From positions 24,336-88,335 of IMG/VR virus record IMGVR_UViG_3300026766_000001: a DNA stretch of 64,000 bases, one strand, 5' to 3'. The translations under genes were made by a program, and so were the position numbers. The notes beneath the pieces are model-generated. The model did no database searches. It was not told where the DNA came from and saw only the letters and a list, made by a program, of their open reading frames with translations. Each line of letters begins with the position of its first letter. Positions within the stretch are counted from its first letter, which is position 1. This stretch comes from a virus (Duplodnaviria; Caudoviricetes). Positions 1 to 64,000 of this stretch are shown piece after piece.

Positions 1-2460
1 TCGCATCGCCTCGGTCGAGCCCGTGAGGGCTTCCTGAAGTTTCATCTCGCCGTCGGCGAAGGCGGTGTCGGACTGCTCGGTCTGCTCCCGCAGGGTTTTG
101 TTGACCTCCTGCTGGCGAGCCCACCGCTGCTCGGTCGCGATCAGTTCTTCGATCTTGCGACGCAGAATCTCGCGCTTCTCCGCGCTCATCTTGTGGAGGG
201 CGGCCACCTCGTTGAGGGCGGTCGCTTCGCGATCGAGCACGTCGGTAGCCGCCTTAACGGTCGCGGATCCATAGATTTCGGCTTCCGCAAGAACCTTGCG
301 CTTCTTGATCGCCAGCTCGTGCTTCTCGATCAGGTCGGCCACTTTCTGGCCGAGCTTGTCGGTCTCGTCGGCCATCGTCTTCGTTTTCTTGGCGCCCTTG
401 TCGAGCTCCACTTGCAGCAGCGCAAGCGCCTCCTTGGAGTGCTGAAATTCGATCGCTTCGGTCCGTCCAGCCTGCGCGAGCCTTTGAGCCGCCTGCTCGG
501 CAGCCCTGAGCTTGACGACGGCTTGGTCCGGCACGAGGTGGGCCACCATGCCCTCCCCGGTCCGCTCCCAAACGGTCTGCGTCGGACCGTGGCCGGCCGC
601 GGCGGCGCGCGCTGCTTCGAGCACGTCGAGCGAGGCAACGTATTGCGCGTTGTGCTGAAGGATCAACGCCTGGCGGTTCGCCAAGGCCGCCTTCTCGTTG
701 TCGATGAACGCCTGCGTCTGGCTTCTCAAGGTGTCAATGTCGCGGTCCCGGGCCTCCCGGGCGAGGTCGACGACGCGCTTCTCGTCCGCGGTCCCACGCG
801 CGGATAGGCGCCGGGCCTCGTACAAGCGCTGGATCGCCGCCAGTTCGTATCCATAGGAGCCGGGGCCGGTCGCAAGGACCGTCTCCCCTACTGCCGCCGC
901 AGCGCGTACGCCGTGAAATCGTTGCTTGCTCTTGGTGACCGTGTCGTACTGCTCGCGCAGTTTGGCCAAGGCGACGGAGTCCTGGTTGGCTCGGGCGACC
1001 TCCTCCAGATACTGCTCGTTCTGTTGGCGCGAGACGTCGATCAGGTGGCGAATCCAGACCACCAGGCCGGCGATGGCTACCGCTGCGATCGCATACGGGT
1101 TGAGCAAGAGCGCCGCGTTCATGCCGAGGATTCGAAGCTCTGCCAGTGCAGCAGCGGCACCCATCTCGATGATCTTGAGGGTCACCGAATACAGCCACGC
1201 GGCAACCTGCAGGGCCATCAGGGCGACGATGGCGTCCCGCAGGAGGCGCCAGTTCTTTACGAACCAGACGAGCAGGTCGATCGCCGCTTTGATCAAGCTC
1301 GCCAGTTTTTGACCGAGGGCGGCGGAGGCGTGCGCCGCCATTTCGTTGAATAGATCGGTGATCTCGCGCAGCCCGTCGGCGATGGCTGCCGTTGCGCCGC
1401 CCTGGCCGACCTGGTCTGCGAAATTGGAGAAGGCGTCCTTGAGGTTGGACAGCGCGCCGGCGGCGCTCTTGGATTGGCGCTCCATGCCGCCGGCGAACTC
1501 AGTCTCGCCGATTTTTGCAAGGTAACCCACGATGGCGTCGGTGTCGCGCTTCATCGTGGTCGTGACACCGTGGAAGGTAAAACTGATCTGTTGCCCCTGA
1601 ATATGGGCTACGATACCGAACCGCTTCAACATTTCGGTTTCGCCGGTCGCCGCACCGATCACGGCCTGCGTGTAATCGGTGATGTCGCGGCCAAACGCGC
1701 TGGCCGTGTCACCCAGGGCGCGCAACAACCTCTCGGTTGGCGCGATGCCCACCGCAGACAGCATGGTAAAGGCGGTCGTAATATTCTGAACCTCGAAGGG
1801 CGTGGTGATCGCGAACCGCTTTATCATGTCGAAGGCGGCCGCGGCGGACTCGGCGGAGCCCGTCACGGTACGTAGTTGGAGACGTAGCTGCTCGAATTCG
1901 GTCGCCTTGACCACAACGGCTGTGATACCGGCCACCACCAGGGTGAAGGCCGCGGCAAGACCGATCAAAAGAGGGCGAATAGACGACGTCGCCTCTGCCG
2001 TCGCGCGCTGGCTCTTGTTGAGGCGATCGTGCTCGGCCGTCGCCTTGGCGATGCTCTCCTTGTAGGCGGCTTGCGCGCGAGCGTTCGCCTCGAGCTGTCG
2101 GTGTTCGGCGCTACCCAGGGCGATGCCAGCGCGAATGGCCTCGTTCTCGGCCGCTACCGCCGTCTGCATTTTTCGGTAGGCTTCCGCGGACATCTGCGCC
2201 GCGAGGGAGAGGCGACGCAACTGATCGGTCTCCCGGTTGCTCGCGGCGATGGCCGCCGCCTGCGCATGGAGCATGCGCTCCATGGTCGCGAGAGCCTGCC
2301 TCTGCGCCGTGCTCAACTCGGACGTCGCGCGGGCGGCTTGGCGCTCCCCGTCAGCGAGATGCCGAGCACCCTCGCCACCCTGACGCATCTCGGTGGCAGC
2401 TCGGCTTACGCCGAGGTTCTCGGTGCCAAGCCTCAGGTTGATGCGGAGGTCACTTGCCAT
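1..2460 (-). CDS. Tail tape measure protein (3' end truncated by window edge)
   Basis: Open frame from ATG 2460 (MASDLRINLRLG...) to position 1, absent from the ORF track because it has no stop. It is Ala-rich and helical with the tape-measure motif KATEFEQLRLQLRTVTGSAESAAAAFDMIKRFAITTPFEV, and follows the tail chaperones. Confidence 0.93.
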   Translation of the reverse strand, partial: MASDLRINLRLGTENLGVSRAATEMRQGGEGARHLADGERQAARATSELSTAQRQALATMERMLHAQAAAIAASNRETDQLRRLSLAAQMSAEAYRKMQTAVAAENEAIRAGIALGSAEHRQLEANARAQAAYKESIAKATAEHDRLNKSQRATAEATSSIRPLLIGLAAAFTLVVAGITAVVVKATEFEQLRLQLRTVTGSAESAAAAFDMIKRFAITTPFEVQNITTAFTMLSAVGIAPTERLLRALGDTASAFGRDITDYTQAVIGAATGETEMLKRFGIVAHIQGQQISFTFHGVTTTMKRDTDAIVGYLAKIGETEFAGGMERQSKSAAGALSNLKDAFSNFADQVGQGGATAAIADGLREITDLFNEMAAHASAALGQKLASLIKAAIDLLVWFVKNWRLLRDAIVALMALQVAAWLYSVTLKIIEMGAAAALAELRILGMNAALLLNPYAIAAVAIAGLVVWIRHLIDVSRQQNEQYLEEVARANQDSVALAKLREQYDTVTKSKQRFHGVRAAAAVGETVLATGPGSYGYELAAIQRLYEARRLSARGTADEKRVVDLAREARDRDIDTLRSQTQAFIDNEKAALANRQALILQHNAQYVASLDVLEAARAAAAGHGPTQTVWERTGEGMVAHLVPDQAVVKLRAAEQAAQRLAQAGRTEAIEFQHSKEALALLQVELDKGAKKTKTMADETDKLGQKVADLIEKHELAIKKRKVLAEAEIYGSATVKAATDVLDREATALNEVAALHKMSAEKREILRRKIEELIATEQRWARQQEVNKTLREQTEQSDTAFADGEMKLQEALTGSTEAMR

Positions 2461-3040
2461 CGGAGTCCCCCGCGGTTTTCATTTGCTCAGAATGGTAAGC
2501 GGCGCGCTCGTTAGCGATCGCGAGGACTAACTCTTCCCAGAAGAGCAGTTCCGCGGGCTCGACCACTCCGTGGCGTCGCAGAAACGCCTCGAAGTCAACG
2601 CCCAGGAGAACCGCGCCGTTCTCGTCGTGGGGAAGCCGGCCCTCCACCTCCCAGACCACCATCAACTCCCAGGACAGCGCAGGGACCGTCTTCGGATCGC
2701 CGTCTTCGTCCTCTGCGTCCTCGCCGTAGAGCAACTTTTCCATGGTGAGGACGTGGAGCGTGACGGGTTCCCCCGAGGAGTGCCGGGCCGTGGCAGGGCA
2801 GCGAGTGAGGTCGAAGGCAAGCCCGCAGGCGTGGCATTCTCCTTCCTCCTCGCATTTCCGACCGCAGCTCGGGCACTCCTCGGGGTCCCAAATAGCTCCA
2901 CACCCGTCACAGATCAGCTTGCCGGCGTCGCGGACGAAGGCGTCGCGTTCGTCTCGGGACCGACTGAGCCAGTCTGCGTGGACCCAGCGGGTGTAGGCGC
3001 TGAGTCCGATTGGGCGTTTTCCGCTCCCTCGGTGAACCAC
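2450..3040 (-). CDS. Tail assembly chaperone T segment (probable -1 frameshift extension of G), Cys-rich
   Basis: Overlaps G in the -1 frame, lies directly before the tape measure gene, and has a slippery-like G GAA AAC at 3022-3016. Confidence 0.7.
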   Translation of the reverse strand: MVHRGSGKRPIGLSAYTRWVHADWLSRSRDERDAFVRDAGKLICDGCGAIWDPEECPSCGRKCEEEGECHACGLAFDLTRCPATARHSSGEPVTLHVLTMEKLLYGEDAEDEDGDPKTVPALSWELMVVWEVEGRLPHDENGAVLLGVDFEAFLRRHGVVEPAELLFWEELVLAIANERAAYHSEQMKTAGDSDGK

Positions 3041-3663
3041 TCGGCCGACAAGCGGGCCCCGTCCTCAATCCAGTTGGCCATCGCGTCGCCGAAGCGCTGG
3101 CCCAGGTAGGGATTCGGGACCTTAAAGCCGTCCTCCATCCGCGGCGACCAGGCTCGAGTCGCGGGACTCCAGTCCAGCAGGAATTCGTTGGTGATGACCA
3201 ACTCGTGGCCATCCGCGTCCTCATTGTAAAGAAGCACCCACAGCCGCGTCTGCGCGTCCGACAGAGATCCCTCGTCCAGGTCGAGCCCCTCGCCGCCCTT
3301 CCAAAGAATGTCGGCGATCGCCGCTTTGCGAGCCCTGAGGTTTTCCTCGCGCTTCGCGGGGTCGAGGATGGCAGCCTCGGCCTCCTCCATCATGTCCACG
3401 ATGGCGGCGGTCTCGGAGCCCTTCTTCTTGCGGAAGCCGCGGCGCCCCTCGGCCAGTTCCTGCAGCCGCTTCTGGCGGCGCTTCTTGACGTCTGGATCGG
3501 AGAGGGCAGCTTGGGCCTCCCACTCCTCCCAAGACCGGTGATTCGAGCGAAGCACCTCGACGGAGAAGGGCTTCTCTCCGTCGTCGATGCCGAATGGGTT
3601 GGTGATAATCCGCGTGTCCTGCGCGATGCGCTGGACGTGTCCCCCGAGATGGCCTAGTCGAAT
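2914..3663 (-). CDS. Tail assembly chaperone G
   Basis: Lies between tail tube and tape measure. The frame is open from an ATT at 3663 that follows GGAGG; the first GTG is at 3555. Confidence 0.7.
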   Translation of the reverse strand: MRLGHLGGHVQRIAQDTRIITNPFGIDDGEKPFSVEVLRSNHRSWEEWEAQAALSDPDVKKRRQKRLQELAEGRRGFRKKKGSETAAIVDMMEEAEAAILDPAKREENLRARKAAIADILWKGGEGLDLDEGSLSDAQTRLWVLLYNEDADGHELVITNEFLLDWSPATRAWSPRMEDGFKVPNPYLGQRFGDAMANWIEDGARLSAEWFTEGAENAQSDSAPTPAGSTQTGSVGPETNATPSSATPAS

Positions 3664-3701
3664 AGGTCCCTCCGTTTCTCTGGTTATTGGCTACCGACCG
3701 A

Positions 3702-4142
3702 TCAGACCAAGATCGTGACGGCGCCGGCCTTCGTGATCGTGACTTGCCCCTGGACGATCCAGGTGACGTCGATGGTTGGGGTGGTGTTCTTTTCTCCGAA
3801 GAGCATGCCCAGGTCGTCGATCTTCACCGCGAAGGTGTACGACGGCTCGTCGTCGGTGACCGCCCCGCTGGTGTGCTTGAAGACGAAGGTGTCGTTCCCG
3901 TCCCCGTTGAAAGCGGTCACCATGGCCGCCTCGAACTCGGTGAAGTTCTTGGATCGAAAGAACGTCACCTGTGCCTCGTGCTTCGAGGTGCCCTTCTCGG
4001 TGGCGTCCCCGAGGTCCTCGTAGGAGGGATCCTCGATCCGCACGCGGGTGAGTTTGAGGGTGAGCTTGCGTACCCATTTCGAGATGTCGGCAGCGTTCAG
4101 GGTGACGACCGGGTTCCGGATCACCCTCTTTTCGTTCGCCAT
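3702..4142 (-). CDS. Tail tube (major tail) protein, 146 aa
   Basis: MANEKRVIRNPVVTLNAADISKWVRKLTL... is a beta-rich siphovirus tail-tube pattern; SD AGGAGA precedes ATG 4142; synteny fits. Confidence 0.75.
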   Translation of the reverse strand: MANEKRVIRNPVVTLNAADISKWVRKLTLKLTRVRIEDPSYEDLGDATEKGTSKHEAQVTFFRSKNFTEFEAAMVTAFNGDGNDTFVFKHTSGAVTDDEPSYTFAVKIDDLGMLFGEKNTTPTIDVTWIVQGQVTITKAGAVTILV

Positions 4143-4183
4143 GAGGCGTTCTCCTTGCGGGCGGAGCCCGGTAGTTGCGGTGG

Positions 4184-4993
4184 TTACAGAATGCTCTTGT
4201 CGATCAAGTCGATGCCGCTCGCCGTTACGGCCGTTCCCGCCCCTGTGACGGTGATCCTTTCTCGCCAGAAGAGCTCGCCCGTCAAAGCCGCCACGTCGCC
4301 GTCCAACTGCTGCCAGGAACCGCCCGGGCCGAGCAGGGTAACGCTCGCGCCGACGATTGGCGTGGCCATGGCGGGGTCGCTGTCGTGGAGCAACTCGAAG
4401 AGCACGGACGTCCCCGAGAACCCAGGGGGATCCGCGAGTTGCGGAGTCCAGGCGAGGAGTTTGCCGGCCACGACCGCCCCCATGTTGAGGATCGGCGACA
4501 GAAACGGCCCACCGGCGGCGTTGTATGCCGTGGTCCCGAGGTTGGTCCACAGGAGCTTCCCGTAGTGGACCATGGAGCCGCCCCCGCCAAGGCCCGCCTC
4601 GAAGCTGCGCAGGGCTTTCTTCTCGTGCGGCAGGGTGAGCTCGTAGATCTTGGTGCGCATCATGACGACTCTGTCGCCAGAGGCCGAGACCGCTACCGGA
4701 GAACCGCCGGCCGCGCGCCGCATGTCCCCGTCGCGAAGCGCAAGGAGCGAGAACTGCGTGTCCAGGTCCTTCAGCTCGGTGAGCAGTTCGGTCTCCGCCG
4801 CGCTTCCAACGCCCGAGATGGTGGCCTCGTTGCCGTGGGACCCCTTGACCGTGTCCGCTCCGAGATCCTCGAAGGTCTCCGAATCCACGCGGTCCCTCTT
4901 CTTGGGGAGTCCGAGATTCCTCGCCGCTATCGAGATCCGGTAGCCGTTCAGGAAGACCGGAATGGATCGCAGGACGAATTTTTCATTCGCCAT
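4184..4993 (-). CDS. Second tail-tube-like protein with C-terminal extension, 269 aa
   Basis: N-terminal ~60 aa align by eye with the 3702-4142 product (MANEK.V.R..V.LN...IS.......D..T.EDLG....KG). Confidence 0.6.
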   Translation of the reverse strand: MANEKFVLRSIPVFLNGYRISIAARNLGLPKKRDRVDSETFEDLGADTVKGSHGNEATISGVGSAAETELLTELKDLDTQFSLLALRDGDMRRAAGGSPVAVSASGDRVVMMRTKIYELTLPHEKKALRSFEAGLGGGGSMVHYGKLLWTNLGTTAYNAAGGPFLSPILNMGAVVAGKLLAWTPQLADPPGFSGTSVLFELLHDSDPAMATPIVGASVTLLGPGGSWQQLDGDVAALTGELFWRERITVTGAGTAVTASGIDLIDKSIL

Positions 4994-5243
4994 CGGTCGC
5001 CTCCTTCGGCGCGATGGGCCGCGCCCTCGGCGCCGGTAGTTCGGCGGGGATTGCGGTCGCCGCCGAGGCAGCTGGCGGATGGGTAGCGGGCGGCGCTTTC
5101 ACGGGCGCGAAATAGCCCTCCCGCTCCAGCCACTCCTCGCGTACCTTGGCGACCCGGACGATTCCGGCGCCCGTTGCCGCCGGGTCGGAGGTGACGCGAG
5201 TGCCGGGTGGGTGCTTGAACCATGGCCTGGTGAGAGTCTTCAT
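4983..5243 (-). CDS. Small Pro/Ala-rich tail-region protein
   Basis: MKTLTRPWFKHPPG...; tightly packed between neighbours. Confidence 0.55.
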   Translation of the reverse strand: MKTLTRPWFKHPPGTRVTSDPAATGAGIVRVAKVREEWLEREGYFAPVKAPPATHPPAASAATAIPAELPAPRARPIAPKEATDGE

Positions 5244-5245
5244 CG

Positions 5246-5692
5246 TTAACCTCCAGAAAACGGGACGGAGAGGAGTTCCCCCATCCAATCGCCCACCTTC
5301 CCCATCCTCTGGACGAAGGCGTCCTCCGGAAACGCGGCCACCAGGTCGATGGCGTGGGTCGCTAGGTGCTGCCTGAGTTGCTTCAAGGCCTCGGAAGCCC
5401 GCCCGCGGCGCGCCCCTGTTTGGTACATCAGCTGGTAGCGGATGTACCCACGGAAGGCCGGCGGCACCGAGGAGTCGTAAACCGCCTCCACTGCGGTAAT
5501 CTCGTGCGCGTAAATCGCCCACATGGTCGGCTTCGCAACGTCGTTTCCCGGCCTGATCGCAGAAATGGCTTCGGCGCCGTCCTCGAACGAGCCGGCCCAC
5601 GAGCTAGTAACCGGTGAAGCCGGTGCCCAACCCTCCAGAGTGCTCGAGACCCAGGAGCGCACGTCGTCCTCCCAACCGTGGCCGTCGCTCAC
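5246..5692 (-). CDS. Tail terminator/completion protein (putative)
   Basis: 148 aa, located just upstream of the tail tube genes, with coupled start/stop. Confidence 0.6.
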   Translation of the reverse strand: MSDGHGWEDDVRSWVSSTLEGWAPASPVTSSWAGSFEDGAEAISAIRPGNDVAKPTMWAIYAHEITAVEAVYDSSVPPAFRGYIRYQLMYQTGARRGRASEALKQLRQHLATHAIDLVAAFPEDAFVQRMGKVGDWMGELLSVPFSGG

Positions 5693-6204
5693 AGTCCAAA
5701 CCTCGCTTCAACGGCGCGGATGGCGTCCTCTTCGATCTCGGCTGCGCGCGCCAAGATAGCCGCCATGGCCGGCCCGTAGATGCCGCTTGGCGCCTGGAGC
5801 GAACCGGCGGCCCGGCCGCGCGAGTCGACGTGCCGGCCGAGCTCCAGCACTCCCGCGTAGCTGTCGTCCGGCCGGCGGGCGTCTGCGGCGGCGTTGGCGA
5901 TAAAGAGAGGCGTCTCCAGGTTCGACGTCGTGCTTCCGGCGAGGACCGCGTCGATCTCGGCCGCACCGGGCACGGGAAAGCTGGTCGCGTTGGGCAAAAC
6001 CACGAACTCCGGATTGCCCAGCGATCCGCGATGAGACGCCCGATACTTGCCGGACGCCGCTGGCGAGAGGGCCACGATTTCCAGGAAGGCCGCGCGGAAG
6101 GCTCGGTTCTTGAGCTCCAGGGCGAGCTCGGCGAGCACCGCGGGGATGGTTTCCTCGAGGATCGAGGCCAACTGCTCGGGGGTGACGTCGCGCGTTGCCA
6201 TCAA
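5689..6204 (-). CDS. Neck/tail-completion protein, HK97 gp10-like
   Basis: IVALSPAASGKYRASH resembles the gp10-like SPV.TG.xR.S motif; synteny fits. Confidence 0.6.
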   Translation of the reverse strand: MMATRDVTPEQLASILEETIPAVLAELALELKNRAFRAAFLEIVALSPAASGKYRASHRGSLGNPEFVVLPNATSFPVPGAAEIDAVLAGSTTSNLETPLFIANAAADARRPDDSYAGVLELGRHVDSRGRAAGSLQAPSGIYGPAMAAILARAAEIEEDAIRAVEARFGL

Positions 6205-6452
6205 TGCCTCGTCGCCCTCAGGCCGTGCTCCTGAAGGATGCAGCCCATGTAGCAGATCTCGGAGACGACGACCTCTCCCAGGATGCTTTCCACGTAGGTG
6301 CGGCCTCCGTCCGGTAGACGCTTCACCACGAAAACGACAACACCCTCGACGTCGCCAGCCTGCAGGTCCTCCTGCAGGAGGGGGATCACGTCCTCGACGT
6401 GCGAGCAGTCCTTGCGGACCAAGCCGAGGAGCTTGCCGGTCGGCTCGCTCAA
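6201..6452 (-). CDS. Small hypothetical protein
   Basis: TTG start overlaps the upstream stop; MSEPTGKLLGLV... Confidence 0.5.
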   Translation of the reverse strand: MSEPTGKLLGLVRKDCSHVEDVIPLLQEDLQAGDVEGVVVFVVKRLPDGGRTYVESILGEVVVSEICYMGCILQEHGLRATRH

Positions 6453-6733
6453 GTGACCTCCGCCAGCGTCTGGTGCATCATCGCTTCGAGGCAGGACACG
6501 CCGCCGATGACGGCCAACCGGTTCTCCGTGCAGCCGTGCGTCCAACCCATCCCGATCTCGCCGCCTGGCTGAAGCGTGACGAAGCCAACCCCGAGGATGC
6601 GCCCCTCGCGGGCCTCGCCGAGCAGCCACTCCAAGCGCTCGACGGTGTCGTTATCGACGGCCGCAGCCTGGTCTCCCGCGGGGAAGTTGAGAAGGCGCGG
6701 ACCCGTGGCGGGAGGGGCGTTCAGCTCGCTCAT
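6449..6733 (-). CDS. Small hypothetical protein (alternative coupled start at 6835)
   Basis: SD GAGGAG precedes MSELNAPP; an in-frame ATG at 6835 overlaps the previous stop. Confidence 0.55.
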   Translation of the reverse strand: MSELNAPPATGPRLLNFPAGDQAAAVDNDTVERLEWLLGEAREGRILGVGFVTLQPGGEIGMGWTHGCTENRLAVIGGVSCLEAMMHQTLAEVT

Positions 6734-6831
6734 CGCCTGCTCCTCGCCGGCCACCTGCGCACGTTGCGCCTGCGCCAGCCCATCCAGGCGGTGAGCACCC
6801 GGATATAAACCTTTGGCGAGCCCTGTCGTCC

Positions 6832-7425
6832 TCATGGTCGCCCAACCTCCAGGTCCCAGGAGCCGCCCTCGGTCGCCGCGAAGCCGCTGACCCTGCCGAC
6901 CGCGCCATCCTTCAGTCGCCGGAACCCCATGTTCTGCCGGGGCGTGGTGGGCGCGTTGCGCTTCGGAACCGAGACGAGAAGCGTCGTTGCTCCTGCGGCG
7001 AAGCGGGCCATCTCGACCTCGGTCGCGTTCTGGCAAAAGCAGTCCTCAAATCTCCGTGTCGGCCCCTTGACCGCGACCACGTCGTCCTCGGCTACGTCCG
7101 CGGCGAGAGCCGGCGCCACGGGAACGGCCGTGATCACGTCGCCAGCCACCGCGACGCCCGACTGGACAACGTAATCCGCACCGCCGATCGTGAGCACCGA
7201 CCCCTTGCCGAGCAGGCCCGACAGCGTCGAGGAGTCCGCCAGGCGCAGAGAGATTGCCGTGGCCCCGGCGAGCGCTGAAGCCGCCATCACCAGGGACTCC
7301 GGGACGCGGCTCGAGGTAACCGCGATCAGTTCCAGCGGCTCGGTAAGCTCGATCGCCTCCGCGCCCAGCAGCCCGTGCAGCATGGGAACGGCCGCCACCA
7401 GCAAGGAGTTCAGGTCGTCGGCCAT
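6832..7425 (-). CDS. Head closure/head-tail joining protein (putative)
   Basis: 197 aa, in the head-closure position with a beta-rich C-terminus. Confidence 0.45.
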   Translation of the reverse strand: MADDLNSLLVAAVPMLHGLLGAEAIELTEPLELIAVTSSRVPESLVMAASALAGATAISLRLADSSTLSGLLGKGSVLTIGGADYVVQSGVAVAGDVITAVPVAPALAADVAEDDVVAVKGPTRRFEDCFCQNATEVEMARFAAGATTLLVSVPKRNAPTTPRQNMGFRRLKDGAVGRVSGFAATEGGSWDLEVGRP

Positions 7426-7428
7426 AGA

Positions 7429-8151
7429 TCAGCTCGTAGGCGCAACGAAGACCGTTGCGAATACCTCGCAGCGAATGACCCCCGCGCCCGGGGTCCCCGT
7501 GGTCGTAATGCGCAACTTAGCCGCGGCTGTCTGCGTCGGGCCGGCCGCGTCGGTGGCCACTCCCCCCTTCATGTGGTCGAGACCCACTGAGGTCGTCCCC
7601 GCCGCCATCGTCGCGTTCGCCGCGGAAAAGCGAGCCGCCGTGGTGCCATCGCCAACAACCCAAGCCGTGGCCGTCGTGATCGTGGTGGTGACCCGGCAGA
7701 CCACGGCGTGGACGATGGAGTTTGCCGGCAGGAGATTGGCCGAACTGTCGGTGGTGGCGCCGACGGTGCTCAAGGTGATCGACTCGGAATTTACGACTTC
7801 GGTAGCCGTCGCGCCGTTGGTGCCCACCACCTGGTTGATGGTAACGCACGACGCGGCGCCGGCGCCGTCGAACTGGATCACCTTGAGGGGCCCGGTGCAG
7901 TCGTTGGCGAGAGCCGAGAGACCGGTAGCCGGCAGGGCAGTTCCCCAGGAGAGGGAGTGGCAGACCTGCAGCGAGCCGTCCGTCGCACTGATCGCCGCGT
8001 AACCCTCAGTCGCCGCCGTGCAGGATCGGGCGCCGATCACGGCCGTGGTCGCCGGCTCGCGCCAACTGATCCATCCGAAGCGAGCGCGCTCTTGCGCGAG
8101 AACCGGCAAGGCGAATAGCAGCAGGGCCAGCGGCAGCATCTTGATCTTCAT
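7429..8151 (-). CDS. Signal-peptide-bearing, Thr/Ala-rich beta protein (possible virion decoration or exported protein)
   Basis: N-terminus MKIKMLPLALLLFALPVLA|Q has basic, hydrophobic and VLA cleavage segments; SD AGGAGA. Confidence 0.6.
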   Translation of the reverse strand: MKIKMLPLALLLFALPVLAQERARFGWISWREPATTAVIGARSCTAATEGYAAISATDGSLQVCHSLSWGTALPATGLSALANDCTGPLKVIQFDGAGAASCVTINQVVGTNGATATEVVNSESITLSTVGATTDSSANLLPANSIVHAVVCRVTTTITTATAWVVGDGTTAARFSAANATMAAGTTSVGLDHMKGGVATDAAGPTQTAAAKLRITTTGTPGAGVIRCEVFATVFVAPTS

Positions 8152-8161
8152 CGTGGTCTCC

Positions 8162-8692
8162 TTAAAGGGCGGGGATCATCGTCGAGATCAGCCGCCAGGC
8201 CTCTGGGTGATTGGTGGATAGAGAGTTCAAGTCCACGCCGGCGCGGAAGGATGCGCTCCCCGACCTCGAGGATAGCGACTGCAGGGTCGCGTTGGAGCCG
8301 CGCAACGGCATGAGCCGGCCGGCGGCGGACGCTTCCGCGAGGAGTCGGATCCCCTGGAGATACTCCTCGAGCAAATACTCCCCTTCGGGAAGGATCGCGT
8401 CGAGAAGCCGTCCGCGGGAGTCGTAGACCCCTTCGGCCGGAAAGATCAAGTGCTGTCCTAGCTGCCGTGGCCAGCACCGGACGTGGGGCCGGATCGCGTT
8501 CTCGGCCTCCTCGGTGGCGAGGAGCAGGGCCCGGTCGCGCTTAGGGTCTCCCGTCTCGTTGGTGAGGTTGGCGAAGCTGGTGAGCCCCCGCCGAACCAGC
8601 CACGCCGCGGCGTCGTCGACGTCCTCGTAGACCAGGGCCGTCGCCAGCCCCATCCCGTCCTCGATTTCCTCTTCGGCAAAGGCCATGCTCAC
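8162..8692 (-). CDS. Head-tail adaptor (DnaT-like/SPP1 gp15-like connector)
   Basis: Pattern EDG.G...A..Y.DV..A..W...RG; ALL.AT; Q.L.FP..G; position after the capsid region. Confidence 0.7.
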   Translation of the reverse strand: MSMAFAEEEIEDGMGLATALVYEDVDDAAAWLVRRGLTSFANLTNETGDPKRDRALLLATEEAENAIRPHVRCWPRQLGQHLIFPAEGVYDSRGRLLDAILPEGEYLLEEYLQGIRLLAEASAAGRLMPLRGSNATLQSLSSRSGSASFRAGVDLNSLSTNHPEAWRLISTMIPAL

Positions 8693-9633
8693 CCCGCGGA
8701 CTCCGTCTTGGTGGCAACCGGCAGCTCCTCGCCAGCACTCGTCTCCGGCTCGGCAACGGGTAGAGGTGGCGGCTCGGCGACCGCCTCGAGGGCCTCAAGC
8801 TCTTTCTCGGAGAGGCGCTTCCCGTCGAGCGCCGCCGCGAGAGCCGAACCCTTGGCGAGCTCGTCGTGAGTGACCTGCGCGGCCAGGATGCGCCGCAGGA
8901 GGACCCGCACCTTGGAGAGGGCGGGAGGGCGGATGGTCGCCAGCTTGGGCAGTGAGTCCGTGAGCGAGGAGTAGACCGCTACCGCATCCGAGATGACGGG
9001 CAGGCCGGCGATGATGGCCCACAGTCCGCTCTCGGCGCCGTTCGTCACCACCAACCAGGCCCGCGAGAGGACCTCGGCGAGCGGTTCATCGCCCGGCCAG
9101 CTCGTCTCGTCGTAGCCGCTCGCTGGCACCACTTCACCGGGGTCCGGCCGCCAGGTGATCCGGCTGTCGGACATCGCCCGAAGCTTCGCGACGGTCTCCT
9201 GGGCCCAGATGGCCACGGCGGAGGCTGTGCTGCCGCTCCCGGCCGCGCGGCCCAGGACTACGATCGACTGCGCCTTCACTCGCCGGCGCTCGGCGAGCTC
9301 GAGGTCCAGCGCCTCGAGCCGTTCGGGCGCCCCGAGATCGTCCGGAAGCCAGTCGATCGCGCCGGATCCGACGAAAACGCGGTGCGCTTCCGGCAGGTAG
9401 GGGGACCGCACGACGGCCACCGGCTTCTTGGCCGCGAGGTAGCTCGCCGCGATTTCGTCGTAGACGCCGTCGGTGCCGAGCACTACGGCGCCGGCGAGAT
9501 CGGTGCGGGCGAGCAGGGGGCGCCAGACCCCTGCCAGTTGGAAGGCGCCCTGGTGACCGAGGGCACCGAGCCCGGCCGCGACCGCGTCCACCAGCGGTCC
9601 GGACTCCTGCGCGAAGATGCCGAAGGTCTTCAA
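8689..9633 (-). CDS. GT-B fold glycosyltransferase-like protein (KpsS/capsule-biosynthesis-like)
   Basis: Motifs IVVLG, ITWRPDP, L.EVL..AWLVVTNG.ESG..AIIAGLPV. Confidence 0.6.
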   Translation of the reverse strand: MKTFGIFAQESGPLVDAVAAGLGALGHQGAFQLAGVWRPLLARTDLAGAVVLGTDGVYDEIAASYLAAKKPVAVVRSPYLPEAHRVFVGSGAIDWLPDDLGAPERLEALDLELAERRRVKAQSIVVLGRAAGSGSTASAVAIWAQETVAKLRAMSDSRITWRPDPGEVVPASGYDETSWPGDEPLAEVLSRAWLVVTNGAESGLWAIIAGLPVISDAVAVYSSLTDSLPKLATIRPPALSKVRVLLRRILAAQVTHDELAKGSALAAALDGKRLSEKELEALEAVAEPPPLPVAEPETSAGEELPVATKTESAG

Positions 9634-9643
9634 GGTCGTCTCC

Positions 9644-10633
9644 CTACTGGCTGAGGATGAAGATCCCGGGTCCGAGCTTGTGGGACGAGACGACCAGGTC
9701 CCACTTCGTCGCGTCGGCGAGCGTGCTGTCGTCCGGGTTGTCCGCCGAGCCGGCTTTCCAAGACATGCCGCGCACCTTGAGCGTGAACGACCACTCGATC
9801 TGGAGGCGAACCAAGAGGTTTTCTGGAGCGGCGGTGGCGTCGCCGGTGACGATCGCGAGGTTTCGGCGTTCGCTGTTGCCCTCCTCGATCTCGACGGCGC
9901 CGCGAACCAGGGCGAGACTGTTGTACTTGTTGGGACTCCCCGCCACCAAGAGGGGAGCGATGTCGGTGACCACCGGGATCCGCCCGCTGGTCCCCGTGGT
10001 GCCCTGAAAGATGGCCAGCGCGCCGGCGGCGAACTCGCGGTTGACGATCGCGTCGCCGATCAGGTCGTGCCAAGGCTTCGAGTGCATGAAGAGCGTGACA
10101 ATCTCCTGCGCCCGGTCCCCGTGCTTGGCGAAGCCGTTGTTGAGATCGGGGAAGTTGAGCGTGGGCGTCGACGCGGCCGAGATGTCGAGCTTGGCGGTCG
10201 CACCGATCGCTCCCAGGCTGCCCAGAACGGCGGAGAGCGCGGTCGTCATCATGTTCTCGGCCTTGTGGGCGCCGAACTGCAGGCCGGCCTGCCGTTGGCC
10301 CATCTCGCTCGGCAGTCCGAGGTCCTCCCAATCCTGGAGGGTCCAGTCCTGGATGAAGGTACGGAAGATCTTGATCTCCCCGCGGCCGATGTTGGTGAAG
10401 CGAGTGGGCGTCAGGTTCCCCGTGCTGCTGGGGTTGCGGCGTTGCACCTGGCCGCTGGTGTTGGTGAAGAAGTTGGTGGTCCGGCGCCGCCCGGCGAAGC
10501 CGCCGCCGGGGGTGATCTGGATGGCGCCACCGCCGGAAGCGTCGAAGCCGGTGATGATGTCCGCGAGCCCTTCGTACTCCGCCGTTGAGAATACCGGCTC
10601 GAAGAAGGTCAGTCCCGAGCTACTGGTCCCCAT
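9644..10633 (-). CDS. Major capsid protein, 329 aa
   Basis: FDASGGGAI near the N-terminus and W..V.SS.KLGPG at the C-terminus resemble the gp13-like capsid family; directly follows the scaffold gene. Confidence 0.85.
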   Translation of the reverse strand: MGTSSSGLTFFEPVFSTAEYEGLADIITGFDASGGGAIQITPGGGFAGRRRTTNFFTNTSGQVQRRNPSSTGNLTPTRFTNIGRGEIKIFRTFIQDWTLQDWEDLGLPSEMGQRQAGLQFGAHKAENMMTTALSAVLGSLGAIGATAKLDISAASTPTLNFPDLNNGFAKHGDRAQEIVTLFMHSKPWHDLIGDAIVNREFAAGALAIFQGTTGTSGRIPVVTDIAPLLVAGSPNKYNSLALVRGAVEIEEGNSERRNLAIVTGDATAAPENLLVRLQIEWSFTLKVRGMSWKAGSADNPDDSTLADATKWDLVVSSHKLGPGIFILSQ

Positions 10634-10689
10634 GGTCTTGCTCTCCTGTCAAAGGCCCCCGGGCCATGCGGACCAGTCGAGGGCTAGGG

Positions 10690-11580
10690 TTAGGCCGCCG
10701 CCTCCTTGCTCTTGCTGAAGCGGGCGGCGTTGTGAGCGTCGACGGCCTTCTTGTAGCCGTCCGGATCCTTGGCGGAGAAGGCGAGCTTCTCGTCTTCGGT
10801 CATCGACTTGAAGGGCTTGTTCGGTCCGCCGGCGACGTCGTTGGTCTCGGTGCCGGAGCCTTTGCCCTTGCTGACGAAGCAATACTGGAGGTGGCCGAAC
10901 GGCCCCTTGCCGGCGCGGGTCTGCTCCAGGAACTCCCGCGGAGTCATCAACCCGTCGGGCCCACTGCCCGGCATATAGGCGCCGTTGCTCTTGAACCTCG
11001 CGACCGGGAAAGGTAGCCCGTCAACTTGCTTGCGCTCGATGATCCCGGAGACTTCGCCGATCAAATGGTTCCAGGCGCCATCGTGGACGAACTTGAAGTC
11101 CTCCGGCATCGCTCCGAGCACCAACTCCTTGGCGGCGAAGGAGAGCATGACCTCGCGATCCAGGTCCTTGACCTTGGTCTCCAGCTCGGTGATCTTGGTC
11201 TTGTCGGCCTTGGTGACCTCGGCGAGCTCGGCTTGCTTCGCCTCGAACTTGAGCTGCGCCCGGCGATCTACTTCCTCCGAGAATTTCTTGGGGTCGGCTC
11301 CAAGACCCTGGGCCGCCAGCTCGGCATCGCGCTCCTCAGCTTCCTTCACCTTCTGCAAGACGCCCTGGAGGCCACCGAGCGGCTTGAGCGACTCCTCCAG
11401 CTTCTTCTTTTCCTGGAGGATCTCGTCGCGGTTTGCGAGGATGCTCTTCTTTTCGTCGTCCAGTGGTTTGGTCGCAGCCGCTACTGCGGCCGCCACTGCC
11501 TGCTGGATCGCCGCCTTGACGGCAGGATCGTCAAGGTTGGGTCCGCCACCGGCGGCCTCCTTCTTCTCCTCGTTCTCCAT
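10690..11580 (-). CDS. Capsid scaffolding protein
   Basis: Charged coiled-coil with a KGKGSGT motif and a C-terminal helix (MTEDEKLAF...GYKKAV); directly upstream of the capsid gene; SD before ATG 11580. Confidence 0.8.
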   Translation of the reverse strand: MENEEKKEAAGGGPNLDDPAVKAAIQQAVAAAVAAATKPLDDEKKSILANRDEILQEKKKLEESLKPLGGLQGVLQKVKEAEERDAELAAQGLGADPKKFSEEVDRRAQLKFEAKQAELAEVTKADKTKITELETKVKDLDREVMLSFAAKELVLGAMPEDFKFVHDGAWNHLIGEVSGIIERKQVDGLPFPVARFKSNGAYMPGSGPDGLMTPREFLEQTRAGKGPFGHLQYCFVSKGKGSGTETNDVAGGPNKPFKSMTEDEKLAFSAKDPDGYKKAVDAHNAARFSKSKEAAA

Positions 11581-11789
11581 TCTCAGCTCCCTTGGCCGGG
11601 ACTCCCGGCTCATGCTGCGTCCTGGGTGGGGCCTGTAGCCGTCCGGTACGGCCGGCGGCTCAGCCCCTTCAGATTCCGCCCCCAAGGCAGACCGTTGGCC
11701 ACCTGCCGGGCGGTGATTCAGGAATCAGGATAGAGGAAGTCCATTGCGCGACTTCGAGTTTTTGTCCGCCAAAAGCGCCGCCGCCCCCC

Positions 11790-11819
11790 TTGCGCCGCAA
11801 ACAAGGAGTGCTGTAGGAT
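11790..11819 (+). promoter_or_regulatory. Sigma70-like promoter, probably leaderless to GTG 11827
   Basis: TTGCGC-18 nt-TAGGAT; in-frame GTG 7 nt downstream. Confidence 0.45.
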
Positions 11820-12093
11820 GGGCAACGTGGAGACCGACGAAAGCGTGGTGGTCGAATTGAGCGGGAATCCGCCTGCGGCTCCCATGAGCGAGTTGAACGA
11901 GGCCGAGGCGGCGGAGCTCGCAATGTTCATAGCCGCCCTCAACGGGGAGGCGCCCGTCGTCGACCTCTCCGGGCTCGAGGCGCCAGTGCGCAAGGCGGAG
12001 TTCGCCCGCGTTTGCGACCGCGGAATCGCCGCCAAGGACGCCGGCGCGCCGTATGCCCTGGTCGAATTCCTGCTCGCGAGGTCGACGTCATGA
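11818..12093 (+). CDS. Hypothetical acidic protein (start may be 11827)
   Basis: First gene of a rightward operon with ATGA-coupled neighbours. Confidence 0.55.
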   Translation: MGNVETDESVVVELSGNPPAAPMSELNEAEAAELAMFIAALNGEAPVVDLSGLEAPVRKAEFARVCDRGIAAKDAGAPYALVEFLLARSTS

Positions 12094-12302
12094 CCGACCT
12101 CCCGCCCGACGCCTGGGACCGCGAGGTCAAGAAGAAGGAGCGACCGAAGGGCAAGGTCGCCTTCTCCCGCCGCGCGCCGCTCTATCGCCGGCTTCGGCCC
12201 GGGATCGTGGAATGCACCCACTGCCGCGAGGTTATGTCCGACGATGAGAGCAAGGCCCATACAAAGATCTGTCCGGTGATGCACTCGGAGCCCCGCCGCT
12301 GA
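12090..12302 (+). CDS. Small zinc-finger protein (CxxC...H..IC)
   Basis: CTHC...KAHTKICP; coupled start. Confidence 0.55.
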   Translation: MTDLPPDAWDREVKKKERPKGKVAFSRRAPLYRRLRPGIVECTHCREVMSDDESKAHTKICPVMHSEPRR

Positions 12303-12754
12303 TGACCGACTGGCCGGATTGCGATTGCGAGGGCAGAGAGGGCGACTTCGTCTCGCCGAACCCGGACGACCACGGGGCAGACTGCTCGCGGGGGCTGTTC
12401 CTGCGCGCACGCAACGAGGCGATCGCGAGCGAGGACGCGGAGGCATTCGAGCGGGCCGTGGGCGCCCAGAGATTCGCTGAGGCGGCGAATGCCGCATACC
12501 ACGCCACGGGCGACAAGCTGTCCGCCCTGGCCTACCTCGCCGCGCACTGCGGCGCCGACTTCGAGCGCCACGGCGCACGGGCCGCAGTCGACGGTCTCCC
12601 GCAGAAACCCGTCCCGCCGGCCGTGACCCTCGCTGGTCCCGACGCCGTCCGAGAATGGACGCAAGGCTACGAGTCGGTCGCGAACGAGCCGTCCGCGCCG
12701 GCCTTGACCAGCGCTTCCCCGACAACAACGTGCAGGCGCGCGAGAAAGGGATGA
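12302..12754 (+). CDS. Hypothetical protein with N-terminal CxC...H...C motif
   Basis: CDCEG...DDHGADC; TGATG overlap. Confidence 0.55.
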   Translation: MTDWPDCDCEGREGDFVSPNPDDHGADCSRGLFLRARNEAIASEDAEAFERAVGAQRFAEAANAAYHATGDKLSALAYLAAHCGADFERHGARAAVDGLPQKPVPPAVTLAGPDAVREWTQGYESVANEPSAPALTSASPTTTCRRARKG

Positions 12755-12838
12755 TCCTGAATGCGGGCCTACCTCGATGCTCTCCGCCACGCCTTACAAG
12801 CGAGGACGACGATGTGCCCTTCTAGGGAGACAAGGTAA

Positions 12839-13156
12839 GTGGCCCGTCTCGAGTTTGCCAAGCGGGCCGCCCTCTCCGAGGTGCTGAGAACGGCGAGGGA
12901 GCGTCTCCAGTGGAGCCAGACCGACGCGGCTCTGCGCGCGGTGGAGGCCCTGCGCGAGGCCGCCAAGGACGGCCACATGAGCCCGGCGGACCGTCGCTTG
13001 TGCCAGAACCTTGTCGTTACACGCCATCACGTCCAGCAGTTGGAGAATTGCCCGGCCGAGCCGCTCAAGGGCGAGAGCAGGATTCGCCTCATGGGACTGC
13101 AGCTCGCGCTCGGCCTCACCAGCGCGCAGGTCAACCGTCTGGCAGGAGGGATCTGA
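12839..13156 (+). CDS. XRE-family HTH regulator
   Basis: LRTARERLQWSQTDAA...VTRHHVQQLEN. Confidence 0.7.
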   Translation: MARLEFAKRAALSEVLRTARERLQWSQTDAALRAVEALREAAKDGHMSPADRRLCQNLVVTRHHVQQLENCPAEPLKGESRIRLMGLQLALGLTSAQVNRLAGGI

Positions 13157-13515
13157 TGCTGCGCCGGGATCGCAGGGGCCGCCTCCGCGTCTACCTCGGC
13201 CGATCCCTCGTCTCGATTCCGGGCTGGCGCCGGGTGCGCGTCACGATCCGCAGAAACAGGCGCTGGGTACGTGCTTACGCCTGGGTCCACCCCGCGTGCA
13301 ATAGCGGCGGGTGGCAGTGGGTTGGCCGATACCTTGAGTGGGAGCGCACCGGCAAGCGCCCGCCCACCAACACCCATATGCACCACCGTGATGGGGACAG
13401 GGCCAACGACGAAGCGAAAAACTTCGAGCCTCTCCCGTCGGTTGCGCACGGTAGATTGCACGCCTCTGCGGCCCGACGAGACGCCCAAGGACGGTTCGCC
13501 GCTGCTGCCAAATGA
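13156..13515 (+). CDS. HNH endonuclease
   Basis: HMHHRDGDRANDEAKNF...AHGRLH, followed by an RDAQGRF DNA-binding tail; SD GGAGG and TGATG coupling. Confidence 0.75.
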   Translation: MLRRDRRGRLRVYLGRSLVSIPGWRRVRVTIRRNRRWVRAYAWVHPACNSGGWQWVGRYLEWERTGKRPPTNTHMHHRDGDRANDEAKNFEPLPSVAHGRLHASAARRDAQGRFAAAAK

Positions 13516-13535
13516 TTGCCGAATAGAAGGAGACC

Positions 13536-13655
13536 ATGAAGAAGAAACCGTTTGGAGGCAAGAAGGCCGCGCCGTTCAAGAAGGGCGGAGGGCGCGCTAC
13601 CTCTCACCCGAAGACCGCTAAAGGCACGGCGCGGAAGAAGCGATCCACTAAGTGA
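13536..13655 (+). CDS. 39-aa Lys-rich micropeptide (not in ORF track)
   Basis: SD AGAAGGAG then MKKKPFGGKKAAPFKKGGGRATSHPKTAKGTARKKRSTK*. Confidence 0.7.
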   Translation: MKKKPFGGKKAAPFKKGGGRATSHPKTAKGTARKKRSTK

Positions 13656-13682
13656 GGGGGGCCTTGCTGAGGTGGCCCTGGA

Positions 13683-14222
13683 ATGCATGAGATTCGCTTC
13701 AACGCCCATCTTTGGCCGCACGTTCACGAGCTCTACCGGTCGGGGGCTGGCTCGCCGCGGCATTACTTCGAGGTCAGAGTTTTCCCGTCCCGTACCACGC
13801 AAGCTGCGGCTTACCGACGACTCGTCGCGCGCACTATCAAAACCCGTCATGGCGCTGAAGCTGGCGACGAGGGGCGAGCTAGCGGTATCTTCGTTCACCC
13901 TCGCCAAACGGCCGCGGTGGTCAGCACGTGGTCAGGAAGGGGCGGCACCTTGTCCAATCGCTTCGCGGTGGCCCTCTTCGCTCGCCGACTGCTTACGATG
14001 GAGTGCGTCTCGCACGAGGCCGTCCACGTCACGACCTCTCTTCTTCGCGGCCTTGCGCACGCCAAGGCAAGCGGCGAACGGAAGCTTAACCCCTTCGTGA
14101 ACCTGGGCCGGTCCCCCGGCGGCGACAATGAGGAGCGCTTCGCCTACCTCGTCTCGGCGGCCGTAGTCGCGATGCTCGAAGGCTTCTGGTCTGTGGGCAT
14201 CCGGAAAATCAAGAGAACATGA
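13683..14222 (+). CDS. Hypothetical protein with HExxH zincin-like motif
   Basis: SHEAVH...NEERFAY. Confidence 0.6.
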   Translation: MHEIRFNAHLWPHVHELYRSGAGSPRHYFEVRVFPSRTTQAAAYRRLVARTIKTRHGAEAGDEGRASGIFVHPRQTAAVVSTWSGRGGTLSNRFAVALFARRLLTMECVSHEAVHVTTSLLRGLAHAKASGERKLNPFVNLGRSPGGDNEERFAYLVSAAVVAMLEGFWSVGIRKIKRT

Positions 14223-14750
14223 AGACGACGATCCGCGATCCGCAAGTCTTCCTCGACGGCACGGACGTGAGCGCCTCGGTGACCTCGCTGTCTTTTGAGG
14301 TTGAGCGCCCGCCGCTTCCCCGTGCCTCCGCGCTCTCCCCCCTTTCCTTCGCGTCACCGATCGTTCGGGCGAGGATCTTGCTGCCACTCAAGCGCCTCGC
14401 CGACGCGACATCGCGCGGGCCTTGCGCAGCTACGCCTACACCTTCTCGACCGAGGACGAGCTGCAGGGCGGAGTGGCGGACGTCCTCCGCCGCGAGGGTT
14501 TCGATTTCCGGCGCGAGCGCGCGGTGGACGCGAAATCTCGCCCGGATTTCTTCCACGCTGAGTCCGGCATTGGCATTGAAATCAAAGATCGCCGGCAGCC
14601 CCGCCGCAATTGCACGCCAAGTGCACAGATACCTTGCCAATCCGACCGTCAACGCTGTAATATTTGGTCTCCAGTCGCGGCGACCACGGGCGTTATGTCT
14701 TGGCGTCGGAGAATCGCTTCGCGTTGGTCAACGTGAGTAAGGGGATCTAA
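14219..14750 (+). pseudogene. Frameshifted PD-(D/E)XK nuclease-like gene with tail-tube-like N-terminus
   Basis: Joining frames gives EDELQGGVADVL...RPDF...GIGIEIK / IAGSPAAIARQVHRY...VI / LVSSR...NVSKGI*. Stop at 14750 abuts the next start. Apparent extra bases at 14584-14586 and 14663-14665. Confidence 0.6.
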
Positions 14751-15365
14751 TTGAAAGTCGGCACCAAAAGCCTGCTTTTCGGAGTGCACCAGTTCCTTCT
14801 GCATCCCATCTTCGTCGCGCTCGCGTGGCGCAAGTTTTACGGCGAGTGGCCAACGAAACCTCACCCCGACTACTGGCGGCGAAGTCGCGGAGAGCGATCC
14901 CCTCAGTGGCCGGTCTGGCTCGCCTTCCTCGTGCACGATTGGGGATATTGGGGCTGCGCCACGATAGACGGGGAGGACGGGAAACAGCATCCGCTCGTTG
15001 GAGCGCAGATTCTGGGGAGACTCTACGGGGAACAGTGGGGCAGATTCTGCAAATACCACTCGCGGAGCTTGGCCCGCCTCGACAAGGTGAACCCGTCCGA
15101 TCTTTGCGCGCCGGATAAGCTGGCGATCCTGTTCTACCCACGATGGCTGTATCTGCTCTTGGCGCGAGCCTCCGGGGAGCTTCTGGAGTACATGCGGAAC
15201 TCGGATTCACCAGCCGGCCGCAGCGTAGGCATCGACACTTCGACGCCCGAGGCGTGGTTCGATTCGACTCGGGCTTACATGCTTCGCGTGGTGGAGAAAC
15301 TGCGACGGGGAGCTGACGCGGGAGTGCCACCGGAGATGATGCGCTCGGAGGCGCAGGTGCCGTGA
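14751..15365 (+). CDS. HD-domain phosphohydrolase-like protein
   Basis: Metal-ligand pattern H...VHDWGY...QHP...YHSR...DKL. Confidence 0.65.
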   Translation: MKVGTKSLLFGVHQFLLHPIFVALAWRKFYGEWPTKPHPDYWRRSRGERSPQWPVWLAFLVHDWGYWGCATIDGEDGKQHPLVGAQILGRLYGEQWGRFCKYHSRSLARLDKVNPSDLCAPDKLAILFYPRWLYLLLARASGELLEYMRNSDSPAGRSVGIDTSTPEAWFDSTRAYMLRVVEKLRRGADAGVPPEMMRSEAQVP

Positions 15366-18148
15366 CTCAGACCTACGGTACTGCCACCCTCAAGGGCGCC
15401 ACCTGGCACGTGGAAGCGCAGCCTCACGTCGCCATGCTGCTCAAACGCTGGTTCAAAAAGGGCGACAAGGGTAACCCTGGCAAGCTGAAGCTCTCGAATA
15501 CGCTGGAGACTTGCCGGGATCTCGAATGGTTTAGCGAGCGGTATCCGCTGCAATTCGAGCCCGAGGCCGCTCTGCGCGATGGCGCCGCTCGTCACCGCTC
15601 CATCGTCGAGCGCATCGCCGAGTACAGCTCTCCAGATTTTCACCCACGCGCCCATGCGGAGCTGAGGATTCAGCCGCGCACCTATCAGTCGCGCAGCGCG
15701 GAAATCTGTCGCGCTGCCGGTAGTTTACTATGTGCTGACGAGTTGGGTTTGGGCAAGCAGCAGCCCGTCGACTCCAAAGTGCTTACTCCGTCTGGCTATC
15801 GACCCATCGGCGATCTGATGGTGGGTGACTACGTCATCGGTTCCTCCGGCAAGCCGGTCATAGTCACGGGTGTCTACCCTCAGGGCCTCCAAGTCAACTA
15901 CCGCGTGACCTTCAGCGACGAGTCTTCAGTGGAAGCTGGACTCGATCACATTTGGGCCGCAGATTATCTCCGCGGTGGGCGTTCTTGGGCTCGTTTGACC
16001 TTCACGACTCGTCAGCTAATGGAGGATACCCCGCTTCGCCATGTCCGTGCATCTGGCCAAGTTTCCTGGATGACCCTGAGCAAGACGAATCTCTATTTGC
16101 CGATGCTTTCCGGTCCTGTGGAATTCTCCGCACCACCATTGCCTCTCCCAGTCCCCCCGTACACCCTCGGGGCATTGATCGCTAATGGCTCGATGGCGCA
16201 CACCAACGTCGCTCTCACGGTGGGCACGAAAGATTGGCAACATGTTAGGTCGATGCTGCTCATCGACGGCCTATCCCTCGGAGCGTGCCATGCTTACGGT
16301 GGGGCCACGCGTTGTGGCGTTATCGGCTTACGACCGATGATCCGCGCCCTTGGTCTTAGCGTTTTGAGCAAGGTTAAGCGCATTCCACGCCAATACATGC
16401 TCGCGTCGATCACGGAACGCAAGGCTCTGCTTTGCGGACTCATGGACGGCGATGGCTCGATCAGCCCGGAGCGGAACCGGATCTCCTATCACACCACGAG
16501 CGAAGTCCTCGCTGAAGATGTCCGCGAGTTAGTCGAAGGGCTCGGAGGGGTCGCCTCCATTCGTTGCTACGACCGAAAGGCGGAAGACAAAGGTCTGGAG
16601 TTTCAGGTAAGAGTGCGGGTCCCGCCGTGGATACAGCCGTTCACGCTGCCGCGAAAACTGGAACGGTATCAGCCGAAGTTGAGGACGCACCCTGTGCGGA
16701 CCTTTAAATCGGTGGTGTATTCAAGGGCGGCGGAGTCGGTGTGTATCGCAGTGGATGCTCCTGATCAACTCTACGTCACCGAGCACGCAATTCTGACGCA
16801 CAACACATGCACAGGTATCACCTTGATCGCCGACCCCGCCTGCCGGCCGGCCGTCGTGGTGCCACCCGTTCATCTACAACGGCAATGGGCAGCCGAGTGT
16901 ATCAAGTTCGCGCCGGGGCTCGTGGTGCACATCATCAAGTCGACGAAGCTCTACCAGCTGCCGACGTTTTTCGGAAACATCCCGGACGTCGTCATCTGCC
17001 CCTACTCCAAGCTGGCGGCATGGGCGCAGGTCCTCGCGCAGCACGCGAAGTCCGTGATCTTCGACGAATGCCAGGAACTACGACGCAGCGGCACACCAGC
17101 GAGTCCCTCACAGAAGTACAACGCGGCAACGCTCTTGGCGCACGCTGCGCAGTGGAAGCTCGGCTTGTCGGCGACGCCAGTTTTTAACTATGGCAGCGAA
17201 ATCCATAACGTTTACGAGGTCCTCGCGCGCGGCCGTTTGGGCGAGCACGAGGAATTCGTCCGCGAGTGGTGTAAGCCCTGGAAGACGAGCGGTGGGCAGC
17301 ACGCGCTACGCGATCCTCGCGCCTTCGGCTCCTACCTTCGGGAGGTGGGCCTGATGGTGCGCCACACCAGGCGAGAGGTGGGTCGCGAGCTGCCGCCTGT
17401 GATCTCCACCGTTCACACCGTGGATGCGGACGAGGAGCGCCTGGCCCAACTCGAAGGGGACGCCGCGGCGTTGGCGCGAACCATTCTTCGCGACGTCGAG
17501 TACACGCGCGGCGAGAAGATGAACGCCAGCGAGGAACTTTCCGTGAAGCTCAGGCAGGCGATCGGCATCGCGAAGGCCCCTTACGTGGTGGACTTCGTTC
17601 GGCTGCTGGTGGAGTCCGGGGAGCAAGTGTTGTTGGCCGGCTGGCACCGCGAGGTCTACGGGATCTGGGCGGAGCGTTTCAAGCAGTTCGATATTCCCGT
17701 GTGTTGGTACACCGGCAGCGAGAGCCCGAACCAGAAGGAGGAGAGTAAGCGTCGCTTCGTCGCCGGCGAGGACAAGGTGATGATGATCAGTCTCCGGTCT
17801 GGCGCGGGGCTGGACGGCCTGCAGGAGCGCTGCAACGTAGTGGTGATCGGCGAGCTCGACTGGAGCCCGGCCGTCCACGAGCAGCTCATCGGCAGGCTCC
17901 ATCGCGACGGCCAACAGGAGCCGGTCCTCGCCTACTTCTTGGTTGCCGATACCGGCGCGGACCCGATCATGTGCAAGGTCCTCGGCCTGAAAAAGGCGCA
18001 AGTGCAGGGAATTCGAGAACCGCACGCTCCGCTGGCGACTCCTCTCTCCAGTGACGGCGCTGATCGCATGAAATCGCTGGCCGCTGACTATCTACGGCGG
18101 CGGGGACTCGGGCCTGCGACCCCAGGCCAGGCGGACGCCAATGCCTAA
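15362..18148 (+). CDS. SNF2/Rad54-type SF2 helicase interrupted by an intein
   Basis: Walker A DELGLGK|T, Walker B IFDECQ, motif III LSATP, motif VI QLIGRLHRDGQ. Confidence 0.92.
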   Translation: MTQTYGTATLKGATWHVEAQPHVAMLLKRWFKKGDKGNPGKLKLSNTLETCRDLEWFSERYPLQFEPEAALRDGAARHRSIVERIAEYSSPDFHPRAHAELRIQPRTYQSRSAEICRAAGSLLCADELGLGKQQPVDSKVLTPSGYRPIGDLMVGDYVIGSSGKPVIVTGVYPQGLQVNYRVTFSDESSVEAGLDHIWAADYLRGGRSWARLTFTTRQLMEDTPLRHVRASGQVSWMTLSKTNLYLPMLSGPVEFSAPPLPLPVPPYTLGALIANGSMAHTNVALTVGTKDWQHVRSMLLIDGLSLGACHAYGGATRCGVIGLRPMIRALGLSVLSKVKRIPRQYMLASITERKALLCGLMDGDGSISPERNRISYHTTSEVLAEDVRELVEGLGGVASIRCYDRKAEDKGLEFQVRVRVPPWIQPFTLPRKLERYQPKLRTHPVRTFKSVVYSRAAESVCIAVDAPDQLYVTEHAILTHNTCTGITLIADPACRPAVVVPPVHLQRQWAAECIKFAPGLVVHIIKSTKLYQLPTFFGNIPDVVICPYSKLAAWAQVLAQHAKSVIFDECQELRRSGTPASPSQKYNAATLLAHAAQWKLGLSATPVFNYGSEIHNVYEVLARGRLGEHEEFVREWCKPWKTSGGQHALRDPRAFGSYLREVGLMVRHTRREVGRELPPVISTVHTVDADEERLAQLEGDAAALARTILRDVEYTRGEKMNASEELSVKLRQAIGIAKAPYVVDFVRLLVESGEQVLLAGWHREVYGIWAERFKQFDIPVCWYTGSESPNQKEESKRRFVAGEDKVMMISLRSGAGLDGLQERCNVVVIGELDWSPAVHEQLIGRLHRDGQQEPVLAYFLVADTGADPIMCKVLGLKKAQVQGIREPHAPLATPLSSDGADRMKSLAADYLRRRGLGPATPGQADANA
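15758..16804 (+). mobile_element. Intein (349 aa) with LAGLIDADG homing endonuclease, class-3 signature
   Basis: Begins QQPVDSKVLTPSG, ends ILTHN|T. Block B DHIW, block F SVCIAV, LAGLIDADG-like LGALIANG and LCGLMDGDG. Confidence 0.9.
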
Positions 18149-18368
18149 TTCCTTCCGCTGCCCGTCCTGCGGGAGTTTTACCAGGGTTGTCAATTCCAGG
18201 CCGAACCACCGCGGCGTTTACCGTCGCCGCGAATGTCAGCGCGGCTGCCGATTCACCACCCAGGAGGCACTCGTCGGGAGCGACATCCTTGGTCACCTAG
18301 AACAAAACCTTCTCCGCAAGATCCGAGCCCTATTGGTCGAATTCGATCAGGAGAACAGAGGTCAGTGA
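18141..18368 (+). CDS. NrdR N-terminal-like zinc-ribbon protein
   Basis: CPSCG.FTRVVNSR...YRRRECQRGCRFTTQE. Confidence 0.75.
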   Translation: MPNSFRCPSCGSFTRVVNSRPNHRGVYRRRECQRGCRFTTQEALVGSDILGHLEQNLLRKIRALLVEFDQENRGQ

Positions 18369-18727
18369 TCATCGCGATCACCGGCGGACGCGACCACGCA
18401 CCGGAGCATGCCGAGGTGCTCTCTTTCTGGCGCTTTTGGAGGGAGCTCGGAGGAACCGAGCTTCGCCACGGCGCGGCTCGCGGAGTTGACTCCGTCATCG
18501 GCTCGCTGGCCAAGGGCGCAGGGGTCTACGTTCGGCCGTTTCCGGTAGACGAATCTATCGACGGTCCCTGGCCGGCCGCTGGTTATCGCCGGAACTGGCG
18601 AGCTGGCGCCAGGAGAATCCTGTGTGAGTTTGCCGGGCGCCGCCTCGCGGCGAATAACCGCAACAGCCTTAACGGTACGACATCTGTGCCGAGTCACCCA
18701 ACAAGCCCAAATAGAAAGGACGATCCT
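18365..18727 (+). CDS. YspA-like SLOG protein (DUF2493-like); no stop before the next gene
   Basis: IIAITGGRD, LRHGAARGVD, FPVD...GPWPAAG.RRN. Confidence 0.6.
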
Positions 18728-19156
18728 ATGACTAAGCTCGAGTTGGCCCTAATGCTCAACGGCCGAGAGATGGGCGAGGAGATCTCCGACGACGAGGAAG
18801 CTCTCGCCAAGGCGTCCAACCTCGTTGTCGTGTTCGGAGCCTCCGACGATCTAACGGAACTGCGGGGCGCCGTCAACGACGAAGTCAGCTGCATTTACGG
18901 CGGCTCGTTCCTGATCGATGGCAAGGGCTTGCTTCCCGACGAACGCGACGAGGACTGGAGCGACGACGAGATGCTCGAGTACCTCACCAGGAAGCGCCAC
19001 GCGGCTAAGGTCGAAGCTCTTTGGTGCGCTCCGGGATCTGAATGCTCGTGGTCCTTCAAGACGGATCTCGACGTCTGCACTTTCGAGATCATGGAGAGTG
19101 ACGAGCTGTACTGCCGCGGAATCGTCTTCGAGCTGCCGCCTCTGCGCCCGGAGTGA
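18728..19156 (+). CDS. Conserved acidic phage hypothetical protein
   Basis: SD AAGGA; MTKLELALMLNGRE...LVVVFGASDDLTELRGA. Confidence 0.7.
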   Translation: MTKLELALMLNGREMGEEISDDEEALAKASNLVVVFGASDDLTELRGAVNDEVSCIYGGSFLIDGKGLLPDERDEDWSDDEMLEYLTRKRHAAKVEALWCAPGSECSWSFKTDLDVCTFEIMESDELYCRGIVFELPPLRPE

Positions 19157-19947
19157 CAACCGTGCGCCTTCTCCTGGTCGACGGCACCAACGTCGTGGTC
19201 CGCTACGCCTACGCGATGCTGGGCGAGCGACAGGAGGATCCGAGCGATGCCGAGGCCGCCTCCGTGGTCCGCGGCGCGGAACGCGCCATCCGCCATTGCG
19301 CCACCTGGGTCCGCTGCCGTCACGCCGCGATCGCCCTGGACTCCAGCGCGGAGACCTGGCGCCGCGGCATCTCCCCCGGGTACAAGGCCAACCGCCTGGG
19401 CGTTACGCGACCGTGGTCCGAGCGCCTGCGCGCCGCCCTCGAGGCGGGTGGGTGGAGGTGTCTGCAGGTCGACTCCTTCGAAGCGGACGACATCATCGCG
19501 ACGCTGGCCGCCCGCGGCTCGGAGCGGGGGCACCAGCCGGTGGTGCTGAGCTCCGACTCCGACCTGCTCCAGCTCGCCGGCGAGTTCGCCGAGGTCTGGC
19601 AGTTCGGCCGCAGGGAGGACGAGCCGCGCTTCGTGCAGCGGACTCCCGAGTGGGTGGAGGCCAAGTACGGCTTGGCGGCCGTAGGCCAGCTGGAGCTCTA
19701 CAAGGCCCTGGTGGGCGAGCCGGGCGAGAACCTGCCCGGGGTGAGGGGAATTGGCCCCAAGAAGGCGGCTGCGCTCCTGCGGGGCTGCAGGACGGCGCAG
19801 GAGCTGCTGGCCTGCCAGGTCCTGGGCATTGAGGCCAAGGCCCAGCTCGCGACGATGCTGGCCCTCACCTCGCTGCGCTACGACGTCCCCTTGCCGATGC
19901 TGCAGCCAGCCGAGTGCGAGGTCCCGCGGGGCACCTGGCGGCCTTGA
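19153..19947 (+). CDS. 5'-3' exonuclease / flap endonuclease (PolA N-terminal-like)
   Basis: LLVDGTN, FEADDIIATLA, SSDSDLLQL, H3TH NLPGVRGIGPKKAAALL. Confidence 0.92.
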   Translation: MTTVRLLLVDGTNVVVRYAYAMLGERQEDPSDAEAASVVRGAERAIRHCATWVRCRHAAIALDSSAETWRRGISPGYKANRLGVTRPWSERLRAALEAGGWRCLQVDSFEADDIIATLAARGSERGHQPVVLSSDSDLLQLAGEFAEVWQFGRREDEPRFVQRTPEWVEAKYGLAAVGQLELYKALVGEPGENLPGVRGIGPKKAAALLRGCRTAQELLACQVLGIEAKAQLATMLALTSLRYDVPLPMLQPAECEVPRGTWRP

Positions 19948-20058
19948 CGGGATAGGGGCATAATGTCGCACGCGGGACAAATTGCCGCAACTCAGCAGGG
20001 AAGCCTTAGTGGGACATTTCGTCCAGTTGACAGGCCGGGGGGTCACCGTAAAATGGAA

Positions 20059-20096
20059 GCGGCCGGGGCGACTTTAGACGAGGCTGCCCCGGCCGC
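20059..20096. terminator. 11-bp perfect hairpin at convergence of opposing operons
   Basis: GCGGCCGGGGC (20059-20069) / GCCCCGGCCGC (20086-20096). Confidence 0.55.
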
Positions 20097-20242
20097 AAAG
20101 GAAACGAGATGCCCCGATCATACATGATCGCCACACCTCAGTCCGAACAGAACAGCCTCGTCGTCGTGTCCGCCCGGGACGTGAACCACCGGGGGCGGAG
20201 CGCCCCGTTGTGATCCCCGGGGCACCGAGGGGCGGTCACAGC

Positions 20243-20593
20243 TCAGTCTCCAAGATCGATAGCGCCGTAGAACTCCTCGGACTCTCGTTTCCACGCAGCG
20301 GACCGCGGTTGCGGAAGCACGCTTTCTGGAACCTGTTTCACCCGCGCTTCCGCAATGCCGAACGTCAGGCAGCAGGAGGGTTCGTTGTTGGGGGTGAGCC
20401 AACGGACCTCGTAACGCCAGCCCATGCCGCCGTCGTGCCAGCTTTCGACGGCCTCAATGTGGCCAACGCCTTCGCCTTCGACATGGACGCGGTCACCAAC
20501 GCGGTGCAGGCTCGGACGAGGAGAAAACGCGCGGAACCACAGGCGTTTTGCAGCCCATACGCAAGGTGCGAGCCGGCGGCGCAGGTCAATCAT
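20243..20593 (-). CDS. Hypothetical protein (SH3/KOW-like)
   Basis: HRVGDRVHV...GHIEAV...WRYEVRW. Confidence 0.5.
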   Translation of the reverse strand: MIDLRRRLAPCVWAAKRLWFRAFSPRPSLHRVGDRVHVEGEGVGHIEAVESWHDGGMGWRYEVRWLTPNNEPSCCLTFGIAEARVKQVPESVLPQPRSAAWKRESEEFYGAIDLGD

Positions 20594-21252
20594 GGAGTGG
20601 ACTCCGAATGGTGGCCGAGCCCGTGGTAGGGTCGAAGTTCGGCGCTGCCTTTGACGTACAGGGGGTGTCGGGGATGCCCGCTCGCGGTCAGGCCGAGTGC
20701 GAAAACAGGTCGCTGGCCAATCCAGCCGAGCATAGTCTCCCCCTGGTCCAGATAGCCACCGTTGACGCCCCATGCGCAGACGATGAGGGCAGCCGTCTCG
20801 GCGGCCCGCTCAACCCATAACTGATTTTCGGGGCCCACCAAATTGTCTTTGTAGCTGAGGGCCAACAGATCGGCGGGGCGCGTCGCGCGGTGCGCGAACA
20901 AGTTGACCACTTCCAACCGCTCGAAGTTCCAACGGGCGGCGAAGGAGACGCAGCGCCGGATGGTCGGATCGTCCTGCTCGCCGTCAGCTGTTGAGGGGTT
21001 GAGCATAATGAACAGACAAGCCCGCGGCTCGCCGAGAGGATCTCCTTTCCCGTCCATTGCGCCTTCGACCCACTTCCAGTTCTTCGGATCGTGCGTCCCG
21101 CGCCACTCCCGCCACAGCAGGTAGCGGTAGCGCTCATCCTTCGAGATATGCGCGCCGGCGTCATTGTACCTCATTTCACATCTCATCGGCCTCAACGTGG
21201 AACCGCTACTGGCGATCGCCTCGCTCCACTCGTTCACATTGGTTCTCGCCAT
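20590..21252 (-). CDS. DUF1643-family protein
   Basis: YRYLLWR, FIMLNPSTAD...DDPTIRRC, VVNLFA.RAT, VCAWG, GHPRHPLY. Confidence 0.88.
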   Translation of the reverse strand: MARTNVNEWSEAIASSGSTLRPMRCEMRYNDAGAHISKDERYRYLLWREWRGTHDPKNWKWVEGAMDGKGDPLGEPRACLFIMLNPSTADGEQDDPTIRRCVSFAARWNFERLEVVNLFAHRATRPADLLALSYKDNLVGPENQLWVERAAETAALIVCAWGVNGGYLDQGETMLGWIGQRPVFALGLTASGHPRHPLYVKGSAELRPYHGLGHHSESTP

Positions 21253-21419
21253 TTTGGTTCGGCCGCTTTCCATCGGTCTCTCATTAAGACAAGATTCCTC
21301 CTGAGGTCTTGGCCTGTTCCGAGGCGACCATTGAAGCCGTCGTCCCACCAGTGACCGTATTGGCGCGCCCATTGTAGCCACGCGACGATCCATCGGACGC
21401 GCTCTACAAGGCGGCGCAT
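21234..21419 (-). CDS. Small hypothetical protein
   Basis: MRRLVERVRWIVAW...; packed in operon. Confidence 0.4.
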   Translation of the reverse strand: MRRLVERVRWIVAWLQWARQYGHWWDDGFNGRLGTGQDLRRNLVLMRDRWKAAEPKWREPM

Positions 21420-21421
21420 CC

Positions 21422-21754
21422 TCACAGCAGAGCCCTCTTCATCCGCGCTGCGAACTCCAGCACCGCGCGCCAGCGGTTCGCTCCCGGCGCGGGAGCGCGT
21501 AGAATGAGTGGGCACCGGCGTTGTTTGGGCCTGGCATCTTTGAACAGGCCGACCAAGTGGCGCCCCCACAGGCACAGCCCATCCGCCTTCCGCAACTTCA
21601 TAGCCGGCCGGAACACGGTGGAAAGGCGCGACCGCTGGGCCGGCTTGGCGCGGTGAGCGCAGCCGCTGCAGTCACGTGTCCAGAACTTCCCCGATCCGTC
21701 GTACTTCGTCGGGAACGCCTCGGGCGGTCGGCGGATGTTGACGAGATCGCTCAT
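21422..21754 (-). CDS. Hypothetical Cys-containing protein
   Basis: CSGCAH...CLWG...CP; ATGA coupling. Confidence 0.5.
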   Translation of the reverse strand: MSDLVNIRRPPEAFPTKYDGSGKFWTRDCSGCAHRAKPAQRSRLSTVFRPAMKLRKADGLCLWGRHLVGLFKDARPKQRRCPLILRAPAPGANRWRAVLEFAARMKRALL

Positions 21755-21903
21755 CGCCCCATGTTGGCGTCGTGGCACCGCTTGAGCTTTTTCCGATCTT
21801 CCGGCGCCATGCCTTCGTGAGCCATCTTCTTGTGGGCTTCCACGATCCTGAGGTGCTCCTGGCCTTTGAGATCTTCCGGCTCCGGACCTGTGGGCATCTT
21901 CAT
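21751..21903 (-). CDS. 50-aa hypothetical protein (not in ORF track)
   Basis: MKMPTGPEPEDLKGQEHL...; coupled at both ends. Confidence 0.4.
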   Translation of the reverse strand: MKMPTGPEPEDLKGQEHLRIVEAHKKMAHEGMAPEDRKKLKRCHDANMGR

Positions 21904-22085
21904 GACGCAGCTCCTTTCTCTTCTTCGTCCAAGCGGATCAAGTTGCGGTGCATAGCCTCCAGTCTACGCTTCAACCTCTCCGCCACCAAGGCCTTCGCGC
22001 GGTCTCCACTATCCCAGGCGCAGCGCGCCTCGTCGGCAGCCTTGCCAATGCGCCACCAGATCTCAATCAGAAGGTCGCGCAGCAT
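21900..22085 (-). CDS. Small helical hypothetical protein
   Basis: MLRDLLIEIWWRIG...; coupled. Confidence 0.5.
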   Translation of the reverse strand: MLRDLLIEIWWRIGKAADEARCAWDSGDRAKALVAERLKRRLEAMHRNLIRLDEEEKGAAS

Positions 22086-22423
22086 TATTCCTCCAGCGCC
22101 TTCAGGGCCGCGGCTACTCGCGCCTCGTGTCCTGGTGAGCGATGTTGCATTTCGGGGTTGGGGTCCACGCCCTCCTTCTCCTGCCAGACGCGACGCTCCG
22201 CCAGCCAATGCTCGTAGGCCGGCGTACCGTCGAGCCCGAAGACCTCGCGCGCCGGCCGCAGCTCGCCGAGCCTTGCTGCGAGGTCGCGCAGTATGGCCTC
22301 GATCGTGGGTCCGGACGGCTGGGTCGGGTGCTGCTCCACGACCTCGAGCCATATACTCAGCGGTACGTATTCCAGGCGACCGTCCGCGGTCCAGCCGATC
22401 GGAATCTGGGGTTCGGAGGTCAC
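22085..22423 (-). CDS. Hypothetical protein
   Basis: 112 aa, coupled at both ends. Confidence 0.55.
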   Translation of the reverse strand: MTSEPQIPIGWTADGRLEYVPLSIWLEVVEQHPTQPSGPTIEAILRDLAARLGELRPAREVFGLDGTPAYEHWLAERRVWQEKEGVDPNPEMQHRSPGHEARVAAALKALEE

Positions 22424-22626
22424 TCTTGATCTCCGTCGCGCGCGAGCATTTGGTCATTTGCCCGTTGCGCCCAGCGTTCGGCGGCAAGGAGCGTGGGCAA
22501 GCCCGACCTAACGACCTTCTCGTCCGGCTGGACCGGCATGGACTCCCCAAGTGGACGACAGTGTCCGCCGTGCCCCTGCGCCACCTTGAACGTTTGATCG
22601 ATTCCGGGGCGGTAGTTATATGCCAT
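22420..22626 (-). CDS. Small hypothetical protein
   Basis: MAYNYRPGIDQ...; SD GGA, overlaps neighbours. Confidence 0.4.
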   Translation of the reverse strand: MAYNYRPGIDQTFKVAQGHGGHCRPLGESMPVQPDEKVVRSGLPTLLAAERWAQRANDQMLARDGDQE

Positions 22627-22993
22627 GTGAATCCTCGGGATTCCTGCCGTCGAGGATGGCACGGAGTCTCTGTAACGGTGCGCTCGTGATTCCGTAAGTG
22701 CATTGGTCGGCAATGGCTCGCAGCTCGGGCCAGGCGTTGTACCGCCTAGCCGCCGCAGCGTAGCCGGCGGCGCGCTGCTTATCATTCTTCCATATGCCGC
22801 GCTCGGGAGCCAGGAAGTGGTGATCGAACTCGGTGTGGTGGCTCAGCCTCTCCGGCAGCGGCTCCTCTTCCGGGTCCCATGTCACTAGGCCGGTGTCTTC
22901 CAGGTAGCGGGCAATAGCGTCCCACCACGATTCTTGAGTTGGGCGGAGCCCCGTCTTGATGGGAAGCTCGGCGAGGAATTGGCTCTTCTTCAT
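22616..22993 (-). CDS. Hypothetical protein
   Basis: SD AAGGGAG; 125 aa. Confidence 0.55.
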   Translation of the reverse strand: MKKSQFLAELPIKTGLRPTQESWWDAIARYLEDTGLVTWDPEEEPLPERLSHHTEFDHHFLAPERGIWKNDKQRAAGYAAAARRYNAWPELRAIADQCTYGITSAPLQRLRAILDGRNPEDSHGI

Positions 22994-23053
22994 GCTTGCT
23001 CCCTTCTTCGTTACTTCTATACTCTCGATTGTATCGCGCTCAAGATCGCCGCG

Positions 23054-24445
23054 TCAAGTGCGCGCGCGAATCGAGTAGTACGCGACGCCGTCCGTTTCGG
23101 TTCGCGCCAGATCGCCGGCCGGATCGAGGCAATCGCAATCCATCAGGAAGGTAAGAAAGCCGGAATCCTCCGCCGGCCAGGCCTCTGCCCAGGCGGGATT
23201 CACCGCGCCGTCGCGCCACAGGCCGAGCTCGGCCGCGCGCGCCGCCAACGCCTTCGCGGTCTCGGTCGCGATCCCGAACCACTTCTCGAAGGACGACACC
23301 TTCGTCACCCCGAACCAACCCGACACCAGGGCGAAGACCACGACGTCCTCGGGGATACCCTCTTTCTCCGCCGCGCCGATGACGTCGGCGAGCCCGGGGG
23401 GCGCCGCGACGGCCGCCTTCACCGCCTCGCGCTGCTCGAAGAGGTGGCGCTTCGCCTCGGTCGGCATTCCCGCCCACCTCTTCCGGCCGTACTCGGTCCG
23501 CTGGGCCGGCGTCCACTTGTTCATGCGCAAGCGGGAGTTCGCGCGGATCCGCTCGAGGCCGGCCGCGCTGAAGCCCTTCCGGCGCAGCGTCTCGGCCGCC
23601 TTCCTCGTCCGTTCCGCGCGCGCCTCGGCCGGCCGGGAGTGAGTGGCCGCCGCGCCCATCTTCGCGATCTCGCGCCGGCGCTCGGGGTCCATCTTCGCCG
23701 CCCCCTTCTTGCAGCCCTTGACCAGGTTCTCTCGCGGCTGCGTGGCCAAGCGCGTCCTCGCCGCCCGCTGGCCGATCTCGCGGCGTTGCTCGGGCGTCCT
23801 CGCCGCCCACTGGCGCTGGATCGCCGCGGTCACCTTCGGATTCGGCCCCCGCGGGCCAGGAGGCGGCGCCGGTGGCCAGGTGAAACACCGCAGGCACGAG
23901 GTGCACCGGTAGGTGAACCTGCCATGGCTGGCGCGCTGGTGCCGACTGGACGACCCGCCGCAGGATGGACATTGCGGGTTCGGAGGACCATTCTCCTGCG
24001 CCTGCATCATCGTGGCGGGCGGTGGGGAGTGCGCGTTTTTCGACCTGGAACTTGCAATCGGATCGTCGTGACTACTCACCACCAGCGCAGGCGCGACGTC
24101 CTGGTGGGCGATTTCACCCGCCTGGGCGTCCTCGGCTTCCTCACGGGCGACTTGGCGCTTGGGCGAATTTTCCCTCCACAGCTGCTCCGCGAGCTCCAAC
24201 TGCCGCGGGGTGAGGAAGCCCTTGTCGGCCAGCTGATTGGCGAGGTCGCGGGAGATGGGGTGCTGGAGTGCCAGCCATTTCTTGAGCCCCGGGTGCTGCC
24301 TCAGGAACTCCGGTGCATCGGACCTTCGCCTGCCGGGGCGAAGGTGCTCGGGCACTGGGCCCTGGAATTGCGACCTGTCGATTCCACCGGAGGTCGCCTG
24401 GCGACTGCCCGTGAAGGCGCGGCCGGTCTCGCGAGAGCCGGCCAT
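23054..24445 (-). CDS. Basic multi-domain protein: IS1 InsA-like zinc ribbon plus KGG/NUMOD-like helical repeats (start uncertain)
   Basis: CPSCG...RFTYRCTSCLRCFT; repeats TPEQRREIG, DPERRREIAKMG, TPAQRTEYG. Confidence 0.65.
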   Translation of the reverse strand: MAGSRETGRAFTGSRQATSGGIDRSQFQGPVPEHLRPGRRRSDAPEFLRQHPGLKKWLALQHPISRDLANQLADKGFLTPRQLELAEQLWRENSPKRQVAREEAEDAQAGEIAHQDVAPALVVSSHDDPIASSRSKNAHSPPPATMMQAQENGPPNPQCPSCGGSSSRHQRASHGRFTYRCTSCLRCFTWPPAPPPGPRGPNPKVTAAIQRQWAARTPEQRREIGQRAARTRLATQPRENLVKGCKKGAAKMDPERRREIAKMGAAATHSRPAEARAERTRKAAETLRRKGFSAAGLERIRANSRLRMNKWTPAQRTEYGRKRWAGMPTEAKRHLFEQREAVKAAVAAPPGLADVIGAAEKEGIPEDVVVFALVSGWFGVTKVSSFEKWFGIATETAKALAARAAELGLWRDGAVNPAWAEAWPAEDSGFLTFLMDCDCLDPAGDLARTETDGVAYYSIRART

Positions 24446-24657
24446 CTTATTCGGTTCCGGAAACCGGACACCGCGCGGCGAACTCGAGGCGCAATGTGAC
24501 TTGCCCGCCGCCAGGAACGGGCGGCTGAAGCTCGACATCGGCTCTAGTGGAATCGCCGCCATTGAGCCCCGCCGCGATGCTTTTCACGCATGAAGCAATT
24601 CGCTCGCTCAGATCGCCGATTTGTTCGTCTCTCTTCGCCACGTTCTCCTCTCTTTCT

Positions 24658-24879
24658 TTAAGTGCAGTCCTCCGCTTCCGCCGCCCGTCGTAGCACGCTG
24701 CGTATCCAATCGGACATCCGAGCGTCGGGCCTCGGTAACGACAGCCGCCGCGCCCACCGTTCGGCAGCTCGACGATATGATTCGTGCTCCTCGAGGTCCA
24801 CCCGGAAGTTCACTAAACCGAGCCTTTCACGTCGTTGCGGTACCGCCGCGGCCTTCGCTTTCCGTCGTATGTCCGCCAT
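24658..24879 (-). CDS. Ribbon-helix-helix-like DNA-binding protein
   Basis: LVNFRVDLEEHESYRRAA...MSDWIRSVLRRAA. Confidence 0.65.
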   Translation of the reverse strand: MADIRRKAKAAAVPQRRERLGLVNFRVDLEEHESYRRAAERWARRLSLPRPDARMSDWIRSVLRRAAEAEDCT

Positions 24880-24886
24880 ACCAATG

Positions 24887-24937
24887 ACGCTATCATAAAG
24901 ACCAAGGCTTGACAAGGGCGCAACCGCGAGGTACGCT
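24887..24937. promoter_or_regulatory. Divergent promoters sharing one near-palindromic -35 site
   Basis: CTTGACAAG at 24908-24916 gives + TTGACA-17-TACGCT and - TTGTCA-17-TAGCGT; the minus promoter is leaderless to ATG 24879. Confidence 0.6.
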
Positions 24938-25018
24938 CCCTCCGTGGCACTAGTAAGCGGGGCGCTGACGGAGAAAGATCGAGTCCCCGCGCCAGCACCA
25001 TTGCCAAAGGAGAGACCA

Positions 25019-25310
25019 ATGGATGCGAAGTCCACAGAAGATCGGCGCGAGGAACTGCTAGCAGAGCAGGCCCGCCTCCAGGCTGAGGTTCAAGGACCTG
25101 GAGCACCAGTGCGCCTTGCAAATTTCCCAGAGAAAGGCGAAGGCGGCTCAGATCATTCTTGAGCTAACGCGGCTGAAGAGACTGAGGCGGTTCGCACTGG
25201 AAACGGAATTCTTGTCGATCGCAAGGGAGGAATTGGACGCGCCGACGTTCCGACGCCTCTACTCGCTTGCGCATCAGCGGGCAGGGCTTTCTGACGAGCC
25301 GGCAACCTGA
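25019..25310 (+). pseudogene. Coiled-coil protein with one-base frameshift
   Basis: SD GGAGA-ATG 25019. Removing one G at 25087-25088 joins ...RLQAE to FKDLEHQCALQISQRK... Confidence 0.5.
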
Positions 25311-25478
25311 AGGACGTGGTTGTCGAATTGATCCTGACGGAGATAGGCTGACATGAGGAAAAGGACTGGCGACGATCCAGCCGCTTCCGCCGCCGCCAGT
25401 AAAAACAAACTCTACCCCGGAGGCGACCTCTGATCGCCAACGGATAACGCGGCTCCGCAAAGAAAGGAACCAAGAGAA

Positions 25479-26000
25479 ATGAGCTTGATCGACAGAATTG
25501 TGAATGAACTGAACACCTTTACCAAGAGCGCGGCAAAGGATGCGGTCCTTTTGCGAACAACCGAGAGTTCCCTGAGGAAGAACGTGGCTGACGCCCAAGA
25601 GACTCTTAAACTGGCGGTAATTGTTTACGAGTCCTTGGAGCCCGAAGCTGTCGACAACTTTTGGGCACACGAAGTTTATGCGCCGTACTGTCACGAATCG
25701 GCCCCTGTCTACCTGAAAAATCTTGACGAAGCCGTACAACGCTTCAAGGAGGGAGTTCAGGCCCGAAGGGACCAAGCGGTAGCCGATCGGGTCCAAGCGA
25801 AGGCAACCCACACCAATGCCGTGGCGACGGATTCGAACGTGAGGCCCGGGGTTGGTGCGGCGCCTGCTGACGGCGCGCCCGTTATGCCGGCAGGGCCCGG
25901 CAAAACCCTCGTTGACGATTCGGTCTTAGAGGCGTTACTCGTGCTTCTCCGCGACGCGCTCGCCAGCGCAGAGGCTACGATCGCCGCCCTCAAGGAATAA
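25479..26000 (+). CDS. Hypothetical protein
   Basis: SD AAGGA; 173 aa, lower GC. Confidence 0.6.
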   Translation: MSLIDRIVNELNTFTKSAAKDAVLLRTTESSLRKNVADAQETLKLAVIVYESLEPEAVDNFWAHEVYAPYCHESAPVYLKNLDEAVQRFKEGVQARRDQAVADRVQAKATHTNAVATDSNVRPGVGAAPADGAPVMPAGPGKTLVDDSVLEALLVLLRDALASAEATIAALKE

Positions 26001-26007
26001 TCCTGCG

Positions 26008-27003
26008 CTAAGCCGCCCGCCGGCGCGACCCCGCCTCAATCAGCTCCAGGGTCTCGAAACACCGGCAGTGGGGGTGCGCCGGCGGGCCTCCCTTGTACGC
26101 GTGCCGGTAGCTGCCGCCGATTGGCGCCAGGGAGCCACGGAGTGGCCCGCAGACAGGGCAGGGGGCCGGGTTCGCCCGCCGATTCCAGCGCCGCATGTAC
26201 CGGCCCCGGGGCAGAGAGCCGGACTCGATCGCCTGCTCCCACAGGGCCTTCTGCGTCTCGGTGGCGGCGCGGGCCACCTCGGTGCGGGCGATGGCCAAGG
26301 CCCGAGACGCCTTGCGCTGATCGAGTGCCGCGGCCAGCCAACTATCCACCTGCGCGGCCTGCGCGCCCGCCTGGTAGCGGTCCACGAAGGCCTCCAGGGT
26401 CACCGCGCCACGCCGGCGCTGGCGGTAGACCTCCTCGAGCGCCCAGCGGGGGACGCGGTTCGACCGCAGGGCCACTTCGAGCTTGAGCTGCCGGCCTGCC
26501 CTGGCTGTGTCAAGGCCAATGTGCTCGCGCAACTGCCGGGCGATCTTCTCGACGGGCAGGCCGTCGCGGATCCCGTTGGCCACCACCTCCCGAACCGTCT
26601 CCCGCGCCTTGGCAGACAGGCCGGTGATCAGCTTTCCGACGGTGGCGCGCGCGGTCCTGGGTGCCGCGGCGAGGAAAGCGTCGACCGAGACGGGCTTCAC
26701 CACCAACGGGGAGGCGTTGAGGTCGCGCAGCGCCGCCAAGCCGCCGCGGCGCACGATCCCGAGGACGATCCTTGTGGCATCCACTTGGAAGGTGCCCAGG
26801 ATGGTCCGGACCTCGAGGAGGACCTCCAGCTTGGAGAGGTCAGCGGCGGCTACCGGCACCTTGACCTTGGAAAGCAGCGTCGCCACAGCCTCCAGACTCA
26901 CGGAGCCGCGGCCCCGATCGACGGCGGCCTCCCAGGCGGTGACGAGGGCGGCGGACTGGCGGTCTGCGGTGGAGCGAAGGGCTGAATTCACCCTTGTTCT
27001 CAA
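26008..27003 (-). CDS. Head morphogenesis / minor capsid protein (SPP1 gp7, Mu F-like)
   Basis: IARTEV.RA...; CPVC..L.G; PPAHPHCRC. Confidence 0.88.
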   Translation of the reverse strand: MRTRVNSALRSTADRQSAALVTAWEAAVDRGRGSVSLEAVATLLSKVKVPVAAADLSKLEVLLEVRTILGTFQVDATRIVLGIVRRGGLAALRDLNASPLVVKPVSVDAFLAAAPRTARATVGKLITGLSAKARETVREVVANGIRDGLPVEKIARQLREHIGLDTARAGRQLKLEVALRSNRVPRWALEEVYRQRRRGAVTLEAFVDRYQAGAQAAQVDSWLAAALDQRKASRALAIARTEVARAATETQKALWEQAIESGSLPRGRYMRRWNRRANPAPCPVCGPLRGSLAPIGGSYRHAYKGGPPAHPHCRCFETLELIEAGSRRRAA

Positions 27004-27173
27004 TCCTGAACGATGATGACTTGCGCGGGATCCTCCAGGAGCGCCAAGACGCGACTCCAGTCGGGTTGCGACGGAGAACTCGGCGGCGCCTCACCGAGGG
27101 CCCACTTCCCGATGATCTCGACGGCTTCGTCGGTAAAATCGACCACGTATTCGTCCGTCTCAACGCGCATCAT
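27000..27173 (-). CDS. 57-aa acidic hypothetical protein (not in ORF track)
   Basis: MMRVETDEYVVDFTDEAVEIIGKW...; stop overlaps the start of the gp7-like gene. Confidence 0.5.
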   Translation of the reverse strand: MMRVETDEYVVDFTDEAVEIIGKWALGEAPPSSPSQPDWSRVLALLEDPAQVIIVQD

Positions 27174-27274
27174 TTTCCCTTCGGCTCCCAGAGCCAGATG
27201 GCTATGGCAAACGGTAGAGCAGCTCGGCGCCCCGCCGCGGTCTGCTGGCTACCGCAAGAGGTCCACTACCAGCA

Positions 27275-27571
27275 TCAGCCCTCCGGGAACTCCGGATTGG
27301 CCTCGTTCCTGATTGCCATGGCGTAGGCATTAGACCCGACGTACTTCTGGGAGCGCTCCAAGAAGCGGTCGAGGGTCTGGAAGATGCCCAGGCTGATCTG
27401 GTCCTGGGTCAAGGCCTCGGGGATCTTCTCATCGGCGTCTCGGCGTGTCTTGCTGAAGATGCAGCCCGTGCAGTTGCAGCTGCCTGCGACGTTCGAGCCT
27501 CCCGGCTCTCGATCCGAGTACGAAGTACCCAGGTGGCGCAGCGTTTCGGTGGTCAAGATCAGTGCCTTCAT
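27275..27571 (-). CDS. Hypothetical protein with CxCxxC motif
   Basis: GSCNCTGCIF. Confidence 0.5.
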   Translation of the reverse strand: MKALILTTETLRHLGTSYSDREPGGSNVAGSCNCTGCIFSKTRRDADEKIPEALTQDQISLGIFQTLDRFLERSQKYVGSNAYAMAIRNEANPEFPEG

Positions 27572-27691
27572 TTGCTTGCCTCACTTTGAAAGACGATAGT
27601 GGACAGGTGGACGTTGCGAAGCGGGCGGGCCAGGGCTCGCGCGGCTTCGATGGCTACGGCGGTGGCCATCAGCCCGCTCCCGCCGCTCGCT

Positions 27692-27868
27692 TCAGCGCAG
27701 CAAGATCGCGAGCAGGCCGAGGGCGGCGATGCCGGTCTTCACTCTCCGCAGCGCCTCCATGGCGCCCCTGGTGGCTGGCGCGACCCCGTTCTTCTCCTCC
27801 TTCCACTCCGCGATTTCCTTGGAGATCACCTTCAACGCCTCCGTCTTCGAGATCATTTTCTTGGCCAC
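27692..27868 (-). CDS. 58-aa hypothetical protein (not in ORF track)
   Basis: SD AAAGGAGG before GTG; MAKKMISKTEALKVI... Confidence 0.5.
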   Translation of the reverse strand: MAKKMISKTEALKVISKEIAEWKEEKNGVAPATRGAMEALRRVKTGIAALGLLAILLR

Positions 27869-27898
27869 GTGTCCTCCTTTCGGGAGATTCGCTCAAGT

Positions 27899-28212
27899 CG
27901 AGCAGCGGAACGGCTCTACTCCAAAACGCCTTGCCGCACGGACTCCTCGGGACCCTTTGCCGAGTTTTCGCTGTCGGCCACAGCCTTGGCTTCACGCCAG
28001 CCCACCTGCCGTACGAGAGTTCTCCGGGAATGCTTACGCCCGACCGTGGGTCAATCTGGTCATCGGATTGACCAGCGGGGCACGGACCGTTGAACGCCTA
28101 TGGCGTTTTCTAGCCTGCCGTTCGCGCTTTCCCGGGTTCTCGTGACGACGACTTGCGCTCATGCGTGCCGTTACCTCATCCAGCTACTCAACCGCGTCCG
28201 TTCCGCTGCTCG
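27899..28212. ncRNA. Candidate large structured non-coding RNA (probably minus strand)
   Basis: Intergenic; perfect 15-bp terminal pairing plus at least six internal stems (see findings). Confidence 0.6.
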
Positions 28213-28222
28213 CTTCAACAAA

Positions 28223-28528
28223 TCACCCAATCTCGCCGCTCCTGATCCGGGCGGCCAGGGCGCGGACCAAAGCCTTCGGGCACCGGGAGTCGTGCTCGCT
28301 CACCACGGATTGGTAATGACCGGCCGAGCGGTAGACGGCCCTGCTGTTCTTCAGCTCGTCGCAGGCGCACTCCTGCTCGCGGCGCGCCGCCTCGATCCCG
28401 GCGGCGATGGACTCGCGGAGGGCGGTCCGACCGGCGTCCCAGACCTCTTCCGCCAGATTGATCCGACGCGCGTCAACGTCCGGATATAGAGGGGCGCGCT
28501 TGCGATCCCACCAGTCCTCGAAGGTCAT
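28223..28528 (-). CDS. Hypothetical protein with CxC...GHYQ...EHD.RCP motif
   Basis: Paralog of 29011-29370. Confidence 0.6.
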   Translation of the reverse strand: MTFEDWWDRKRAPLYPDVDARRINLAEEVWDAGRTALRESIAAGIEAARREQECACDELKNSRAVYRSAGHYQSVVSEHDSRCPKALVRALAARIRSGEIG

Positions 28529-28755
28529 GGTTTCACCCCCAGCCGGGCGAGCAGGGCTTCCAGGGCGACGGCGGCTCCCTGCTGAATGCCCGCTTCGTAG
28601 ACGCTTGAAGTTTTTCGCTCCCGCTCCGTCCTGATCCGCCTGCGGACGGCGGCTACGACCTCGGAGCGGTCTAGGAACTCGCCATCGAGCCGCGACTCAA
28701 GCTCCCCGCCGAGTTCGCCGTAAACAACGCTGTACCGCTTCAGCAGCTTCGCCAT
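28525..28755 (-). CDS. Hypothetical protein
   Basis: 76 aa, coupled. Confidence 0.55.
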   Translation of the reverse strand: MAKLLKRYSVVYGELGGELESRLDGEFLDRSEVVAAVRRRIRTERERKTSSVYEAGIQQGAAVALEALLARLGVKP

Positions 28756-28952
28756 CAGCCGGCCCTCCGCTCGAAGTCGCCGCCTTCGATCATGTCGGCT
28801 GCGTAGTACAGCTCTTCCGCGATCGTCCGACTGCCGTCTACCTCGCGGGCTCGCTGTCGCAGTCCTGCAGCGATGACCTGGCGTAGCTCGGCCTTAGCTC
28901 GTTCCCGTGCCTTCCATCCCTTGCTTCCCGGTTGCGGTATCGGACTTGCCAT
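28755..28952 (-). CDS. Hypothetical protein, leaderless
   Basis: ATG lies 6 nt after the -10 of TTGACA-18-TAGCAT (28988-28959). Confidence 0.55.
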   Translation of the reverse strand: MASPIPQPGSKGWKARERAKAELRQVIAAGLRQRAREVDGSRTIAEELYYAADMIEGGDFERRAG

Positions 28953-29010
28953 GCACCTATGCTAGACTAGGTTCGGAGCGGCTGTCAACCTCTTCGAAAG
29001 GAGACGTGCG

Positions 29011-29370
29011 ATGCTTACTGGATCAGCGGTCTTGAAGGAGAAGGAGGACGCCGAGCGGCGCGGCAACCGGCAGGGATACGGCGCGGGCGCCGCTGCCGAG
29101 CGCGCCGCCTGTGCCAAGTTGGTCCGGGCGGCGGGGTGCATCTGCTCCAAGCTCAGCGGCTCCAAGGCCCGATACCGGCCCTTTGGGCATTACCAGGTCG
29201 CGCTCGAAGAACATGATCCGCGGTGCCCCAAAGCCCTCGCCAAGGCAATCGAGGCCCGCGGGAAGCTGCCGGCGGAGGCCGGCGCGGGGGCTGAGCCCGC
29301 CCTCCCTGACCCAGAGGGCGCTCTGCGCCTGTTCAAGTCGGCCGGCGAGGAGGTGGACCGTGAGTCGTGA
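29011..29370 (+). CDS. Hypothetical protein with CxC...GHYQ...EHD.RCP motif
   Basis: Paralog of 28223-28528. Confidence 0.6.
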   Translation: MLTGSAVLKEKEDAERRGNRQGYGAGAAAERAACAKLVRAAGCICSKLSGSKARYRPFGHYQVALEEHDPRCPKALAKAIEARGKLPAEAGAGAEPALPDPEGALRLFKSAGEEVDRES

Positions 29371-29581
29371 CCCGCACGCTGGTGATTTCGTGCCGCCAAT
29401 GACGAGCGAGTACGTCTACATGAAGATGGGGGCGGACGAGGAACGCGCCCGCATCCGCCGGGAGTTGCTGGCGGCTGTCGAGAAGTCGGCCTGGTCCACC
29501 GCTGCGGGCGCTATCGTCGTAGACCTTGCCGACGTTCTGGCCGCCATCGATCGCGTCTGCCCGGAGGTGCCCAATGGCTAA
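29360..29581 (+). CDS. Small hypothetical protein
   Basis: SD GAGGAGG; overlaps neighbours. Confidence 0.5.
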   Translation: MSRDPHAGDFVPPMTSEYVYMKMGADEERARIRRELLAAVEKSAWSTAAGAIVVDLADVLAAIDRVCPEVPNG

Positions 29582-30425
29582 CGGACCGGAAAGAATTTTC
29601 ACTGCGGCCCTTCGCCGTGCGGTAGAGGGGCAGAAGGTCGAACGCGTCGAGCTCGGGGCGGGCCTGCGGACGGCCAATAGGATTTCTTTGGCGGCCGTCG
29701 TGAACTACGCGGCGGAGCCAAAGGGCCGGGGCCGAGACAATGCACTGGCCTGGGTGGAAAAGGAGGCTGGTCGATATTGGGGCGCCGAAACAATGACCAG
29801 CTCGCATTGCTCGTGGCACCTGACCGCAGGCGATGCCCTGCTCCTGCTCGCCTACCGAGCGGGTGACAGCGGCGTCTTAGGGGCGGCGAAAGCCCACGTG
29901 GCCCGGGGGCTGGCCCTGGACCGTCCACACGCGACGCCCGACGGGCGGATCGTGGAGCCCGGCGCCCGGTGCTTCCTGGTCGCGGGCTCCTCGCCGCCGG
30001 TAGCGATGGCTGACCAGCGCGAGGTCCGTAACCGCCGCTGGCAGGCGTGGCAGGGTGCCAAGCCGCGGCTGCCTCGCAATCTCGCTGCCCTGGACTGGAC
30101 GCCGCTCTGGCTCTGGTCGTTCCTTGCCCACGAGAAGGGCCTGGTGGCCGACGTGCTTACCCTGTCCAAGAGCATTCCCCCGCCCAGCCTTGCCTCTCCG
30201 GTGACTGTCTGGCGCGCGGGGCAGCACCACGTATCGGCCTTCACCGAGCCGGTGCGGGAACACCTTCTGCGGCTCGCCTATTGGGCTGCTGAGATCGGCG
30301 GCATAGAGTCCTACGGCTGCAACTCGGACTGGCCAAAGGGGCTCGGCTCAACGTCTACGTACCCAGCCGACATGCCGGCGATGCCGAGTATCTCCGGCTT
30401 TACCCAGGTCGCCGAGATCCGGTGA
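29574..30425 (+). CDS. Hypothetical protein, 283 aa
   Basis: SD GGAGG before ATG 29574; Trp-rich globular-looking sequence. Confidence 0.6.
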   Translation: MANGPERIFTAALRRAVEGQKVERVELGAGLRTANRISLAAVVNYAAEPKGRGRDNALAWVEKEAGRYWGAETMTSSHCSWHLTAGDALLLLAYRAGDSGVLGAAKAHVARGLALDRPHATPDGRIVEPGARCFLVAGSSPPVAMADQREVRNRRWQAWQGAKPRLPRNLAALDWTPLWLWSFLAHEKGLVADVLTLSKSIPPPSLASPVTVWRAGQHHVSAFTEPVREHLLRLAYWAAEIGGIESYGCNSDWPKGLGSTSTYPADMPAMPSISGFTQVAEIR

Positions 30426-30858
30426 GCGCTTCCACCGCCCGCTCGCCTATCCAGCGGCCATACGCCGGCGGGATCGCCTGCGAAAGGTACTTCATCGGCA
30501 TCCAGTCAATTCCCATCGCGGCACGGGCGTCCTCGACGCTAAAGGTCTCCCGCCCCGCAGCTCTTTCCTTCGCCTCCGGATTGGCGCCAGCGATCGTGAG
30601 CGTCTGGCGCCGTTTGAGTTTCCGTGGCGGTGTCATCATCCCGCCAGACATCACCGTGTGGTAGCTGTGGCCTGTGATGCTCAGAGCCTTCCGTTCGCGC
30701 CATCGGGCTTTCCCGCCGACGCCCATGCCGGTCCCGGTAACGCTCGTTGACTCTGGCGCATAGCCGTGCTGGCAGGCCGGGCGCAAGGCGATCGACCAGC
30801 TCGTCTCGAAGAGCCTGTGCCGGCGAATCTCGGCGCGCCCGTCCGGCGTCTTCCAGGG
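30400..30858 (-). pseudogene. C-terminal half of a C5-cytosine methyltransferase
   Basis: EIRRHRLFETS and DARAAMGIDWM....LSQAIPPAY.RWIG present; motifs I, IV and VI absent. Confidence 0.65.
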
Positions 30859-31007
30859 CGGCCTCGGGCGCCTCGACAAAGTCGCTGTGCTCGGAGCAGA
30901 GGTAACGGATGCAGAGCCCGCCGAGTGGCTCTCGGAGAAGCAGCCGCCGGGCTGCCCGTCCGCACTCCTGCTCGGTGGCCGGGTCCCAGAAGCCGCAGCC
31001 CCCCCCC

Positions 31008-32639
31008 TCACGGCACTCCGGACTCAACCGCTGCACCGGCATTGCCGGGCAGAGACCGTTCCCTTTCGATCTGGTCCTCACACCACATGACCTCGTATTT
31101 TTGGTCGAAGTCGTCTCCGACGTCACCGGCGCGCACCCTCTCGGCTTGGTAGCTCTTGGGGCTCATCTTTCCAGCCAGGAAGAGCGTGGTGCTCCTGTCC
31201 ATGGCCGTAGACGGCAATCCAAAGTCGTGAGGGATCGAGACGATGCCCCGCTTGGGCAGCCCCCCCAAGAGCGCCATCAATTCAAGGATCTTCTGCCAGG
31301 CGCGTTCCTGGAAGATCACCAACATTTCCAGGAACGAGCTGGCGTGGACGCCCTGGAGAGTGATCTCGCGAGCGGTAACCGGCGAGTCCGGCCGGTCCAC
31401 GAAGATCTGGTGGTGAGCGTCGCGGATGGCACCGATTTTCCAGTCGATGAGATCTTTGATGGTCTTGACGGCTGACCCCGATATCTCGTGGATTTGCAGG
31501 GTGGCGGCGGGATCGTTGGAGATCCACAGCCGACCCATCCTGGAATCGGGCAAGGTGGGCTTTTTCGTCGTCGGATCGAGAGGTGCCCCCGTCCAACTCA
31601 CGTGGGTCAGGGCCGCCTCCCGGGCCAGCCCCAGGATCTCGGAGTTCATGATCCAGATGGAATTCTGTGTATGCGCGGTCTCGAGAAACGGGCACTCGCC
31701 CCGCCAGGGCCCGACGCGCCGGCCGTAGTGCGGCACGAGAGGGATCTCGAATAGCTCGTCTGATGGGTTGTCCGGGACGATAAAACTTCGGCGGGACTCA
31801 TCCTCCACCCATTCGTCCTCGTCGTCCTGTCGATAGATCTGCGTCCGCACAAGCCGCGCCTGCGCCTCCCACGGGGCTGCGTCGGTCAGCTTTGGCGCCT
31901 GTGGATCGCCAGCAGTTACCACTTTGTAAACCACGGAGGATTCCTCCTCCCAGGCGTTGGGGTCGCGGATGTCCAATGCCTGCTCCGGCTGCTTGAAGGC
32001 GATCTGGAGCAGCCTGGGCAAGCCGTCGGCTCCGTACTGCCAGATGATTCGCCCCATGTCCTCGCGGTCCAGGGAGACCACTCGCGGCCGCGCGCGCGCC
32101 AACTGCCGGCTGGCGACGTCCGGGAAGCTGCGCGGGTCGTTGTCGACGAAGCTGAACGCGATCCCCTCGAACAGAGAATCCTCGAAACGCTCGTGGGCGT
32201 ATTGGTCGAGGCTCGCGCCGCGACCGTCAACGTCGTCCACCCATCCCGGAGTCCTCGCCACCTCTTCACCGTCCCCGGACTTCGCCTCCTCCCCCACCAG
32301 TTCGACGTCCCATCCCTGATAGTCGATCCGACTCCGAAACGGGAGCCGCGCCATGTCCTCTATCGACTCCTTCCATGGGTTTGGAAGGTCGGACCTGTTG
32401 ATCCGGCGGCTGTAGATCGTGTCGAGGTTGCCGAGAGCGGTCCCGAGCGTGCCGAGAGTGCCTGGCTGGCTCACCAGCTCGAGCTCGCCCGGGTTGGGGT
32501 AGTTGTACTTCCCCTGGAAGGCCAGTTTCCGCATGCGTGAGACGCCGGCGCGCAGGGCGCAGGCCAGCTCGTGGCGGTCATCGTCCTCCTGCAGCCACTT
32601 CTGCCGGGTTGCGACGCTGTTGCCCTTCTCGTTCGCCAT
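31008..32639 (-). CDS. Portal protein (DUF4055-like)
   Basis: 543 aa; Y..R..R..L.NPW......LPF; EIPLVP; downstream of terL. Confidence 0.85.
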   Translation of the reverse strand: MANEKGNSVATRQKWLQEDDDRHELACALRAGVSRMRKLAFQGKYNYPNPGELELVSQPGTLGTLGTALGNLDTIYSRRINRSDLPNPWKESIEDMARLPFRSRIDYQGWDVELVGEEAKSGDGEEVARTPGWVDDVDGRGASLDQYAHERFEDSLFEGIAFSFVDNDPRSFPDVASRQLARARPRVVSLDREDMGRIIWQYGADGLPRLLQIAFKQPEQALDIRDPNAWEEESSVVYKVVTAGDPQAPKLTDAAPWEAQARLVRTQIYRQDDEDEWVEDESRRSFIVPDNPSDELFEIPLVPHYGRRVGPWRGECPFLETAHTQNSIWIMNSEILGLAREAALTHVSWTGAPLDPTTKKPTLPDSRMGRLWISNDPAATLQIHEISGSAVKTIKDLIDWKIGAIRDAHHQIFVDRPDSPVTAREITLQGVHASSFLEMLVIFQERAWQKILELMALLGGLPKRGIVSIPHDFGLPSTAMDRSTTLFLAGKMSPKSYQAERVRAGDVGDDFDQKYEVMWCEDQIERERSLPGNAGAAVESGVP

Positions 32640-32707
32640 GGCCTTATCCCTCCGTGGGGATATAGCTTACCACCGGTCTTCCTGCTCGCCACCTGTTTCG
32701 GTGCCGG

Positions 32708-35398
32708 CTACCCGGGAAGATCCCCGTTCGCCTCTTCCGCGTCCAGCAGGTCGAATAGCGTCGGCGTGGCCGCCTCCTTCTCTGCGCGGTCGACGTAGAA
32801 GACCATGTCCCCGAAATACCTGCCAGAGAGCTCGCTCGCGACAGCTCGCCGCCTCATTTTGATCGCCATGTAAGGAACGGTGCCGATGCCGGCGAAGGGG
32901 TCGAGCACCACGTCTCCCTCGTTGGTGAACTGCCGAATCAGCCGCTCGACGATATCGAACTGCAGGGGGCACAGATGCATCTCGCGTCCCTTCTGCGCTT
33001 GGACCATGTTGAGGGTCCGCATCCTAGCCACGTTGGTCCAGACGTCCGGATGCCAGCTGTGGGGCGGCAGAAGCATGAAGGTGGCCGGCAAGCGCTCCAT
33101 GTGGTCCAGGTCTTCGCCGATCGCTTGGTGTGCCTCAAAATTGTAGACGACCTCCAGCGATCGGTCCCGCCACAGTTTGTAGAGCGTGGCATGGGGCAGC
33201 TCGCGCAACTCGTCGGATGAAAGCAATCGGTCGCCGGAGCTGCGCGCGAAACCGTGGGCATCCAACTGCCACCGCCACCGCGAGTAACCAGTTCCGGGGA
33301 TCGGCTTGCGCCAATTCTTCTTGGAATCGAACGGCGCTGGCTTGCCGTGATCGTCGCACAGCGGTTTGTCTTTCACGACGGGAATATCCGCGTATCCGTT
33401 GCTCCGGTCGGTTGGTGGTTTCCGGAAGAGGAGCACGTACTCGGGAGCGCCGCACCCCATGCGACTCCCGTCCTTGCATTGCTCACTCCATCCCAATCGG
33501 TAGGTTTGATTATTCTCCCGCACAACGTCCGTCACGACCGTCTTCCTCGCGAGAAATCCGAAGCCGCGCCGTTCGAAGAACTCGGCGCACTGGTCGCTGA
33601 AGCGAGAAAGGGTCTGAAACCCATACCCGTTCATTCCGCCCGGCGTGATGCGATCCTTACAATGAATCGCCATCACTCTACCAGGCTGAAGGACCCGCAA
33701 CAACTCTGGCGCGAGAAACTCCATCTGTCTCCAAAAGTGCTCATCGTTGTCGGTGTGCCCAAAATCTTCCACGGCCGGCGTGTATTCGTACTGAGTGCTA
33801 AACGGAATACTGGTGACAATCATCCCGGCGCTGTCCGATTCCAGGCTTCGCGCTTCCAGAATGCAGTCGTTGTTCACCAATCGGGAGTGCTCGGTCACGA
33901 CCTCCGTCCTTACCACGCCGCGAGTCCGCGCCAATGCACCGGCCGCGAGGTCGCGATTGAACCCGAACTCCCGGATGATTTCCGTCATCTTGCCGACCAA
34001 TTCGATGTGTCGTTGCCACTTCCCTTCCAGCACCTTGCGAACTTGGCGCTCGGCTTCGGTGTAGATGAGATCGATCTTGACAGGCCGATCCTGAAGGTAA
34101 CGCTGTACACGGTGAATCGCCTGGATAAAGTCGTGGAACTTGAAGCCGATTCCCAAGAATATCGCCCAGCGGCAGTATCGTTGGAAGTTGCACCCGGAAC
34201 CAGCTAGCACCGGTTTGGCGGCCAGCTCCGTGGCCCGCCCCTCAGAGAAGTCGATAATGCACCGCTCCCTCTCCTCGAGGCCCTGGGAGCCGTAGACGGT
34301 CAGTGCGGTCGGAATCGCGACCTCGATCGCCTTGCGCTCGTCTTCAAGGTCGTGCCAGAGCAGTCTGTGCTCCTCCGGCGCTTCCGCGCGGAGCTCCATC
34401 ATCTTCTCAATCCGGCGGTCCAAGCTCCTGCGTTTCTCGGCCGCGGCGTCCTGCACTCCAATCGCGGCGTTGCGGAACATCCTGGCCTGGCCATCACGAT
34501 CCGAACCGGCACCGTCGTGGTCGGTTGGGATCTCATGCCAGCGGACCTCCATCGGAGGCAACTCGTACCCCTCGTCCGAGAATCCGAGGTCGCTCGGCTT
34601 CTGGAGGAAAATGGCCCAGCTGTTCATCCAGAGCCAAAACTCGCGCTCCTTGTGGGGATGGAGGGTCAGCTTATCGGCCTGCGTACTGCTGCGCTTGAAA
34701 AAACGCGTCTTGGCACCCCCCACGTCCATGATTTCCAGGAACGCAGCGTAAGCGAGAAGCTCGATGTACTCATTGGGAGAAGGCGTAGCCGTGGCCACGA
34801 AGCGGAATCGGATCTTCTGGTTGCCCTCGAAGAGTCGCATGAACTCCCGAAACACTTTCGTGCCACCGAAGCCGCGCAGGCAGCCGGCCTCATCCAAGGA
34901 AACCCCGTCGAAGAGGTTCGGATCAAGGCGGCCATCGCGAATAGATTCGTAGTTCGTAACGTAGATCCGCTGATTGCGCGGCTCGACTTCGAGACTCGGC
35001 AACTCGGCTTGCAGGACCTCTTCGGTCCTGCGGACGAAAGTGATTTGCGTCCCGACCATGGCCGCGTCGCGCTTGAACTCCTGTCGCACGCCGAGCGGCG
35101 CGACGATCAGACAACGGCCGGACCCGAGGTGCTTCAAGACGAGTCGCAGGATCTCGAGCTGTTGGACGCCCTTACCGAGCCCGAAGCTCTCGAACAACGC
35201 GCGGCGGCCACCCGCCACGGCCCACCGGACCACGGCACGTTGATGGGGAAGGAGGATGGGGTGAATCTCGTCGTCCGCAACCTCGAACCCCTGGCGGGTG
35301 CTCATGACGCCCTTGGCGTCGAGGAATGCTTCGTAGGGGTCAACGGCCTGTTCGGGTTGGACGGACTCAGACTCTTCGTTTATGCTGGTGCCAGCCAA
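32708..35398 (-). CDS. SF2 helicase - N4/N6 DNA methyltransferase fusion
   Basis: FGLGKG, LDEAG, TATPSPN, QAIHRVQRY; MTase IVTSIPF and VLDPFAGIGT. TTG start after AGGAGG. Confidence 0.9.
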   Translation of the reverse strand: MAGTSINEESESVQPEQAVDPYEAFLDAKGVMSTRQGFEVADDEIHPILLPHQRAVVRWAVAGGRRALFESFGLGKGVQQLEILRLVLKHLGSGRCLIVAPLGVRQEFKRDAAMVGTQITFVRRTEEVLQAELPSLEVEPRNQRIYVTNYESIRDGRLDPNLFDGVSLDEAGCLRGFGGTKVFREFMRLFEGNQKIRFRFVATATPSPNEYIELLAYAAFLEIMDVGGAKTRFFKRSSTQADKLTLHPHKEREFWLWMNSWAIFLQKPSDLGFSDEGYELPPMEVRWHEIPTDHDGAGSDRDGQARMFRNAAIGVQDAAAEKRRSLDRRIEKMMELRAEAPEEHRLLWHDLEDERKAIEVAIPTALTVYGSQGLEERERCIIDFSEGRATELAAKPVLAGSGCNFQRYCRWAIFLGIGFKFHDFIQAIHRVQRYLQDRPVKIDLIYTEAERQVRKVLEGKWQRHIELVGKMTEIIREFGFNRDLAAGALARTRGVVRTEVVTEHSRLVNNDCILEARSLESDSAGMIVTSIPFSTQYEYTPAVEDFGHTDNDEHFWRQMEFLAPELLRVLQPGRVMAIHCKDRITPGGMNGYGFQTLSRFSDQCAEFFERRGFGFLARKTVVTDVVRENNQTYRLGWSEQCKDGSRMGCGAPEYVLLFRKPPTDRSNGYADIPVVKDKPLCDDHGKPAPFDSKKNWRKPIPGTGYSRWRWQLDAHGFARSSGDRLLSSDELRELPHATLYKLWRDRSLEVVYNFEAHQAIGEDLDHMERLPATFMLLPPHSWHPDVWTNVARMRTLNMVQAQKGREMHLCPLQFDIVERLIRQFTNEGDVVLDPFAGIGTVPYMAIKMRRRAVASELSGRYFGDMVFYVDRAEKEAATPTLFDLLDAEEANGDLPG

Positions 35399-35793
35399 GG
35401 GATGACCTCCTGTTTAGGCTCCTGCGGTTAGACCGGCCGGGCGTCGCAAGCGTCCGGCCTCGTCGTATTTGAGAATAGCACCAGAAAACCTACAACACCA
35501 CCCCTCAGTCACTCCGGGATCTCCATCTGCTCTCGAACCCGTCGCAGCGGCTGCTCGATCTCGCAGGCGCCCAGGAAGGCGTAGGCCACCGCTTGCCGGA
35601 ACGCTTCCTGCGTGAGCGCCGGCATCGACGTCGAGTCAGGAGTCATCCAACTGGCGCGGATGGCGATTTGAGCAGTAGGGATCAACTCTGCGGTGATTCG
35701 GATCAGCCGGAGACTCGACGTCGCTGAGGAGACTTGGCGACATCGTCACCCTCCGGAGCAGGCGCGCGGTCAAAGAGTCACTCGCGGAGCGGC

Positions 35794-36000
35794 TCACGCC
35801 GAGGCCTTCTTTCCGTTACCATCGTAGCCGCAGATAGCGTCAAGGGCGCTACAGTGATACGCGACCAAGGGGTCAGTCGCCGCGATGTCTAGGAGTCGTT
35901 CGCGCGTGCCCTCCCACTGCGACGCGAGGATGGAGATCTGGCCCGCCAGGTAAGCGGCGGATGCCGCGCCTCCCTTCGTGGCCTGCGCCTTCCGTGGCAT
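35794..36000 (-). CDS. Small hypothetical protein
   Basis: SD GGAGGTG; MPRKAQATK... Confidence 0.5.
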   Translation of the reverse strand: MPRKAQATKGGAASAAYLAGQISILASQWEGTRERLLDIAATDPLVAYHCSALDAICGYDGNGKKASA

Positions 36001-36084
36001 TTTCACCTCCATGAAAGAGAGGGGCGACGTTGCCGGCAAACGCGTCTGGCGACGTCGCCCCCGCATTGCGGGATCCCCTGGCCC

Positions 36085-36609
36085 CTAGGAGTTGTCGCCG
36101 GCGAAGGTGGTCTCCCCGGTCGCGGGGGTGGTCTCCGTCTCGGTCGGTGGTGGCGGAGCCGGCGGTGGCGCATTGGCCGCGTCCAGAGCGGACTGCAGGG
36201 CCGTCTTGGCGGCGGCCAGGGTCGCCTGGTCGGCGTCCATGCCATCCGACAGGGCGTTGAGGGGCGAAAGGTCGTTCTGGGCCAGAGCCTCCGCGACGGC
36301 CGCCTTGACGCGGTCGGGAAGCGTGCTCAGCGTGTCCACGGCCGTCTGGACCGTCGCCAGAAAGTCGGCGATGGCCGCGTGCGATTCGCCGCTCTCGCGG
36401 ACGAAGCGATCCAGGGTCTCTTTGGTGTCCATTAGGATTGTCTCTCCTCGGGCAAAGCCCTCTCGAAGAAGTTGTTCGATGCGACGGAGGGACTCTGCCT
36501 GTGCGGCGTCCCCTCCGCCCGTTTCGTGTCCGCGGTGCCTCAACTCTTCGCGCAGCTCGTGCTTGACGTGCTCCGCGATGCGCCCCGCAAGGTCTTGAAA
36601 ATTCGGCAC
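36085..36609 (-). CDS. Ala-rich helical protein with Pro/Thr tail
   Basis: SD GGAG; amphipathic coiled segments. Confidence 0.6.
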   Translation of the reverse strand: MPNFQDLAGRIAEHVKHELREELRHRGHETGGGDAAQAESLRRIEQLLREGFARGETILMDTKETLDRFVRESGESHAAIADFLATVQTAVDTLSTLPDRVKAAVAEALAQNDLSPLNALSDGMDADQATLAAAKTALQSALDAANAPPPAPPPPTETETTPATGETTFAGDNS

Positions 36610-36645
36610 GGCCTGCTCCTTTCCTCCTTTCGCCGGTGCGCGTCG

Positions 36646-36876
36646 TCAGATCCGCTTGAACTGGCCAGCGCCGCCCTGTCCGGGGCGTCCCTGACGGATG
36701 CACTGGATCAGCCCCTGGCTCTCCAGCGCGGAGATGTGCCGGCGCACCGTGGGGGCCGAAACTCCGGCGGCCTTCGCCAGCTCGTCTGCCGTGAAGACCT
36801 TGCCCTTACGGGCTGCCTTCGGGAGGGCCTTGGCCAGGCTCTCCACGGTGGATGGTTTGGTCGCCTCCTTCGCCAT
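36646..36876 (-). CDS. Winged-helix DNA-binding protein
   Basis: FTADELAKAAGVSAPTVRRHISALESQGLI. Confidence 0.8.
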   Translation of the reverse strand: MAKEATKPSTVESLAKALPKAARKGKVFTADELAKAAGVSAPTVRRHISALESQGLIQCIRQGRPGQGGAGQFKRI

Positions 36877-36987
36877 CGTTCCTCCTTTCATTTCCGATTG
36901 TCGTTCCTTACCGATTCGAAACGTAGCATGTCGAACGGCGGGCGTCAAGCGGGCAGTGCGCAGCAACCGCCTCGCGCCGACCGGTCC

Positions 36988-37995
36988 TCAGGGTTGGCGC
37001 GCGCGTGAAACGGTGGCCTGCTCGAGCCCGTCTCGCAACTGCTTTTGAAGCTCGGCCATCGCTTGCCCCTCGCCGTGGAGCGCGAACCTCTCTGCTCCAA
37101 GCCGATCGCCCTGATGCCACAGGAGATAGAGTCGGCGAGCCTGGTCTTTCGTAGCGGGCCCGAGGTCTACCCGGATATCAATCCGGCCACCACGAAGTAG
37201 GGCGGGATCGAAGTTCTCTGGATGGTTCGAGCAGACAAAGAGCACGCGCCCTCAGCCGCAGCAGGTCCGTCGATCGCTCCGAGCAGTCCGGCGAGAGTGA
37301 TCCCTCCCGATGCCTCTTCGCGGGTAGGCAGCCGTGCGGCGTCGAGATCGTCCAGGAGCACGGCCGCCTTGGGACCGATGCGTGCCAGGGATTGCAGAAG
37401 CCCGGCGTCCGAGGCTCCCTTGCCAGTGACGTCCGGAATATGGAGCGCCATCCCGGCTTCGCTGCATAAGGCCCGGACCAGTGAGCCCTTACCGCACCCC
37501 GGGGGGCCAAAGAGGCCGATGCTCAAGCGCCACGGCACGCCCCTGGAGGCGTACCAGCTCGCGGAGTTGAGGAAGTCGCGGACGGAGGCGAGTAGGTCTT
37601 CCGCCGTCGATCCCGGCAGGATGACGCTCGACAACGGCCGGGGCAGAGCTCCCTCCAGATCTACCCAATCGCCCCACTGATTGGCGATCCGCACTAAGCC
37701 GCGCTGATTCAAACGGCGCTCGCCATACTGCGCCGCCTCCCGGATGACCTGATGCAGCCATGACAAGTTCTGGCGAGCGGTGTAGAGAGTGGCGGTCTCG
37801 GCCGCCAGGGAGCGGGTCTCCGGGCTCGCGCTGGGAGGGCCATCTTCCTTCCCTCGGTCGAGCAAGATCCACTTGCCCTGCCATCGGATCAGGTGCCAGC
37901 CGCGGCGGAAGGTTCCTGGCCCACGCGATGAGGATGCCGGCGGCGCTCAACAGGAGAGCGGTCGCGGTCAGGTTGCCGCCCGAAAAGTACGCCAT
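36988..37995 (-). pseudogene. BCS1-like AAA+ ATPase, disrupted
   Basis: TM N-terminus ...ARNLP; GWHLIRWQGKWILL; Walker A GPPGCGKG; ITLAGLLGAIDG; after a frameshift near 37250, NHPENFDPALLRGGRID. Confidence 0.75.
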
Positions 37996-38186
37996 CCCTC
38001 AGGTTCCCCACATCCGAAATTCAGCGACGTCGCCGGAGGACCCGCTGGCGACGATCGTCGCGGCCGGGAATCAGCGGGGAGGCGTCCGTCGAGGTGGAAA
38101 AGGAGGACGCGGCTCACGTCAGGCCACCCCCGCCAGCGTCTGTGCCCGATTGCTCATGGAGCTGATCTTACCCCAAACCTCCGGGC

Positions 38187-38216
38187 TTGACGCAACCTTC
38201 GGAAGTACGGTATCAT
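38187..38216 (+). promoter_or_regulatory. Sigma70-like promoter
   Basis: TTGACG-18-TATCAT upstream of the ArsR-like gene. Confidence 0.5.
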
Positions 38217-38244
38217 CGGCGACTCAGGGGAGGGTCAAAGGGAA

Positions 38245-38556
38245 ATGACCGAGGTCCAAGAATCCGACCAGGAACGCCTGTCCGAGCTTTTCGGCCACTT
38301 GACCGAAAGGCGACTCGCCATCTTCCTTGCGGCGGACGGCAAAACGCCCGTGACCGGTATCGCCGAGAGGACCGGGCTGTCTATGTCCGCGGTTTCGCAG
38401 CAGATCGCGAGACTCTCCGCCGCCAAGCTCCTGGTGAAACGCCGGGAGGCGCAGACTATTTACTACGCAAGGAACCCGGCTATCGCCTCCGAGATTCAAG
38501 ATCTCTGCGCGCGGCTGTTGCCAGTGGTGATTCACGGCGCCCTGGGCGGCGCTTAG
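38245..38556 (+). CDS. ArsR/SmtB-family regulator
   Basis: RRLAIF...VTGIAERTGLSMSAVSQQIARL..AKLL.KRREAQTIYY. Confidence 0.85.
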   Translation: MTEVQESDQERLSELFGHLTERRLAIFLAADGKTPVTGIAERTGLSMSAVSQQIARLSAAKLLVKRREAQTIYYARNPAIASEIQDLCARLLPVVIHGALGGA

Positions 38557-38960
38557 GTGTCTTTGCTCTTCGTCCTCAAACGCGCCTTGCCGGTTGGGGT
38601 TCGGCGCCTTTATCAAAAGATTGGAGACCTGTCTCGTGGGTCCATCACGTCCCAACCTTGCGCAGTACCACCACCGACCCCCTGGGCAGCCGGGCGAGGG
38701 CGGCGGCTGACGCCAGGCGAAACGATCCTTGAACGGTCCCGAGCACCTTCCGACGCCCGAGCAGGCGGTAGGTCCAGGTCTGCTTCATGAGGGTTTCTCC
38801 TTTCGGGCTACAATCGTAGCATGTGGCGCCGATCTCTGCGCCGGTGGAGACGCCGATCCGGTTTCCGCAAGCCGATCCAGAGCCGGCGGGCGTGAAAGGT
38901 TCTACGGCGCCCCGAGCCGGCCGAACAGACAGGGCGTCTTCAGGACGTAGAGCGACAACC

Positions 38961-40802
38961 CTACCATCCCGGCACCCGCGAGTAGGTCGCCATGACCGAC
39001 TGCGGCGGGAGGATGGGCGTCCACAGCGCCAGCACGAAGGAGTCCGAGCGGTCCGGGCTCCTGCCGAGGTGCTTTTTGATCTCGTCTTTGTCCAGGATCC
39101 GCACGGACTGCGCCTTCCTCTTGTAGCCGTCGTCCTCGACAATCCTGGCCCCGTAGACCAGTTGGTGGGCCAGCATCTCCTCGCGTAGCAGGACATCGTC
39201 AGGAGGGTCCACCAGGCCGCGCTCGAGCAGCATGGCGGCCCGGACGTAGAGCGCGGCCCGGACGTTCTCGCACCAGGGCTCGTTGGGCAGGCGATCGGGC
39301 GGCGCTCCGGAGAAGGCGACGGCCGAAGACTCGATGCGCAGGATGTCGAGCGCGTGGTCGTGGACCGAGGATCCAGCCGCTCCCCCCTCGTCAACGTTCC
39401 ACGTGGAACGTGGGAAGTGCCGTGCGATGTACTGCGCCACCTCGGGCCCTCTGCCCTTGGGGGCGACGCGGATCTCGCCGACGCGGATCCGCCTGCCCTC
39501 CTGGAGCTCCGCCAACAGGCGCACGCCGACCTCGCCGCCTTTCTTCTCGGCCTCATGCCAGGCGCGAAGCAGGGTCTCGGCGGTCTCACCCCAGCTGGGG
39601 CAGAAGCAGCTGTCGTCGTCGCCCTCGCGGGCCGCGTCAACCCCCACGCGATCGGCCGGGCTCTCCGGATCCTGGCCAGCCCGCCAGCGCTCGACTGCGG
39701 CGTCCCAGGACCCAGGAGAGACCAGTCCCATCTCGACGTTCAAGGGGTAGCGTCCCAGGACCTGGCTCTCGAAGAGGGCCCGCGGCCGGTAGACGCGCAC
39801 TTCCCCATCGCGGTGGCCGACGACGCCGTCATCCCGCGGGGCGGGGTCCGAGGCGGCCGGCGGTGGTAGGGCGTAGAGGAAGTCGCCGAAGTCGGGGTCC
39901 GGCAACGTGCCGGGGTAGGGCCCGCGGTCGCGGCAATCCTGGAGGTCACGCACCCGGTCGTCCACGGCGCGGTGGGAGATCGCGCCCTCAATAGCGGTCC
40001 GCCTTTCCAGCACGTTGGGGTGCTCGAATGCGCTCATGAAGTAGACCTTGTACCGGCCGTTGGTGGTCCGCTGGAAGATCGGACCCGCGGACTCCGTCGG
40101 ATTGAAGAGGCCGACGATCCAGTTGTTCTCCGCGGAGAGCATGCCCTCGACCGAAGCTACGACATCGGTGCGCAGGCCCTGCGCCTCCTCGAGAATCGCG
40201 AGCTGCCACCGCTCGTGCCGGCCGGAGATGCTGTGCGCCACCTCCTGCTGCACGTTGCGAGACGGCGAGAAGGCCTCGACGTCCCATCCCGGGCCGCCGG
40301 CCCAGAGGATCTTCTGGTTGCCCGTGCTCGAGAACCACTGCCCCGGCATCAGGTGACCGCGGCGCTCGGCACGTTGGGCGTGTTGTGTCATCTTGGTGTA
40401 GAAATTGGCGATATTAGAATGCCCAGGCCCTACGAGCAGGACCTTGGACCCGCGCTCGGGCTTGCCCTCGATCGGGTCGGGCATGGAGCCAACGACGTCA
40501 ATGAAGTAGATCGCGTAGGCGGAGAAGCCGTCGCTCTTCCCTAGGGTAGTGCCGGAAGGAAAAAGGGTGCGTGGATGCTGCTCGACGAGCTCGATCATCT
40601 TTTCTTGCTGAGGCGAAAGGGTGCGTCCCAGGACGTCGCGGATGTAGCGCCAGGGGTCGCGGTAGAAGCCCCGGCGCTGGTCAACGTCTCGGCGCGGACC
40701 GGGCCCGGCGCCGACCCGGACCCCCTCGCGCTCCCGCTGGCGCAACAGGAGAATGGCGTTGGCCTGGTGGACGGCTTGGCGCTGCAGTTGGGCGGGGGTC
40801 AT
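38961..40802 (-). CDS. terL: Terminase large subunit
   Basis: LSPQQ Q-motif, SGTTLGKS, ILEEAQG, FNPT; nuclease GVDAAREGDD and RSPDRSDS. Start MTPAQ at 40802. Confidence 0.92.
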   Translation of the reverse strand: MTPAQLQRQAVHQANAILLLRQREREGVRVGAGPGPRRDVDQRRGFYRDPWRYIRDVLGRTLSPQQEKMIELVEQHPRTLFPSGTTLGKSDGFSAYAIYFIDVVGSMPDPIEGKPERGSKVLLVGPGHSNIANFYTKMTQHAQRAERRGHLMPGQWFSSTGNQKILWAGGPGWDVEAFSPSRNVQQEVAHSISGRHERWQLAILEEAQGLRTDVVASVEGMLSAENNWIVGLFNPTESAGPIFQRTTNGRYKVYFMSAFEHPNVLERRTAIEGAISHRAVDDRVRDLQDCRDRGPYPGTLPDPDFGDFLYALPPPAASDPAPRDDGVVGHRDGEVRVYRPRALFESQVLGRYPLNVEMGLVSPGSWDAAVERWRAGQDPESPADRVGVDAAREGDDDSCFCPSWGETAETLLRAWHEAEKKGGEVGVRLLAELQEGRRIRVGEIRVAPKGRGPEVAQYIARHFPRSTWNVDEGGAAGSSVHDHALDILRIESSAVAFSGAPPDRLPNEPWCENVRAALYVRAAMLLERGLVDPPDDVLLREEMLAHQLVYGARIVEDDGYKRKAQSVRILDKDEIKKHLGRSPDRSDSFVLALWTPILPPQSVMATYSRVPGW

Positions 40803-41128
40803 CGCTCCCAGGGGGAGTTCTCCGTGGATTGAGGAGTCGACGGCAAGGCGGCCTTCACCACGCCGGCCGCTGCCGTTGCCGTCCGGAGCACCTCGGCCGC
40901 CGCCGTGGCAGCCGCGATTACCTGAGCGGCCGTGGCTTCCATCACCGCCGCTGCCTCGCGGTGGACGGGAGAATCCGACGCTGAAGCGTTCTTGTTGAGC
41001 CAGAACGAAATTGAAGCCATGACCACCGCTCCGGCGAGCCCCGGCTGGGCGCTGCGCAGCAGCCAAGCGAAGCTGAGAAGAACGGCTGTGGCCAGTAAGT
41101 CGATGATGCGCTCGACCGTGCGGCTCAT
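40799..41128 (-). CDS. Two-TM membrane protein (holin-like)
   Basis: Two hydrophobic segments at the N-terminus; coupled to terL. Confidence 0.45.
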   Translation of the reverse strand: MSRTVERIIDLLATAVLLSFAWLLRSAQPGLAGAVVMASISFWLNKNASASDSPVHREAAAVMEATAAQVIAAATAAAEVLRTATAAAGVVKAALPSTPQSTENSPWER

Positions 41129-41214
41129 GACCGCGGATTATCTCAAGAACCGCTGCGTCTGGAAAGCAGGGCGTGCTCCGTAGGCGTAAGTTTGCGCGAG
41201 CCTAGCCAGCCCAT

Positions 41215-43146
41215 TCACTCCTCCTTTCGGCACGACCGCGCTCCAAGCAGCCACAGCTGAAGGCGGTCTCGCTCGGGGCGCGTCCACTGCTTGTTGGGCT
41301 TCGCGATGACAGCCCTCACATCGGCCGGAAACTCTGTGAGGTCGGGGCATGCGGGGCACGCCTCCTCGGGGCAAACGGTAGGCTCCGGGCATGCAGGCGC
41401 GAGTACAGGTGGAGGCTCGGCTACCGGAGCGGGCGGTGGCGCTGGCCCCGTGATGATCACCCGGGCGCTTCCGACCGCGCTCTCCGCCCCGCGGCGTGCG
41501 CGGACCACCGGGAAGAAGGTCCCGGCCGCCTGGTAGACGTGCGAGGCGACCTGCTCCCGATGACCCGCATCCTCGAAGATGGTGTCGCCGTTCCAGTCAT
41601 AGTCCCAGAAATCGGGCTCGGCCGTGGCAACGGCGGTGAAACCAAGCGGCATGCCCGCCGCTGCCGTGCAGAATCCGAAGAAGCAGCCGGTTGGCGTCAA
41701 CGTCACCTGAAGCGCCGGTGCGGCTGGTGGCTTTGAGGACTCTGGTGGCAGAGCCGGCGGCGGGGCAGGGGGAACCATGGGCGGCGGCCCTGGGGGCGCT
41801 ACGGGCCCGCCAGAGGCCAACTGATGGGCATCCATGATGGTGTGTGCGGCGCGGTAAAAGGTGTTGCCAGAGAACTTACCGGTGAACGGTGCTACCTTGT
41901 TGAAGCCCGTTGGGCTGCCGCGGTACCACCAGGCCCAATAGGCAGCGCCACCGATTTCTCGGGGTGCCGTGGGGTCCGAGATGTCGAATAAAAACTCACG
42001 CTGAGGATCTCCGCCGTTGCAGGCGTCGTTCTTGGAGGCGTAGAGAAACGGCTTGCCGTCAGCCGCGCGGCTGAAAGTTAGAAGCTGTTCGCTGCTGCCA
42101 CCGCTCACCTTCGTCACCGACAAGGGCGCCTCCAAGCCCGCGCAGGCGCCCGCAGCGATACAGTCCACCCCATAGATCTGCAAATCATAGGCGACGCCAA
42201 TGCCCGGCACGAAGTGGTCCGTAATCAGACCCAGATAGTAGGTAGACCCCCACTCTCTCCACAAAGCCACTCCGAAAACGTTGGAGGCATCCATCGCGCG
42301 GAGCACCCGCTTGGGTTGTCGCGGAAGTGATACGTCCCAGATCTCAACGCCGTGAACCGTGCCCTGACTGACGACGATGAAGTTGTCCACGCCGTCCACG
42401 TAGTGGGCATTAGATAAACTACCGGCTTCCCCCACGTAGAGGCCGGGGCAGTCAGCTGGCGAGTTGCACACCCTGCCAGCGGGCGCTGGGGCGTCCATGT
42501 CAAAGATGCGGAGCCCGCCCTTACCGAATGCCGTAGCGGCGTAGGTACCCACGAAGGCATAGTGCCGACCGCCAAGCGTAGCGGCGTAGACGCTGGTTGC
42601 ATCCAGCCCGGCAAATTGCCAGCGCAGCTGCGGGGCGGCCTTATTGGCGGCATCGATGATGGCCAGGCCCGTCCCAGACTGGCCGACAACCGCTACCAGG
42701 CTGTCCGCTCCCGCTGGCGCGTCCACGTCGTGCAGGGGCCAAAAGGTGTGCGGGTCGTTGGCCCACACCGGCCACTGAGCATTGCGGATCTGACCTACAT
42801 AGACCGGCACGCCACTCCCGCGGACATCCCACACCTGTAGGCCGTGGGCGATGCCCGCGAAGAGCCACCCGTTTTCAATGTCCAGGGACTCGAACCAGTT
42901 GACGCTGCTGTACTGCTGGTGGAACTCGTCGAATGCTGTGGCGTCGCGGCTGGCTGGCATAAGCGAGGGCAAGGGGTCCGAGTCGACCGCCTGTAACCCT
43001 CTCCAAAGAGCGGCCGGCGCGGGGCGGGCGGGTGTCCCGCAATCAATACGCCCACAGCCCCCGCGGTTGCAGGTCGGTTGTGCGAAAGCGGAGAGGGCGG
43101 TTGCTAAGAATAGAGAGCCGACGACGGAGCTCGGTATTGACATCAC
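41215..43146 (-). CDS. Secreted LVIVD-repeat beta-propeller plus PKD-domain protein
   Basis: Signal peptide ...ALSAFA|Q; repeats LQVWDVRG, LAIIDAANKAAP, LRIFDM, VEIWDVSLP, FLFDISDPTAP; Pro linker; PKD WDYDWNGD...HVYQAAGTFFPVV. Confidence 0.8.
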   Translation of the reverse strand: MMSIPSSVVGSLFLATALSAFAQPTCNRGGCGRIDCGTPARPAPAALWRGLQAVDSDPLPSLMPASRDATAFDEFHQQYSSVNWFESLDIENGWLFAGIAHGLQVWDVRGSGVPVYVGQIRNAQWPVWANDPHTFWPLHDVDAPAGADSLVAVVGQSGTGLAIIDAANKAAPQLRWQFAGLDATSVYAATLGGRHYAFVGTYAATAFGKGGLRIFDMDAPAPAGRVCNSPADCPGLYVGEAGSLSNAHYVDGVDNFIVVSQGTVHGVEIWDVSLPRQPKRVLRAMDASNVFGVALWREWGSTYYLGLITDHFVPGIGVAYDLQIYGVDCIAAGACAGLEAPLSVTKVSGGSSEQLLTFSRAADGKPFLYASKNDACNGGDPQREFLFDISDPTAPREIGGAAYWAWWYRGSPTGFNKVAPFTGKFSGNTFYRAAHTIMDAHQLASGGPVAPPGPPPMVPPAPPPALPPESSKPPAAPALQVTLTPTGCFFGFCTAAAGMPLGFTAVATAEPDFWDYDWNGDTIFEDAGHREQVASHVYQAAGTFFPVVRARRGAESAVGSARVIITGPAPPPAPVAEPPPVLAPACPEPTVCPEEACPACPDLTEFPADVRAVIAKPNKQWTRPERDRLQLWLLGARSCRKEE

Positions 43147-43243
43147 CTCTTCCCCTCTCTCGGGTTGGCTGTTGTTGGATTTTTTCTTTCACGCTCAAGC
43201 TTCATACGACGACGGCACCTCCCATTTCGACCCTTTTCGTCGT

Positions 43244-43930
43244 TCATCGCTTCGCCTTTTTCCTTTCGCTCAGAATTTTCACGACATCTTCGCCATTCGC
43301 GATCTGTCGCAAATCTTCGTCGTCCAGGTCAGCCATTTCATCAAGGCTCACGTTGACGTTGAGAACCTCGTTCCGGCGGTCGTAACGCTGGTGGTAGGCT
43401 CGCTGGATGGCAATCCACAACTGGTCCGACACCGTCTTCGCTCGCTGCATTCCGACAGCTTCGAACGCCTCAAACCCCTCGTCCCGAGCCTCATCCCAGG
43501 CCTTCGCAAAAGTTGGGTATTGCTCGCGGTGCAGATACGCCAGCGAACGGCTCACGCCGGCCGCGCCGTACGCGGGCTTAGGGCTTGGGATCACACGCAT
43601 CGCCTTCAGGAACACGTCGTGCCACGCAGTGTTCACCGGCTGACCGTTAGTGTCGAGTCGAGGAACGCAGCCGCACTCGCACGTCGAGTCCTGCGGGTTC
43701 AGGATCTTGCGACCGCAGCTGCAACAGAATACGGCCCCGGCGGGGTTGTTCTTGAAGGGGCAGAACGGGCACGCTTGAGTCTCACGCGCAGGGGCTGATC
43801 CAGTCTGTGCAGGAGCCCCGCTGCCTGTTGAAAACTCGCCGACAGGGGTTTCGGGAACGGTTGTATTACGTATAAGATTCTCTTCGCGCGCGCGAGACAC
43901 ACCACGTTGTTCATGCCCCTCCGACGCCAT
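43244..43930 (-). CDS. terS: Terminase small subunit with N-terminal zinc ribbon
   Basis: WHDVFL...AAGVSRSLAY..R...TFAKAWDEA; SDQL; N-terminal CPFC...FCCSCG. Confidence 0.75.
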   Translation of the reverse strand: MASEGHEQRGVSRAREENLIRNTTVPETPVGEFSTGSGAPAQTGSAPARETQACPFCPFKNNPAGAVFCCSCGRKILNPQDSTCECGCVPRLDTNGQPVNTAWHDVFLKAMRVIPSPKPAYGAAGVSRSLAYLHREQYPTFAKAWDEARDEGFEAFEAVGMQRAKTVSDQLWIAIQRAYHQRYDRRNEVLNVNVSLDEMADLDDEDLRQIANGEDVVKILSERKKAKR

Positions 43931-43971
43931 GGCGGCAGGATCGACTGCGGGACCGTGCAGATTGCGCTCGT

Positions 43972-44535
43972 CTACCATGGCCCATGGGCCCCTCGGGAAG
44001 CTGACAAGGCTCTCGCCAGTGCCCCTGGGGTGCCGGCGTCGCGCGTGGACCCCCCCTTTACGAGGTCGTTGACCGCCCGCAGGAAAGCCCCTAAAACGAC
44101 CCCTGTGGCGACCCCTGAATGGCTTGTCGCACAGGGGAGGTTGTTTTGCGCCGCTTCGCAGCGTCGCGTCGAAGGTTCCTCCTGCGCGCCTGCTCCACGT
44201 GCATCGGCAGCATTGTCACAGGGGAGGGGAATGGGCATCCAGTGGGTGACCTCCCACGTCTCTACCCGCTGCACCCGGCAGCCGTCGTAGACGTCTTCGG
44301 CGTCCACTTTCCAGGCGGGAGTGGGGCCATCGGTGACTCGCTGGGCGGCAGCGACGTCGACGCCGTTGGTCGCCAGAACCACGACATCCATCGCTGGGAG
44401 CTTCCCGGAGGCGACGGGGATCCACGTGTCCGCCACCAGCCGATCGATGATGGCCACCAGGGCCTGGGTCTCAGTGGACGCCCGGCGACGCGCCCCCTGC
44501 ATGACCTCGGCCTCGGCGGGCGTCAGGCGGCTCAC
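43972..44535 (-). CDS. DUF551-like protein
   Basis: WIPVASGKLP...VTHWMPIPLP. Confidence 0.75.
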   Translation of the reverse strand: MSRLTPAEAEVMQGARRRASTETQALVAIIDRLVADTWIPVASGKLPAMDVVVLATNGVDVAAAQRVTDGPTPAWKVDAEDVYDGCRVQRVETWEVTHWMPIPLPCDNAADARGAGAQEEPSTRRCEAAQNNLPCATSHSGVATGVVLGAFLRAVNDLVKGGSTRDAGTPGALARALSASRGAHGPW

Positions 44536-45017
44536 TTCGCGCCTCCCGCTGCCTTCAGGAGCCGAACCGCATCGTCCCGCGACAGGCTTGTTTTGGTGGC
44601 CAGGACCTCCGCCCGCGTCGTTTGGCCGGGACCGGACGCCCCCTCGTGGCCCGTGTCGCGCACGAAGAGGTGGCAGCTGTCACTGCTCGAGGTCTGCAGG
44701 CGCGCGGAGCTCGGGCACAGGCAGTCCCCCTGGACGACGATCGCGCCGGCTCGCGCCATCTGGACGCGTGCGAGACCGCCGCCATCGAAGTACTCGCAGT
44801 GGGCGCAGGTCACAACACTCTCCGGGTTGCGGCTGCCCCAGACGCCTTCGGGATCTTCCAGGATAGGGAGGACCTCGCATGGATGCGCCTGACCCCGCTG
44901 GCGAAGCGCGCTACGGCCGACCTCGACGTCACCGCCGGCAGGGATCGCGAGCGAGGCAATGCGTTGCGCGATCAGGCGGCGGACGTTGGGGCCGTGAATG
45001 GGAGTATTCGCTGCCAT
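44532..45017 (-). CDS. Hypothetical Cys-rich protein
   Basis: CAHCEYF...GDCL...SCHLF. Confidence 0.55.
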   Translation of the reverse strand: MAANTPIHGPNVRRLIAQRIASLAIPAGGDVEVGRSALRQRGQAHPCEVLPILEDPEGVWGSRNPESVVTCAHCEYFDGGGLARVQMARAGAIVVQGDCLCPSSARLQTSSSDSCHLFVRDTGHEGASGPGQTTRAEVLATKTSLSRDDAVRLLKAAGGAK

Positions 45018-45030
45018 GAGAAGTACCGGG

Positions 45031-45058
45031 GGGACGCCCTGCGGCTACCGGGCGTCCC
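45031..45058 (-). terminator. Hairpin closing the PAPS-like/RG-peptide operon
   Basis: Perfect 9-bp stem GGGACGCCC/GGGCGTCCC; U-tract weak. Confidence 0.45.
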
Positions 45059-45065
45059 GAATCGC

Positions 45066-45179
45066 TTATCGCCGCCCTCCGCGCGCCCGTCCACCACGCC
45101 GCGCCCGCACCGCTCCCGCTCGCCCGCGGCCACCCCTCGCGCCTCGTCCACGTCCACCTCGACCCGCTCCCGTCGCCAT
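45066..45179 (-). CDS. 37-aa Arg/Gly-rich micropeptide (not in ORF track)
   Basis: SD GGAGGTGA; MATGAGRGGRGRGARGGRGRAGAVRARRGGRARGGRR*. Confidence 0.75.
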   Translation of the reverse strand: MATGAGRGGRGRGARGGRGRAGAVRARRGGRARGGRR

Positions 45180-45211
45180 CGCTAATCACCTCCCCCTCAG
45201 TGAATTACGAG

Positions 45212-45365
45212 CTATCCTCGCCGCGCCCGCGCAGCTCTACGCGTCGCCGCGAGCTCTCGGCGCTGGCGCACCGCGCCTCGCCGGCCTACCGCCCTACCGC
45301 CCTGCCGGCGCCCAGGGCGCGATCCCCGGCCCCGTCCTCCTCTCCCAGCTCCGGTGTTGCTCCAC
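45212..45365 (-). CDS. Second Arg/Gly-rich micropeptide; start codon one base out of frame
   Basis: Frame 45361-45212 reads SNTGAGRGGRGRGSRPGRRQGGRAVGRRGAVRQRRELAATRRAARARRG*; nearest GTG at 45365 is off by one base. Confidence 0.55.
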
Positions 45366-45371
45366 CTCCTC

Positions 45372-45809
45372 TCAAGCCTTCGGCTCGAACGGCTTAAACT
45401 CCACCTCGCTCAACTGTACGCCCAACGAGCGCGCCAGCGCAAGGCCGTTCACGTAACGACCGTTCCCGCCCCCGACGCATTTCTTCCAGCCGAGAGCCTC
45501 CAAGAACTCGTTTTTCTGCCCCTGGCTGAGGAAAACCACGCAAAGCAGGTAGTCCGTGTCACAGGCGGTCTTGAACCGCTCTTTGGCTTTCTCCGAGATC
45601 TCATGCATGCGACGCAGCGTGTCGCTGATCTCGGTCTTGGCCTCCTCCTCGAAGGTTCCGGCAAGCTCGGCGTCGGGCAGGGCGCCGTCGAAGTCGTAAG
45701 AGACGAGCGCTACGCCGTCGGGTTCGTCCGCCGCTCCGTCGAGACCAAAGCCCTCGCCCGGCCCCAGGTTGAACTCGTCGTCCTGCAGGTCAAACTCGTC
45801 GCTCGCCAT
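45372..45809 (-). CDS. Acidic partner protein, 145 aa
   Basis: SD AGGAG; D/E-rich N-half, then ERF...DTDY..CVVF.S..QK.EFL..LGW...RY.NG..LA..LG. Confidence 0.75.
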   Translation of the reverse strand: MASDEFDLQDDEFNLGPGEGFGLDGAADEPDGVALVSYDFDGALPDAELAGTFEEEAKTEISDTLRRMHEISEKAKERFKTACDTDYLLCVVFLSQGQKNEFLEALGWKKCVGGGNGRYVNGLALARSLGVQLSEVEFKPFEPKA

Positions 45810-46511
45810 CGGCGATCTCCTTGCGGAAAAGCTCGGCGTCAATGAGCGGAAACCAGTCCAAAATCTTTTCGTAATCAGCGGGGAAATGGCGCTTGATGGC
45901 CACCAGGTGGCGGTAGTCCAGACCGTCGAAAGACCTCCCCCAGATCTCGTAGTCTCGGGGGAGCTGCAAGCCGGCCTTGCGGATGACCTCGTGCACCTCC
46001 GCGAGCTTCCAGTCCCAGACGGGGTAAAAGGTCTTTGTCTTGGCCCGGATCGCGCCGTGCCAGCGGAAGGTGAGCTGCCGCATGGTCGAATCCGCGGCCC
46101 TCGTCCCGACCGCGATCCACGACCCCTCCATGCCGAGGCCAGGGCCAGCTGTTTGAGCTCCGAAAGCGTCGTGTCCACGGGATGATCGAAGGCCTCGAGG
46201 ATGGGGACGCGGTGCGGGGGCTGGAAGGCCTGCCACCCGAGCATCTGGTACATCCGGACGTGAGGAATGCGCACGATTCGGACGCCGAAAAAGCGCTCGA
46301 TCTGATCCAGCCACTCCTCGACGAACGAGATATCCGGGATGTCGTAGTGGTAAATGGGGACAATCCGATCGAAGCCCGCCTCCCGAAGGCGCAACCAACT
46401 GGCCAATGAATCCTTCCCTCCGCTGAACGAAACCGCGATCTCGCCCGTCTCGGCCCGGATGCGCCGCACCACCTCGCCCGAGGGCACCTGCTCCACCTTT
46501 GCTCCCGCCAT
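45790..46511 (-). CDS. PP-loop / PAPS-reductase-like adenine nucleotide alpha-hydrolase (one-base frameshift near 46140)
   Basis: IAVSFSGGKDS; WIAVGTRAADS..R; FYPVWDW...V; YEIWGRSFDG. Halves are in different frames. Confidence 0.82.
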
Positions 46512-46518
46512 GCGCGAC

Positions 46519-46547
46519 ACTTTACCGCATTCCGAACTGCGACGCAA
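46519..46547 (-). promoter_or_regulatory. Leaderless promoter of the PAPS-like operon
   Basis: TTGCGT-17-TAAAGT, ATG 7 nt later, no SD. Confidence 0.6.
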
Positions 46548-46604
46548 TCCCCCGCCCCGCCGACAAAAGCCCAATACAAGACAAACATTTCCGCTATTTA
46601 CCCC

Positions 46605-46633
46605 TTGACTATCCCGTGACCGTCCCGTATACT
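46605..46633 (+). promoter_or_regulatory. Sigma70 promoter of the rightward accessory operon
   Basis: TTGACT-17-TATACT. Confidence 0.75.
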
Positions 46634-46704
46634 TCCATCGTACCGAGAACACAATGCCTACGAAAGAAGACGCGACTACCGATACACGACAAGAAAGTCC
46701 CGCA

Positions 46705-47133
46705 ATGAAAGCTACGTCTACCGCCCGCAAGCGCGCCCATACCGCCCACCAGCCGGTGGGTTGCTGGTGCCGTCCTGCGAAGCGCCTGGCCATCTACCTA
46801 CGCGACGGCCTGGCCTGCTGCTGGTGCGGGGCGACCGTCGAGGATGGCGCCACGTTCTCCCTCGACCACGTTCGCCCCGTCTCCAAGGGGGGCGACAACG
46901 ACCCCTCGAACCTGCTGACAGCCTGCAAGCGCTGCAACGACAGCCGAGGAAGCCGTTCCCTCGCCGCCTTCGCGCGCGCCGTCGCCGCGTACCTCGACCA
47001 TGGCGCTACCGCCCGTGAAATCCTCGCCCATGTCCACGCCTGCCTGCGCCGCCCCCTGCCCGCCGCTGAAGCAAAAGCCCTAATCGCGCGCCGCGGCTCC
47101 GTCGCGGCTGCTCTACAATCCGGAGGCCGCTGA
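46705..47133 (+). CDS. HNH endonuclease (McrA-like zinc-binding type; start may be 46654)
   Basis: IYLRDG..CCWCG...LDHVRPVSKGGDN..SNLLTACKRCN..RG. Confidence 0.88.
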   Translation: MKATSTARKRAHTAHQPVGCWCRPAKRLAIYLRDGLACCWCGATVEDGATFSLDHVRPVSKGGDNDPSNLLTACKRCNDSRGSRSLAAFARAVAAYLDHGATAREILAHVHACLRRPLPAAEAKALIARRGSVAAALQSGGR

Positions 47134-47136
47134 GTC

Positions 47137-47424
47137 ATGAAACGCTCGACCGTCGCAGACCTTCAGTCCACTTGCTCCGCCGACAGCGCCACCCGCCTAG
47201 CCCTCTTGGTGGACGTCTACGAGTACGCGATCGACAGCTCGGAAACGCTTGAGGGATCGGACAAGGTCGGGCCGGACCTGGCCTACCTGTTGGCGGCCAT
47301 CGCCAAGGGAACCGACTGTGAATGGCCTGCCAGCCGGGGAATCGTGCGGCTGCTTCGAGCCTGGGCGAGGTGGGACGAAGTTTCGCGTTACATTACGATC
47401 GCGGACAACGAGGAGGCTTCGTGA
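47137..47424 (+). CDS. Hypothetical protein
   Basis: 95 aa, in operon. Confidence 0.55.
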   Translation: MKRSTVADLQSTCSADSATRLALLVDVYEYAIDSSETLEGSDKVGPDLAYLLAAIAKGTDCEWPASRGIVRLLRAWARWDEVSRYITIADNEEAS

Positions 47425-47684
47425 TCACGCGTTTGGCTTTGCTGCCCCTGACGCCAGTGGCGTCTTCGGTCATCCGAAGCATCGGCTACGTTCGTCTCGC
47501 GCCCGAGTTCCGCGCCCAGGCGCCCGGCTACGGCTGGACCATCGTTCGCCTCCACTCCGGCGGCACCTGGGCCTACCTCACGCCACGTCTCGTCTATCAC
47601 AAAATCCGCTTCGCCAAGTCCAAGGGCTGTGCGTACAACGCCCACTTGCGCGGGAAGTTTCCCGCGCTTCGTGTTGACGTTTGA
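47421..47684 (+). CDS. KTSC-domain protein
   Basis: VASSVIRSIGY...V..HSG..WAY...VY.....SKG..YN..LR.KF. Confidence 0.7.
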   Translation: MITRLALLPLTPVASSVIRSIGYVRLAPEFRAQAPGYGWTIVRLHSGGTWAYLTPRLVYHKIRFAKSKGCAYNAHLRGKFPALRVDV

Positions 47685-47703
47685 ACGGGGAGGAGAACCA
47701 CCA

Positions 47704-48546
47704 ATGCGTAGCTACAAGTACGACCGCTTTTTCGGCACCGTAACCGGGCCGAAGGGCGGCTCCGTCACCAAGTCCGGCATGAAAAGCGTCCACTACGATT
47801 TGCGGTGGAGCGACAACTCCGTGCCGAGCCTGCAGGTAGACGCCACGCTGGTTGACGGAAGCCCGCGAGTTGTCATCCGCGCTACGGGCGGAATCGGTGA
47901 AGCGCCAGCCGAGCAGCGCGTCCTCCTGGACGTTCCGCTCGCGGACCTCTTGAGCGTGTCCCCCGCCGAGGGGAGTTGCAACTGTAAGGGCCGCGCCACC
48001 GCCCTCCGTCTGGCGCTGCGTGCCGCTCTTCAGGCGGACGATGATCGACTGAACGGAAAGGATGATTGGGCCCCGTATCCCGAATCCTCGCCGACGACTC
48101 GGGCGGTCACCCGTGGAGAGCCGATGGCCGCTCGTGCACTAGAGCCCCCCGAGAACTTCCGCGCGGCCGTCGCGGAATGGCTCCAGGCTGCCATTGATGC
48201 TGGCGCTGAGATTAACGCTCTTCTCGGGGAGCGCCACCTCGGTCACCTCGCGGCACGCGCTTTCACGGATGCTCCAGAGATCCGTGGCAATGTCGCTCGA
48301 TTCCCTTGCGCGTGCCTGGCCAAGACGATGCCGGACGAAGCTTACGAGCGCAAGGCGGCCGAGCTGCACGCGGCGGTAGGCGCCCGGTACGTCATCACCT
48401 CGCAGGATCTCGACAGTTGCGTTGCGTGGATCTCGGATCGGAGCAACGCGGGGGTGGAGGTCGAGGCGTTCCGCGCCTGCCGGAGGGCGATCGATCTGGC
48501 CGTGGACACCGCGCACCACGAAGCGGAGCGGCAGGCCAAGCACTGA
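47704..48546 (+). CDS. Hypothetical, possibly multi-module protein
   Basis: SD GAGGAG before ATG 47704. Confidence 0.55.
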   Translation: MRSYKYDRFFGTVTGPKGGSVTKSGMKSVHYDLRWSDNSVPSLQVDATLVDGSPRVVIRATGGIGEAPAEQRVLLDVPLADLLSVSPAEGSCNCKGRATALRLALRAALQADDDRLNGKDDWAPYPESSPTTRAVTRGEPMAARALEPPENFRAAVAEWLQAAIDAGAEINALLGERHLGHLAARAFTDAPEIRGNVARFPCACLAKTMPDEAYERKAAELHAAVGARYVITSQDLDSCVAWISDRSNAGVEVEAFRACRRAIDLAVDTAHHEAERQAKH

Positions 48547-48620
48547 GAACCGGTGACGGCAGGGCTCCGGCCCTGTAAACCACATGCGCCGTCCGAAGTC
48601 GGCGCGTAAAAGGAGTCACC

Positions 48621-49109
48621 ATGTCGAACTGGCAAATCGTGGAAGGCGGATTGATCCGGCTGAACGTGCTGGCGGGCGAGGGATGCTCCCGCGAGACGGG
48701 GACGCAGTATTGCACGGCGGAGAAAGGGATGCTATACGACGTAGACGGCGCGCCCATGGAGGAAATCGGCAGCGAGCTTCTCCTCGGTTGGGGGCGGCTC
48801 GACGGCCCCGCCGTCAACGTGAGACCTGCGGACTGTGCGTGGTACGTCTCGGTACCGCTTTCTGCTTGGGAGGCCGCGATCCGAGTTGCAATCAAGGGCA
48901 CGATCCTCGGCCACGCTTTTGAGGCTCTACGGTCTGCCAGCCTGCACTACAGGACGGCGACCAGCGAATGGACTTCCCGGGACGGGCGCGTCACGCTCCG
49001 CGGCCTCCCCGCCGTCGCGCTCCGAGATTTGATGGCCGCCTCCAAGGCGCGGACGGCGAGCCTCAAGTCCGCCACCAACGCGCTTAGGCAAAGAGACTAT
49101 CGCACCTGA
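48621..49109 (+). CDS. Hypothetical protein
   Basis: SD AAGGAG. Confidence 0.6.
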   Translation: MSNWQIVEGGLIRLNVLAGEGCSRETGTQYCTAEKGMLYDVDGAPMEEIGSELLLGWGRLDGPAVNVRPADCAWYVSVPLSAWEAAIRVAIKGTILGHAFEALRSASLHYRTATSEWTSRDGRVTLRGLPAVALRDLMAASKARTASLKSATNALRQRDYRT

Positions 49110-49187
49110 GCCTTGACGCTAGGGCGGGAGCCATCCCGCCTCTGCGCCAGCGCTCAAGCTGGGAGCAAACAGATTGGAGAAACTGCC

Positions 49188-50120
49188 ATGAGCAAGTCCC
49201 AGAAGGATCAAGAAGCCACGGAAGCCGCTGCCACCCTTCGCGAGATCTTGAAGCCGGGTGACACCGTGAAGGCCATGAGTGACCTAGACGACTCCGAGGA
49301 TGAGCAGCCCGACTTTCCAGGCCCTGATGATGACCTCAAGGTCGCTCGCGCTCCCAGCGAGCCCGACTTCTCCGGCCCCGCCGACGCCGCCAGAGTGGAC
49401 GCGCTAGCGATCTGTCCCTTCCCCGCCGCTCCCGCGCAGGCGGCGGAGACCTTGCGGAAACGGAACATCCCGCGAGCCTTGAGGGAGCCGCTTACGCGCT
49501 GGCCGCCGGGCGAGGATGCGAGGATGGCCATCATCGATCGAACCATCCTCGTAGAGGCGGCGGGGGAAGTGGATTCCCTGCGCGCCGCCAACGCCCGCCT
49601 GACCGAAGAAGTCAACCTCCTGCGCGGAAAGGACGACCCGCGCGGCGCCCCTCAGCCGGACACCGCTGGCCCGATCGTCATTGAGAAGCACCGCCACCGG
49701 GAGGCCGGCGAAGAGGAAATCTCGTTCTATGCATGCGGGCCAGTCCGCTGTTCGCTGTCGGAGGCGAAGACAGACGCCGGAGTCTTTGGCCGTGCGCCGG
49801 GACTCTTGGCGGAGAACAACCTCCTCCGCGGCAAGCTTCTCGTCGTCGATCTCAAAGCGAAGACGGAAGAAGCGGCGCGACAGCGGGTCGAGCGAGAGGC
49901 CGCTGAAGCCCTGGAGGTCGCCAGCGAGGAGTCTGCCGTCCAGCGGGCTCTGGTCGCTGAGGCAGAGCGCCAGCGGGATTTGCTCGCGGACGCACTGGTC
50001 GAAGCTGTCCCACTCATTCGACATGCCGTCTGGGGCCGGACTCCCTACCGGGATGTCGCGGCGGGAGGAGCTGTCTCGATGAGGGTTGACGCCGCCCTGC
50101 GCGCTGTCGGGCGGCTGTAA
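49188..50120 (+). CDS. Hypothetical protein with coiled-coil C-terminus
   Basis: SD GGAGA before ATG 49188. Confidence 0.55.
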   Translation: MSKSQKDQEATEAAATLREILKPGDTVKAMSDLDDSEDEQPDFPGPDDDLKVARAPSEPDFSGPADAARVDALAICPFPAAPAQAAETLRKRNIPRALREPLTRWPPGEDARMAIIDRTILVEAAGEVDSLRAANARLTEEVNLLRGKDDPRGAPQPDTAGPIVIEKHRHREAGEEEISFYACGPVRCSLSEAKTDAGVFGRAPGLLAENNLLRGKLLVVDLKAKTEEAARQRVEREAAEALEVASEESAVQRALVAEAERQRDLLADALVEAVPLIRHAVWGRTPYRDVAAGGAVSMRVDAALRAVGRL

Positions 50121-50132
50121 AGGAGAAGATCT

Positions 50133-50681
50133 ATGAGCATCGACCTCAAGGAAACCCTACGGGACGAGCGGTTGCTGCGCGGCCTCGCCGTCCTCGACCT
50201 CCTCGCCCTCCTCGCCCTCTCCCTCCTGCTGCCCCTCGCGTCCCAGGCCGCCCCGCCCGTGTCGGCACCCCTGGTGCCCATCATTGTCCGCCAGCAGCAG
50301 TTGCGCGAAGCATCGGCGAGAGCCGCCAATCACCGCGAACCCGCTCCGCAGAAAGAAGAGTCCCGCATCTTCCATCCGTTGGCCGTGGACCGCTTGGCCG
50401 TCTCTGTGCCAGGCGCCGCGGTGCCAACGCACGCCGAGGTCTCCGGGCGCGTAGAGTATCGCCGCTATGAGGAGGACGGCGACGTCCACCTCAAGGTCTG
50501 CGGGCCGGCCGGCGGCTGCGTCATCGTCGAGTGCATCCCGGAGCTGCCAGCGGTTGCGGCGCAGTGCCGGCGCTTCAGGAAGGGCTCTCGGGTCACCGTC
50601 CGCGGGATCACCCGGTGCGACGGCAAGCACCGTTGGTGGGAAATTCATCCCGCACTCGCTGTCGCGGGAGCGCCGCAATGA
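50133..50681 (+). CDS. Membrane-anchored/secreted OB-fold-like protein
   Basis: Hydrophobic leader ending SQA; EEDGDVHL...IVECIP...VTVRG...D.KH.WWEIHP. Confidence 0.6.
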   Translation: MSIDLKETLRDERLLRGLAVLDLLALLALSLLLPLASQAAPPVSAPLVPIIVRQQQLREASARAANHREPAPQKEESRIFHPLAVDRLAVSVPGAAVPTHAEVSGRVEYRRYEEDGDVHLKVCGPAGGCVIVECIPELPAVAAQCRRFRKGSRVTVRGITRCDGKHRWWEIHPALAVAGAPQ

Positions 50682-50971
50682 GGTCGGCGGAATGGTTCCT
50701 CAGCGAGCCCGAACCGCCTGCCGTATTCGAGCCCATCCCTGGCGGCTACCGCATCGTGGCCGAGTTCGACCGCTTGGAGGACGGCCGACTGTGTTCCGCC
50801 GCGCGAGAGATGGCGGACGCGCTGGAGAAATTGCGGATGGCCGTATGGTCGGACTGCCGACTGCCCGGCGAGATGCGCAAGGATTTGGAGGCTCTTTACC
50901 GCAACGAGGTTCTTCCAGCGCTGCGGAAGGCCGGCCGACTGGAAGGGGGCCTCTGTGTCTCAGAAGGGTAA
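50678..50971 (+). CDS. Hypothetical protein
   Basis: ATGA coupling. Confidence 0.5.
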   Translation: MRSAEWFLSEPEPPAVFEPIPGGYRIVAEFDRLEDGRLCSAAREMADALEKLRMAVWSDCRLPGEMRKDLEALYRNEVLPALRKAGRLEGGLCVSEG

Positions 50972-51137
50972 GCGCTTCGAGATGCAACTCTCGCCCACCT
51001 TCCGCGCCTGGTGCGAGCTGGCCGCAGCCGGCGGTTCGCTGGCCTCGTTTTTTAAGCAGCTCGCCGCCCGCGACATCGCTAGGCGGCAACAGGAGAAGGG
51101 ATTACCGGCCGGAAGCATTGAGCTTCCGCCGCCCTAA
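50955..51137 (+). CDS. Small RHH-like protein
   Basis: KRFEMQLS...SLASFFKQLAARD. Confidence 0.45.
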   Translation: MSQKGKRFEMQLSPTFRAWCELAAAGGSLASFFKQLAARDIARRQQEKGLPAGSIELPPP

Positions 51138-51212
51138 CGTTTGCTTTTGCGTTTCGTTGCCTGTAATATTTTACCCGACGGCGATAGGGCCGGAGACGGC
51201 AAGGAGAAGGCG

Positions 51213-51404
51213 ATGACGAGGCTCAGCCCTGCCCAACAAAGAATGGCGGACCGGCTCGCCAAACTGCCTCCCGGCGACACGCTCGCGCCTCCCTCTGGCC
51301 TTTCAGCGTCCGCGTGGTGGCGCACGGCTCGCGTGCTAGTGCGCCTTGGGCTGGCTACCACCAACAACTACGTGGTTAGGCCAGCCACGCAGCCGTCCGC
51401 CTGA
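51213..51404 (+). CDS. Small hypothetical protein
   Basis: Leader AAGGAGAAGGCG-ATG. Confidence 0.55.
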   Translation: MTRLSPAQQRMADRLAKLPPGDTLAPPSGLSASAWWRTARVLVRLGLATTNNYVVRPATQPSA

Positions 51405-51419
51405 CCCAAGGAGAAGACG

Positions 51420-51668
51420 ATGAGCGCAGCCAAAGAGACCGCCCGCAAGTCCTGTTACGACCAGATCAGCTATCGCGACCGCGAAGGCCAACGCCGCGAG
51501 GAGCGCGTGACGGATGCGAGCGTGAAGGCCGCGATGCTGGCGGTCGGTACGCAGGGCCATTTCACCGTCTACTGTGTGAGGACGGCAACCCCGCTCCTCG
51601 TCCGCTGGCCCCTCGCTGTTGCTTACCTCGCCAACCTGAAGCGCGGCATGTACGCCCACGGGTTTTGA
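51420..51668 (+). CDS. Small hypothetical protein
   Basis: Leader AAGGAGAAGACG-ATG. Confidence 0.6.
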   Translation: MSAAKETARKSCYDQISYRDREGQRREERVTDASVKAAMLAVGTQGHFTVYCVRTATPLLVRWPLAVAYLANLKRGMYAHGF

Positions 51669-51738
51669 GCGTTCACGGCAGCCCTGGAACCTCCAGGGTC
51701 ACCGCGAGCCGCTCGGGCTCGAATGAGAGGAGAGGACG

Positions 51739-51936
51739 ATGACGACCAAGACGGCACCACCACTAGGCCACTTCCGGCGCGTGAAATGCCGGGCGTGCGG
51801 GATTGGCATGGGCGGCACCCGCCGCGACGATGTTCCGGATTCAGCCTGGGTTTGCCCCAAATGCGAGGAGGCCGAGCGCCAAGCCGCGCAGTTCGCCCGC
51901 ATCCGCGAGCGGCTGGTGAAGAGCGGGCTCTATTGA
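51739..51936 (+). CDS. Small zinc-finger protein
   Basis: CRACG...WVCPKC; leader GAGGAGAGGACG-ATG. Confidence 0.6.
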   Translation: MTTKTAPPLGHFRRVKCRACGIGMGGTRRDDVPDSAWVCPKCEEAERQAAQFARIRERLVKSGLY

Positions 51937-52491
51937 GGAGAGGACGATGACCTGTTGCAACTGTGGCCGAAACCAAAAACCGGACGAGTTTCTTCTGAAC
52001 GCTGCCGCCGTCAAGCCGGCGGGCAGAGCGGCACCGTTATCCGTTTGCGGCTTGCGGTGACTGCTATACAACACTTACGGGAACGACACCCAAAACGTTA
52101 TTTGATCTAAACCGCGAAAGAGCGCTGAAATACGGTACTTCGTGAGCCGCGCTCCTCCGCAAGAAGCTGACTTTCGGCGTCATGACTTACCGCCGTACCG
52201 AAGTAGAAAAAGGGGTGCCGAGTGCCTGACCGCACACTTCTCTCCCGCGACCTCGACCGCTTGGCCGCTGGCGCTGCTGGACCCGACCCGCTCGTGCCCG
52301 TCCCCGCCGAAGGCGAGCGGTGTCATCGCTGCCACCGCCGTCGATCACCCGAGCGCTGCGCCCTATGTGCTCCACCCGGAGCCTCCTACCGTAGGGCTCC
52401 GCCATGCAGCCGGCGGCTAACCTCGAGTGATCTTGGCCGGGATCGCCGCTCCGGATCGCCCGGTTTATGAACGGTTCGTGACTGAGGCGAT

Positions 52492-54576
52492 TTAATCCCA
52501 CCATGCACCTCCGCTCGGTGGGCTTTCGTCATTTTGTAGGCTGAGCAGCACGTCGTCGCCTTGATCTGTGCGGACGCAGCCCAGCCGCAGGCTGGCGGTG
52601 GTAACCGCGCCGTAGGTGAAGCCGTGCCCTCGCCCCGCTCTCCTCGCCGCCGCCAGAGTGATCGCGCCCTGCCTCAGCCTGGTCTTCAGCCACTCGGTAG
52701 CCGCCTCCGCCATGACTCGCTCCGACGCGCTCATCTGGACATCCGCCTGGAGCGCGGCTAGCGTCCACCTTGCCTCCACCCCGACGTAGGCCATCCTGGT
52801 GGTGGTGATTGGTTCGCCGGCGAGATCGCTCCCAACCTCCGCGCCTTCGATGCGAAGCGTGATCGTTTCGTGCAACGCGCTGTAGTTGGACTTGCGGTGC
52901 GCTAGGCACCGGTGGTTCTTGTGGGCCGGATGCCGGTAAACATACGCCGCGGACCGCGACGCCGAGACCCAGGCCTCGTTCCCTGAAGTTTCGATCGAGC
53001 CTTTATTGAAGTGGTGGACCACAAGAAAGGTGCATCCTGTCTCATTTCCCAGGAAGTGGATCCGCGCCAACAGGTTGGTGACGGACACCTTGTCGTTTGG
53101 GTTCCCTCGTCCCATCATATTGGCGATCGGGTCCGCAATGACTAAAGAGGCTCGGTGCTCGTTGATCTCCGCTCGCAGCCGGACCTGATCCGCCCGCGAC
53201 GTAAAATCGAAACCTTCGCCGGCCGCGAATCCTGAATAGAAAAAAACCTCCCCCATGTTGGCGCCAGCTGCTAAGAGTCGCGGTTTAATGACCTCCGCCA
53301 CAGCCTCCTCTGGGCTCAGGATCAACACCCGCCCCGGAAGCACCTTCTCTCCCATGAGCGTCTGGCCTGTTGAGATGCTCGCTGCCAAGAGGGCCATCAG
53401 CGTGCCCTTGCCAATGCCTCCCTCGCCGGCGAGGAGGGACGGCGCTCCACGGGGAAACCACCCCGGCAGGAACCACTGGACACCGCGTTCCTGCACGGTG
53501 TCAAAACTCGCAAACTTGCTCTGAAACTTCCGGATCGGCAGTACCTGCGCCACGCCGCCGACGGCCAACTCATCGTCGGCGGGCCCGGTCCCTGGCTCGC
53601 GCTCGGTCGTCTTGGTCGCCGTCTGTGCCGACGCCGATGTCCGGAAGGCCAACGGAGCGCCTGCCGTCGTCATCTTCGGTAGGGCCGCTACCAGCTCGAG
53701 CAGCCGACCTCGAGCTTCCCCGCCCTCGCGTTTCAACCACTCGACGGCGTCATCGCCCCTCTCTAGGCCGTCGGGCGTGAAGAGCGCGACGTCCGAGGCC
53801 CCCGCCACGATCAGTTGGGCACCGATTCGCTCCATGTGCCGGCGCGCCTCCAGGTCTTCCGCGTCCGGCCACAATACGATCCGGCCAGGGTAGATGGCTA
53901 GGGGGTCCGTCGCCTTCCTGGAAGGTGAGCTCGTCGCCCCCGTCACGGTCCCCATGGCCCTGCAGGCGGCCCCTGAGAGCGCGTCTGCTGCCTTCTCGCC
54001 CTCTACAACGAAGATGGGCTCGCTCGGGTCGTCGATCCAGCCCAGCAGCGCCTGGGTGCCGTAAAGCGGTACGTCCGCGCTCCGCATCCCATCCAAAGAC
54101 CAGAACTTCTTCGGGTCCGTCGCTCCCGACCGGCTCCACGAGAATTGCTTCTTCGGCTTCTTTTGCCCCTCCTCGAGCGGCATGTCGAACCGGACGTGGT
54201 AGGCCACCAGGTCTCCTGAAGTGTCTCGGATCTCCCAGACCGCGGCCGGCCGGCCGTGCTTGCCGTGCGTGAACCTGGCCAGTGGATCCTCGGAGAGACC
54301 GAGCGCGTCCGCCAGGGCCTGGATCGCGTCGAAGAACGTTCCGCCATTTTTCGCCTGCCAGAGAGAGATCCCGTCTCCGCCCTTCCTCGCGCAGCTCGCC
54401 GAGAAGCACTTCCATCCCCCGTCCCCTGGGTAGGCCTTGAAGCTCGGTTCGTGGTCCTCGTGGAGCGGGCAAAGACCCATCCCGTCGCCCTTGAGCTGCG
54501 CCCCGATGAGCTCCGCCACCCGCTGTGAGGTGGCCTGCTCGCGCACCCGCTGAATTAGGTCGCTCGAGGGTCTCAA
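52492..54576 (-). CDS. DNA primase-helicase (CHC2 zinc finger, TOPRIM, RepA/AAA_25 helicase)
   Basis: CPLHED..PSF...WKCFS..C...GD.I; FVVEGEKAADAL; LWPD.D; AGEGGIGKG; LVIADPI; LVVHHFNK. Confidence 0.92.
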   Translation of the reverse strand: MRPSSDLIQRVREQATSQRVAELIGAQLKGDGMGLCPLHEDHEPSFKAYPGDGGWKCFSASCARKGGDGISLWQAKNGGTFFDAIQALADALGLSEDPLARFTHGKHGRPAAVWEIRDTSGDLVAYHVRFDMPLEEGQKKPKKQFSWSRSGATDPKKFWSLDGMRSADVPLYGTQALLGWIDDPSEPIFVVEGEKAADALSGAACRAMGTVTGATSSPSRKATDPLAIYPGRIVLWPDAEDLEARRHMERIGAQLIVAGASDVALFTPDGLERGDDAVEWLKREGGEARGRLLELVAALPKMTTAGAPLAFRTSASAQTATKTTEREPGTGPADDELAVGGVAQVLPIRKFQSKFASFDTVQERGVQWFLPGWFPRGAPSLLAGEGGIGKGTLMALLAASISTGQTLMGEKVLPGRVLILSPEEAVAEVIKPRLLAAGANMGEVFFYSGFAAGEGFDFTSRADQVRLRAEINEHRASLVIADPIANMMGRGNPNDKVSVTNLLARIHFLGNETGCTFLVVHHFNKGSIETSGNEAWVSASRSAAYVYRHPAHKNHRCLAHRKSNYSALHETITLRIEGAEVGSDLAGEPITTTRMAYVGVEARWTLAALQADVQMSASERVMAEAATEWLKTRLRQGAITLAAARRAGRGHGFTYGAVTTASLRLGCVRTDQGDDVLLSLQNDESPPSGGAWWD

Positions 54577-55547
54577 TAGCGGATCTCCCTCTCACCGATC
54601 GCCGCCTTGTCGGCCTCCAGCGAGAGCAGGGTGGCAGGGTCGAGGTTTTCACGATCCCACTTCTGCCGGGTGGCGTAGATTCGCTCCACCTGCAGCCCGG
54701 ATTTGAGCAAAACCTCCCAGGTGTGAGCTCCGACTTGCGCCCGGTCCGGCCAGTTCACGATCGCGTCGATCTTCCAGCCCGTCACCACCTCCCGGAGCAC
54801 CCATTCGCGGTGCTTGGCGAGGTCCGCCGGCGAGAGCGACGGGTCGTTTATCTCGTTCCACCGGGCCCAGAAAATCGACTCGCGATTCTGCGACGGCGAC
54901 GGCCGCGGCTCGTTGCACTCGACGAGAAAATCGCAGAACGCCGTCCAGGTCCTGCCGAACGGCGTGTCTGCCTTGAACACCCAGGGCGCCGGGGGCTCGC
55001 CGGGGGGTTTTCGGGGCTTCTTCGGCTTGGGGGGCTGCCCCGCGCCGAGATCGAAGAGCGTGCCGGAAGGCTGGGCTGCGGCTGAGCCTGGTGGTGCAAC
55101 GGGTGCGGGTGGTGCGGGATCGATTAGGGCTGGCTCGTCTGTGGTCTCGGATGCGGCGTCCAGTGTTGGTCGCATCGTCGACGTAGTCGACGATTCTTTA
55201 TCTTGGGTGGGGGGGGTGGGGGGAGAAGAAACAGAAGAAAGACTAAGAGATTCTTCTACGCGGGTGCGCGCGAGGGTTTCTGGCGCTTGGCCAACACTTG
55301 GCCAGCCAATGGCGGCGGCGCAGTCTGAGGCGCCAAACACGTGGCTGGCCAATGGCTGGCCGGTGGCTCCCCGAACGGAAGCACGTGGCTGGCCAATGGC
55401 TGGCCGGTGGACGACAGATTCCCCGACGCTCTGAAGGAGATACACGGCGTGTCGCAAGAGTTCCCCCCGAGAAATCCCGCGACGGGCAGATTCTTCATTG
55501 AGCCAGGCGATCATGGGTTCCGGGGATTCGAACGTGATCGGCTTCAT
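54573..55547 (-). CDS. Replication initiator-like protein (lambda O-type architecture)
   Basis: RHH-like N-terminus, internal repeats, Ser/Pro linker, C-terminal domain; immediately upstream of the primase-helicase. Confidence 0.55.
   Translation of the reverse strand: MKPITFESPEPMIAWLNEESARRGISRGELLRHAVYLLQSVGESVVHRPAIGQPRASVRGATGQPLASHVFGASDCAAAIGWPSVGQAPETLARTRVEESLSLSSVSSPPTPPTQDKESSTTSTMRPTLDAASETTDEPALIDPAPPAPVAPPGSAAAQPSGTLFDLGAGQPPKPKKPRKPPGEPPAPWVFKADTPFGRTWTAFCDFLVECNEPRPSPSQNRESIFWARWNEINDPSLSPADLAKHREWVLREVVTGWKIDAIVNWPDRAQVGAHTWEVLLKSGLQVERIYATRQKWDRENLDPATLLSLEADKAAIGEREIRY
55300..55410. repeat. Iteron-like array (putative origin)
   Basis: TGGCTGGCC at 55342, 55353, 55386, 55397 plus an inverted copy at 55300; 29-nt exact direct repeat 55338-55366 / 55382-55410. 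Confidence 0.65.
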
Positions 55548-55807
55548 GTCTCATCTCCAAAAAGTTGGATCTGCCGCGGGTCGGCCGGCGGCGCTGGTGG
55601 CTTCCGGCGCTCGGCCGGCGTCTGTTGCCCTTGCTGCCTGGCGATCTCGCTGAGCCAGATCTTGTAGGGGTGGTATTTACGGACCCCGAAGGGGTAGGCG
55701 GCCTTGAGCTCGGACCTAGTGCGTTTTTCGTCCCATCCTTGGACTCTGGCCTCTGCCAGGACGGCGGCGATCAGGGGCGCCGCCTCTCTGCGCCAGCGCG
55801 ATGTCAT
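55544..55807 (-). CDS. Conserved-looking phage hypothetical protein
   Basis: AYPFGVRKYHPYKIWLSE. Confidence 0.65.
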   Translation of the reverse strand: MTSRWRREAAPLIAAVLAEARVQGWDEKRTRSELKAAYPFGVRKYHPYKIWLSEIARQQGQQTPAERRKPPAPPADPRQIQLFGDET

Positions 55808-56445
55808 GCGGTCTCCTGGTGGCGCCTGACGCGGCCGGCGAGGTCGAGGAGGAGCTCAGCGAAGGGCAGGGGCGTCAGGAGGGCTTCGCCGGCGGTCAGC
55901 CTCTGGCCGTGGTGCTCGAGCTTTTTTCCACGACGTTGGCGTAGCTCCTCCGCGGAGTGGAAACCTAGGTCCAAGAGGGATCCACGAGGGGCGGGTCCCC
56001 AGCGGAGGGCCGGAAGGTCCGACCCCGCCACGCCGTCTACGTAGAGCCAGGTGGCCTTCCTGGCCCGGTGGCCGTAGTGCCCCTGTTCGACGCAGCACGT
56101 CCAGCCGCCGTAGAGATCTGCGGCCACCCAGCCGCCGGACTTGGGGGGAAGAAACAGTTGGAAGTGACGCCAAGCGTGCGAGCCCTCGGGATGCTCGAGA
56201 ACTCCGCCCCACCGCCGCACGGCAGCGAGAGCCGCGGCGAAACATCCCCCGTCGTCACCGAGGACGCGCCGGACGCGAGCTGAGGGCCCGCCCCCATGAT
56301 AGCGGCCCCATCGAGCACAGGGCGAATGACAGACCACTGGCCATGGCCCCGCGTAGAGTCTCGCGTCCCGTTTCTCATCCCACGGGTCTACGTCCGGGCG
56401 CCCCGCGTAGGGGCCTTTGGAATCGATGTAGAGGGCCGCGATCAT
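55804..56445 (-). CDS. Divergent C5-cytosine methyltransferase-like protein
   Basis: RDAR.Y.GP.PVVCHSPC (motif IV-like), VLEHP (VI), EQGHYGHRARKATWLY (VIII). Confidence 0.65.
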   Translation of the reverse strand: MIAALYIDSKGPYAGRPDVDPWDEKRDARLYAGPWPVVCHSPCARWGRYHGGGPSARVRRVLGDDGGCFAAALAAVRRWGGVLEHPEGSHAWRHFQLFLPPKSGGWVAADLYGGWTCCVEQGHYGHRARKATWLYVDGVAGSDLPALRWGPAPRGSLLDLGFHSAEELRQRRGKKLEHHGQRLTAGEALLTPLPFAELLLDLAGRVRRHQETA

Positions 56446-56455
56446 GCGCGCGCGT

Positions 56456-56658
56456 TTCCGGCACCGATGAATTGCGCGATAGGCGAAGGCATGGTAGGCT
56501 CCACCCATCGAGCTTCTATTTGAGCCCTCCGACGTCGGCGCCCAACCAGGCGTCGCGGGGCTCGCCCTTTCCGGTCGGCTTCTGGGAACAAGAAAGGGTG
56601 CCAGGAAGACTACACCAAGCGCGGCGTCCAGCGGAAGGCGCCCAAGATTCAGGGGCGC
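56456..56658 (-). ncRNA. Candidate structured cis-regulatory RNA upstream of the MTase-like gene
   Basis: Nested stems 56456-56465/56597-56607, 56522-56527/56558-56563, 56565-56571/56592-56598, 56638-56643/56653-56658. Confidence 0.35.
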
Positions 56659-56693
56659 GCTCCGGTCACACCACGAGATAGAGTGGGTAGGTG

Positions 56694-56730
56694 GGCGGCC
56701 TGGGTAGATCAGTAACAACCCAGGCCCGCC
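56694..56730 (-). terminator. Hairpin after the recombinase gene
   Basis: 12-bp stem GGCGGCCTGGGT/ACCCAGGCCCGCC with one bulge. Confidence 0.5.
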
Positions 56731-56739
56731 GGGCGAGAT

Positions 56740-57900
56740 TCAAGGTGTCGGGGTCTTAGCCTTCAGGGTATGCACGGCCGCGTAGACCCGGTCGAGGAGG
56801 TCGTCCTGCGACTCCCCGGCGAGCCCCTCGACGTCGTCGAGCTTCACGCCGAGAAAGGCCTCGAGGTCGGAGAGCGCCACCAGAGGCCTCCCGACCAGGA
56901 GCTTGCGCACGTCCGTGACCTGCCTCTGGGAGAGGCGTGCGGGCGGAGCGTCGTCACCGCCAGCGGCCTCGCGCGTGTCCGGCTGCGAACCGTCGACTTC
57001 GTCGCGGTGAGGGTCAACGGCCGTTTCCGCCGGGAGCGGATCCTCGGCTTCTTTCACGGTTGCCTGCGGAGTCGTACCCTCGTGGTCGGCCTGCGCAGCC
57101 TGCGCAGCCTGCGCCGCCTGCGCCGTCTGCGCCGCCGATCCAGGGGCCAGCCTGTCGAGTAGGGCATCCACCCGGTTGCGGGCCTCGGGTGGCGTGACGT
57201 CTTTGATCTCCCGCAAAGTTTCCGCTTCCTCGACGGTCGGCATGCCCATCATGACCTCGGGCGAGTAGAGCCGCACGAGCATCGCGGCGGACCGCCAGCG
57301 GAACATGTGCTCGGGCATGGACTCGTACTTCGCGTTGTCGATCCAGCCTTCCGCGATCGCCATAGCCGTATCAACGCTCGCTTCAATGCGGTCGCCGAAC
57401 CGATCCACAGCATAGGCGGTGACGCGCATGTCGGGAATCTTGTACTTCACCCTGACGACCGTCGACTTACCGTTGCTCCAGACTTTGCGCTCGACTTCCA
57501 CCTCCCGGTCCGGACCGAGATTCTCCCGCTCCCACTTGATGGTCGACCTCAGGCCCGCCAGCCGGTTGGCGCGCCCGATCATGAATTGCGTGCTGAATGC
57601 CGGTCGCCCCTTCACCACGTACATCTGCTGCATGACCATAAGCTCGCTTTCGTTCATCCGGCGAGCGATGTCGATCGCGATGATGCATTCCCCGGGCTTA
57701 CCCTTGAAGTGCTCGGGTACGAAGGCGGACACAGCGAACACCTTCGCGATTTCCAGGAAGTGACGGTACGCCGCGGCCGAAGAAAACGGAGACGCAAACT
57801 CGGTAAGCGCCCTCTCGTTCTTGAGTCGCAACTCTTCGACGTTCTGCGCCGGCACCAGGGCGTCCGGTGGCGGGGTCGTGCTGCCTTGCGGTTCGCTCAT
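56740..57900 (-). CDS. RecT-like single-strand annealing protein
   Basis: S.FVPEHFKGKPG.C.IAI.....M....VMQQMYVVKGRP; ..NAKY.SMPE.M..WR; adjacent to the YqaJ-type exonuclease. Confidence 0.82.
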   Translation of the reverse strand: MSEPQGSTTPPPDALVPAQNVEELRLKNERALTEFASPFSSAAAYRHFLEIAKVFAVSAFVPEHFKGKPGECIIAIDIARRMNESELMVMQQMYVVKGRPAFSTQFMIGRANRLAGLRSTIKWERENLGPDREVEVERKVWSNGKSTVVRVKYKIPDMRVTAYAVDRFGDRIEASVDTAMAIAEGWIDNAKYESMPEHMFRWRSAAMLVRLYSPEVMMGMPTVEEAETLREIKDVTPPEARNRVDALLDRLAPGSAAQTAQAAQAAQAAQADHEGTTPQATVKEAEDPLPAETAVDPHRDEVDGSQPDTREAAGGDDAPPARLSQRQVTDVRKLLVGRPLVALSDLEAFLGVKLDDVEGLAGESQDDLLDRVYAAVHTLKAKTPTP

Positions 57901-58814
57901 CTATTGACCTCTTTCAGGGAAGGCGACACGTCGATCGTGCGCGCCCATTGTTTCCACGTTTCCGGGGCCTCCCGTTTCAAACGCTTTTCGTCCATGCGCT
58001 CGTAGGAATAACCTCGGTAGACCAGCACCTTACGGGGGTCGCCGAACTCCGCGCCCTCCGCGCCGCCAAGCGAAGCGATCAATGAGCACTGTGCAGTCAA
58101 TTCGCGCTTCTCCGCGGCGAGCCTCTCCTCCCTGGCCATCCTCCACGCCTCGACCAACTCAGGCGAAACGTCAGCGAGGGAATTCGGGATCCGCCGAACC
58201 CGCTGCAGGACGCCGAGCGAAGGGAGTAAATTTGACGGCGGAATCCGCGGTAGAACGTGATTCTCCCAGAATTCGTGATCCCGCTCGACGATGAGTTGTA
58301 TGAGCGCCTCATTGCGGGTCACTTTGTACATTTCCCTGTGCAAGCGGTCGAACTTCGCCACCAGCACGGGCACCCAGACCAGGTCCAGCTCCGCGCAGTA
58401 CATCTGGTGCTGGCACTGGACGATCACTCGGTCGGGGATCTGATCCGTCCCCGGCTCGCCGTAGTCTGCTCCCATCCCGGTCTTGGCTTCGACCGCCTGG
58501 CGCTTGCGGGCGAGCCTAGCGTCCAGGTTCGCCGCCAGCACGATGTCGAACGTGGGTACCACCTCAACGTTGACCTGGAGTTCCTCGCCCAACTCGCGCG
58601 ACGCCCACCGCAGGAGCGGCTCCTCGAAATCATTGCCTATCTCGATCGCCTCGTTCTCCCGCAACTCCGCGAGATCCTCGGTCTTGTCGAGAAAAACATC
58701 GTAGGCTGTGACCTCGCCCTTCGCGGTGGGGATGGGAATGCCGACTACAGGCGGGGAATCGGACGAGCCCAGCCTTTGCCGTCGCCGGAGCCGCTGGCCT
58801 TCGCTGATGCCCAT
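57897..58814 (-). CDS. YqaJ/lambda-exonuclease family protein
   Basis: R.QRLGSSD; GNDFEE; ANLDA; VEAKT; VQCQHQM. Confidence 0.9.
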   Translation of the reverse strand: MGISEGQRLRRRQRLGSSDSPPVVGIPIPTAKGEVTAYDVFLDKTEDLAELRENEAIEIGNDFEEPLLRWASRELGEELQVNVEVVPTFDIVLAANLDARLARKRQAVEAKTGMGADYGEPGTDQIPDRVIVQCQHQMYCAELDLVWVPVLVAKFDRLHREMYKVTRNEALIQLIVERDHEFWENHVLPRIPPSNLLPSLGVLQRVRRIPNSLADVSPELVEAWRMAREERLAAEKRELTAQCSLIASLGGAEGAEFGDPRKVLVYRGYSYERMDEKRLKREAPETWKQWARTIDVSPSLKEVNR

Positions 58815-59287
58815 CAGTGAGACCTCCGAGCGTCAATCTCGCAAGTCGTGATCACCTGGAGAGCGAAGCCATTGGTTCGCTCAGACTGAAAACCGCCCCA
58901 TGCCTTGGGGTAAGTCAACTGGACGAAGGACGCGAGGGCTTCGCCCAGCTCCAGAAGGTCCCATCGCCGCTCTCTGCTCTCAAGGTCGAATACGCCCACG
59001 CCGACGCACCGGATCTCCAGGATGAGCTCCCATCCGGCTCCGGCCGGCGGCTCCATGCTGAGCACGGACCGACGCAGTCCAGTGGGCGCGATCATCGCCA
59101 TGGAAACCTCGCCAAGCGCCTCGTCCCAAGCCATGCCGAGCCTTTCGTCCGGATGGGTCTCGCCGAGCAGTCCGTTGTCAACAGCGTATCGTCGCAGATT
59201 CGCGAGCCTAGTCTCGTCGCCAATGGACACGTGCCACTCACAGTGCAGGTGAACAATCGACCGCCAAACCCTGATAGTATTCGTCAC
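58814..59287 (-). CDS. Hypothetical protein
   Basis: SD TAAGGAGG before GTG 59287. Confidence 0.6.
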   Translation of the reverse strand: MTNTIRVWRSIVHLHCEWHVSIGDETRLANLRRYAVDNGLLGETHPDERLGMAWDEALGEVSMAMIAPTGLRRSVLSMEPPAGAGWELILEIRCVGVGVFDLESRERRWDLLELGEALASFVQLTYPKAWGGFQSERTNGFALQVITTCEIDARRSH

Positions 59288-59313
59288 TTCTGACGCCTCC
59301 TTACCGGGGCCCC

Positions 59314-59343
59314 TTGACATGGCCCGCTCGTTGGCCTTATCAT
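59314..59343 (+). promoter_or_regulatory. Leaderless sigma70 promoter
   Basis: TTGACA-18-TATCAT, ATG 6 nt later, no SD. Confidence 0.7.
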
Positions 59344-59349
59344 ACGCCC

Positions 59350-59553
59350 ATGAGCGCAGAAACGCAAGCGTCGCGAATCGAACTACCGCCCCCGCCACGA
59401 CCGGGCCGGCAGGTCAAGGTCACCGTCTCGCCGGAGGTTTACCAGGGGCTGCAGTCGCTCGCCCGCGACCGCGGCCAGAAGGTTGCGACCGTCGCCGGCG
59501 ACCTCCTGCTCGCGGCCTTCAAAGCGCTGGGCAAGGGGAGCGAGCCGCGGTGA
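59350..59553 (+). CDS. RHH/CopG-like regulator
   Basis: QVKVTVSPEVYQGLQSLARDRGQKVATVAGDLL. Confidence 0.7.
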   Translation: MSAETQASRIELPPPPRPGRQVKVTVSPEVYQGLQSLARDRGQKVATVAGDLLLAAFKALGKGSEPR

Positions 59554-59566
59554 CGAATACGGAGGA

Positions 59567-59694
59567 GGGGCTGAGCGGGAACGGTGAGCGGGAGGATTCG
59601 CTCACGCAGGACCAAGTCGCGGATGGCATCTTTCAGGCCCTCCACCGCTACCTAAAGGGTTCACGTGCGGGGTCGAATCCCGCCAGCCCTGCCA
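59567..59694 (+). ncRNA. tRNA-like element (acceptor stem, T arm, CCA; no canonical anticodon arm)
   Basis: GGGGCTG/CAGCCCT stem, GCGGG-GTCGAAT-CCCGC, G discriminator, CCA; 128 nt long. Confidence 0.4.
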
Positions 59695-59699
59695 ACCTT

Positions 59700-59775
59700 G
59701 GGGGCGAGCACGAACGGTCGAGTGCCCTGACTTTCAATCAGGTGAGGGGGAGTTCAATTCTCCCCGCCCCTACCA
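59700..59775 (+). tRNA. tRNA-Glu(UUC), atypical
   Basis: 76-nt cloverleaf: GGGGGCG/CGCCCCT; D arm; CCTGA-CTTTCAA-TCAGG; GGGAG-TTCAATT-CTCCC; ACCA end. A in place of U8. Confidence 0.8.
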
Positions 59776-59825
59776 ACCCATCGGTGTTTACGAAATCTCA
59801 GATCAACCCGCGCGGTCTCGGACGC

Positions 59826-60140
59826 ATGAACTCCTATTCCTGCCCGGACTGCTTGGGCATCACCTGGTCCATACATCTTGACGACCCGCCTGGCGTCACG
59901 CCGATGATCGTTGAGTGCCGAGCAACCCCGGACTGCAAGGGCCACGCGGAGTCGCAGTTCTACCCCGCCACCATCCCTGACCCTCCGCCGGCCGCGCACA
60001 TCGAGTGGATCAGGCCGACCGCGCGCGGCGGGTTGAAGCGAGCCCTTAAGATGTACCCGGCGCGGCACCGCCCTGGCATGAAGCAGCATTTCGACCAGGG
60101 CGGCGCATTGCCCCGGTACGCGAGGAGGCCGGGCGAGTGA
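59826..60140 (+). CDS. Zinc-binding hypothetical protein
   Basis: YSCPDC...ECRATPDC.G.AES..Y. Confidence 0.55.
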   Translation: MNSYSCPDCLGITWSIHLDDPPGVTPMIVECRATPDCKGHAESQFYPATIPDPPPAAHIEWIRPTARGGLKRALKMYPARHRPGMKQHFDQGGALPRYARRPGE

Positions 60141-60364
60141 AGACGATCACCTTAACTGATCTACGTTCCGAGCCGGGCGAAGTAATCCGCGCCGTTCATA
60201 AGCATGGCGAGTCCTTCTTGCTCACCAAGAGCGGAGCGCCTGTCGCGAAGTTGGTTCCCGTTGACGCCGAAGAAACCACGATCTGGCCGGACGGCTCAAT
60301 TACCGGTCGCCCGCCTCTCACCCTCCGCCGATCCGACCTACTCAGAAACGGAGCCCGACTATGA
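60137..60364 (+). CDS. Phd/YefM-family antitoxin (orphan)
   Basis: MKTITLTDLR.EPGEVIRAV...GESF.LTK.G.PVAKLVPV. Confidence 0.82.
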   Translation: MKTITLTDLRSEPGEVIRAVHKHGESFLLTKSGAPVAKLVPVDAEETTIWPDGSITGRPPLTLRRSDLLRNGARL

Positions 60365-61254
60365 GCGCAGACCACCTCCGCGAACCAACCCTCCGCGAGA
60401 TGCTGGACGAGGGCGTGATCGATCTGCTTCGCTCCGTCATCGGTGCACACCATCCCAACCTGTCCGACGCCCGCTTCCTCATCTTCTGGACGGTGAACCA
60501 GCCAGTCAAGAAGTGGGGCGCGGTGAAGATCGCCACCGAGGAGTTTTGGCGCGCCACCGGCGCCATGGACCGCGGGGTCGACATCCTGGTCAAGTTGAAT
60601 CAGTCGCTCTGGGCGAAGCTGACCGTCGCCGGCCGCACCTTCCTTCTCGACCACTACCTTTCGCTCGTCAAACCCAAAGGGGGCGGCAAGACGCACATGG
60701 CCGTCGAGACGGGCGGCGAGCGTCAACTGTATGAAAAGGACTTCCCGTCGCTGTCTGTCCACCCGGCCGTGCTCGCTCGTAACGCCCAGGGACTGCGCGA
60801 GATTGACGAGCTCGAGCGGATGTGGAAGGCGATGAACGAGCCGGCGCAGTTCCTGCTCGACCTGGAGGCCGGTGCCGACGATGACGAGAACGACGAGGAC
60901 GAAGAGGACGGCGAGGCGACAGCGTCGTCCGCGCCCCCTAAACTCCCCGCGCCGCGCTCCACCGCCATGCCCGTCTCCTACTACGAACGCAGGTCCCTGG
61001 AGATCGGGGGGAGTCTTGTCTTCGCCGTGCTGCGCTTCTCCGGCGCCGACAAGCGCTCGTCTGACCTCACGGGGGTCCATGTGGTAACGCCAGACGAGAC
61101 GGATCGCGGGCCCTTCGCGGGTGTAGTGCATAACAACGGCCTTACCTACGACGACCGCGGAGCAACGATCAAGAAGTATCGCGCGGCCCTCGAGGCAGAA
61201 GGTGCGGACATGCCCAACGCAGCGACCGCTGACGCCGGGGCCCAGGTTCACTAA
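60361..61254 (+). CDS. Phage metallopeptidase-like fold lacking HExxH, with acidic linker
   Basis: HHP.L.DAR...F; WG.VK; DI...LN...W..L.......LLDHYLSL. Confidence 0.55.
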   Translation: MSADHLREPTLREMLDEGVIDLLRSVIGAHHPNLSDARFLIFWTVNQPVKKWGAVKIATEEFWRATGAMDRGVDILVKLNQSLWAKLTVAGRTFLLDHYLSLVKPKGGGKTHMAVETGGERQLYEKDFPSLSVHPAVLARNAQGLREIDELERMWKAMNEPAQFLLDLEAGADDDENDEDEEDGEATASSAPPKLPAPRSTAMPVSYYERRSLEIGGSLVFAVLRFSGADKRSSDLTGVHVVTPDETDRGPFAGVVHNNGLTYDDRGATIKKYRAALEAEGADMPNAATADAGAQVH

Positions 61255-61255
61255 G

Positions 61256-61537
61256 ATGAAGAAAACCACCCCGCGAGCACCCTTCGGTCACGCCGCCAAC
61301 GGCGAGGCCCTCAGCTGGCCGGACGCGTCGCTCCTCAGTATCAAGGTCCCCGCGCCACTGGAGCAACATCTCGCTCGGTACGGCGCGATCATGGGAGTCT
61401 CGGCCGAAGAGGCGGGCCTCTTCCTTCTGCGCAACGCAATCATCGATCGGCACGCCATGATCTTCACCGACGGCTGGAAGCCGGACCGACAGCGTTACCT
61501 GGATGATCCCACCGAAACCGCAAAGCGACGCCGATGA
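61256..61537 (+). CDS. Hypothetical RHH-like protein
   Basis: LSIKVPAPLEQHLARYG..MGVS.EEA...LL. Confidence 0.5.
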   Translation: MKKTTPRAPFGHAANGEALSWPDASLLSIKVPAPLEQHLARYGAIMGVSAEEAGLFLLRNAIIDRHAMIFTDGWKPDRQRYLDDPTETAKRRR

Positions 61538-62202
61538 AGAAAGCCAACCCGGGCGGCGACTTCGAGGCGGCGTTCGCGGCCAGCGTGCCGCGCGGCGTCT
61601 ACCTACACAAGCTGCGCACGCCGGCCGGAGCAGCCTTCCTGATCCCGAAGTTGATAGCGTTAGTCGAGCATCTCTGCAAGCAACTGCGCGCGCCCGTGCC
61701 CGAGTGGGTGACAAAGGCGCGACGTATTCGCTTTGTTCCGCCGGCGGCCTACGACTTTATCCTGGTGGCCCCTGCGCCCTTCGATGTCGGGACGCTCGAG
61801 GTCGGCGGCTTCCACGTCCTTGGGGGCGCGCCAACCCCTCTCGTTCTGCCCGTCCAGCCGTCCGCATTCTTCGCCTTGGAGCTCAAGAGCGTCGACGGGG
61901 TCTCGCTTCCGTTCGGCAACGTCGATGCGGACCAAGAGAAGGCCCTGCGCTCGGTTGCCGCGTGCGGCCATCTTGCCGGCCTGGTCGTAGAGTTCCGCAA
62001 GGCCGCCGAGTGTTGGTTCGTCCCGATTCAGGCGTGGGCGGAATATCGATTGATCGCCGATCGGCAGAGCTTGCCCCTGGAGATCGCCCGGCGGATCGGC
62101 CTGGAGATCAAAGCCGACCCGCTCCGCAGTGGCAAGTCGCCTCGCTGGCTAGTCGGCGACTGGCTTCGGCGCTGCGGGTGTTCCTTGGGAAATTCGCCAT
62201 GA
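61534..62202 (+). CDS. recU: RecU-type Holliday junction resolvase
   Basis: G..FE; HKL.TP; YDF; ALELKSV...SLPF.NV...Q...L......G..AGLVVEF. Confidence 0.78.
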   Translation: MKKANPGGDFEAAFAASVPRGVYLHKLRTPAGAAFLIPKLIALVEHLCKQLRAPVPEWVTKARRIRFVPPAAYDFILVAPAPFDVGTLEVGGFHVLGGAPTPLVLPVQPSAFFALELKSVDGVSLPFGNVDADQEKALRSVAACGHLAGLVVEFRKAAECWFVPIQAWAEYRLIADRQSLPLEIARRIGLEIKADPLRSGKSPRWLVGDWLRRCGCSLGNSP

Positions 62203-62792
62203 AACACCTCGAGAGGTTGACCGCCGCGATCCTTCGGAAAGCCGAGGCTAGCGGGAAGGCGGCCGGCTGGTACGAGCTGTGCCGCCGTGGATATTTGCCG
62301 GCGGAGATCACTCTCTACGCCGAGCCGACCATCCTCAATTCGGATGTCGTCCACCGCGTCCGCGAGCACGCCGAAGCCAACGACCTTCCCATTCCGGTGT
62401 CGTGCGTCAGGCGGGAGAAGGGGCGTAGCGCGCCACCCGAGGATTGGCGGGCGGCGTTTCGCGCGACCGTGATGCGCACCGGACTGGTCCTGAGTCTCAC
62501 CCAGGCCATGCTCGAATACCTCTGCGCGACGGCGGATGGCGTCCGGTGGGACCGTGCGCTTCAGATGGGATCGAGTCTCGCCAAACCATGCAACGCGATG
62601 GCGACAGCTGGTTCGCTGGAGAAGCGCGGCCTAATCAAGCGCCGAAACCTTGGCGGCGATAGCCTGGACAGCAACGAAAGTTACCACGAATTAACCGAGG
62701 CGGGCGAGGCCGTCGTATTACTCCTCAAGTCGGTCGGCGTTTTCGTCGAGGCGGATATCGCGATCGAGCGCCGCGCCGCGAAAAGCTCTTGA
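62199..62792 (+). CDS. Hypothetical protein with C-terminal winged helix
   Basis: LSLTQAMLEYL...SLEKRGLI...ELTEAGE. Confidence 0.6.
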   Translation: MKHLERLTAAILRKAEASGKAAGWYELCRRGYLPAEITLYAEPTILNSDVVHRVREHAEANDLPIPVSCVRREKGRSAPPEDWRAAFRATVMRTGLVLSLTQAMLEYLCATADGVRWDRALQMGSSLAKPCNAMATAGSLEKRGLIKRRNLGGDSLDSNESYHELTEAGEAVVLLLKSVGVFVEADIAIERRAAKSS

Positions 62793-62848
62793 CGTCGCTG
62801 CGGCTGCACCATTACTGGCCAGGACTGAGAGAGCCCTCGATTCGCCCC

Positions 62849-62876
62849 TTGACAACCTTCTCGCCTGTGATATCGT
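62849..62876 (+). promoter_or_regulatory. Leaderless sigma70 promoter
   Basis: TTGACA-16-TATCGT, ATG 7 nt later, no SD. Confidence 0.6.
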
Positions 62877-62883
62877 ATCACCC

Positions 62884-63090
62884 ATGAAGGAGCCCAAAAA
62901 GAAGCTCCCGCCTGGAATGAAGCTCCGCCTCTGGCGAGTCAGAAGGGGCTGGACTCAGTCGCAAGCCGCCGAATTCTTCCGGATCAGTCAGGCGACGCAA
63001 TCGCTGCTGGAGAACGGACTCCGGGAGCCCGGCGCGGATGTGGCGCGACGGATAGCTCGCCTAAGCGATGGCGAAGTGGAGTGGCCTTGA
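62884..63090 (+). CDS. Cro/XRE HTH regulator
   Basis: LRLWRVRRGWTQSQAAEFFRISQATQSLLENG.REP. Confidence 0.88.
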   Translation: MKEPKKKLPPGMKLRLWRVRRGWTQSQAAEFFRISQATQSLLENGLREPGADVARRIARLSDGEVEWP

Positions 63091-63151
63091 TTCGGGACCC
63101 GTGACTTACGTTATCGTCAACCGTTGTTGTCATTGAGGAGACACCCCTAAG

Positions 63152-64000
63152 ATGTCCAAGCTCCAGAGCAGCAAGGCCGCCGCGACTGCGGACTTCCAGT
63201 ACGACTTTATCTTCCTACGTTCGGCGCCAGCGGATGGCGTCACGGCGCGCAAGCATATTGAGGGAGGTTTCGCCTGGCCCACGGGTCCGGACGCCGTTGG
63301 TCGGGTGATCGAGGCTCCCGATTGGGACCCGAGTCCCTCGCGAGATTGCGGCGGCGGACTGCACGGACTGCCGAGCGGCATCGGCGATTGGGGTCTTGTC
63401 CTCAGTCCTTCAGACATGAGCGTGCTGTGGTACGTCTGCGGAGCCAGTATGGAGGAAGCCGTCTTCGGCTCTGGCAAGGTTCGCGTCCGACGTTGCCGAA
63501 TTCTTTACGTCGGTCACTTCGGCCGGGCGATGGATCTTATCTCGCCAGCAATGACGGCGGCTGTCGCGGATCTCGCGGCAAGGCGCGTGACTACGGCTGG
63601 CGAAAGCGCGGCCTCCAACAGCGGCTACAGCGGCGCGGCCTCCAACAGCGGCTACAGCGGCGCGGCCTCCAACAGCGGCTACAGAGGCGCGGCCTCCAAC
63701 AGCGGCGACAGCGGCGCGGCCTCCAACAGCGGCGACAGAGGCGCGGCCTCCAACAGCGGCGACAGAGGCGCGGCCTCCAACAGCGGCGACAGCGGCGCGG
63801 CCTCCAACAGCGGCGACAGCGGCGCGGCCTCCAACAGCGGCTACAGCGGCGCGGCCTCCAACAGCGGCTACAGAGGCGCGGCCTCCAACAGCGGCTACAG
63901 AGGCGCGGCCTCCAACAGCGGCGACAGCGGCGCGGCCTCCAACAGCGGCGACAGCGGCGCGGCCTCCAACAGCGGCGACAGCGGCGCGGCCTCCAACAGC
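63152..64000 (+). CDS. Phage repeat protein (DUF7666-like N-terminus plus 9-aa repeats), truncated by window edge
   Basis: SD GAGGAG; EAPDWDP....CGGGLHG; open to the window end, so absent from the ORF track. Confidence 0.8.
   Translation, partial: MSKLQSSKAAATADFQYDFIFLRSAPADGVTARKHIEGGFAWPTGPDAVGRVIEAPDWDPSPSRDCGGGLHGLPSGIGDWGLVLSPSDMSVLWYVCGASMEEAVFGSGKVRVRRCRILYVGHFGRAMDLISPAMTAAVADLAARRVTTAGESAASNSGYSGAASNSGYSGAASNSGYRGAASNSGDSGAASNSGDRGAASNSGDRGAASNSGDSGAASNSGDSGAASNSGYSGAASNSGYRGAASNSGYRGAASNSGDSGAASNSGDSGAASNSGDSGAASNS
63608..64000 (+). repeat. Coding tandem repeat, 27 nt, 14 full units plus one partial
   Basis: GCGGCCTCCAACAGCGGC(T/G)ACAG(C/A)GGC = AASNSG(Y/D)(S/R)G. Confidence 0.97.

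Follow-up and report, generated by a model that had tools for sequence, protein, structure and literature searches.

Based on the sequence comparisons, it was concluded that the 64,000-nucleotide stretch of DNA of an uncultured phage analyzed here (the window) carries a degenerate copy of a module consisting of a PAPS-reductase-like PP-loop ATP pyrophosphatase, a partner protein and small basic proteins (micro-proteins). As read from its sequence, this copy has a frameshifted enzyme gene, one micro-ORF without a start codon, and micro-proteins that have lost their tails. The three parts are found together in widely differing phages, and a literature search found no description of the function of such a module. 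We tentatively proposed, at a confidence somewhat short of even, that the window holds a decayed representative of a widespread, undescribed phage module in which the enzyme would activate the C-terminus of the micro-protein, and that here the micro-protein RG2 would act as a free polycation.

Of the phage genes that lack an explanation, those labeled 'PAPS reductase' beside terminases belong to the most common, and the label routinely misassigns them to sulfur metabolism. One large branch of them has two unrecognized companions, namely a partner domain comprising at least 1800 sequence clusters with no Pfam entry, and a family of mostly unannotated micro-proteins whose C-terminal tail is conserved. 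The latter form a conserved class of phage genes that is systematically overlooked by gene callers. A vague annotation is thus turned into a testable three-component system, for which Gordonia, Pasteurella, Cutibacterium and Lactobacillus phages are available as culturable models.

The module in related phages

An alignment-based scan of IMG/VR found 112 relatives, 80 of which were fetched, and 76 non-redundant loci were surveyed. Single-protein scans of IMG/VR and GTDB genomes with the partner or the C-terminal half of the PP-loop protein returned no relatives, and no near copy of an enterobacterial-type locus was found in E. coli genomes. The original prediction had suggested looking for companions beside PP-loop homologs, and in every related locus the partner either followed the PP-loop gene or formed a fusion with it. 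The enzyme and the partner were repeatedly fused (P0013, the L073 group and L018/L078). In ~80% of the loci there were also one or two basic micro-ORFs (24-55 aa) with their own SD and ATG: a tailed micro-ORF was present in 51 of the 76 and a tail-less basic one in about ten more, tandem pairs were recorded in 9 loci, and no micro-ORF was seen in about 15-20%.

Conservation among the micro-proteins was highest in the last residues ahead of the stop codon, which read R-[ST]-S-G-[ST] in two thirds of the loci. Within 450 nt after the partner, 39 of 235 ORFs ended in [ST]SG[ST], compared with 9 of 9874 elsewhere (Fisher p 1e-56). The Ser codons of the tail alternated between AGY and TCN, and therefore the peptide is what is selected; Gly used all four codons. 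The bodies of the peptides were of unrelated types, either an amphipathic helix or Gly-Lys repeats, and the conservation of the C-terminus across them points to the use of a free end. The opposite end began with MR.. or MA.., acidic residues were rare across the family, and no family match was obtained in Pfam or PHROG. It was concluded that the micro-ORF genes are real and under peptide-level selection, which is strongest on the exposed C-terminal R-[ST]-S-G-[ST]. An uncharacterized system that includes the peptides, as predicted originally, therefore stands, since the homologs carry micro-ORFs conserved at the peptide level.

The window represents a tail-less polybasic sub-type. The R-[ST]-S-G-[ST] ending was found in neither of its two micro-ORFs, RG1 and RG2, and the whole clade (the window, L002, L016 and L041) was tail-less, yet the enzyme of L002, the nearest relative, was intact. 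The Gly-Lys-repeat peptide of L008, which groups beside this sub-type in a weakly supported clade (78), kept RSSGT.

The same module, annotated piecemeal, was recognized in Gordonia phage Cafasso (gp166-168, MZ322021), Pasteurella phage Pm86 (ORF51-52, MH238467), Bifidobacterium phage BigBern1 and Cutibacterium phage CA1NRNZ. In these isolated phages the PP-loop gene shared 36-40% identity with the L002 ortholog, the next gene downstream was that of the partner, and a basic micro-ORF preceded terS. Unlike the window copy, these copies were intact; they were annotated without function, and both micro-ORFs, located at 5134-5235 and 5248-5346 of L089, were missing from the annotation of Pm86. Their micro-proteins were mostly of an amphipathic MRG/MRN type with Ser/Gly-rich ends.

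The module was always located in a packaging or head block. Downstream of it lay either terL or terS, the latter belonging to at least three PHROG families, and in L023 the module lay within head-morphogenesis genes.

Proposed role of the micro-proteins

In the tentatively favored reading, the enzyme would be held by the partner and would spend ATP on adenylating the carboxylate at the free C-terminus of the micro-protein, after which the polycationic peptide, now activated, would be attached to an acceptor associated with the packaged DNA or the head. Adenylation of carboxylates is standard PP-loop chemistry, and solved PP-loop enzymes accept protein termini in their active site. The full form of this proposal, in which the enzyme ligates the activated C-terminus to phage DNA or to a head or packaging protein during encapsidation, was considered rather unlikely. 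If true, it would represent a peptide-conjugation chemistry new to phage biology and present in thousands of phage lineages, and this chemistry would be related to ParB/PAPS-reductase (IbrAB-like) pairs. The complex of the PP-loop protein, the partner, ATP and the canonical 32-aa micro-protein of L026 was predicted with an alignment for each protein, resulting in ipSAE values of 0.37, 0.25 and 0.01, the median of 0.25 lying below the mark of 0.32. In the window phage, RG2, if active, would most likely bind nucleic acids as a free polycation, perhaps with the acidic N-terminal half of the partner as a buffer, because the enzyme is frameshifted, RG1 is startless, and Arg-rich ends replace the Ser/Gly tail.

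It was judged somewhat unlikely, albeit deserving serious weight, that the micro-proteins are stand-alone packaging or head parts and that modification of DNA, nucleotides or tRNA is a separate task of the PP-loop/partner pair, in the manner of IbrA/IbrB-type pairs. The peptides would then be protamine-like counter-ions or terminase/portal cofactors with the tail as a docking signal, the parts being neighbors merely because all of them are needed at packaging time; to our knowledge, no tailed phage has a protamine-like core protein. In a few loci the micro-ORF was found kilobases away or on the opposite strand, accompanying terS instead of the enzyme, which fits a packaging cofactor that is merely co-located. 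Thus, in Cutibacterium phage CA1NRNZ it belonged to the terS-terL operon, divergent from the PP-loop and partner genes, and in L020, L023 and L058 it lay ~2.7 kb upstream, in L023 beside a head-morphogenesis gene. The Arg/Lys/Gly composition without acidic residues suits nucleic-acid binding, tail-less versions adjoin intact enzymes, and the partner domain has been found fused to ParB_N, a DNA-binding fold. Against such an explanation stand an extreme C-terminus conserved across unrelated peptide bodies and a micro-ORF that stays with the enzyme pair beside terminases of several unrelated families.

A small, Arg-rich, Ser-containing protein of a dsDNA virus, the baculovirus P6.9, was proposed to neutralize packaged DNA (PMC12159748). 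The micro-proteins resemble it in their small size and Arg-rich composition and have no sequence relation to it.

The degenerate copy in the window

The PP-loop gene (45790..46511, minus strand) was split between two frames. Its N-terminal half started from the ATG at 46511 and contained SGGKDS at 46424-46407, and the C-terminal half ended at the stop codon at 45790. Both halves matched PHROG 424/2302 'PAPS reductase' (E 5e-10 and 4e-12), confirming a PP-loop protein with the SGGKDS motif as originally predicted. The identity to the intact L002 ortholog was 61-69%, and the latter matched Pfam PF01507 with 25.8 bits against a cut-off of 22.5. The halves corresponded to residues 9-110 and 111-224 of the intact ortholog and overlapped by 4 nt. 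Hence the one-base frameshift expected near 46140 was located at 46129..46139 (minus strand) as a net loss of 1 nt relative to homologs. The frame of the N-terminal half remained open into the partner gene, forming a 473-aa ORF (46793-45372).

The same frame break was present in four other assemblies, with identical Logan, JGI and ENA sequences. A programmed -1 frameshift was rejected, since the junction contained no slippery heptamer of the X_XXY_YYZ type, and it was also countered by the unbroken gene in the nearest relative and other homologs. The phage persists with a broken enzyme, its sequence being identical in several assemblies, and can therefore do without the enzyme at least for a short time. 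The window copy offers a natural 'enzyme-dead, tail-less' variant for comparison.

The partner gene (45372..45809, minus strand) encoded 145 aa and overlapped the PP-loop gene by 20 nt, adjoining it as in all related loci. In the protein, a disordered acidic N-terminal half was followed by a long helix and by a small alpha/beta domain kept across the family (AF2 model, pLDDT 74.5). The family comprised 1813 clusters in a library of 1.84 billion proteins. No Pfam match was obtained, and 2 of 35 members matched an unnamed PHROG. Foldseek against the PDB gave nothing at E < 1, a wide VIA-align search gave only generic long-helix matches (Z <= 4.4), a profile search of the PDB gave nothing, and in the ESM Atlas the only matches were hypothetical viral clusters and one weak ParB-like entry (TM 0.33). 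The overlapping protein of 145 aa with a strongly acidic N-terminal half was recovered as described originally (21 D/E vs 3 K/R, pI 4.3). As to its suggested role as a peptide chaperone, acidity was not a family trait, many partners having basic N-termini. The charge of the partner N-terminus correlated with that of the peptide with a rho of -0.39 (p 0.006, uncorrected for relatedness), that is, the charge complementarity was weak.

RG2 (45066..45179, minus strand) encoded a 37-aa micro-protein and had an SD at 45196-45186 and GGAGGTGA plus ATG. The protein contained 13 Arg, 14 Gly and no acidic residue (pI 12). Of the 271 ORFs of 30-60 aa in the window, no other was basic, acid-free and equipped with both a strong SD and an ATG. 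The Arg/Gly-rich paralog RG1 (45212..45355, minus strand) shared 11 identical residues with RG2, TGAGRGGRGRG (45355-45323 and 45173-45141, respectively), the sole repeated peptide 10-mer in the window beyond plain DNA repeats. Nine of the 11 codons of this motif differed, every difference being synonymous. The two RG-rich ORFs with a common motif and the missing in-frame start of the first one, both noted originally, were thereby verified: no ATG, GTG or TTG preceded the RG1 motif. An SD-like GAGAGGAGGTGG was present at 45373-45362, and in comparison with RG2, six bases, ATG-GCG, were missing after the intact SD. A positional ortholog of RG2, encoding 35 aa and having an SD and ATG, was located in L002 at 4890-4997 beside a partner 53% identical to that of the window. 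RG2 ended with Arg-Arg, RG1 with Arg-Gly and the L002 ortholog with Arg.

It is improbable that RG1 serves as a basic C-terminal extension of the partner, produced by skipping the T in a +1 shift at the stop codon (GCT-TGA-G) and resulting in a protein with an acidic head and a basic tail. Relative to the partner, RG1 lies exactly in the +1 frame, which is open from inside the 3' end of the partner gene to 45212, and the peptide motif has been kept through the synonymous changes, as such an extension would have it. However, no prfB-type slippery P-site codon was present, no partner::peptide fusion was found among the relatives, the micro-ORFs of the family have their own SD and ATG, and RG1 reads as a loss of ATG-GCG.

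Even less credit was given to the RG ORFs being chance frames or regulatory upstream ORFs without a peptide function. The DNA is 66% GC, spurious ORFs rich in Arg often arise in DNA of high GC content, RG1 is startless and the RG peptides are of low complexity; these points are set against the synonymous-only divergence of the motif, the persistence of the L002 ortholog beside a partner so diverged, the uniqueness of RG2 among comparable ORFs, and the family-wide conservation at the peptide level.

The flanks gave a different picture from that drawn originally, in which a self-contained operon had its own leaderless promoter and a closing hairpin. The promoter-like element TTGCGT-17-TAAAGT (46519..46547, minus strand), ending 7 nt before the ATG, matched ~7 of 12 consensus positions and was left uncalled below the threshold of the consensus scan; TAAAGT-7nt-ATG in the window corresponds to TAAGAT-7nt-ATG in L002. 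A GC-rich hairpin with a 9-bp stem does exist after RG2 (45031..45058, minus strand), but it is non-canonical as a terminator, having no T-run, was not called in a terminator scan, and folded no better than shuffles (z -0.66). No relevant RNA was found by Rfam in 44800-46800. The next gene started 14 nt past the hairpin, and the series continued towards terS and terL. With neither the promoter nor a terminator confirmed and the next gene so close, the module is probably not a self-contained unit. Two inserted genes on the minus strand (45017-44532 and 44535-43972, the latter with weak DUF551 similarity) separated it from the gene of the terminase small subunit (43244..43978, minus strand; PHROG 4044, E 1.6e-6), followed by terL (41066-38961, minus strand; PHROG 2, E 1.9e-13). 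In L002, a terS homolog came directly after the micro-ORF.

Enzyme identity and known systems

The S-x-G-K-D-[SA] motif was kept in 97-98% of 74 PP-loop sequences, and together with the domain match it places the enzyme in the PAPS reductase family (PF01507) at the level of fold. Its fold matched PP-loop enzymes that adenylate their substrates, among them the TtuA-TtuB and Cap9-CdnD complexes. No alignment column had Cys in more than 39% of the 74 sequences, and none was conserved at the C-terminus. The hallmark of CysH is a redox-active C-terminal Cys, and DndC has Fe-S cysteines and dndA/B/D/E partners. Lasso-peptide systems rely on a cyclase resembling Asn synthetase and on a precursor whose core has Asp/Glu at position 7-9, and the QueC family is defined by a PF06508 domain with a Zn-binding Cys cluster.

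Since no cysteine is conserved, an ordinary PAPS reductase is unlikely by sequence: the ECGLH-type C-terminal Cys of PAPS/APS reductases is lacking. For DndC-type phosphorothioation, the cysteines were likewise lacking and the neighbors were the partner, micro-ORFs and terminase genes. The lasso/RiPP route suggested originally fell away, because no Asn-synthetase domain was present (Pfam found only PF01507) and RG2 contains no acidic residue. A QueC family enzyme of the Cap9/QatC type was rejected as well, there being no PF06508 match and no conserved Cys, and the micro-proteins starting with MR.. or MA.. instead of the Met-Gly of QueC substrates. Consequently, despite the PF01507 match and the database label 'PAPS reductase', the enzyme is scarcely credible as an ordinary PAPS/APS reductase, a DndC-type enzyme or a lasso cyclase: redox-active Cys, Fe-S ligands, an Asn-synthetase domain and peptide Asp/Glu for a macrolactam are all missing, and packaging genes and the partner invariably accompany the gene.

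TtuA-TtuB of tRNA 2-thiouridine synthesis is a PP-loop enzyme solved with a small sulfur-carrier protein (PDB 5GHA). The Cap9-CdnD pair (type IV CBASS deazaguanylation) and QatC-QatB contain QueC-family PP-loop enzymes that modify protein termini; a flexible tail of small residues at the terminus of the protein in complex with the enzyme enters the active site, where the N-terminal Gly amine attacks an adenylated nucleobase carboxylate (PMC13279940; bioRxiv 10.1101/2025.04.06.647259). The module enzyme likewise is an ATP-dependent PP-loop enzyme and has Cap9 among its fold matches. In contrast to these QueC enzymes with a Zn site, it has a PAPS-reductase fold without conserved Cys; the conserved end of the micro-protein is C-terminal rather than N-terminal, and the genes belong to a phage packaging operon instead of host defense. 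The active site of TtuA receives the C-terminal Gly-Gly tail of TtuB. TtuA has Fe-S and Zn cysteines, and TtuB, a thiocarboxylate carrier with a ubiquitin fold, is formed by an E1-like enzyme; such cysteines, carrier and E1-like enzyme are absent from the module.

The IbrA/IbrB and YbdN/YbdM proteins of E. coli are PAPS reductase and ParB-like pairs, and IbrA/IbrB-type pairs are not known to have an established biochemical function. None of the 35 partners matched ParB_N. In Lactobacillus phages LR1 and JNU_P7, a PF01507 enzyme lies beside a partner where the packaging genes begin, and the ParB_N protein of LR1 carries the domain of the window partner at its C-terminus (18.5 bits, E 2e-7, two-sequence search). 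The window partner differs in having no ParB_N domain and a variable N-terminal extension, acidic here. Because the partner domain is fused behind a weak ParB_N match in LR1, the module types are related, and the PP-loop/partner module is linked to IbrA/IbrB-like pairs; the partner domain ties the PP-loop branch to the ParB-linked branch. The Lactobacillus phages encode basic proteins of 123-141 aa, longer than the 24-55 aa of the module, with Ser/Gly or Gly-Gly ends.

Conservation of a three-part module next to packaging genes

Alignment of the PP-loop homologs yielded 112 relatives in IMG/VR, and 80 loci were fetched. It was found that a module consisting of a PP-loop enzyme gene, a partner gene and basic micro-ORFs was conserved and tied to packaging and head genes. 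The homolog survey suggested in the original prediction bore out the proposed neighbors. A profile derived from the partner of the window placed a partner gene right behind the PP-loop gene in all loci. Between it and the next large gene, most loci contained one or two short ORFs (24-55 aa). These ORFs were strongly basic, nearly acid-free and usually preceded by an SD element with an ATG start. Many of the micro-proteins began with MRG or MRN followed by an Arg-rich amphipathic stretch, others were built of Gly-Lys/Arg repeats, and both types typically finished with R-[ST]-S-G-[ST] directly before the stop codon. No family match was found for them in Pfam or PHROG.

ORFs ending in [ST]SG[ST] made up 39/235 within 450 nt after the partner versus 9/9874 in the remainder of these loci (Fisher p 1e-56). 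Among 31 distinct tails, the serines alternated between AGY and TCN codons and glycine was encoded by all four codons, hence the peptide was conserved rather than the DNA. The free C-terminal tail was the most constrained feature of these micro-proteins, which are predicted to be translated. A tailed micro-ORF was present in 51 of the 76 non-redundant loci (right after the partner in 43, elsewhere within 5 kb in 8), and in approximately 10 further loci the partner was followed by a basic micro-ORF lacking the tail. Tandem micro-ORF pairs were recorded in nine loci, so the two copies in the window followed a family habit. In Pasteurella phage Pm86, tandem micro-ORFs at 5098-5235 and 5248-5346 of locus L089, both ending in RSSGS, lay within the 315 nt left as "intergenic" between ORF52 and ORF53, without annotation in the GenBank record. 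The same pair was also seen in L021, L026, L054, L056, L061 and L067.

The next gene after the micro-ORFs encoded either the terminase small subunit (terS) of PHROG 1889, 57 or 309, or the large subunit (terL). Therefore, the location in front of the packaging genes was kept while the terminase family changed. Gordonia phage Cafasso had the trio (gp166-168) as the last genes of its map and terS as the first. Locus L023 had its micro-ORF and enzyme pair within a set of head-morphogenesis and protease genes. The terS-terL operon of Cutibacterium phage CA1NRNZ (locus L097) began with the micro-ORF, and the PP-loop and partner genes were divergent. The micro-gene of this phage, annotated as a 35-aa hypothetical protein at 1595-1702 (-) of the locus, opposite in strand to the enzyme pair, kept company with the terminase and not with the enzyme.

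The PP-loop enzyme and its partner protein

The S-x-G-K-D-[SA] motif was retained in 97-98% of 74 PP-loop sequences, and a number of Arg, Asp and Gly positions were conserved as well. Not a single cysteine was conserved in the 74 sequences, which at the level of the alignment excludes PAPS/APS reductase chemistry, Fe-S-dependent thiolation and DndC-type action. The enzyme is predicted to be of the ATP-pyrophosphatase type without cysteine chemistry. Its AF2 model (pLDDT 84) gave broad fold matches to adenylating enzymes of the PP-loop class, namely TilS, TtuA, MnmA, CysH, NAD synthetase, YcfA and Cap9. In two of the matched structures, TtuA-TtuB and Cap9-CdnD (the latter with its NDG modification), the PP-loop enzyme is bound to a protein partner. 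The substrates of Cap9 and QatC are flexible protein termini of small residues (PMC13279940).

The enzyme and the partner were physically coupled through fusions, as both formed one reading frame in the L073 group, in loci L018 and L078 and in the database protein P0013. The partner profile collected 1813 clusters at E <=1e-3 from 1.84 billion representative proteins, mostly stand-alone and 120-180 aa in length. The partner had no match in Pfam, and 2 of 35 members matched one unnamed PHROG. In an AF2 model (pLDDT 74.5), the N-terminal half was disordered and was followed by a helix of 30 residues and a small alpha/beta domain, and fold searches returned no informative match. The acidic character ascribed to the partner held for the window, where the N-half was unusually acidic (21 D/E vs 3 K/R), but was not a family trait, since many partners had Lys-rich N-termini. 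Partner charge tracked peptide charge weakly (rho -0.39). Three separate paralogs of the partner domain were observed in locus L025, an IMG/VR phage (2199-2702, 4141-4662 and 5209-5688), all less than 3.5 kb downstream of the PP-loop gene.

The "nuclease" of Lactobacillus phage LR1 combined a weak N-terminal ParB_N match with a partner domain at residues 181-248, and both LR1 and JNU_P7 had basic proteins of 123-141 aa with Ser/Gly or Gly-Gly ends encoded beside the PP-loop gene. Because of these likenesses, the module is regarded as related to the "PAPS reductase + ParB" pairs but lacking the ParB part.

We propose that the enzyme would adenylate the C-terminal carboxylate of the micro-protein, and that the polycationic peptide would then be handed to an acceptor associated with DNA packaging. 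As the main alternative, the peptide would have an independent role as a packaged polycation or a terminase cofactor, with nucleic acid as the target of the enzyme pair.

The module copy in the window

The source record was an 88,335-bp IMG/VR virus with direct terminal repeats, rated complete, whose bases 24336-88335 form the window (GC ~65%). According to the ORF listing of 46800-44800, the PP-loop gene started at ATG 46511 (-), with the SGGKDS motif at 46424-46407 (-), a frame change near 46139-46129 (-) and the stop of the C-half at 45790 (-). As originally described, the gene contained a one-base break: both halves matched the phage "PAPS reductase" PHROGs 424 and 2302, and an alignment with eleven homologs located the break between "...LKQLALA" and "EGSWIAVG...". 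The whole record contained a single PP-loop copy in two pieces, which matched residues 9-110 and 111-224 of the intact ortholog in different frames with a 4-nt overlap. The nearest relative, L002, a 13.8-kb Logan contig found via the partner protein, possessed an intact PP-loop gene passing Pfam PF01507. The identical sequence including the break was present in four other assemblies (Logan, JGI, ENA), so the break is not an error of one assembler, though the samples may be related. We read the break as a true frameshift mutation, since no slippery heptamer was found at the frame junction. The frame of the N-half remained open for 109 out-of-frame codons and continued into the partner gene, which creates a 473-aa ORF at 45372-46793 (-); the chance of such an open frame was ~0.07 by a rough composition estimate. 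If translated, this ORF would be a chimera of N-half, junk and partner, unlike the natural in-frame fusions elsewhere.

The 145-aa partner ORF, 45809-45372 (-), overlapped the PP-loop gene and was followed by two Arg/Gly-rich micro-ORFs: RG1, a frame ending at 45212 (-), and RG2, a 37-aa ORF at 45179-45066 (-) with GGAGGTGA 7 nt upstream. The common motif noticed earlier, TGAGRGGRGRG, differed between them in 9 of 11 codons, all synonymously, and was the only repeated peptide 10-mer with substantially different DNA copies in six frames of the 64-kb window. Among 271 ORFs of 30-60 aa, RG2 was the only acid-free, >=30% basic ORF with a strong SD and ATG. RG1 had an SD-like element and, as claimed, no start codon (ATG, GTG or TTG); compared with RG2, the six bases ATG-GCG seem to have been lost. 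From these features, we take RG2 to be a gene and RG1 its start-less paralog. RG1 was probably under peptide selection until recently; less likely, it is translated through a +1 shift at the partner stop codon.

In L002, whose partner shared 53% identity with that of the window, a 35-aa Arg-rich ORF with AAGGAGG and ATG occupied the same position, directly before a terS homolog. The window and L002 were sisters in the PP-loop tree (support 98) and grouped weakly (support 78) with L016 and L041, whose peptides were tail-less and polybasic, and with L008, whose Gly-Lys-repeat peptide kept an RSSGT end. Judged by this placement, the RG peptides derive from the repeat-type micro-proteins as a branch without the tail. 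With its enzyme broken, RG1 devoid of a start and the tails lost, the window copy seems to be decaying or re-purposed. RG2 may still work in this phage as a polycation buffered by the acidic N-half of the partner. The original observation was largely confirmed and its interpretation partly supported, the family-level result being the valuable part.

Surroundings of the module

A divergent HNH endonuclease gene, 46654-47133 (+) (Pfam HNH_5, E 2e-12), lay upstream of the PP-loop gene, and the same divergent gene was observed in L002. The sole sigma-70 match called in the region, 46605-46633 (+) (TTGACT-17-TATACT, 10/12), serves the HNH gene. The promoter assigned to the module was not confirmed. 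A GC hairpin with a 9-bp stem was located at 45058-45031 (-); its role as a closing terminator and the self-contained operon were both left unconfirmed.

The hairpin was followed by a 161-aa gene of no family, 44532-45017 (-), and a 187-aa gene, 43972-44535 (-), with weak DUF551/PHROG 924 similarity. Both formed an insertion between the micro-ORFs and terS (-, PHROG 4044) that was absent there in L002, where terS came directly after the micro-ORF. A 643-aa gene, 41215-43146 (-), with weak LVIVD and PKD similarity separated terS from terL (-, PHROG 2), an unusual site for such a gene.

Apart from the motif shared by RG1 and RG2, all repeated peptide 10-mers of the window came from a 27-nt tandem repeat near 63.6-64.0 kb. 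This array, 63620-64000 (+), at the record end adjoining the terminal repeat, produced many repeated 10-mers in several frames (e.g. RRGLQQR.QR), and its copies differed by <=2 nt, indicating a DNA-level repeat.
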